The notes under the pieces are model-generated. The model made no database searches and was not told the DNA's origin. It worked only from the letters and a program-made list of their open reading frames with translations. 7,950 nt of DNA from positions 1 through 7,950 of the IMG/VR virus record IMGVR_UViG_3300029508_000049; one strand, 5' to 3'. A program made the translations under genes and the position numbers. Origin of the DNA: a virus (taxonomy: Duplodnaviria; Heunggongvirae; Uroviricota; Caudoviricetes). Positions 1 to 7,950 of this stretch are shown here, piece after piece (positions within the stretch are counted from its first letter, which is position 1; the number at the start of each line of letters is the position of its first letter).

Positions 1-155
1 ATCCAGCGATATTCTGCCTGGGTGTGTTCACGCGCAATGAAGAACGTACAACCGGCTATCGCCCCGTAAGCCCAGTTCCCGGTAAAAAGACCAATCAGTA
101 GCTGCGCAGCCACAGCACAAAGCGCATGAAGGAAAGGTGTTATATCCATTTTCAT
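1..155 (-). CDS. Partial ORF (first 51 codons only) for a small hydrophobic, probably membrane, protein; continues beyond the window start
   Basis: Hand translation of the minus strand from ATG 155-153 (alternative ATG 149-147 with better spacing to a TAGGA motif): MKMDITPFLHALCAVAAQLLIGLFTGNWAYGAIAGCTFFIAREHTQAEYRW.. with no stop before the window edge. Missing from the ORF track, presumably on length. Hydrophobic stretch consistent with a transmembrane helix. Identity not recognised. Confidence 0.35.
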   Translation of the reverse strand, partial: MKMDITPFLHALCAVAAQLLIGLFTGNWAYGAIAGCTFFIAREHTQAEYRW

Positions 156-161
156 CCTACC

Positions 162-185
162 CAATAAAACGGGGCGCTCGGCCCC
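162..185 (-). terminator. Rho-independent terminator after the tail fibre operon
   Basis: Minus-strand RNA: GGGGC-CGAGC-GCCCC hairpin (171-185) followed by GUUUUAUUG (162-170), beginning 7 nt after the orf346 stop. The plus strand also has an A/T-rich tail (ttaatattattt), so it could act bidirectionally. Confidence 0.55.
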
Positions 186-191
186 TTAATA

Positions 192-1232
192 TTATTTAGA
201 CGCAAGCGCCGCCTCAATTACAGATAATCTTTGTCTTAATTCTGCGTTTTCTTCTTCCAGTGCTGTTATTCTGTCGTCTGACTCTCTGGCTACCTGAACA
301 AGCAAGCCAGTAACACCAGAATAATCTACTGTGTAATAACGTTCACCTTCTTCACCTTCCGATCCGCTCGCACCGTCCTGATATTTCATTGCGGAACCTA
401 CAACTTCTGGGATTGCTTCCAGAGCTTCCTGTGCAATGACACCAGCATAGGGCATACCGTTTTCTTTAAGCGTGTATGTATAGCCGTTCATTTTACGGAT
501 GCGGTCGGTTGCATTATCGATCACCTGAATGTTGTCTTTCAGATCCCGGTCGGAATGCTGGTTAAATGCGGTGGCATGACATGCACCATTAACGCTTAAC
601 ATATAGGTGTTATCGGTATTTTTCTGCGCATAGAACATATAAGCGCCACCATCAACACCGACTTCATAAACAACAGGACGGCTGGAATTTCCCCATAATA
701 ACGTCGACACACCAGAATACGCCGTACCTTGCGTGTTTAGTGTCATGGTCGACCCGTGATTAGCATATTTGATCTGCAATGAGTCTGTATTATCAAACTT
801 AATAAGCGCGTTACTTCCCCGCACACCATACGACATGAGACAGTTCCCCATCTTAAGGTAACCATCACTGCCTGGAAAAATTAAAGTTCCTCCGTAAAGA
901 TCACTAAAGTCCCAAAAGATACCTTTTGTCCCGTTATGTGTGACGATCCTCGTCATTGTATCTTTAGTACCATCAATATTTTTTCTGGTATATATGTCAC
1001 TATAAGCGTTTTCCGTTTCACCAGTCTTATTTGACAAATGCAGCTTACCGCTGAATATAGTTCCAGTTGTTGGCAATGTTTTTTGATCATAGATTACATT
1101 GCAATAACCATTCCATGTTGTTTTATTGTCTACATAAGATTTTGTTGCGTAGCTTCCTTGATCGTTTTTTAATTTGCTAACGTCGGATTTTAGCGTTTTG
1201 ATGTCATCAGGAATTACTGTCGATGTAGCCAT
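192..1232 (-). CDS. Second tail fibre / fibre-tip protein with C-terminal intramolecular chaperone auto-processing domain (peptidase S74-like)
   Basis: 346-aa ORF, ATG 1232-1230, stop TAA 194-192. N-terminal part has a tail-fibre-type motif (SYATKSYVDNK) and is Gly/Thr/Asn/Tyr-rich as in beta-rich fibre tips. C-terminal about 120 aa (from ..NQHSDRDLKDNIQVIDNATDRIRKMNGYTYTLKENG..GVIAQEALEAIPEVV..YTVDYSGVTGLLVQVARESDDRITALEEENAELRQRL) shows the hallmark Ser...Lys dyad spacing (S227, K232) and GxIAQE / VDY motifs of endosialidase/T5 pb1-type intramolecular chaperone domains. Confidence 0.85.
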   Translation of the reverse strand: MATSTVIPDDIKTLKSDVSKLKNDQGSYATKSYVDNKTTWNGYCNVIYDQKTLPTTGTIFSGKLHLSNKTGETENAYSDIYTRKNIDGTKDTMTRIVTHNGTKGIFWDFSDLYGGTLIFPGSDGYLKMGNCLMSYGVRGSNALIKFDNTDSLQIKYANHGSTMTLNTQGTAYSGVSTLLWGNSSRPVVYEVGVDGGAYMFYAQKNTDNTYMLSVNGACHATAFNQHSDRDLKDNIQVIDNATDRIRKMNGYTYTLKENGMPYAGVIAQEALEAIPEVVGSAMKYQDGASGSEGEEGERYYTVDYSGVTGLLVQVARESDDRITALEEENAELRQRLSVIEAALASK

Positions 1233-1241
1233 TTTTCTTCC
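1233..1241 (-). promoter_or_regulatory. Shine-Dalgarno region for the 346-aa fibre gene
   Basis: Minus-strand sequence TGA-GGAAGAAAA-ATG: a GAGGAAG purine-rich motif overlaps the stop of the acidic ORF, 7 nt upstream of the ATG at 1232. Implies tight operon organisation fibre > orf93 > orf346. Confidence 0.5.
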
Positions 1242-1523
1242 TCACATCCAGCCACGAAGTTGATGCTCAACAGCAACCACGTATTCATCGAATAATGACG
1301 ATATTTGCGAATCATTAATGATGCGCACGTTTACAAAATATCCGTCTTCCTTAACACATACCGGTTCGCCATCTTCAGTCAGTTCTCCGGTTTCTTTGTA
1401 CACGTTACCTATCACGTCGATAAGAATATCATCCTGCATCGACTCATCATCATAATAGCCAATACTCTCCATAAAGGCCGAAAAGTCGGCCCTGTCTTCA
1501 AATTTGAGTGTTAAATCTTTCAT
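1242..1523 (-). CDS. Hypothetical small, highly acidic protein (93 aa), translationally coupled to the tail fibre gene; function unknown
   Basis: ATG at 1523-1521 overlaps the fibre stop in a TAATG arrangement; stop TGA at 1244-1242. By my count 22 D/E against 7 K/R in 93 residues. No family recognised by eye. GC about 40%, matching the flanking low-GC module. Confidence 0.55.
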   Translation of the reverse strand: MKDLTLKFEDRADFSAFMESIGYYDDESMQDDILIDVIGNVYKETGELTEDGEPVCVKEDGYFVNVRIINDSQISSLFDEYVVAVEHQLRGWM

Positions 1524-3895
1524 TAGATTGACTCCCCCACCTGAGCATCAGTCAATGCCTTGTGCCATATTCTGAAATTCCTGACATGACCAAATAAATG
1601 ACGTAACCCGGCTGTAGTCTGGCCTCCAATACGGATAATTGCGGTGTTCTGAATACAGGACCATGTGGTTTTTGTTTCGCTGGATATATGCCCGTTACTT
1701 ACTGAGCACGTAGACTGCTCTGACTTTACACGCATCCCCATAACCATTTTTTCAAGCGATGCGTTTTCGTTTACCCGTCTGTTAGCTCCTCCAATATCGC
1801 AATAAGGAAATCCGTCGTAATCTGTTGAACGACCGAAGCCAAGAATAATAGCCGCTCCGGTTTGATGACCGCCGGTATCAAAAACACGTGGCGCTGCATT
1901 TGGCGTTTTATACCAGTTCTTATGTACCTCACAAAGAACCGTAAAAGGAAGATTATAAAGATTATTCTTAATTGGAACTGTAACTATATCGCTTGCGCGG
2001 GTCGCCGCCGTCGCTCCTGATATAATAAAAGATGATACACAAGGCCCATCTTCTACTTGTGGGGTGGCCAGATAAATATAGTCACCAGATACGGTTGCCC
2101 CGCTCTGCTTAGGAGAATACTGTATCTGAGAGCCTATTTTTAACTCCCCATCAATTGCCTGAATTGTTGCCTCTGCAAAAATCCATCCGGTAGCTTCGTC
2201 CTTTCTGACTCTCGCTGTAATCCTTGAGGCAGCACCGCCTGTCATATTAATTTCAAGCGCTTGTGTATCAATATACGCATCACCAAGAAAAGTTGTTGCG
2301 CTACCGTCATATTTATCAAACCGGATACGCAACCTTACCTGCAGTTCTGTTTTAAAACGACATGAGGTTGTCACGTGTTTATTATCGCCTGAGACATCAA
2401 CTGACTTTGTTGCAGCAATTGATGCCATATTAATGGCTGAGGTTTGCCCAATCAGAGAATCGTTGCAGACAAACTTTCCATAGGTAAAACCAAAATTATC
2501 CGTCCCTGTTTCGGGCACATCCATATTTGACGATCGCCCCCAACTGGCAGGGCTTTCCGAATTGAGCATGTAGTTTGTTCTTTGCCCCTCAATAAGCAGG
2601 CCATCACGTTCAAATCGTGGCTCGTCAATGGCAGCCTCTGTCAGCACACCAGATTTGTTAATATAGGTTGCTTTCGATGCACGTTTAAACTTAACAATCT
2701 TGTCGCCAGGCATCGTTATTTCATCGTCACCAATAACAATTTTTTTATATGATGGCGAAAAGCCCGTAATCATATCCAGCGAATCGTTAAATGGTATCCA
2801 CACATCAGGCAGCGGCTGTAAGACATATTTATACGGCTCCGCAGCCTGGCTTGCGTACTCTCTGGCTGCATCTTCGCTTGCTTTAGCTGCCGTCTGGCTT
2901 GCTGCCGATGCTTTCGCTGAGTTCGCAGCCGCTGTTTCGCTCACCTTTGCGTTGGTTTCACTGGTTTTTGCTGCTTTTTGACTGTTAGCTGATGCAGTGG
3001 CAGAAGCAGCCGCCGCGCTTGCAGAACTGGCTGCGGCACTCTCGCTTTGGGCCGCTGCATCCTGACTGCTTTTCGCCGCAGTTTCACTGGCTTTGGCATT
3101 CGTTTCGCTGGTCTTCGCTGCCGTCTGGCTGGACTTTGCGTTAGTTTCACTCGTCTTCGCAGCTTTCTGGCTGTTAGCCGCAGCAGTTGCTGATCCAGCT
3201 GCTGAAGTCGCAGAACCGGCTGCCGCGCTCTCGCTTTGGGCTGCTGCAACCTGGCTGTTTTTTGCCGCAGTTTCACTGGCTTTGGCATTCGTTTCGCTGG
3301 TCTTCGCTGCCGTCTGGCTGGACTTTGCGTTGGTTTCGCTCGTCTTTGCGGCTGTCTCGCTGTTTTTCGCGTTGGTTTCTGATTTTTTGGCTGCTGTCGC
3401 GGAGTTTGCCGATGCAGTCTTTGAGGTCGCTGCCGCCTGTGCACTATTAGCTGCATTCGTTTCTGAGGTTTTCGCCGCGTTCTTTGATGATGCCGCTGCA
3501 GTTTCGGATTTCTTTGCCGCCGCTGCGCTCTGAGAGGCGGCTTCGGCGTTGCGTGCCACTTCTTCCACCATTGCCTCAAAACGACGCAATGCCTCCGGCA
3601 TGACATCATCTTCCGTCATGGCACCGAGAAAATCATTCAGCGTACCTGGTCTGGAACCTTCATAGACGGTAATGGTCCCGGCATGTGAAGGCGGAAAACC
3701 TTCAACCAGCAGGGTGACGCTGTACTGGCCATACTCAACATCCATGCTGTAACGCCCGGCTTCATCAGGATTTTCAGAGGCCAGCGTGTTCACCACCACA
3801 GTGGTACTGTTACGTTTTGCTTTCAGCTGGATTGTGCAGTTCTGTACCGGTTTTCCTGTGCCGTCTTTCAGTACACCAGAAATCTTTACTGTCAT
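1523..3895 (-). CDS. stf: Side tail fibre protein (lambda Stf-like N-terminal anchor, repetitive Ala-rich shaft, divergent low-GC distal domain with a possible LamG/ConA-like C-terminus)
   Basis: The ORF track opens at a GTG (3901) giving MNMTVK..; I place the start at the in-frame ATG 3895-3893 (MTVKISGVLKDGTGKPVQNCTIQLKAKRNSTTVVVNTLASENPDEAGRYSMDVEYGQYSV..), which matches the lambda Stf N-terminus (MAVKISGVLKDG..) as I recall it. Stop TAA at 1525-1523. The middle is low-complexity A/S/T/K/E-rich with tandem repeats. The C-terminus ..LFGHVRNFRIWHKALTDAQVGESI resembles the terminal motif of LamG-like jelly-roll domains. Confidence 0.88.
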   Translation of the reverse strand: MTVKISGVLKDGTGKPVQNCTIQLKAKRNSTTVVVNTLASENPDEAGRYSMDVEYGQYSVTLLVEGFPPSHAGTITVYEGSRPGTLNDFLGAMTEDDVMPEALRRFEAMVEEVARNAEAASQSAAAAKKSETAAASSKNAAKTSETNAANSAQAAATSKTASANSATAAKKSETNAKNSETAAKTSETNAKSSQTAAKTSETNAKASETAAKNSQVAAAQSESAAAGSATSAAGSATAAANSQKAAKTSETNAKSSQTAAKTSETNAKASETAAKSSQDAAAQSESAAASSASAAAASATASANSQKAAKTSETNAKVSETAAANSAKASAASQTAAKASEDAAREYASQAAEPYKYVLQPLPDVWIPFNDSLDMITGFSPSYKKIVIGDDEITMPGDKIVKFKRASKATYINKSGVLTEAAIDEPRFERDGLLIEGQRTNYMLNSESPASWGRSSNMDVPETGTDNFGFTYGKFVCNDSLIGQTSAINMASIAATKSVDVSGDNKHVTTSCRFKTELQVRLRIRFDKYDGSATTFLGDAYIDTQALEINMTGGAASRITARVRKDEATGWIFAEATIQAIDGELKIGSQIQYSPKQSGATVSGDYIYLATPQVEDGPCVSSFIISGATAATRASDIVTVPIKNNLYNLPFTVLCEVHKNWYKTPNAAPRVFDTGGHQTGAAIILGFGRSTDYDGFPYCDIGGANRRVNENASLEKMVMGMRVKSEQSTCSVSNGHISSETKTTWSCIQNTAIIRIGGQTTAGLRHLFGHVRNFRIWHKALTDAQVGESI
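2882..3394. repeat. In-frame tandem repeat, 189-bp period (63 aa), about 2 full copies plus degenerate flanking partial copies, inside the tail fibre shaft
   Basis: DNA block gtttcactggctttggcattcgtttcgctggtcttcgctgccgtctggctggactttgcgtt occurs at 3081 and again at 3270 (offset 189). Protein copies: KTSETNAKSSQTAAKTSETNAKASETAAKNSQVAAAQSESAAAGSATSAAGSATAAANSQKAA and KTSETNAKSSQTAAKTSETNAKASETAAKSSQDAAAQSESAAASSASAAAASATASANSQKAA, with a shorter SETNAK/SETAAK sub-periodicity. Confidence 0.75.
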
Positions 3896-3906
3896 ATTCA
3901 CCCCAC

Positions 3907-3933
3907 AAAAAAGCCCGCCTGAACCGGCGGGCT
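3907..3933 (-). terminator. Rho-independent terminator downstream of lom, immediately upstream of the tail fibre gene
   Basis: Minus-strand RNA: GCCCGCC-GGUUCA-GGCGGGC (perfect 7-bp GC-rich stem, 3913-3919 paired with 3926-3932) followed by UUUUUU (complement of the A6 run at 3907-3912). Starts 27 nt after the lom stop and ends about 12 nt before the fibre ATG. Confidence 0.65.
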
Positions 3934-3959
3934 GTCATAACACTGTCTTACCTGGCTAA

Positions 3960-4583
3960 TCAGAACTTATAACCGACACCCACGATGAAACCGTCAGTGC
4001 GCCAGTCGCCACTGCCGGAACCTTCATAAGCAAGGTCAATAACCACCGTCTCTACGGGACTGAACTGAATCCCGGCATTCCAGGCCGGCGACAGATGACG
4101 CGCAGTATGGCCATCACTGGCGGTGGTGGTCTCCTTCACATACCCCGGTTTCACTTCATCATGCCGGTAATCCTGAACACTGTCAGACCAGCGGGTGTAC
4201 GCCATCCCGGCCATGCCATAGAGACTGACCCGCTCACTGAGCTGCCAGACAGGGCCGGCCATCAGACTGACATAACGACCGCGCAGACTTTCATGATGGA
4301 AGGTATTTTCACCCGTCTTCATCGTGTCACTTTTCTTCACCGATGCATAACTCAGCGCGACAATGCCGCCCAGGTGATCCGTGAACTCATAACGGTATTT
4401 CACGTTAATCCCTTTTAAATCACCTGCACGCGCACCGGTACCGGACAATGCCGGTACGCCGCCCGGGTGAACCTGAGCATATCCCACGGAAAATGCACCG
4501 TGTCCGCTTTCAGCCTGTGCAGGAAGGGAAATGCCTGTCAGCAGTGCGGTCCAGAATAAAATGGCTCCGTATAAATGTCGCAT
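3960..4583 (-). CDS. lom: Lom/Ail-family outer-membrane beta-barrel protein (lysogenic-conversion 'moron')
   Basis: 207-aa ORF, ATG at 4583-4581 preceded by GAGAGG about 7 nt upstream. N-terminal signal peptide MRHLYGAILFWTALLTGISLPAQA followed by AESGHG. Strong similarity to lambda Lom as I recall it (GINVKYRYE, HESLRGRYVS, AYEGSGSGDWRTDGFIVGVGYKF), and a C-terminal aromatic residue (..YKF) typical of outer-membrane barrels. Confidence 0.93.
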   Translation of the reverse strand: MRHLYGAILFWTALLTGISLPAQAESGHGAFSVGYAQVHPGGVPALSGTGARAGDLKGINVKYRYEFTDHLGGIVALSYASVKKSDTMKTGENTFHHESLRGRYVSLMAGPVWQLSERVSLYGMAGMAYTRWSDSVQDYRHDEVKPGYVKETTTASDGHTARHLSPAWNAGIQFSPVETVVIDLAYEGSGSGDWRTDGFIVGVGYKF

Positions 4584-4607
4584 GATGACCTCTCGTTTTC
4601 AGTCAAT

Positions 4608-4631
4608 AAAAAAGGCACCTCCTGAGGTGCC
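4608..4631 (-). terminator. Intrinsic-terminator-like hairpin plus U-tract between J and lom (minus-strand sense)
   Basis: Read on the minus strand: GGCACC(UC)-loop-(GA)GGUGCC stem (4614-4631) followed directly by UUUUUUAUU (complement of the A-run at 4608-4613). Lies in the 67-nt J-lom spacer, ending about 25 nt before the lom start codon. Confidence 0.5.
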
Positions 4632-4650
4632 CGTCCGGGTTAATAAACCG

Positions 4651-7600
4651 TCAGCTGATACTGATCCCTGCCGTGGATTTTTTCATGACCACAACCAGTA
4701 AATCACTGATGTACGTTGTCGGCGTCCAGTTGTTCGCACCGGCCGACGACACATTAAACGTCAGGGTGACATGACCCCGCCCTGCCGGCATATCTATCAC
4801 CGATGAGAACACCCGGCTGACATCAGTTGCCGGTTCATGGAAAATCTCAACCCCGTTCTTCAGCACCTGCAGCTTACAGGTGGAATACCAGTACGACTGC
4901 TGATTCGGGCTGTTGAAATTCTGGTGTTTCGTCCCGCGAAACAGTACCGGGGGAATGATGATCTGCCGGTCGAAGCCCTGGTCATCGTAAACTGTGACGG
5001 TTACCGTCCCGCTGGCATAACTGTTATTCCGGGGAAAGGCTTTCCCCACCGTCTTCACCAGGTCGCCTTCAATCTGGTTTGCAGACAGTTTCCCTCTGAT
5101 GACACAGTTCTCGTTAATGGTGACATTATTGAGCGTGCCGGTATTCGCGGTAATTGCTCCGCTGATATCCGCGTTCCTGGCTGTCAGCTTCCCTTCCGGC
5201 GTCAGGGAAAACGTCGGGGGGTTGCCGGATGACGTGATACTCACCGCAAACAGTCGCTTCAGGAACACGTCGTTCATGAACAGCTGATTCCCCTGCGCCA
5301 CAAATAACGGCGTGCTGTTGCCGTTCTCCGGATTTATCATCGCGATACGGTCAGCCAGCAGCAGTATGTTGCTCAGTGGCTGGCCATCAGTATCCTCAAT
5401 CCCTGCACCAATCCCGGCCACATAGGGAATGCCGTCTTTCGTTTTTTGAACCTTCAGCATGTACAGCGCAGCCAGGTCATCATTTGTGTCCTTCTGCACG
5501 CGCTGTATCTGCTGAATGGTGGCGCTCTGGTCTTCCAGCGTTTTACTGACCGTCTGTGTGATTTCATTGCGGGTTTCGGTGATGGTGGTCTTCATCTCCG
5601 CCATCTCATCCGCAAGCTGGCTGTTGTCTATCAGCTCCCACAGCCCCTGAGCCAGATGCAGTTTTCCTATTTTTTCCCGAAACAGCCCCAGATACCCTTC
5701 TGCATCATTGCTGGCCCGGCCACTGGCTTCCACAAAAGCAGATTTCCCCACCAGGTTGACGCTGCGCACGTAAAACCAGAAATCCTTCCCGGGCTTAATG
5801 TGCGGGCCGGATACACTCCACTGACTGCCGGTCCCCAGATAACGGGCAGAGGTTTCCACCTGAGATGTGTCTGCGATTTTTGCCTCCGAAAACCAGAATT
5901 CAAACTGTACCGTCGGATCATACACCGCCAGCACCGGTACCGCCGTTATCTGAAAATACCCCGGCGTCAGTTCAATGGTGGCGGGTACCGCAGGTGCATT
6001 AATCCTGAACGTGGTGGTGGCCGGTTCGCCCTGCTGGCCATAACTGTTAATTGCCCTGACTGTCAGGGTGTATTCCCCGAGCGGCAGACCACTGAAACGA
6101 TGCTCTGTATCCGCAGTGATGGCGGTGGTCACCAGACGGCTGTCTTCTCCGCTTCCGCTGGTCAGGCGCAGACTGAAGCGCACACCCTTCACCACCCGCG
6201 GCGTGTCCCATTTCGCCTGTGCCAGATACTGACCGTCAGCCGCGCTCACCTCCACCGTCAGGTGCTGCACTGCCGGTGGAATAACGCTGTTCAGGGTGCC
6301 TGACTGCGGCTCAAAGCTGGCCCCGTTATCCACGATGGCTTCTTTTTCCGGTACGTGCTGCACTGCCGTGATGGCAAAGGTGCCGTCCGTGTTTTCCCGG
6401 ATGGAGACACAGCGGAACAGGCGACGACGCAGTGACGGCAGGGAGAGTCCCCATACACCGTATGTCTCCACACCATCAGGCAGGGTGCTGACCTGTATCC
6501 GGTCCGGCGCGGGGTGTGCAGTGATGGCCACGCTCACCGGCTTACCGCTGCCGTTAATCAGGTTCACCGCCGATGTACCTGTCTCCGGCAGGGTAACCTC
6601 ACGGTCCAGCGTCAGGGTGCGGGTGGCAGCATCAATGGACAGGACACGTCCGCCGGTCATAGTCCCGGCATAGTCGTTATCACAGATTTCAATAATGTCA
6701 CCCGGTGTGTGACGCAGCCCCTGTGACCCGAGCGTGAAGTCCACCGTCTGCGTTTCCAGCAGTTCGGTCTTTATCACCCACAGACCTGCACGGTGAGCCT
6801 GACCGCGGCTGGTACAGCCAAACGCATCCATCTTCAGCAGATTGCGTCCGTAGCGCAGTATGGCTTCCGTGTCTTCCACCAGTTCCGTGGAGGTCTGCCA
6901 GCCGTTCTGCGGGTCGGTGTAATTCACCTCCACCGCCGTGTGCCGGTCCTTCAGGGCACTGAAGCTGTAGCGGAACCCCACGCCGTTATCATCCACCACC
7001 ACATCGCTGTTGGTGTACGGCCACACCACATCCGACGGGCGGTCCTGAACGAACGTCAGCGTCTGACCGTTCCATACCGGCATACAGCGCATCGCAGAGC
7101 AGAAATCACTGAGAACGTCCCACGCCTTACGCTGTTGTGCCAGGTACGCATTAAAGGTCATCCGCGGCTCTGTGCCCCCGAAACCATCCGGGACCGTCTG
7201 GTCGCAGTACTGCCCGATGGCATACAGCGCCCACTTGTCCACATCCGCCGCCCCCAGACGTTTTCCCATGCCGTAGCGCGGGTGAGTCAGCATGTCCCAC
7301 AGACACCAGGCCGGATTGTTGCTGTATGCCGGTTTCAGACTGCCGTCCCAGATACCACTGTACGTGCGTTTTTCCGGGTCATAGTTTGACGGCACCTGGA
7401 TGATGCGACCGCGGATATGGTAGTTCACCGTCATCTGCTGGCCGCCGAACTGCTCCGCATCCACCTGCAGCCCCACAATGGCCGTGTTCGGGTAGCACTG
7501 TTTCACATCGATGATTTCGGTGTATGACGACCACAGCGTCTTATTCTGCAGCTGGTCCGTGGTGCTGTCCGCCGTCTCCCTGACCATCCGGATGTTAAAG

Positions 7601-7950
7601 GGCCGGGGAGGCAGATTATCCAGAATCACCGAGGCCAGGAACTGTGAGGTGGTCTTGCCGTTAATGGTGACGTCCTTTTCTGTCACCCAGTTACCGTTAC
7701 GCTGTAACTGAATCAGCAGGCGGACGGATGCCGGGTTACGGTCACCCTTTGAGGTGGTCTCCACCAGTGACTGCACCCCGAAGGTAACCCGCAGGCGGTC
7801 AATGTTCGCGGACGTAATGGTGCGCGTCACCGGTTTTGCCTTCGTCACTTCCACGCCCAGTCCGGTTTCAGCTCCGGAGGACTCAAAGCCTTCCGGTGGT
7901 GTCTGCTCCTGCTCCCCGGCACGCCAGACCGCGGTCACACCGTGTATCAC
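4651..7950 (-). CDS. J: Host specificity / tail tip attachment protein J (central tail fibre), partial: N-terminus lies beyond the window end
   Basis: Uninterrupted 1099-codon minus-strand frame running to the window edge; stop TGA at 4651-4653. The translation matches lambda J as I recall it along its length (e.g. [144 protein letters not shown]). The window begins about 60 residues into the lambda protein, so the leading M in the ORF track is a GTG at the window edge, not the true start. GC about 58% on a hand-counted 60-nt sample (7261-7320). Confidence 0.95.

Follow-up and report, generated by a model that had tools for sequence, protein, structure and literature searches.

The segments of the long tail fiber of phage T4 (gp34-gp35-gp36-gp37) are joined by small connector proteins. 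Other fibers and spikes, such as the K1F endosialidase and T5 pb1, carry an intramolecular chaperone domain, and the S74 domains of endosialidase, T5 pb1 and related fibers work in cis on their own polypeptide. On the lambda-type tail of Ur-lambda (PDB 9E7M), 12 copies of Stf surround the gpV-gpM junction as a collar, from which four trimeric fibers arise. Two-protein fibers in which the second protein is held by the first are known from the branched long tail fibers of DT57C and DT571/2, where LtfA provides the attachment for LtfB in DT57C and the fibers recognize O-antigen (PMC4728585, PMC10713586). In the T5-like phage IrisVonRoten (Bas32), gp24 was modelled as a distal fiber on the proximal fiber gp22, the latter with a C-terminal galectin-like domain. 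This gp22-gp24 architecture was already described in the BASEL completion paper, which does not discuss the role of gp23 (bioRxiv 10.1101/2024.09.12.612763).

Here, a window of 7,950 nucleotides from a tailed phage (IMG/VR record IMGVR_UViG_3300029508_000049, positions 1 to 7,950) was analyzed. Its stf-orf93-orf346 region is, as we consider moderately likely, one allele of a widely exchanged compound lateral (side) tail fiber cassette.

Results

All three genes, as well as a partial fourth one, are located on the minus strand:

1523..3901, minus strand: stf as listed, 792 aa, GTG start
1242..1523, minus strand: orf93, 93 aa, acidic accessory protein translationally coupled to stf, proposed part of a fiber joint or adaptor
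192..1232, minus strand: orf346, 346 aa
171..185, minus strand: GC hairpin with U-run
1..149, minus strand: fourth gene, truncated by the end of the window, for a 97-aa membrane protein with two transmembrane segments (UniRef name Ybl63)
2818..2844, no strand: left edge of the mobile low-GC module (shared recombination junction and GC step)

Translation of stf probably begins at the ATG at 3895, with GGGGTGA upstream of it. The tight packing noted in the first-pass annotation is exact: the stop codon of stf and the start codon of orf93 share TAATG with an overlap of 1 nt, and orf93 and orf346 are separated by a 9-nt spacer (ggaagaaaa). The same annotation had let a three-gene unit end in a terminator. 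The scan did flag a terminator-like hairpin within the 42 nt that separate orf346 from the fourth gene (5-bp GC stem followed by GUUUUAUU; extended fold -15.1 kcal/mol), but the fourth gene, with an ATG at 149 and an RBS-like GGATGA upstream, is co-oriented and lies beyond it. The hairpin is therefore not the end of the unit, which in prophages consists of four genes rather than three. The fourth gene matches phrog_1443 (E 1e-28), is annotated in complete form in L001, 2G7b and phage 21, and was found downstream of the fiber genes in almost every prophage locus examined, while it is missing from virulent cassette carriers.

The GC content of orf346 (0.417), orf93 (0.411) and the C-terminal half of stf (0.445) differs from that of the stf shaft (0.565), lom (0.548) and J (0.575), and GC3 is 0.38-0.43 in the cassette versus 0.56-0.70 in lom and J. 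All five samples counted by hand in the first-pass annotation are exact (0.30, 0.417 and 0.367 versus 0.55 and 0.583), and GC is not uniform along the window: the best single change point lies at 2833, with 43.3% to its left and 56.5% to its right. This step coincides with a recombination boundary, as blastn matches end at 2818 for ESCO3, at 2824 for a P2-like prophage and at 2844 for phage 21. The boundary is thus common to a virulent 9g-like phage, a P2-like prophage and a lambdoid phage. Together with the presence of J, lom and the N-terminal collar domain of Stf, this shared left boundary supports the earlier proposal that a mobile module for host range sits on a lambda-type tail.

Within Stf, four regions were distinguished (numbering of the listed ORF):

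3614..3901, minus strand: N-terminal collar domain (aa 1-96), anchors the fiber to the tail
2777..3559, minus strand: Ala/Ser/Thr-rich repetitive shaft of high GC (about aa 115-375)
2042..2575, minus strand: distal domain D1 (aa 443-620), carbohydrate-binding-module-type jelly-roll beta-sandwich
1526..2041, minus strand: distal domain D2 (aa 621-792), probably ConA/LamG-like, C-terminal end ...RHLFGHVRNFRIWHKALTDAQ

The collar assignment is based on matches of Pfam phage_tail_N to residues 3-133 (E 6e-68) and of residues 1-94 of the PDB 9E7M chain to residues 3-96 (E 1.3e-49). The shaft is composed of 34% Ala, 18% Ser and 10% Thr and contains a 189-nt repeat (2.2 copies, 2945-3364) with sub-repeats of 21 and 42 nt. 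The LamG tip claimed by the first-pass annotation holds weakly: Laminin_G_3 matches D2 of the window with E 0.0056 (17.3 bits), which is under the Pfam cut-off, whereas its homologs score better (KarlJaspers, E 3e-4; P2-like fiber, E 1.5e-3) and one of them, the L009 fiber, exceeds the cut-off of 27.6 bits with 31.0 bits. The AF2 model of D2 is unreliable (pLDDT below 50).

For orf346, the following parts were delimited:

1143..1232, minus strand: N-terminal 30 aa (MATSTVIPDDIKTLKSDVSKLKNDQGSYAT), proposed docking peptide
903..1142, minus strand: variable region (aa 31-110), likely receptor-specificity determinant
555..902, minus strand: conserved fiber body (aa 111-226), preceding the cleavage site
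192..554, minus strand: C-terminal intramolecular chaperone domain (aa 227-346 and stop codon), drives trimer folding

The full-length protein matches phrog_4563 'tail fiber protein' (E 7e-209), and its body shows partial matches to distal parts of many long tail fiber families and a weak one to T4 gp34. Peptidase_S74 matches residues 227-278 (E 6.3e-14; 52 bits, cut-off 22), with the motif SDRDLK starting at residue 227 and thus providing Ser227 and Lys232, and residues 215-328 match PDB 6F45 (molecule name: long tail fiber distal subunit) with E 0.0012. The description as a self-cleaving fiber is in line with these matches, release of the chaperone domain by autoproteolysis at Ser227 being predicted. 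Besides S74, the domain search returned no recognised domain, neither phage_tail_N nor another tail anchor. In an alignment of 28 sequences (25 distinct 346-type IMG/VR alleles, the window, 2G7b and ESCO3), the N-terminal 30 aa are 99% conserved, while column conservation is 0.82-0.91 in aa 31-110 versus 0.94-1.0 across most of the remaining protein; 2G7b departs from the window sequence at window position 1127. The N-terminal motif M-A/V-T-x-T-V-I-P-x-D-I-x-x-L-K is conserved over four tail backbones. In the form M[AV]T.T[VIN]IP.DI..LK it starts the third gene in lambdoid, T1-like, T5-like, 9g-like and Dhillonvirus phages, irrespective of tail type or length (203-586 aa in intact phage loci), and this gene always follows the orf93 homolog after 9-12 nt, or overlaps it in KarlJaspers.

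Regarding its distribution, the 4-kb region was found with about 99% identity in 278 complete E. coli genomes; of 5426 genomes, 717 carry the short-fiber gene. Lambdoid, T1-like, T5-like and 9g-like phages share the gene order, which recurs in the T1-like KarlJaspers, tinuso and swan01, the Dhillonvirus KarlBarth, and JenP2. ESCO3 shares window positions 256-2818 at 89% (blastn) or 264-2818 at 92% (megablast), joined to a different N-terminus. In the P2-like prophage an H-type N-terminus is followed by the same C-terminal half and then, at the gpG position, by an orf93 homolog, downstream of which a decayed Caudo_TAP gene remains. The cassette thus moves between tail backbones as a unit. What had been read as a non-canonical arrangement, possibly an unusual adsorption apparatus, is a widespread mobile tail fiber module of E. 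coli phages: it is very common, occurs in several phage families and is already described for IrisVonRoten gp22-gp24, which largely refutes that reading.

The orf93 protein, to which no function is assigned, is acidic (pI 4.05; 22 D+E versus 7 K+R). Neither profile nor fold comparisons revealed similarity to Caudo_TAP, gp38 or gp57A, and the fold search gave no informative match or functional clue. Two allele types differ in their company: the phage-21 type (15 unique combinations, 4 D2 types) was never accompanied by a third gene, whereas the window type (18 unique combinations, 8 D2 types) always occurred with a MATSTVIP-type third gene, and the D2 cluster of the window was found with both. 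Distances between orf93 alleles correlate with those of the third-gene N-terminus (Mantel r 0.73, p 2e-4; partial 0.71) more than with those of D2 (r 0.30; partial 0.17), the loci not being phylogenetically independent. In IdasGreatGrand, the sole conserved island in the variable zone corresponds to window positions 1189-1630, a stretch running from the final 36 aa of Stf through orf93 into the third gene (first 14 aa). At the same time, an intact orf93, conserved at 91-100%, is retained in 37 of 76 loci without any third gene.

Discussion

Among the closest described systems, IrisVonRoten shares the gene order and spacing of the cassette: a fiber with 52% identity to Stf over aa 114-792, a 92-aa protein (gp23, 39% to orf93) overlapping its stop by 4 nt, a 9-nt spacer and an S74-ended fiber whose N-terminus reads MVTKTVIPTDITKLK. 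It differs in its T5-type anchor via LtfC instead of a lambda collar, in the 574-aa, 'T-shaped' gp24 with two receptor-binding domains (346 aa in orf346) and in the absence of the fourth membrane-protein gene. Phage 21 has the same backbone, a 93% identical D1, an orf93 homolog (orf92), a 92% identical fourth gene and sitABCD adjoining the locus; however, it lacks the third gene, its orf93 allele shares no more than 54% identity, and D2 has diverged (36-58%). What the locus has in common with lambda Stf-Tfa is the collar domain (about 90% identical to PDB 9E7M), its location behind J and lom and a proximal repetitive, coiled-coil-like shaft, but the distal half of Stf is unrelated and without a gp37-like part, and orf93 and orf346 are found instead of a Caudo_TAP Tfa. 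The receptor is likely to be a glycan and not OmpC as for lambda. DT57C and DT571/2 resemble the locus in their two-protein fibers and intramolecular chaperone domains; yet they use a docking pair of the phiEco32 gp14/gp15 type, LtfA ends in an intramolecular chaperone domain where the window Stf ends in lectin-like domains, and no orf93-like gene is described for them (PMC4728585, PMC10713586). Finally, in the K1F endosialidase, T5 pb1 and PDB 6F45, too, the Peptidase_S74 domain begins with a Ser...Lys dyad; the mature part of orf346 is much shorter (226 aa) and has its own putative N-terminal docking peptide.

In the explanation that we favor, with more confidence than any other but far from certainty, Stf would be the proximal fiber, fixed to the lambda-type tail by its collar domain, with the Ala-rich repetitive shaft bearing the lectin-like beta-sandwiches D1 (CBM type) and D2 (LamG-like) distally. 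The short distal fiber orf346 would trimerize via its chaperone domain, which would then release itself by cleavage at Ser227, and is most likely mounted on the distal end of Stf, where the conserved N-terminal peptide (about 15-30 residues) would serve for docking; the variable residues 31-110 may add a further receptor-binding region. The orf93 protein might be a small tip-associated accessory protein, present in the virion, and form or assemble the joint, window-type alleles accompanying the distal fiber and phage-21-type alleles sitting on fibers that end at the lectin domains. It may work like the small connectors of T4 fibers, which are much larger and are not known to resemble it in sequence or fold.

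The first-pass annotation had assumed a long Stf and a separate short fiber, each on the lambda-type tail. Both genes are separate and each product could form a trimeric fiber, and phages with several fiber sets exist, e.g., phi92- and rV5-like ones (cited in PMC8594841). Nevertheless, this appears improbable, since orf346 has no recognised anchor, since its N-terminal peptide recurs on lambda-like, T1-like, T5-like and 9g-like tails with the Stf C-terminal half and orf93 as the common factor and hence tracks the cassette instead of the tail type, and since in Ur-lambda the gpV-gpM junction is filled by the Stf collar. Even less credible is that orf346 serves Stf as a trans-acting, non-structural chaperone, as implied by the annotations 'putative lateral tail fiber chaperone' and 'endosialidase chaperone' in KarlJaspers, PeterMerian, JK16, SECphi27 and ESCO3 and compatible with short versions (227-234 aa) that have only about 113 residues before the S74 domain. 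The cis action of S74 domains, the full-length match to tail fiber PHROGs, the allele-variable region typical of receptor-binding parts and the occurrence of Stf without orf346 in about half of the loci all speak against it.

Rather unlikely, yet clearly ahead of these two, is that orf93 merely helps to assemble the lectin-type C-terminus of Stf, in the manner of a Tfa-like chaperone, and is no part of virion or joint, orf346 docking on Stf directly or without involvement of orf93. Its small size, acidity and overlap with the fiber stop codon, its place upstream of a decayed Caudo_TAP gene in P2-like prophages and its conservation without a third gene in phage 21, ev207, ev243 and L009 would fit such a role. 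On the other hand, Caudo_TAP, gp38 and gp57A are unlike it in profile and fold comparisons, and its allele tracks the presence and N-terminus of the third gene rather than the D2 type. As orf93 alleles follow the third gene and not the adjacent lectin-like domain, their sequences suggest that orf93 belongs to the fiber joint, and this co-variation is the modestly new point of the present analysis. It could also reflect where homologous crossover takes place, at the LamG end and the N-terminal peptide, both of them conserved, instead of protein contact. Moreover, the retention of orf93 without a third gene and at the P2 gpG position points to a role independent of the distal fiber, and a simple assembly chaperone would account for this just as well.

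Gene Layout and Base Composition

Every gene in the window is encoded on the minus strand. J, lom and stf, the gene for the long side fiber, follow each other in this order, and annotations of the phages 2G7b and IdasGreatGrand and of the closest E. coli genome show the same succession; in phage 21, stf comes directly after J, without lom.

Features of the window
4651..7950, minus strand, J, truncated (gene listing and profile matches)
3960..4583, minus strand, lom (gene listing and profile matches)
1523..3901, minus strand, stf, 792 aa as listed, start GTG at 3901 (gene listing)
1242..1523, minus strand, orf93 (gene listing)
192..1232, minus strand, orf346 (gene listing)
171-185, minus strand, hairpin in the 42-nt gap ahead of the co-oriented fourth gene
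149 to beyond the left end of the window, minus strand, fourth gene, 97-aa two-TM membrane protein (UniRef name Ybl63; phrog_1443)

The true start of stf is probably the ATG at 3895 and not the listed GTG at 3901, since the former is preceded by GGGGTGA and the same start is found in homologs and in the Ur-lambda structure; Stf would then comprise 790 aa (residue numbers below follow the 792-aa frame). The junction TAATG between stf and orf93 and the 9-nt spacer between orf93 and orf346 (ggaagaaaa) are as described in the first-pass annotation, and orf93 is indeed acidic (pI 4.05). The same annotation had presented the three genes as a unit ending in a terminator; the hairpin at 171-185 is present, but a fourth co-oriented gene lies beyond it. 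An Rfam scan of the window found no RNA families. Two further strong terminator-like hairpins flank lom (3912-3933 and 4613-4632, minus strand), both consisting of an 8-bp stem and a subsequent T-run. Since the former ends only about 10 nt ahead of the stf ribosome binding site, stf and the cassette presumably need late-operon antitermination or read-through.

The five GC samples counted by hand in the first-pass annotation were reproduced exactly, and uniform GC is excluded. GC content amounts to 0.417 for orf346, 0.411 for orf93 and 0.445 for the C-terminal half of stf, vs. 0.565 for the stf shaft, 0.548 for lom and 0.575 for J, with the best single change point at 2833 and a corresponding step in GC3 from 0.38-0.43 to 0.56-0.70. 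A composition artifact of the Ala-rich shaft alone was ruled out as an explanation of the low values, because J and lom also have a GC content of 55-58% and GC3 shows the same step.

The Two Fibers of the Cassette

The N-terminus of Stf matches PF08400 (phage_tail_N; E 6.3e-68, 227 bits vs. a cut-off of 26.6), and residues 3-96 resemble the Ur-lambda gpStfN chain 9E7M (E 1.3e-49). By these matches, the N-terminus is the lambda collar/anchor domain, of which 12 copies ring the gpV-gpM junction in Ur-lambda and give rise to four trimeric side fibers (PMC12617516). The collar is followed by an Ala/Ser/Thr-rich shaft with 189-nt repeats and by a low-GC distal half of two beta-sandwich domains, D1 (aa 443-620, CBM-type) and D2 (aa 621-792, putative LamG-like tip). 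A structure model of the C-terminal half gave a confident fold for D1 only. As the AF2 model of D2 has a pLDDT < 50 (alignment of 31 sequences, 73-100% identity), its LamG identity rests on weak profile matches: D2 of the window scores 17.3 bits against Laminin_G_3 (PF13385; E 0.0056), below the cut-off of 27.6, while homologous domains reach 31.0 bits, above the cut-off (locus L009), E 3e-4 (phage KarlJaspers) and E 1.5e-3 (a P2-like fiber). The cassette additionally matches the NCBIfam model NF048003 (GTA_spike_fiber, phage head spike fiber domain) above the NCBI cut-off, and a cassette protein matches phrog_1419 over its full length (E 0). The fibers of the cassette are putative glycan binders.

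The orf346 product matches the tail-fiber family phrog_4563 over its full length (E 7e-209), and its residues 227-278 represent a Peptidase_S74 domain (52.4 bits vs. a cut-off of 22). This domain opens with SDRDLK (227-232), which provides Ser227 and Lys232; based on work on endosialidases and T5 pb1, we take these to be the catalytic dyad, and autoproteolytic release at Ser227, once the trimer has folded, is predicted. Profile searches with orf346 revealed no recognized tail anchor. The N-terminal 40 aa used as protein query yielded only fragments among the matches, and the N-terminus was traced across phages by tblastn.

Distribution and Relation to Known Systems

The 4-kb region is present at about 99% identity in 278 complete E. 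coli genomes. Of 5426 E. coli genomes, 717 contain orf346 DNA and 1182 the block of orf93 and the Stf end, and proteins identical to orf93 and to orf346 occur on at least 999 public contigs in either case. Among isolated temperate phages, 2G7b, Tritos, HannyBb and PhiR63_1 carry window positions 1127-3912 at 97-98.5% identity, and the virulent 9g-like phage ESCO3 carries positions 264-2818 at 92%. Homologs of orf93 occur in 181 phage records, among them lambdoid, T1-like, Dhillonvirus, 9g-like, T5-like and rV5-like phages. orf93 belongs to a small family, with 51 representatives when clustered at 50%, and scans with the T1-like and T5-like orf93 as queries returned only 2 and 3 loci, respectively.

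Compared to lambda stf-tfa, the cassette lacks a gp37-like distal part (no match of Stf to PF03406) and a Tfa immediately downstream (no Caudo_TAP in orf93 or orf346), both tested by profile, and does not belong to that module type. Only tfa remnants (Caudo_TAP/tail fiber assembly) are found further downstream in related loci (L006 7954-8166; closest E. coli genome, L001 5717-5836). They persist in a P2-like prophage and in lambdoid prophages, and it looks as if the cassette had displaced an older stf/H-tfa/G distal module.

The layout matches that of the T5-like phage IrisVonRoten (gp22-gp23-gp24): a fiber with the end HLFGH.RNFR.W, a protein of about 92 aa that overlaps its stop codon, and an S74-terminated fiber that opens with M[AV]T.T.IP.DI..LK. 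As with gp22/gp24 of that phage, where attachment has only been modeled (bioRxiv 10.1101/2024.09.12.612763), a distal fiber would sit on a proximal one, and a similar likeness exists to the branched LtfA-LtfB fiber of DT57C, which has genetic support. Multi-protein lateral tail fibers were previously noted for T5-like phages and small siphoviruses (PMC8594841; bioRxiv 10.1101/2024.09.12.612763), and the cassette is a lambdoid-prophage member of this group. The unusual adsorption apparatus suggested in the first-pass annotation could for the most part not be upheld, as this arrangement occurs widely and has been catalogued before, the exception being the lack of an assigned function for orf93. 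No new kind of adsorption apparatus is revealed, and the value of the cassette is practical rather than one of surprise; what interest remains attaches to a possible plug-and-socket adaptor role of orf93.

With three different backbones, similarity begins at nearly the same position, namely 2818 (ESCO3), 2824 (a P2-like prophage) and 2844 (phage 21). Because this common boundary coincides with the GC step, the earlier proposal of a horizontally exchanged host-range module is supported. Judged by sequence, the parts of the cassette recombine independently within this module; the identity patterns of D1, D2, orf93 and the third gene differ from phage to phage.

A Possible Joint Between the Fibers

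Among 76 IMG/VR loci collected via the fourth gene, 37 have the phage 21 layout, i.e., stf, orf93 and the membrane protein without a third gene, and in 33 a third gene encodes 227-234 or 345-346 aa. In a second set of 80 loci, collected via window-type orf93, the third gene starts with MATSTVIP (MAISTVIP in one) in all loci reaching far enough. The third genes of T5-like, T1-like, 9g-like and Dhillonvirus phages open with M[AV]T.T[VIN]IP.DI..LK, at a distance of 9-12 nt from the orf93 homolog or overlapping it (KarlJaspers). Pfam scans of IrisVonRoten gp24 and of the 234-aa IdasGreatGrand version found both to be S74-terminated. Since orf346 has no recognized anchor and its N-terminal peptide follows the cassette over tails of four unrelated types, the simplest assumption is a docking site inside the cassette, namely the distal end of Stf, to which orf346 would attach via this peptide. 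This reading argues against the separate short fiber assumed in the first-pass annotation.

Three new observations relate to the role of orf93. First, its allele type goes with the third gene rather than with the neighboring D2. Phage-21-type orf93 (15 unique combinations, 4 D2 types) never had a third gene, window-type orf93 (18 unique combinations, 8 D2 types) always had one, and the D2 type of the window occurs with both. Among these mutually related loci, the Mantel r between orf93 and the N-terminus of the third gene was 0.73 (partial 0.71), compared to 0.30 (partial 0.17) between orf93 and D2. In IdasGreatGrand, the sole conserved island of the variable zone takes in the C-terminal 36 aa of Stf, orf93 and the N-terminal 14 aa encoded by the third gene. 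Allele coupling, distance correlations and this island suggest that orf93 and the N-terminal peptide form the joint between the fibers, and orf93 would be present in virions.

A chaperone specific for D2 and co-evolving with it was ruled out for orf93, as the allele types of the two are uncoupled. A chaperone role as such may nevertheless apply, since orf93 is conserved even where the distal fiber is absent and occupies the position of gpG in P2-like prophages. The coupling of orf93 and the third gene could also be a product of the positions of crossover sites, without any protein contact. phrog_1361 was the sole profile match of orf93 (E 2.5e-46, full-length), a fold search with a confident orf93 model gave no informative match, and a literature search found no paper ascribing orf93 a function or a presence in virions.

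Going beyond a joint as such, it is conceivable, if on balance rather doubtful, that orf93 (phrog_1361) represents a previously unrecognized class of tail-fiber joint or adaptor, an allele-switched plug-and-socket for distal fibers. Under this proposal, the place of orf93 would be the LamG-like tip of the proximal fiber; the phage-21 type would leave the side fiber "capped," without a distal fiber, and the other type would accept an exchangeable distal fiber through the M-A-T-x-T-V-I-P-x-D-I peptide, a system that would be common to lambdoid, T1-like, T5-like, 9g-like and Dhillonvirus coliphages. A defined joint of Stf end, orf93 and N-terminal peptide, with freely exchanged receptor-binding parts on its flanks, would offer a rational place to splice when the host range of lambda-type and other siphophage particles is to be engineered. 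About one-fifth of complete E. coli genomes contain the cassette or close variants of it, as do many phages under consideration for therapeutic use. A defined joint would also improve prophage annotation, in which orf93 is labeled "hypothetical" everywhere and the short fiber is named fiber or chaperone, record by record.

When window 1242-1523 was set against loci L092-L167 and the phage loci, the orf93 alleles fell into discrete types, by which the presence of a following distal fiber gene can be predicted; besides the phage-21 and window types, a third one accompanies MVTKTVIP-type fibers. In rV5-like myophages (rV5_ev146, L168 562-5333), a 1479-aa tail fiber ending in ...HLFGHIKDVRVWNSALTD is overlapped at its stop codon by a 110-aa orf93 relative, and a MATxTVIP-type gene is absent after it; the pairing of fiber end and orf93 thus reaches large myoviruses.

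Flanking Genes and Decaying Copies

The fourth gene matches phrog_1443 with E 1.3e-28 over its 49 in-window residues, which are 86-100% identical among loci. In lambdoid as well as P2-like prophages, it comes after the fiber genes regardless of the presence of a third gene, and it is absent from virulent carriers of the cassette. This pattern hints at a possible lysogeny-linked role, e.g., in superinfection exclusion. Past the left end of the window, the convergent sitABCD iron/manganese transporter operon adjoins the cassette (L001 2055-5504, L004 1-2764). It is a neighbor in the closest E. coli genome, phage 21, 4A7 and ev207, at a site already known to harbor prophage morons.

In several E. 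coli genomes that otherwise share 99% identity (H2, H3, H11, H21-H23), the cassette is broken by IS3- or IS1-family transposases, and these prophage copies are decaying. Phage 4A7 has transposase genes at the expected position of stf.

Follow-up and report, generated by a model that had tools for sequence, protein, structure and literature searches.

This locus raises the question of what the gene downstream of a side tail fibre gene (stf) encodes, and where on the phage particle its product would sit. The gene is a 346-residue open reading frame (ORF) at 192..1232 on the minus strand of the window, which is the whole stretch of DNA that was analysed (7,950 nucleotides, positions 1 to 7,950 of IMG/VR record IMGVR_UViG_3300029508_000049). 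The ORF is intact, with an ATG start and a stop codon at 192-194; its Shine-Dalgarno sequence (GAGGAAG; 1237..1243, minus strand), read in the DNA, ends 4 nt upstream of the ATG.

The protein is an ordinary, previously annotated family member and is not new. It was matched over its full length by phrog_4563 ('tail fiber protein'; E 7e-209), and its homologues in phage records are labelled "endosialidase chaperone" or "peptidase S74"; a search against NCBIfam returned no match for this protein or for the 93-aa protein encoded beside it. At least 999 public contigs carry the exact 346-aa sequence, and 616 of 5,426 complete E. coli genomes have the gene. Finding an S74 domain here means little by itself, since the domain is a textbook one that standard pipelines label and the sequence is abundant in E. 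coli genomes. A literature search found no experimental study of the protein, of its close homologues or of the PhiR or Tritos fibres. We consider it probable that the product of the ORF is an exchangeable subunit at the distal end of a side tail fibre, one that several genes of a lambdoid E. coli prophage encode together.

The C-terminal chaperone domain

A Pfam search matched PF13884 (Peptidase_S74, "chaperone of endosialidase") to residues 227-278 with an E-value of 6.3e-14 and a score of 52.4 bits (gathering cut-off: 22 bits), covering profile positions 1-57 of 58. The peptidase S74/intramolecular chaperone domain predicted by the first-pass annotation was thereby recovered by the very search it had named as a check, and the outcome it had set against its own claim, no HMM hit, did not occur. 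Profile position 1 falls on Ser227, with Lys232 five residues further on. In an alignment of 40 sequences, S227, D228, L231 and K232 were present in 39/39 non-gapped sequences, and the position and Ser-x4-Lys spacing are those of T5 pb1, so the Ser227/Lys232 dyad proposed earlier holds. The pb1 dyad is Ser1264/Lys1269, and its mechanism and spacing have been described (PMC4690869). By this analogy, Ser227 (codon 552..554, minus strand; counterpart of Ser1264) is the predicted nucleophile and the first residue of the released domain, Lys232 (codon 537..539, minus strand; counterpart of Lys1269) is the predicted general base, and the scissile bond would be His226|Ser227; the correspondence of residues and DNA, including His226 at 555-557, was checked by hand. 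The quoted motifs HS-DRDLK-DNI, GVIAQEALEAIPEVV and YTVDYSGVTGLLVQ all lie where the first-pass annotation had placed them.

The chaperone domain as a whole comprises residues 227-346 (195..554, minus strand), of which the Pfam core corresponds to nt 399-554. AlphaFold2 predicted a beta hairpin (residues 278-302) and, after it, a long helix (residues 304-344; nt 201-323), which fits the coiled-coil tail suggested earlier. The domain reaches the stop codon, and thus the extreme C-terminus, directly behind a beta domain of the T4 gp34 type. The protein matched 9,593 cluster representatives; among the best 150 of these, most align with residues ~150-346 of the query alone and stop close to their own C-terminus, the pattern expected of a C-terminal folding module. 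The precursor has a calculated mass of 37.97 kDa, to which residues 1-226 and 227-346 correspond as pieces of 24.79 and 13.19 kDa, in agreement with the earlier estimates of ~24 kDa for the mature fibre and ~120 aa for the chaperone. Judging from the conserved residues, self-cleavage at His226|Ser227 would yield products of 24.8 and 13.2 kDa. In T5 pb1, cleavage is licensed by folding sensors from the neighbouring subunit (Arg1250 and Asp1239); among homologues of the present protein, R185, E190, N215, G216 and Q225 are invariant or nearly so.

The protein resembles endoNF (K1F), T5 pb1 and S16 gp37 in its full PF13884 match and in the position of the dyad at the start of the domain, and it resembles S74 fibres and spikes in general in having the chaperone at the extreme C-terminus after a beta-rich domain. 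The description of the domain as T5 pb1-type stands at the level of the family and not at that of sequence: the nearest solved relative is gp37 of Salmonella phage S16, whose equivalent region was matched by the family profile (PDB 6f45, E 1.8e-7), and for T5 pb1 and endoNF the only matches were weak ones at the level of the fold. The same profile also weakly matched the ICA domain of MyRF. Unlike endoNF and pb1, which have about 900-1,260 residues, the protein has a mature part of only 226 aa. Its maturation without a separate chaperone, as claimed by the first-pass annotation, is plausible, although the adjacent 93-aa protein might act as a helper.

Conserved ends and a variable middle

Along the 346-aa protein, residues 1-20 and the chaperone domain are well conserved and the stretch between them poorly so, which indicates selection on the gene. 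The N-terminal stretch (residues 1-20, MATSTVIPDDIKTLKSDVSK; 1173..1232, minus strand), which we propose to be a docking peptide followed by the start of a short coiled coil, retains 60-70% identity in homologues that are ~40% identical elsewhere, and the first 44 nt of the gene are 100% identical in one different allele. The block that follows (residues 36-105; 918..1127, minus strand) is mosaic and hypervariable: compared with phage Tritos, it is 31% identical whereas its flanks are 83-100% identical, two alleles are visible, and identity in distant homologues is only 8-24%. AlphaFold2 modelled this block as beta strands with a pLDDT of about 80, and it is a candidate specificity determinant. 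Just before the cleavage site lies a conserved beta domain (residues 166-226; 555..737, minus strand) with the T4 gp34-type motif WG..R..V.EVG...FYAQ.N.D....NG, in which W180, G181 and R185 are invariant and the AlphaFold2 pLDDT is 79-90; the A1 profile matched T4 gp34 (5nxh, E 2.4e-9; 4uxe, E 1.5e-8). Neither the Pfam and PHROG searches nor the AlphaFold2 model revealed a tail-attachment domain, and only ~35 residues precede the beta-rich body.

A three-gene cassette shared across phage families

The order of genes in the window is stf (1523..3901), the 93-aa ORF (1242..1523) and the 346-aa ORF (192..1232), all on the minus strand. The N-terminal domain of Stf belongs to PF08400 (E 6.3e-68). 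Its C-terminal domain (residues 365-792; 1526..2809, minus strand) is globular and lectin-like, matching NCBIfam NF048003 GTA_spike_fiber (E 4.7e-13) and PDB 6tb9 Rcc01080 (E 5.3e-7), and is 43-59% identical to large proteins of Drexlerviridae type. This C-terminal domain, our proposed platform for the 346-aa protein, is kept across phage families, whereas the N-terminus and shaft are not. The locus shares its genomic position with lambda Stf/Tfa (J, lom, stf, accessory gene or genes) and the family of the Stf N-terminus. Unlike in lambda, the cassette lacks a Tfa-type assembly chaperone gene, the Stf C-terminus is lectin-like and resembles the RcGTA head-spike fibre, and the tip protein is a separate gene product with its own chaperone in cis.

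The 93-aa ORF, whose start codon overlaps the end of stf (TAATG, with the stf stop codon TAA), is a conserved partner of this fibre type. It matched phrog_1361, a family found in 181 phage records and adjoining a tail-fibre gene where annotated. A Pfam search with its product returned nothing, even at E 10, the best 120 homologues listed are named solely 'hypothetical protein' or 'Prophage protein', and its AlphaFold2 model (pLDDT 51.6) was too poor for a fold search. The 93-aa and 346-aa ORFs share one reading frame. Directly after the 346-aa gene, a terminator-like hairpin (GGGGCCGAGCGCCCC followed by GTTTTATT; 163..185, minus strand) falls just where the variable cassette ends on its downstream side, and window bases 1-158 are common to lambdoid phages without the third gene.

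The 346-aa gene is an optional third member of this cassette, placed after the Stf lectin-like C-terminal domain and the ~92-aa gene. The cassette was found in lambdoid, Nonagvirus, Drexlerviridae, Dhillonvirus and T5-like phages, for example in the lambdoid Tritos and PhiR11_1, the virulent Nonagvirus phages ESCO3, JenP1 and L008, and the Drexlerviridae-like contigs L007 and L010. The N-terminal anchor and shaft of the large fibre protein differ among the lambdoid, Nonagvirus and Drexlerviridae-like carriers. In the Drexlerviridae-like contigs the trio stands by itself, with the primase gene on one side and the recombination genes on the other, the position given for the lateral-fibre locus in the 2021 BASEL paper. 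Phage 21, Lambda_2G7a, ev243 and 4A7 have the Stf and ~92-aa genes and lack the third gene; the platform therefore works without the 346-aa protein, and the 93-aa protein is not specifically an adaptor of it. Between PhiR11_1 and the window, the 346-aa protein is 89% identical, the 93-aa protein 33% and the Stf C-terminal region about 30-58%, so any interface among them must tolerate much divergence.

All third genes of the cassette open with M-x-T-x-T-x-I-P-x-D-I-T-x-L-K (variant: M-[AV]-T-x-T-x-I-P-x-D-I-T-x-L-K). This motif was found in 104 phage records and also opens IrisVonRoten gp24, L6jm ORF132, KarlJaspers 0035, KarlBarth 0030 and the AR_0013 234-aa protein; in 14/14 cross-checkable records among the 104, it starts 10-19 nt past the ~92-aa gene.

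A parallel in a T5-like phage is provided by gp22/gp23/gp24 of IrisVonRoten (Bas32, Tequintavirus), which come in the same order: first the large proximal fibre, next the ~92-aa protein and last a distal protein that ends in S74. The C-terminal 430 aa of gp22 are 63% identical to the window Stf C-terminus over 431 aligned positions (direct pairwise comparison; the BLAST run omitted this match, a heuristic artefact), and gp23 is 39% identical to the 93-aa ORF product. The anchors differ, that of the window Stf being lambdoid (PF08400) and that of the IrisVonRoten proximal fibre T5-type. IrisVonRoten gp24, which starts with MVTKTVIPTDITKLK, shares the MVTKTVIPxDIT.LK motif and the S74 domain with the 346-aa protein and has been modelled as attached to the proximal fibre gp22 in an AlphaFold-Multimer prediction (PLoS Biol 2025, PMC11990801). 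With its 574 aa, gp24 has a predicted T shape and two predicted binding domains; the 346-aa protein differs in its mature length of 226 aa, in an unrelated middle sequence and in having probably a single binding region. A branched fibre is also known from the T5-like phage DT57C, in which one of LtfA and LtfB is anchored to the tail and the second receptor-binding protein is attached through the first (PMC10713586). The likeness of this pair to the window fibre is one of attachment principle. LtfA and LtfB both presumably bear C-terminal chaperone domains.

Position in the virion and consequences for the side fibre

Under the reading that we favour, a distal subunit of the side fibre, the S74 domain (residues 227-346) would bring three chains into register, with folding proceeding from the C-terminus. 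Once the trimer had folded correctly, Lys232-activated Ser227 would cut the His226|Ser227 bond in each chain, releasing the 13.2-kDa chaperone and leaving the 24.8-kDa mature protein. The mature trimer would then attach to the virion via the N-terminal motif (residues 1-20) and a short coiled coil, the attachment point being the globular C-terminal domain of the neighbouring Stf, possibly together with the 93-aa protein. We infer that the protein forms trimers and, from the cassette and its shared motif, that it docks on Stf in this way. The docked trimer would add a second binding domain to the side fibre, with its variable part at roughly residues 36-165, and, to judge from the analogous lateral fibres that related siphophages have, it would bind a receptor, most likely a surface glycan.

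The first-pass annotation had instead taken the protein for a receptor-binding protein apart from the main side fibre. Physically this is probably wrong, given that no tail-attachment domain is recognisable. What stands of the claim is that the protein is a polypeptide of its own and probably also a binding domain in its own right; what does not is its independence, as it is always accompanied by the ~92-aa gene and the C-terminal domain of Stf. The missing attachment domain, the constant cassette partners and the shared N-terminal motif together make a distal or branch subunit of the side fibre more likely. In our judgement it is thus unlikely that the mature trimer is fixed straight to the tail tip or baseplate instead of Stf and forms a second receptor-binding fibre of its own. 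Such an arrangement would suit a gene with its own strong ribosome-binding site, a product whose own chaperone domain makes autonomous folding possible, and the phages with the Stf and 92-aa genes alone, in which the 346-aa protein is dispensable for the side fibre. Against it, besides the brevity of the N-terminal region, the gene passes between phages with differing tail-tip proteins and anchors in the company of the 92-aa gene and the C-terminal domain of Stf, the trio is alone at the Drexlerviridae-like lateral-fibre locus, and the homologous gp24 is modelled on gp22.

We give very little credence to the protein being solely a trans-acting assembly chaperone that aids Stf folding and is not a virion component. 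S74 domains act in cis on the polypeptide that carries them where they have been studied (T5 pb1, PMC4690869), Stf homologues exist without the third gene, and residues 1-226 hold a T4 gp34-type domain and a mosaic hypervariable block, typical of receptor-binding regions. The names 'endosialidase chaperone' and 'putative lateral tail fiber chaperone' in ESCO3, KarlJaspers, XY3 and JK16 agree with such a role, but these GenBank names derive from the Pfam family title and not from experiments. The shortest alleles (225-234 aa) also speak for it: their mature part has only about 110-115 residues and, at least in the AR_0013 allele, is largely heptad-like and of coiled-coil type. Least probable of all is a relic in a decaying prophage, its ORF intact by chance and its chaperone domain inactive or its product unused. 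Strain 13TMH22 does have a 99.9% identical copy in a Rac-like prophage that is degraded and whose J gene is truncated, but in the window no internal stops interrupt lom, stf, the 93-aa and 346-aa ORFs or the part of J that precedes the window end, the catalytic motif is strictly conserved in homologues, and the pattern of conserved ends and variable middle indicates selection. Moreover, close homologues occur in PhiR63_1, PhiR11_1, JenP1 and ESCO3, which were deposited complete with named propagation hosts, and also in Tritos. All three readings were rejected on the cassette, conservation and domain evidence.

Returning to the distal-subunit reading, a conserved N-terminal plug in a cassette that is shared by phages with differing tail tips and anchors needs a conserved socket within that cassette. 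As a tentative extension, this socket may be the Stf lectin-like C-terminal domain, possibly with the ~92-aa protein, into which the ~15-residue N-terminal motif would fit as a universal plug, with the ~92-aa protein acting as joint adaptor or cap; lambdoid, Drexlerviridae, Dhillonvirus, Queuovirinae and T5-like phages could then swap S74-ended tips. If so, these self-folding distal tips would differ greatly in size, their mature parts having about 110 to 460 residues. The BASEL papers already contain the general notion that proximal and distal subunits have a conserved N-terminus; what would be new is this particular motif, its extension to temperate lambdoid prophages and the role of the ~92-aa protein.

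The short N-terminal motif marks the swap point, and the junction is identical at the DNA level in one other allele. If docking is correct, lambdoid or T5-like particles could be retargeted by exchanging the third gene downstream of codon 15-20, and the widespread ~92-aa protein would gain its first candidate role. The side fibre of this common prophage type appears to carry two binding modules, the lectin-like C-terminus of Stf and an exchangeable, self-folding tip.

Peptidase S74 domain and variable body of the 346-aa protein

The first-pass annotation had read the 346-aa ORF (192..1232, minus strand) as a short fibre ending in a self-cleaving intramolecular chaperone domain, and its ORF, coordinates and residue numbers were correct (codons: His226, 555-557; Ser227, 552-554; Lys232, 537-539). 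The HMM search it had proposed was positive: residues 227-278 matched positions 1-57 of the 58 in Pfam PF13884 (Peptidase_S74, "chaperone of endosialidase") at E 6.3e-14 and 52.4 bits (curated cut-off: 22), and because the match begins at profile position 1, the domain starts exactly at Ser227. Across an alignment of 40 homologues (35-95% identical), S227, D228, L231 and K232 were present in every sequence covering the site, with a variable residue preceding Ser227 (H, S, G, T, V, L or Q). With this match and this conservation, both the chaperone domain and the Ser227/Lys232 dyad are real. A search of a 1.84-billion-protein library returned 9,593 cluster representatives at E ≤ 0.001, and among the best 150 of these, most matches were confined to the final ~200 query residues and stopped close to the C-terminus of the matched protein. 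In Salmonella phage S16 gp37, the alignment profile matched the equivalent stretch (6f45, E 1.8e-7); it also picked up, weakly, the ICA domain of MyRF, another S74 member. We are practically certain that the C-terminal domain is an ordinary peptidase S74 domain.

In T5 pb1, Lys1269 activates the nucleophilic, scissile Ser1264, which lies five residues before it, and the Thr1263-Ser1264 bond is cut when licensed by correct trimer folding (PMC4690869); the Ser-Lys spacing of the 346-aa protein is the same. Short helices, a hairpin over residues 278-302 and a long helix spanning 304-344 are predicted in its chaperone part, in line with the published chaperone architecture. From the conserved dyad, self-cleavage is plausible and very likely active; the precursor has a calculated mass of 37.97 kDa, the mature part would be 24.79 kDa and the released part 13.19 kDa.

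Compared with homologues ~40% identical overall, the protein was 60-70% conserved in residues 1-20, 59-80% in the chaperone domain and 8-39% between them. Such a profile would suit a protein that attaches by a conserved end, binds with a variable body and folds through a conserved module. The motif WG..R..V.EVG...FYAQ.N.D....NG lies in residues 166-226, which the family profile aligned to a globular domain that recurs in gp34, the proximal long-fibre protein of T4 (5nxh, E 2.4e-9). Residues 36-105 (918-1127, minus strand) form a mosaic block with 31% identity to Tritos between flanks at 83-100%, and 98% identity to the virulent Nonagvirus JenP1; the flanks show opposite or uniformly high similarity relative to the block, which points to recent intragenic recombination between temperate and virulent phages.

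Gene neighbourhood and the side tail fibre

The genes relevant to the 346-aa ORF are all on the minus strand, at the tail end of a lambdoid E. coli prophage: partial J (4651..7950), lom (3960..4583), stf (1523..3901; side tail fibre, 792 aa, N-terminus matching PF08400 at E 6.3e-68), a 93-aa ORF (1242..1523; phrog_1361), the 346-aa ORF itself with PF13884 at its C-terminus, and, running down from base 149, the beginning of a gene for a ~97-aa membrane protein with two predicted transmembrane segments. A terminator-like hairpin with a T-run (171-185, minus strand) lies directly 3' of the 346-aa gene, before the ~97-aa gene, which is kept in lambdoid phages with or without a gene for an S74-ended fibre and adjoins the sitABCD iron/manganese transporter genes in several relatives.

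Many E. coli chromosomes are 99.9% identical to the region, and there NCBI PGAP names the 346-aa ORF "tail fiber domain-containing protein"; sequenced phages 84-96% identical include Tritos, 2G7b, PhiR63_1 and Nonagvirus ESCO3 and JenP1 (product names "endosialidase chaperone" in ESCO3 and "putative endosialidase-like protein" in JenP1). The identical 346-aa sequence occurs in at least 999 public contigs, one member of its protein cluster bears the name "peptidase S74", and the gene is present at ≥ 80% coverage in 616 of 5,426 complete E. coli genomes. In E. coli 13TMH22 (NZ_CP019256.1), a 99.9% identical copy sits inside a degraded Rac-like prophage, with sitABCD on one side and trkG on the other; J is truncated there, and the stf, 93-aa and 346-aa ORFs are still intact despite the decay. 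Incoming phages might recombine with this copy, which would then serve as a reservoir.

The Stf C-terminus (residues 365-792; 1526-2809, minus strand) departs from the lambda type: it resembles Rcc01080, the head-spike fibre of the Rhodobacter capsulatus gene transfer agent (6tb9, E 5.3e-7), matches NCBIfam NF048003 (E 4.7e-13) and shows a weak, sub-threshold concanavalin/LamG-like match at its end. Given the likeness to Rcc01080 and the concanavalin-like match, the side fibre probably has a binding domain of its own already, and the 346-aa protein would be a second. A 189-bp tandem repeat (2.2 copies) with 42-bp sub-repeats (2945-3364) encodes the Ala/Ser/Thr-rich SETNAK shaft of Stf and probably accounts for the long spurious ORFs that appear in the other frames (minus strand, 2941..3609; plus strand, 3093..3533). 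The listed stf start (3895-3901, minus strand) is a GTG giving VNMTVKISG...; as homologues open MAVQISG, it is probably two codons too early, with the ATG at 3893-3895 the real start.

A three-gene cassette across phage groups

Lambdoid phages, virulent Nonagvirus and Drexlerviridae-like contigs share a cassette of three genes. Its products are a large fibre protein whose C-terminal ~430 aa form a conserved domain, a protein of ~92 aa (the 93-aa ORF here) and an S74 protein of ~335-350 aa. The large protein differs from group to group in its N-terminal anchor and its shaft, which are only ~30% identical or unrelated. In the Drexlerviridae-like contigs, the trio stands alone between a primase gene and recombination genes, where the lateral-fibre locus of Drexlerviridae has been placed (BASEL 2021 paper). 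T5-like IrisVonRoten has the identical order (gp22/gp23/gp24): gp22 shares 63% identity with the window's Stf over its C-terminal 430 aa, gp23 shares 39% with the 93-aa ORF, and gp24 (574 aa, S74-ended) starts MVTKTVIPTDITKLK where the 346-aa protein has MATSTVIPDDIKTLK.

This N-terminal motif also opens third genes of other lengths (KarlJaspers, 225 aa; KarlBarth, 98 aa; L6jm, 576 aa; a 234-aa allele in E. coli AR_0013). A PF13884 scan that took in KarlJaspers, AR_0013, gp24 and KarlBarth was positive for the first three (KarlJaspers only just, at 22.4 bits with the cut-off at 22), and the Pfam scan gave no match for the 98-aa KarlBarth ORF. Searching with the 22-residue consensus found 104 phage records, each at a weak E-value, and in all 14 records common to both sampled tables the match begins 10-19 nt past the ~92-aa gene. 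The initial 44 nt of this gene in the window (1189-1232, minus strand; the 346-aa ORF) recur at 100% identity in the AR_0013 allele (3840-4544 of that locus, L020), to which it is otherwise unrelated; this looks like a recombination or module-swap junction.

The ATG of the 93-aa ORF overlaps the stf stop codon (TAATG). Its homologues occur in 181 phage records, annotated next to a tail-fibre gene, and span lambdoid, Drexlerviridae, Dhillonvirus, Nonagvirus, T5-like and rV5-like phages. The 93-aa ORF had no Pfam or NCBIfam match, and its AlphaFold2 model (pLDDT 51.6) was too poor for use. The gene is found both with and without the third gene; its product pairs primarily with the Stf C-terminal domain, perhaps as chaperone, cap or adaptor. 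Four records labelled Listeria or Campylobacter phage (H76, H82, H83 and H91 in the phage-record table), some of them fragments of 1.8-7.5 kb, carry an enterobacterial, T5-like fibre cassette and look like mislabelled or contaminant sequences.

Probable attachment through the side fibre

The first-pass annotation had also taken the 346-aa protein for a fibre distinct from the side fibre, which is probably wrong given the cassette shared across phages, the shared N-terminal motif and the AlphaFold-Multimer model of gp24 attached to the proximal fibre gp22 (BASEL 2025 paper), whose C-terminus is described there as a galectin-like extra binding domain. A plug conserved across different tails would need a conserved socket, and the only conserved neighbours are within the cassette, so docking would take place inside it. 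As a caveat to docking, phage 21, Lambda_2G7a, ev243 and 4A7 have a homologue of the Stf C-terminus and the ~92-aa gene without the third gene, the membrane-protein gene following directly; the 346-aa protein is therefore an optional addition. On balance, we consider it likely that the 346-aa protein is attached through Stf. The C-terminal chaperone domain would drive trimer folding, self-cleavage at His226|Ser227 would follow, and the N-terminal motif of the mature 24.8-kDa trimer would then dock on the platform formed by the Stf C-terminus, giving the side fibre a second binding module that can be exchanged.

Two-part fibres whose distal subunit ends in S74 are on record for related phages (BASEL 2021, 2025; the branched LtfA/LtfB fibre of DT57C), and with regular S74 membership and an abundant sequence as well, the S74 finding for the 346-aa protein is already known. 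The remaining novelty lies in its context: the specific N-terminal motif, its presence in temperate lambdoid prophages as well, and the ~92-aa partner with its 181 phage records.

Follow-up and report, generated by a model that had tools for sequence, protein, structure and literature searches.

A small acidic protein encoded between two tail fibre genes and inseparable from one fibre C-terminal module across unrelated phages

Organization of the Locus

The window considered here is the whole stretch of 7,950 nucleotides found at positions 1 to 7,950 of the IMG/VR virus record IMGVR_UViG_3300029508_000049 (Caudoviricetes). All its genes are carried by the minus strand and they correspond to the distal end of a lambdoid tail operon (Table 1). 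A 93-codon open reading frame, ORF93, is located between the side tail fibre gene stf and a second, distal fibre gene.

Table 1. Positions of the genes and signals of the window.
Feature	Position	Strand	Remarks
J, tail tip protein	4651-7950	minus	truncated at window edge
lom	3960-4583	minus	Pfam Ail_Lom
Side tail fibre gene stf	1523..3901	minus	792 aa from GTG; Pfam phage_tail_N, PHROG 1419, NCBIfam GTA_spike_fiber
stf C-terminal module	1526..2812	minus	stf residues 364-792; constant companion of ORF93
stf last 173 residues, weak LamG / concanavalin-A-like end	1526..2044	minus	Pfam Laminin_G_3 below gathering score; conserved tail motif
Putative coupling signal from stf to ORF93	1521..1538	minus	Shine-Dalgarno GGGGGAG 1532-1538 and TAATG 1521-1525
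ORF93	1242..1523	minus	ATG start, 93 aa, PHROG 1361
ORF93 stop/Shine-Dalgarno TGAGGAAG and 9-nt spacer	1233..1244	minus	precedes distal fibre gene
Distal fibre gene, 346 aa	192..1232	minus	C-terminal Peptidase_S74 intramolecular chaperone; PHROG 4563
Distal fibre N-terminal peptide MATSTVIPDDIKTLK, candidate docking peptide	1188..1232	minus	motif M.T.T.IP.DI..LK
Intrinsic terminator	171..185	minus	GGGGCCGAGCGCCCC then GTTTTATT; closes stf-ORF93-distal fibre unit
Small membrane protein gene, start only	1-149	minus	beyond terminator

The stop codon of stf (TAA, 1523-1525) and the start codon of ORF93 (ATG, 1521-1523) overlap by one base, and the GGGGGAG Shine-Dalgarno sequence stands 8 nt 5′ of this ATG, within the end of stf. 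At the other end, the TGA stop codon of ORF93 (1242-1244) also serves as the beginning of the Shine-Dalgarno sequence of the next gene, the ATG of which (1230-1232) follows 9 nt past the stop. Judging from these signals, stf, ORF93 and the distal fibre gene are all three translationally coupled, in agreement with the coupling to the fibre gene that was originally predicted for ORF93. Between the three genes, no promoter-like or terminator-like site was detected, the first good terminator being that at 171-185. The GC content is 0.41 in ORF93, 0.44 in the fibre module and 0.42 in the distal fibre gene, as compared with 0.55-0.58 in J, lom and the N-terminal part of stf. Thus, the module, ORF93 and the distal fibre gene make up one mosaic block.

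The stf protein displays a Pfam phage_tail_N domain at residues 3-133 (E = 6e-68), belongs to PHROG 1419 (tail protein) and carries an Ala/Ser/Thr-rich tandem repeat of 63 aa. Its true start is probably the ATG at 3895 rather than the GTG at 3901, since residue 3 is the first one covered by both the Pfam and the PHROG match. Further along the chain, NCBIfam GTA_spike_fiber is matched at residues 436-636, and residues 405-651 are homologous to the RcGTA head spike fibre Rcc01080 (PDB 6TB9, E = 5e-7). The last 173 residues give a match to Laminin_G_3 that is below the gathering score (E = 0.0014, 19.2 bits against 27.6). From these matches, the C-terminal module is predicted to consist of a CBM-like or GTA-head-spike-like sandwich followed by a weakly LamG-like end. 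In an AF2 monomer of the module, residues 87-256 of the module alone are modelled confidently and the last 173 residues are not. A Pfam scan detected no S74 domain in stf, and the window contains no Tfa gene. The distal fibre, in contrast, has a Peptidase_S74 domain at residues 227-278 (Pfam, E = 6e-14), with an HSDRDLK motif at residue 226, and belongs to PHROG 4563 (tail fibre, E = 7e-209).

The ORF93 Family

The ORF93 protein (10.7 kDa) contains 22 acidic residues (D+E) and 7 basic ones (K+R). Its net charge of -15 and its pI of 4.05 agree with the extreme acidity, about -15, first noticed in this 93-aa product. Acidity extends to the family, with net charges from -4 to -18 in 27 members. 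An AF2 model derived from 19 family members (pLDDT 88) predicts a small alpha/beta sandwich with the order beta-alpha-alpha-beta4-alpha.

ORF93 matches PHROG 1361 over its full length (E = 2.5e-46, residues 1-93 on profile positions 1-92 of 92). This phage protein family has no function assigned to it there. A second, weaker PHROG match is phrog_18574. Scans against Pfam and NCBIfam returned nothing at E <= 1, which bears out the earlier impression that ORF93 has no similarity to Tfa. The family profile retrieved only noise from the PDB (best E = 0.19, telomerase p19), and a Foldseek search of BFVD with the model gave no informative match of fold, all hits being uncharacterised phage proteins. 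Hence, the profile and Foldseek searches proposed with the original prediction revealed no confident match to a known family of unrelated function in Pfam, NCBIfam, PDB or BFVD. Comparison of ORF93 with the S74-bearing fibre using hhalign gave a probability of 0.3%, that is, no relation.

Over 1.84 billion representative proteins, phmmer recovered only 51 family clusters and no fusion of the family to a larger protein, the two long matches being of low complexity. Members with as little as 25% identity are still recognised, and length and motifs are conserved among them. Using tblastn, ORF93 was found in 181 phage records of very different kinds, and the narrow range of this small family comprises Escherichia and Salmonella phages as well as Escherichia genomes. 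Scans of genome collections gave matches only in Escherichia ruysiae and E. whittamii. The family is abundant all the same: among 5,426 complete E. coli genomes, 988 carry the 93-aa subtype, and a single genome may have as many as 5 copies; these copies are always annotated as hypothetical and always adjoin a tail fibre gene. The annotation is likewise 'hypothetical' everywhere else, except for Gp23 of IrisVonRoten, named 'tail fiber protein' without discussion. Full-text searches of the literature, covering BASEL I and II and the DT57C, AKFV33, Eligo, Pam3 and Alteromonas chaperone papers, yielded no functional assignment for the family. BASEL II covers the flanking fibres only, not the ORF93 homolog, and the fibre used in the Eligo base-editing papers is not of the ORF93 type.

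Conservation of the gene was assessed in the related IMG/VR loci where the sequence extends past the fibre gene. An intact ORF93 homolog is found in 78 of these 78 loci, so that the frameshifts or stops in relatives that would have spoken against a functional gene were not seen. The related copies are under purifying selection, the median pairwise dN/dS being 0.36 for 34 distinct alleles, and there are no hypervariable segments; variation is found in two patches, at residues 9-13 and 72-84. At loci where identity in the fibre module drops to 69-84%, it is still 90-98% in ORF93.

Association With One Fibre C-terminal Module

To follow the neighbourhood of ORF93, 80 IMG/VR loci encoding the C-terminal module of stf were fetched, 78 of them testable in that the contig continues past the fibre. 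In all 78, the homolog starts at a 1-nt or 4-nt overlap with the end of the fibre gene carrying the module; over all related loci, the stop/start junction is one of these overlaps or a direct abutment. Individual inspection of 11 phages and 2 distant metagenome contigs revealed the same order of module and homolog. It is seen in phage 21 (lambdoid), VogelGryff (Seuratvirus), VSe12 (T5-like), nomo (rV5-like), IrisVonRoten, AKFV33, tunus (classified in Drexlerviridae), JenP2 and BRET (Nonagvirus) and Ioannina (Dhillonvirus). At least six phage groups are represented: lambdoid, Drexlerviridae, Dhillonvirus, Queuovirinae, T5-like and rV5-like.

In the fibres of phage 21, VogelGryff, VSe12 and nomo, resemblance to stf of the window is confined to the last ~430 residues (44-69% identity), and the downstream genes are unrelated. 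In AKFV33 and BRET, the module is only ~36% identical and the small protein was missed by tblastn but found by the family HMM. The arrangement is also that of metagenomic family members at 25-35% identity. In two of these (L091 and L092), the upstream fibre is 27-31% identical, and in a third (L090) it at least ends in a LamG-like tail. Conversely, the one outgroup considered (n=1), gp56 of the Rhodobacter phage RcWaterboi, is a GTA-type spike fibre without the LamG-like end, and no ORF93-like gene follows it. ORF93 is therefore inseparable from one fibre C-terminal module across unrelated phages.

Within this module, the LamG-like ending is discernible even in the most distant partner fibre, and the terminal motif RHLFGH.RNFRIWHK.LTD.Q is nearly invariant across partner fibres, distant ones included. 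In IrisVonRoten, the homologous fibre Gp22 is described as a proximal fibre whose C-terminus carries a galectin-like domain (PMC11990801). Taken together, the LamG-like match, the invariant tail and the galectin-like domain of Gp22 suggest that ORF93 is tied to a lectin-tipped fibre end.

The position of ORF93 recalls that of known fibre accessory proteins. Like lambda Tfa, P2 G, Mu U (Caudo_TAP) and T4 gp38, it is encoded directly 3′ of a fibre gene and translationally coupled to it, and like the Tfa-type proteins it is associated with the C-terminal, receptor-binding part of the fibre. As stf of the window has no Tfa, ORF93 would fill the Tfa slot. However, ORF93 has neither sequence similarity nor a fold match to Tfa or Caudo_TAP. 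It has about half the size of lambda Tfa, a protein of 194 aa. Moreover, unlike Tfa, ORF93 shows no tight covariation with the receptor-binding domain, and in most genomes it is followed by a second fibre gene. Of the properties expected of a Tfa-like protein, position and co-occurrence are thus observed, but nearly identical modules pair with ORF93 alleles that are only 50% identical. On the basis of comparative genomics, the view that ORF93 is a fibre accessory protein, occupying the place where Tfa or gp38 sit, is strongly supported. ORF93 represents a new family within a known kind, that of the fibre accessory proteins encoded behind the fibre gene. In the original prediction, ORF93 was a candidate for a novel fibre chaperone or adaptor in the tfa/gp38 slot; the accessory part of this proposal stands, since the gene is locked to one module in six groups, and the two roles, chaperone and adaptor, are weighed below.

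The Distal Fibre and Its N-terminal Peptide

The second fibre gene usually begins 9 nt after the ORF93 homolog. This spacing, with a combined stop and Shine-Dalgarno sequence of the TAAGGA type, recurs in T5-like, Nonagvirus and Drexlerviridae loci, the sequence being TAAGAGG in AKFV33. The distal fibre of the window, like those of eight phages belonging to five groups, starts with the motif M.T.T.IP.DI..LK, as illustrated by the peptides MATSTVIPDDIKTLK in the window, MVTKTVIPTDITKLK in IrisVonRoten, MTTYTNIPQDITKLK in AKFV33 and MATVTVIPSDITKLK in tunus. Each locus has a single copy of the motif, and this copy is always located at the beginning of the gene that follows the ORF93 homolog. Behind this start, which is common among close relatives, the bodies of the distal fibres vary (S74-type, T-shaped and others), with total lengths of 234, 245, 340, 346, 348, 388, 557, 574 and 583 aa. 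Wherever residues 1-26 of the distal fibre are found, ORF93 and the C-terminal module are present too; residues 27-72, in contrast, form a general fibre module, also present inside single-chain fibres such as DT57C LtfA.

Profiles of nucleotide identity were used to locate recombination breakpoints, which lie within the final ~60-120 nt of stf and ~20 codons after the start of the distal fibre gene. With breakpoints on either side, ORF93 and the peptide behave as a constant cassette between two variable modules. In Mantel comparisons, ORF93 identity correlates with that of the distal N-terminus with r = 0.76, a value driven by one closely related group, and with that of the module with r = 0.47. 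The fibre C-terminus, the small protein and the candidate docking peptide constitute a well-defined, widespread three-part module, previously undescribed as such.

The distal fibre is not present at every locus, however. Phage 21 retains an ORF93 homolog, yet a scan of its whole 42.9-kb genome revealed neither a distal fibre nor a Tfa-like gene, and the docking motif is absent as well. Among prophage loci devoid of a distal fibre, the homolog is intact in 14 of 14, with a dN/dS of ~0.4; two such lineages, 63% identical in protein, give a dN of 0.28 with dS saturated. In rV5-like phages, the homologs have a different C-terminal third and no motif-bearing distal fibre is found nearby; for nomo, the search for M.T.T.IP.DI..LK covered +/-5 kb. 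The distal partner is thus missing in phage 21 and in the 14 prophage loci, and in nomo its motif is missing within +/-5 kb. Since ORF93 is kept under constraint in phage 21-type loci, it would have a function that is independent of the distal fibre. In the phage 21-type lambdoids, a gene for a small membrane protein directly follows the ORF93 homolog; in the window, such a gene lies instead behind the distal fibre gene.

Possible Function of ORF93

In the model that we favour, with a probability of roughly 45%, ORF93 would be a trans-acting assembly chaperone or cap for the tip of the proximal fibre. The stop/start overlap would cause ORF93 to be translated along with stf, in roughly equal amounts. 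The small protein would then bind the C-terminal end of stf, on the LamG-like part finishing with RHLFGH.RNFRIWHK.LTD.Q, where it would aid the folding, register and solubility of the three stf chains, and it might remain as a transient cap. In this scheme each fibre would have its own folding helper, the distal one using its Peptidase_S74 domain in cis. The proximal fibre, having neither an S74 domain nor a Tfa gene, would use ORF93 in trans. Physical binding by ORF93, its binding site and its chaperone activity are what we infer.

In favour of a chaperone are the invariable synteny with a fibre C-terminus, the upstream fibres sharing only their C-terminal ~430 aa, and the persistence of the gene where there is no distal fibre. 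Small dedicated chaperones are often acidic, as is the ORF93 family. A difficulty is that cognate chaperones usually co-vary with the receptor-binding domain, and ORF93 does not. At one locus (L048), the module is 95% identical to that of the window and ORF93 only 50%, while at another (L073) the C-terminal half of the fibre is 59% identical and ORF93 91%. Such behaviour fits a chaperone only if ORF93 recognises the invariant C-terminal tail. In addition, jelly-roll lectin domains often fold unaided. Finally, the placement between two fibre genes and the conserved distal peptide would suit a structural joint equally well.

Known systems offer partial parallels. The chaperones of Pam3 (gp25) and of the Alteromonas phages V22 and A5 are described as embracing the distal end of the trimeric fibre with a 3:3 stoichiometry, driving its folding and possibly staying as a cap (PMC9608196, PMC10579305). 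As with ORF93, they are products of separate small genes following the fibre gene, and this transient-cap mechanism is the one proposed for ORF93. These chaperones have a beta-sandwich with trimerising helices or an S74-like structure, and their client fibres end in TNF-like or knob tips. In contrast, ORF93 has no similarity to S74 or to PDB chains, and its partner has a CBM/LamG-like end. The S74 domains of K1F endosialidase and T5 pb1 answer the need also proposed for ORF93, a C-terminal nucleation of trimerisation. They are however covalently bound to their fibre chain and cleave themselves; ORF93 is an independent polypeptide with no homology to them.

Alternative Explanations

A second possibility, the main rival, which we consider doubtful though deserving attention, is that ORF93 is a joint retained on the virion. 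It would sit on the proximal module and capture the distal peptide M.T.T.IP.DI..LK, which is followed by a coiled coil. With a retained joint of ~10 kDa seated on the invariant LamG-like end and clamping a peptide of 15 residues, one constant proximal fibre could carry interchangeable distal fibres; this version too appears rather unlikely. Such a role would account for the motif-bearing fibre, of differing body, whose gene starts 9 nt beyond the homolog in the window as in eight phages, and for the restriction of distal residues 1-26 to loci having ORF93 and the module. It also agrees with the constant cassette delimited by the breakpoints, with the translational coupling of all three genes, read from their signals, and with the better correlation of ORF93 with the distal N-terminus than with the module. 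In the rV5-like phages, lacking a motif-bearing distal fibre nearby, the difference in the C-terminal third of the homolog would also be in line with a joint. In IrisVonRoten, Gp24 attaches to the proximal fibre Gp22 (PMC11990801, Fig 12B legend), and Gp23, the ORF93 homolog, is located between the two. As for virions, the proteomics of AKFV33 concerns four gel bands only.

Against a joint as the sole role stand the phage 21-type lambdoids, which keep the gene under selective constraint although their genomes contain no distal fibre at all. Besides, the covariation is not strict, as two loci with ORF93 proteins 80% identical (L067 and L088) are only 42% identical in the first 24 residues of their distal fibres, and the Mantel result depends on the single related group mentioned above. 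Physical linkage alone could yield the cassette pattern, and the fibre encoded after one distant family member (L092) has an N-terminus that is unrelated. Comparison with other composite fibres also bears on this point. In DT57C (LtfA-LtfB), phiEco32 (gp14-gp15) and T4 (gp35/gp36), a proximal fibre carries a distal fibre having a conserved N-terminus and a variable body, as here. However, in DT57C and phiEco32 no small protein is encoded between the fibre genes, unlike at ORF93 loci, and docking is thought to be direct, without a small adaptor. In DT57C, N-terminal strands of LtfA insert into the beta-sheets of the small protein LtfC (PMC10713586), and it is plausible, by analogy, that ORF93 could hold the M.T.T.IP peptide in a comparable way. 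Nevertheless, LtfC is a tail collar and not a fibre-tip protein, and ORF93 is unrelated in sequence to LtfC, gp14-gp15 and gp35/gp36. A chaperone or cap and a joint are not mutually exclusive, as a cap retained on the fibre could become a docking platform.

It is very unlikely that ORF93 is an adhesin resembling gp38, that is, a tip subunit adding to receptor recognition. ORF93 does share its gene position with gp38 of T2, T6 and S16, it constantly accompanies a receptor-binding module, and it has two variable patches. However, ORF93 is more conserved than the receptor-binding parts that surround it (90-98% identity against 69-84% in the module), which makes such a function improbable, and its median dN/dS of 0.36 and lack of hypervariable segments point in the same direction. 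Moreover, the fibre already has CBM-like lectin domains, and the strong acidity of ORF93 would be unfavourable for binding to anionic LPS or capsule.

The original prediction also envisaged an anti-defence protein, of the DNA-mimic type or another, carried as a moron beside the fibre genes. Its attraction lay in a small, very acidic product (net charge -15) and in the location, the region downstream of lambdoid fibre genes being a known moron site, with lom and a small membrane protein gene nearby. Contrary to what would be expected of a moron, ORF93 lacks its own promoter and terminator, its start codon shares a base with the stop codon of stf, and its GC content equals that of its fibre neighbours. 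The gene also occupies the same place behind the fibre module in the late structural operon of strictly lytic T5-like, rV5-like, Drexlerviridae and Queuovirinae phages. A PADLOC scan gave no match, though its library contains defence proteins and not anti-defence proteins. A DNA mimic of the Ocr/ArdA type, elongated, helical and early, was rejected, ORF93 being predicted as an alpha/beta sandwich without a fold match to known mimics. With a location in the late fibre operon of lytic as well as temperate phages and a predicted fold unlike that of mimics, the moron proposal is not supported and is now highly improbable. Almost certainly, ORF93 is a helper or a joint piece of the fibre and not an anti-defence gene.

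As for a non-functional chance reading frame in the spacer between the two fibre genes, its shortness and the lack of an annotated function in any source weigh little against 78 of 78 intact copies with dN/dS < 1, a family traceable to 25% identity with its length and motifs, a confident AF2 model (pLDDT 88) and a correctly placed Shine-Dalgarno sequence, and the conservation data effectively refute it.

Conclusion

ORF93 is very common yet unnamed, and no fewer than six phage groups employed in therapy and biocontrol contain its relatives. If the protein is an assembly factor for lectin-tipped fibres, heterologous expression or engineering of such fibres would need co-expression of ORF93, and this need would apply to lambda-based delivery particles and to host-range swaps. 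If it is a joint, small fibre-to-fibre adaptors having a defined and portable docking peptide would constitute a new class; the 15-residue peptide and ORF93 would then offer a ready-made tag for attaching new receptor-binding fibres. In the latter case, the three-gene cassette would let lambdoid, T1-like, T5-like, Dhillonvirus and Queuovirinae phages swap distal fibres by recombination. The three-part module can be annotated across genomes now.

A distal fibre gene between ORF93 and a membrane protein gene

Just past the terminator of the fibre operon begins a gene for a two-transmembrane protein, of which the start is present in the window (see the table). In phage 21, the same gene (CPT_21_24, "putative membrane protein") lies directly behind the homologue of ORF93, the 93-aa acidic protein encoded behind the side tail fibre gene stf, and this arrangement, with the same 9-nt spacer, recurs in 14 prophage loci. 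Because of this adjacency, the 346-aa distal fibre gene, as judged from gene order, looks like an insertion between ORF93 and the membrane protein gene. The membrane protein itself could be a moron of the superinfection-exclusion type.

Base composition also divides the region, with a sharp GC step between positions 192-2812 and 2813-7950. On the low-GC side are found the distal fibre gene (0.417), ORF93 (0.411) and the C-terminal module of stf (0.443), and on the higher-GC side the N-terminal part of stf (0.545), lom (0.548) and the tail tip gene J (0.575). The fibre-tip block is a low-GC mosaic, common to lytic T5-like, T1-like and Queuovirinae phages. Further upstream, two terminator-like hairpins flank lom on either side, which is the classic lambdoid moron layout between J and stf.

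Features at the end of the tail operon
Feature	Position	Strand	Description
Two-transmembrane protein gene	1-149	minus	Start only, truncated by window edge; ~97 aa, MDITPFLHALCAVAAQ...
Tandem repeat in stf	2945-3364	minus	189 nt (63 aa), 2.2 copies, 85% identical
Terminator-like hairpin	3912-3933	minus	Strong; 8-bp GC-rich stem, then T run
Terminator-like hairpin	4613-4632	minus	Strong; 8-bp GC-rich stem, then T run

The stf shaft and start codon

The stf repeat codes for an Ala/Ser/Thr/Lys-rich shaft (AAKTSETNAK...). It also gives rise to a long shadow ORF on each strand, at 2941-3609 (minus) and 3093-3533 (plus). Weak NCBIfam matches to DnaX and SMC are spurious products of the same repeat. 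The mechanically called stf ORF starts at a GTG (3901), and its Pfam and PHROG matches start at residue 3; the ATG at 3895 (MTVKISG...) is the likelier true start.

Variation among relatives

In two relatives, the distal fibre gene is disrupted soon after the conserved N-terminal peptide. That of phage Ioannina (L089, 3769-3810) is broken (MVTKTNIPADIRR*) and resumes in a different frame, and that of phage VSe12 (L003, 5289-5480) is split. These breaks are either sequencing errors or a real inactivation of the distal fibre in which the small gene was kept.

In rV5-like phages, including nomo (L004, 5001-5333), the ORF93 homologues are 110 aa long and no fibre carrying the docking motif lies behind them. 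Their family match is restricted to the first ~80 residues; they carry an insertion, and their C-terminal third is a different one. They may represent a natural dissection of the protein, with one part that binds the fibre and another that varies.

Finally, some phage database entries whose names point to Campylobacter or Listeria encode fibre modules of E. coli phages (T5-like or rV5-like), with protein identities of up to 100%. The entries concerned are MG0656xx, named "Campylobacter phage", and the OR84xxxx/OR85xxxx series, with the names "Listeria phage" and "Salmonella phage S.Inf". They are probably mislabelled or contaminant assemblies that make the apparent host range of the ORF93 family too wide.

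Follow-up and report, generated by a model that had tools for sequence, protein, structure and literature searches.

The side tail fibre gene (stf) described here is most probably (at roughly 80%) composed of three modules, the last of which belongs to a cassette that circulates among phages and whose alleles are swapped under the guidance of a conserved sequence box. According to this reading, stf joins a lambdoid virion anchor (PF08400) and an Ala-rich repeat shaft to a distal host-recognition module, which would begin with the box QPLPDVWIPFNDSLDMITGF at residue Q362 (position 2818 of the window, i.e. the whole stretch of 7,950 nt that was analysed). The distal module, a 93-aa ORF and a second fibre of the S74 type would together form a cassette of about 1.7–2.6 kb, which appears to circulate horizontally among lambdoid prophages and phage 21-type, Queuovirinae, Drexlerviridae, T5-like and P2-like phages.

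The window represents the tail end of a lambdoid prophage and contains, in this order and all on the minus strand, J (4651–7950), lom (3960–4583; PF06316), stf (1523–3901), the 93-aa ORF and the second fibre gene. Lambda, phage 21, PhiR47_1 and PhiR63_1 likewise have stf immediately after J and lom. The gene, which was identified from the ORF list, PF08400 and a full-length match to phrog_1419, encodes 792 aa from a GTG start at 3901; as deposited relatives begin at an ATG 6 nt downstream of this GTG, 2 must be subtracted from the residue numbers given here to obtain those of the relatives. The closest phage is Escherichia phage PhiR63_1, whose stf is 98.7% identical to that of the window at the nucleotide level. 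No complete E. coli genome matches the whole window at ≥95%, and the best reach only 87–91% because J differs.

The N-terminal virion-anchor domain ('Prophage tail fibre N-terminal', PF08400; aa 3–133; 3503–3895, minus strand) is matched with E=6.3e-68 and 227 bits against a cut-off of 26.6, and shares 87% amino acid identity with phage 21 but only 30–32% with Queuovirinae fibres. The Ala/Ser/Thr-rich shaft (aa 114–361; 2819–3562, minus strand), which was delimited from translation, composition and the AlphaFold2 helix, has a GC content of 0.56 and a GC2 of 0.67, and is predicted to be helical up to about residue 353 (low-confidence AlphaFold2 helix, model residues 2–53). Tandem Repeats Finder locates in it (2945–3364, minus strand) a 189-nt unit repeated 2.2 times (85% identity), within which periods of 42 and 21 nt are nested, while the interval 2860–2900 (aa 334–348, ASQTAAKASEDAARE; minus strand) belongs to its non-repeated terminal stretch. 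The distal module (aa 362–792; 1526–2818, minus strand; GC 0.445, GC3 0.38), recognized from its fusions to at least seven N-terminal architectures, opens with the conserved box (aa 362–391, QPLPDVWIPFNDSLDMITGFSPSYKKIVIG; 2729–2818, minus strand), which was defined by near-invariance in 121 sequences and sits in the AT-richest part of stf. A putative beta-sandwich core (aa 436–636; 1994–2596, minus strand) is indicated within the module by a match to NCBIfam NF048003, 'GTA head spike fiber'.

The first-pass annotation had regarded stf as a mosaic, and this is borne out by comparison with homologues: divergence along the gene is not uniform, and the alignments show a sudden identity breakpoint where the shaft meets the distal domain. 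The recurrent joint lies between L361 (ending at 2819) and Q362 (starting at 2818; minus strand), that is gene nt 1083|1084, directly before QPLPDVWIPFNDSL. Homology starts at gene nt 1084–1086 in ESCO3 (95.9% nucleotide identity), VogelGryff (Seuratvirus; 82%), phage 21 (86%), a P2-like locus (L161; 94.9%) and a T5-like locus (L162; 77%), and likewise at the nucleotide level in record C13, while in Drexlerviridae it starts 12–42 nt earlier (gene nt 1042–1072). The left limit is thus identical to the nucleotide in several unrelated backbones, with identity leaping at gene nt 1084 from unalignable to 77–100%. The match starts at probe position 201–203, which equals the junction, in 10 of 60 sampled E. 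coli records, although loci or records counted in this way do not each stand for a separate event, as joints are inherited among relatives.

Relatives of the distal module were searched from Q362 onwards in a library of 1.8 billion proteins, which yielded 2,067 cluster representatives at E≤1e-3. Among the best 150 of these 50%-cluster representatives, about 121 start matching at query residue 1–5, while the match starts in the targets range from position 7 to 1079. Three unrelated types of linker (AEPYxxxL, AAN[ND][AT]P[ED]I and LEDARKII) stand directly upstream of Q362, and at least seven N-terminal types are fused to the module, including baseplate contexts typical of P2 and T5. The backbones comprise lambdoid phages, Jouyvirus (phage 21), Nonagvirus, Seuratvirus, Warwickvirus, a P2-like baseplate context and a T5-like context. 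All breakpoints are inferred from present-day sequences, and the homology limit shared at Q362 could in part mark where similarity ceases to be recognizable at the edge of a domain.

Relative to ESCO3, 30% of amino acids are identical in the anchor and 25% in the shaft, as opposed to 95.6% in the distal part, in which third codon positions are 92% identical; the break is therefore not one of rate variation, since third positions are conserved to this degree while anchor and shaft share only 25–30% of their residues. Across families, the shaft shows 25–36% and the distal part 71–96% amino acid identity. An explanation free of recombination, in which the GC step is a codon effect of the Ala/Ser/Thr-rich shaft and the identity break stems from fast divergence of low-complexity sequence, is accordingly very improbable. 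Low-complexity shafts do change length quickly, and the relatives range from 685 to 856 aa, but distal modules are 95–100% identical in nucleotides, third positions included, while their anchors are only 19–32% identical in protein, and the same module is found behind P2-type and T5-type N-termini with no upstream homology.

The composition of the gene offers more to that explanation. The GC values first reported for the region hold (0.561 in 2882–3394 and 0.367 in 2701–2760), as does the accompanying change in the protein, where ...AAKASEDAAREYASQAAEPYKYV gives way to a non-repetitive distal part, and the shift survives formal calculation. It had been described as a switch at 2860–2900 within a few tens of bases; the shift is real, but it is spread over about 100–150 nt (0.57 at 2850–2949, 0.49 at 2750–2849 and 0.39 at 2700–2799 in 100-nt windows), and its centre lies outside and downstream of 2860–2900, which is itself 56% GC. 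The best single changepoint across stf by maximum likelihood is 2833 (aa 356), and the shift exceeds chance, as its log-likelihood ratio is 13.9 while the maximum in 200 shuffles is 6.5. Most of it is a protein-composition effect of the Ala/Ser/Thr-rich shaft: the gap in GC2 (0.67 in the shaft against 0.46 in the distal part) far exceeds that in GC3 (0.50 against 0.38), and amino acid content with pooled codon usage predicts a GC of 0.576 against 0.501, which covers about 7.5 of the 11.7 points of the step (~64%, about two thirds). GC3 nevertheless falls significantly from 0.50 to 0.38 (permutation p ~0.007), so that the synonymous part of the shift is real, though poorly localised, its likelihood forming a plateau between aa 300 and 470. 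A pure artefact of amino acid composition was refuted as the sole cause by the identity pattern, and is retained as a partial cause of the GC step.

Along the window, GC3 decreases from 0.70 in J through 0.56 in lom and 0.50 in the 5′ part of stf to 0.38–0.43 in the distal module and the downstream genes, the low-GC block extending through both of the latter (GC 0.41 and 0.42). The loci compared from non-lambdoid phages and of a P2-like prophage have a GC of 0.38–0.45; in GC and GC3 the cassette resembles these lower-GC phage loci that carry it, unlike the neighbouring lambdoid J, lom and 5′ part of stf. Two components thus add up to the GC step, namely the bias of the shaft towards Ala/Ser/Thr codons and a lower GC at synonymous sites in the imported cassette. 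It is composition, and composition only, that suggests a direction of transfer.

The mosaic junction had originally been sought at 2860–2900, with an expected drop in identity near residue 340–350, and the conserved repeat shaft had been taken as the homology arm for swapping receptor-binding ends. At these coordinates the proposal is largely refuted, and it is quite improbable as the explanation of the joint. The recurrent seam at 2819|2818 lies 42–82 nt downstream of the interval, and the break in the protein falls at L361|Q362. No comparator breaks within 2860–2900, except for the edge case of Drexlerviridae starts at gene nt 1042–1045 (window 2857–2860), which is a point in favour of the earlier placement; lambdoid alleles run through the interval with an unbroken identity of 83–100%, and none of them, and none of the 60 sampled E. 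coli records, breaks inside it. The shaft, far from being the conserved arm, is the unalignable side in cross-family swaps, as five unrelated backbones have their homology limit at 2818, and the P2-like fusions are without any Ala-rich shaft. One protein cluster (P0001) lacks aa 337–352, a 16-aa deletion between two 9-nt GCAAGCCAG direct repeats.

Among lambdoid alleles, in contrast to cross-family comparisons, the shaft is highly conserved (93–100% of nucleotides) and some alleles recombine within it, which speaks for the shaft as an arm. PhiR47_1 is 95.6% identical to gene nt 894 and then has a diverged shaft end and a diverged distal domain, its homology ending inside the shaft at gene nt 894–969, while proteins P0073 and P0096 carry a lambdoid-type shaft on other anchors. 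Changepoints among lambdoid alleles cluster in the shaft at aa 211–220, 241–250, 271–280 and 311–320, the last two clusters being those that favour the shaft as an arm; the histogram is based on 112 distinct IMG/VR alleles picked by similarity to either gene half and including related loci, so that its counts indicate hot spots and not event frequencies. These lambdoid–lambdoid crossovers and length changes are situated in the tandem repeats at ~2940–3090, that is 40–190 nt upstream of 2860–2900.

Recent crossovers appear from the alignments to map to the 3′ end of the conserved ~90-nt box. ESCO3 and the lambdoid locus L112 differ at 20 positions in the first 87 nt and then at none in 472 nt, the ESCO3 block in this locus amounting to 2,556 nt at 98.4%. 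In other lambdoid alleles identity falls at gene nt ~1141–1175, the match ends at gene nt 1148–1175 in 14 of the 60 sampled E. coli records, and 17 changepoints of the allele set lie at gene nt 1141–1170. The window and VogelGryff are 100% identical over gene nt 1084–1293 (210 nt) and ~60–70% identical thereafter, and further sub-mosaic breakpoints are found inside the distal module at aa ~381–410, 441–470, 601–650 and 741–770. The box, whose residues (aa 362–391) are invariant or nearly so in the 121 sequences, is thus a likely homology arm for cassette swaps. As its nucleotide identity between distant lineages (70–87%) does not exceed that expected from an invariant peptide, it may be an arm by accident of protein constraint, and not through selection for recombination. 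No Chi site is present anywhere in the window.

The exchanged unit, which had been taken to be the fibre end, runs on through the 93-aa ORF and into or through the second fibre gene. The 93-aa ORF (1242–1523, minus strand; phrog_1361) travels with the distal module and has no Pfam or NCBIfam match; ORFs of about 92–93 aa are found at the corresponding place in ESCO3, VogelGryff, tunus, phage 21 and a T5-like contig. The third cassette gene (192–1232, minus strand; PF13884, phrog_4563) encodes a second fibre protein of 346 aa, which contains a C-terminal Peptidase_S74 intramolecular-chaperone domain (PF13884, E=6.3e-14, aa 227–278) and has counterparts after the small ORF in ESCO3, VogelGryff and the T5-like contig. 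The block in common with the virulent Nonagvirus ESCO3 (1127–2818, minus strand; 95.9% nucleotide identity by blastn) spans the distal module and the 93-aa ORF and ends ~35 codons into the second fibre gene, and its right-hand limit at ~1127 recurs against PhiR63_1. The virulent ESCO3 and a temperate lambdoid prophage share a near-identical cassette.

Variable fibre ends can also be switched by DNA invertases of the Din family, as in the Mu G, P1 C and e14 P types, in which case the joint would be a site-specific crossover site. This is scarcely credible for the window, even though PhiR63_1 encodes a PinQ/PinR-type serine recombinase ~1.9 kb downstream of its fibre genes and old cross-family exchange of stf has been ascribed to invertases in the literature (PMC3945230). 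The crossover core AAACCNNGGTTT has no match near the junction, its sole hit being at 4140 in lom with one mismatch, which is fewer hits than expected by chance, and no inverted repeat flanks the distal module, a single weak 18-nt pair (1631/2486) lying inside it. Moreover, the three cassette genes share one orientation and the window contains no alternative inverted fibre ends. Invertase-mediated switching was rejected on the missing crossover core and flanking inverted repeats.

The distal domain is related to a gene transfer agent protein. NF048003 is matched by Stf aa 436–636 with 50 bits against a cut-off of 36, covering model positions 1–181 of 182, and Stf aa 405–651 are homologous to residues 45–286 of Rcc01080 (phmmer E=5.5e-7), the RcGTA head spike fibre (GhsB), which binds capsular polysaccharide (PMC7296036, PMC10218006). 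By analogy with this activity, which is known for RcGTA only, the beta-sandwich core is presumed to bind glycans; Rcc01080 is, however, a single-copy head decoration of a gene transfer agent, while the domain of the window makes up the distal half of a side tail fibre and shares low identity with it. AlphaFold2 modelling of aa 301–792 from a shallow alignment of 30 sequences (74–95% identical to the query) reached a mean pLDDT of 50, with only the beta core at aa ~450–618 being confident (pLDDT 80–93) and no usable model for the box and the C-terminal 170 aa. Owing to this poor model, the predicted change from helix to globular structure at aa ~353–362 is weakly supported. Foldseek matches of the low-confidence model in the PDB are weak and comprise phage tail fibres and carbohydrate-binding modules, and a match to Laminin_G_3 is sub-threshold. 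The only PDB relative of the distal module by sequence is 6tb9 (Rcc01080), which gives no fold information because just residues 2–10 are resolved.

Taken as a circulating cassette, the distal module would have been fused to each new anchor or shaft by rare non-homologous or micro-homology joins, and these first fusions may have survived because the joint falls on a domain boundary between the helical shaft and the beta-rich globular part. In Drexlerviridae and Queuovirinae, conservation of the lateral-fibre loci is confined to the extreme 5′ part of the first gene (PMC8594841), and lambda Red is able to recombine stf/tfa with prophages through short homologies that differ by ~12% (PMC3945230). 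In fibres that already have the module, subsequent exchange of alleles would rely on homologous recombination, in which phage Rad52-type recombinases probably allow relaxed fidelity. The left arm would be the conserved ~90-nt box, joined by the shaft in lambdoid–lambdoid swaps, and the right arm may lie in the conserved 5′ or 3′ end of the second fibre gene, while crossovers would resolve at the 3′ end of the box (window ~2730–2760) or at further conserved patches within the module. It is unlikely that the ~90-nt QPLPDVW box (2729–2818) goes further and is a maintained universal joint, akin to the linkers in the modular theory of phage evolution, that lets a three-gene host-range cassette move freely, and until recent times, between virulent (Queuovirinae, Drexlerviridae, T5-like) and temperate (lambdoid, P2-like) phages, with the Stf distal module serving as a docking platform for the co-transferred second fibre and not as a receptor binder.

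Mosaicism of tail-fibre genes among unrelated phages was reportedly described by Haggard-Ljungquist in 1992 and Sandmeier in 1994, and is exemplified by P2 H, Mu S/S′, P1 S, lambda stf/tfa and T4 gp37/38. The window presents an ordinary, well-known phage route for swapping host-recognition ends, with nothing conceptual beyond the established modularity of tail fibres. It shares with the classical cases the lineage-specific N-termini, the C-terminal host-recognition parts and accessory genes distributed across families, and the joints inside the fibre gene; unlike in these, no invertase sites were found for its fibre. Of the traits of a lambda-type Stf, the PF08400 anchor and the position after J and lom are present, while the gp37-type end with Tfa is absent: lambda orf-314 has no blastp similarity to the Stf of the window, nucleotide homology to lambda stops at gene nt 356, and in place of a Tfa assembly chaperone the unmatched 93-aa ORF lies downstream of stf. 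In contrast to the lambda gp37/Tfa type, the window carries a module resembling the GTA head spike fibre, followed by the 93-aa ORF and the S74 fibre.

Among the lateral tail fibre loci of the BASEL collection (Drexlerviridae, Dhillonvirus, Queuovirinae and T5-like; PMC8594841), VogelGryff (Bas25) carries the module of the window, whose own backbone differs from these loci in being temperate and lambdoid and in having a PF08400 anchor together with a long shaft of AAKTSETNAK repeats. Recombination of stf/tfa between lambda and defective prophages involves Red-type annealing and leaves fine-scale mosaics of ~100 bp or more (PMC3945230); annealing of this type on short, diverged homologies is the process to which allele swaps are attributed here. 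In that study, no recent mosaic was seen that linked temperate with virulent coliphages, whereas here a virulent Nonagvirus and a lambdoid prophage share 2.56 kb at 98.4%. This recent traffic of nearly identical host-range genes, which involves a virulent Nonagvirus and temperate lambdoid prophages, bears on the prediction of phage host range and on the gene flow assumed between therapeutic (virulent) and temperate phages. The literature searched makes no mention of the L361|Q362 joint, the box motif or the NCBIfam domain name. [quoted passage not shown] The fusion points of these chimeras are artificial and chosen by their authors, while the joint in the window is natural and recurs in many backbones; L361|Q362 represents an exact, naturally validated splice point for chimeric side tail fibres on a lambdoid chassis, at which the distal module, the 93-aa ORF and the S74 fibre should be moved as one unit.

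In the window lie the distal tail genes of a lambdoid prophage, all on the minus strand: J (4651-7950, a cut ORF), lom (3960-4583, PF06316), the side tail fibre gene stf (1523-3901, a 792-aa ORF whose product carries the PF08400 anchor at aa 3-133), a 93-aa ORF (1242-1523, phrog_1361) without Pfam or NCBIfam match, and a second fibre gene (192-1232), whose 346-aa product bears a C-terminal Peptidase_S74 chaperone domain. Stf residues are counted from the GTG at 3901 chosen by the ORF finder, while the Pfam match and the annotation of Escherichia phage PhiR63_1 point to an ATG 6 nt downstream (790-aa protein), and deposited relatives begin two codons later. The gene is 98.7% identical to that of PhiR63_1 and 97-98% identical to those of phages Tritos, HannyBb and 2G7b. 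The whole window is found at ≥95% in none of 5,426 complete E. coli genomes (the best cover 77-88% of it at 87-91%). The stf cassette (the distal module of stf, the 93-aa ORF and the S74 fibre) is common, unlike the J region (4651-7950), which is the unusual part of the prophage. In most IMG/VR relatives, nucleotide homology reaches back into lom (3960-4583) only as far as window 4046, so that they share just its final ~87 nt, and this position looks like another mosaic joint.

In a Megablast against 50,697 phage records, partial matches from non-lambdoid phages cover only the part of stf from gene nt 1042-1084 onward, and those from lambdoid phages end at gene nt 894, 1259-1329 or 1888. In locus alignments, the homologous stretches of Nonagvirus ESCO3 (window 1127-2818, 1,693 nt at 95.9%) and Seuratvirus VogelGryff (82%) both open at gene nt 1084, and that of Warwickvirus tunus opens at nt 1042; phage 21 is homologous from nt 1086 (86%) and also matches nt 1-473, but not the intervening Ala/Ser/Thr-rich shaft (aa 114-361). 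Aligned base by base, the sequences are unalignable up to TTA (L361), and from CAG (Q362) onward identity is 100% for VogelGryff, ~93% for phage 21 and ~75-80% for ESCO3. Protein searches also find the distal module (aa 362-792, window 1526-2818) fused to the N-termini of P2-type fibres (PF12571/PF03406), as well as in a 108-kb contig; the contexts are a P2-like baseplate (Baseplate_J, Tail_P2_I) for the P2-type fusion and a T5-like gene context (pb9, pb4, LtfC), and the nucleotide homology of the P2-like and T5-like contigs to the window runs from gene nt 1084 (94.9% and 77.3%, respectively). Gene nt 1083|1084 is window 2819|2818, and this recurrent homology limit, 42-82 nt downstream, does not support the mosaic junction that the first-pass annotation had placed at 2860-2900. 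A 400-nt probe centred on the junction matches 1,489 of the 5,426 complete E. coli genomes, and among 60 evenly spaced records sampled from these, 10 start at probe 201-203 (gene nt 1084-1086), 14 end at probe 265-292 (gene nt 1148-1175) and none breaks at probe 119-159, which corresponds to 2860-2900.

A search of 1.84 billion representatives of 50%-identity clusters gives 2,067 relatives of the distal module at E≤1e-3, with 447 at E≤1e-10. Of the 150 top-ranking ones, by our count about 121 start their match at query residue 1-5, at target positions between 7 and 1079, the proteins being 343-1,481 aa long. A set of 121 close relatives carries at least seven N-terminal anchor types and, directly before Q362, three unrelated linker types: AEPYxxxL in lambdoid and Drexlerviridae fibres, AAN[ND][AT]P[ED]I in Queuovirinae and T5-like fibres, and LEDARKII in P2-like fibres. 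As aligned, the fibres show a recurrent, nucleotide-exact module boundary at L361|Q362. Stf and the ESCO3 fibre are 30% identical in the anchor, 25% in the shaft and 95.6% in the distal module, where third codon positions are 92% identical, and this pattern rules out fast divergence of the low-complexity shaft as the cause of the junction.

The GC values first reported for the two sides are confirmed (0.561 in 2882-3394 and 0.367 in 2701-2760), and the switch between them is real, but it is less abrupt, centred elsewhere and more protein-driven than claimed. Fitting a single changepoint to stf by maximum likelihood puts it at aa 356 (window 2833); its log-likelihood ratio is 13.9, whereas none of 200 shuffles exceeds 6.5, and the step is spread over ~100-150 nt (0.57 in 2850-2949, 0.49 in 2750-2849, 0.39 in 2700-2799). 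GC1/2/3 is 0.52/0.67/0.50 in the shaft and 0.49/0.46/0.38 in the distal part; the GC predicted from amino-acid content with pooled codon usage is 0.576 for the shaft versus 0.501 for the distal part, so that ~7.5 of the 11.7 GC points are due to the Ala/Ser/Thr-rich protein. The synonymous drop is significant (p ~0.007) and poorly localised (aa 300-470), and it carries on into the two downstream genes (GC3 0.43 and 0.38), the neighbours J and lom having GC3 of 0.70 and 0.56. That the GC step and the junction are purely an artefact of composition is contradicted by the identity pattern, and this explanation is rejected. In GC and GC3 the cassette resembles the lower-GC loci carrying it (0.38-0.45), unlike its lambdoid neighbours, which hints at the direction of transfer without proving it.

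The first 30 codons of the distal module (QPLPDVWIPFNDSLDMITGFSPSYKKIVIG, window 2729-2818), here called the box, are nearly invariant across all relatives. From exactly Q362 on, ESCO3 and a lambdoid prophage locus (L112), which encodes a 792-aa Stf with the PF08400 anchor, share 2,556 nt at 98.4% identity, with 20 mismatches in the first 87 nt and none in the next 472 nt; VogelGryff and the window agree at 100% over nt 1084-1293 and at 60-70% beyond. Read as alignments, both comparisons show recent crossovers at the end of the box, so cross-family swaps would use the conserved opening of the distal module as their arm; the conserved shaft proposed in the first pass is unsupported in this role. 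Against phage 21, the shaft is the variable part between conserved flanks (anchor 87%, shaft 36%, distal module 71%). Nucleotide identity of distant lineages within the box is 70-87%, the level expected from the invariant peptide, and thus gives no sign of DNA-level selection.

Lambdoid alleles with this shaft keep unbroken identity across 2860-2900 and 2818, and identity then falls at gene nt ~1141, ~1201-1231 or ~1321. Shaft crossovers among lambdoid alleles occur in tandem repeats with a 189-nt unit (window 2945-3364), and PhiR47_1 is 95.6% identical up to nt 894-969, followed by a diverged distal homologue beginning PPLPDIWLPLNDSLEAITGY. Changepoints in a histogram of Stf alleles cluster at aa 211-320, with further hot spots at aa 31-50, 381-410, 441-470, 601-650 and 741-770, these counts being drawn from related loci picked by similarity and not representing event frequencies; judged from such alleles, stf is finely mosaic along its entire length. 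The sole event seen within 2860-2900 is a 16-aa deletion (aa 337-352, TAAKASEDAAREYASQ, window 2846-2893) in protein cluster P0001, which lies exactly between two 9-nt direct repeats (GCAAGCCAG) and has the appearance of a loss mediated by micro-homology.

The first joining of the module to any new kind of anchor or shaft would have been a rare non-homologous event kept at the domain boundary, while later allele replacement would be homologous, with the box as left arm, plus the shaft within lambdoids, and may proceed through relaxed-fidelity phage recombinases, as demonstrated for the recombination of lambda stf/tfa with prophages (PMC3945230). Switching of the fibre end by a Din invertase is rejected, as a crossover core near the junction, flanking inverted repeats and a Chi site are all absent and all genes share one orientation; no invertible-segment signature was found in the window. 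PhiR63_1, the closest phage, encodes a PinQ/PinR-type serine recombinase (locus L160, 8274-8864) ~1.9 kb downstream of its fibre genes.

An ORF of ~92-93 aa always follows the distal module, and an S74-type fibre comes next in most backbones. The order distal module, 93-aa ORF (phrog_1361) and S74-chaperone fibre (1526-2818 plus 192-1523) recurs in a Nonagvirus, a Seuratvirus and a T5-like contig, and in tunus and phage 21 the small ORF is followed by other genes. From these sequence comparisons, the cassette is shown to be shared horizontally among at least six phage lineages, recently also between a virulent phage and a temperate one. The blocks shared with ESCO3 and PhiR63_1 reach ~35 codons into the second fibre, to window ~1127, where a second breakpoint thus recurs; the stretch 938-1126 is hypervariable, and homology returns at ~937 and lasts to the S74 end. 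The pattern suggests that the second fibre has a conserved N-terminus for docking and a variable centre for binding, and we infer a putative docking of that N-terminus onto the Stf distal module. The unannotated 99.9-kb record MG065692.1, 'Campylobacter phage C13', contains this coliphage-type distal module (79.7% from gene nt 1084), and it looks as if its host label is doubtful or the phage is T5-like.

Within the distal module, aa 436-636 score 50 bits (cut-off 36) against the NCBIfam model NF048003, 'phage head spike fiber domain', and aa 405-651 are similar (E=5.5e-7) to Rcc01080, the RcGTA head spike fibre, which binds capsular polysaccharide and whose deposited structure resolves residues 2-10 alone (PMC7296036, PMC10218006). 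Built on a shallow alignment, an AlphaFold2 model of aa 301-792 is of poor quality (mean pLDDT 50); it has a helix to ~aa 353 and, at aa ~450-618, a beta-sandwich modelled with confidence. In Foldseek searches the model weakly resembles tail fibres of Pseudomonas phages and carbohydrate-binding modules. The C-terminal ~53 residues, which AlphaFold2 did not model (aa 740-792, window 1526-1684, …RHLFGHVRNFRIWHKALTDAQV), have a sub-threshold match to Laminin_G_3 of the ConA-like lectin superfamily (E=0.0014, 19 bits versus a cut-off of 27.6). A putative glycan-binding role of the distal module is therefore plausible.

The finding belongs to the long-known modular exchange of tail-fibre ends, and the first-pass observation is correct but ordinary, with its junction slightly misplaced; stf itself is already present in GenBank phages at 98-99% identity. 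A literature search for the box motif or domain name found nothing, and neither the exact joint (L361|Q362) nor the conserved box nor the cassette of three genes appears to have been described so far. The near-identity of a virulent Nonagvirus and lambdoid prophages is apparently unrecorded and contrasts with a 2014 coliphage survey, which stated that no recent temperate-virulent mosaics were found (PMC3945230). The lateral fibre genes of the BASEL phages have the same variability downstream of a conserved 5' end (PMC8594841), and engineered lambda Stf chimeras prove the principle that exchanged ends work (PMC11338833).
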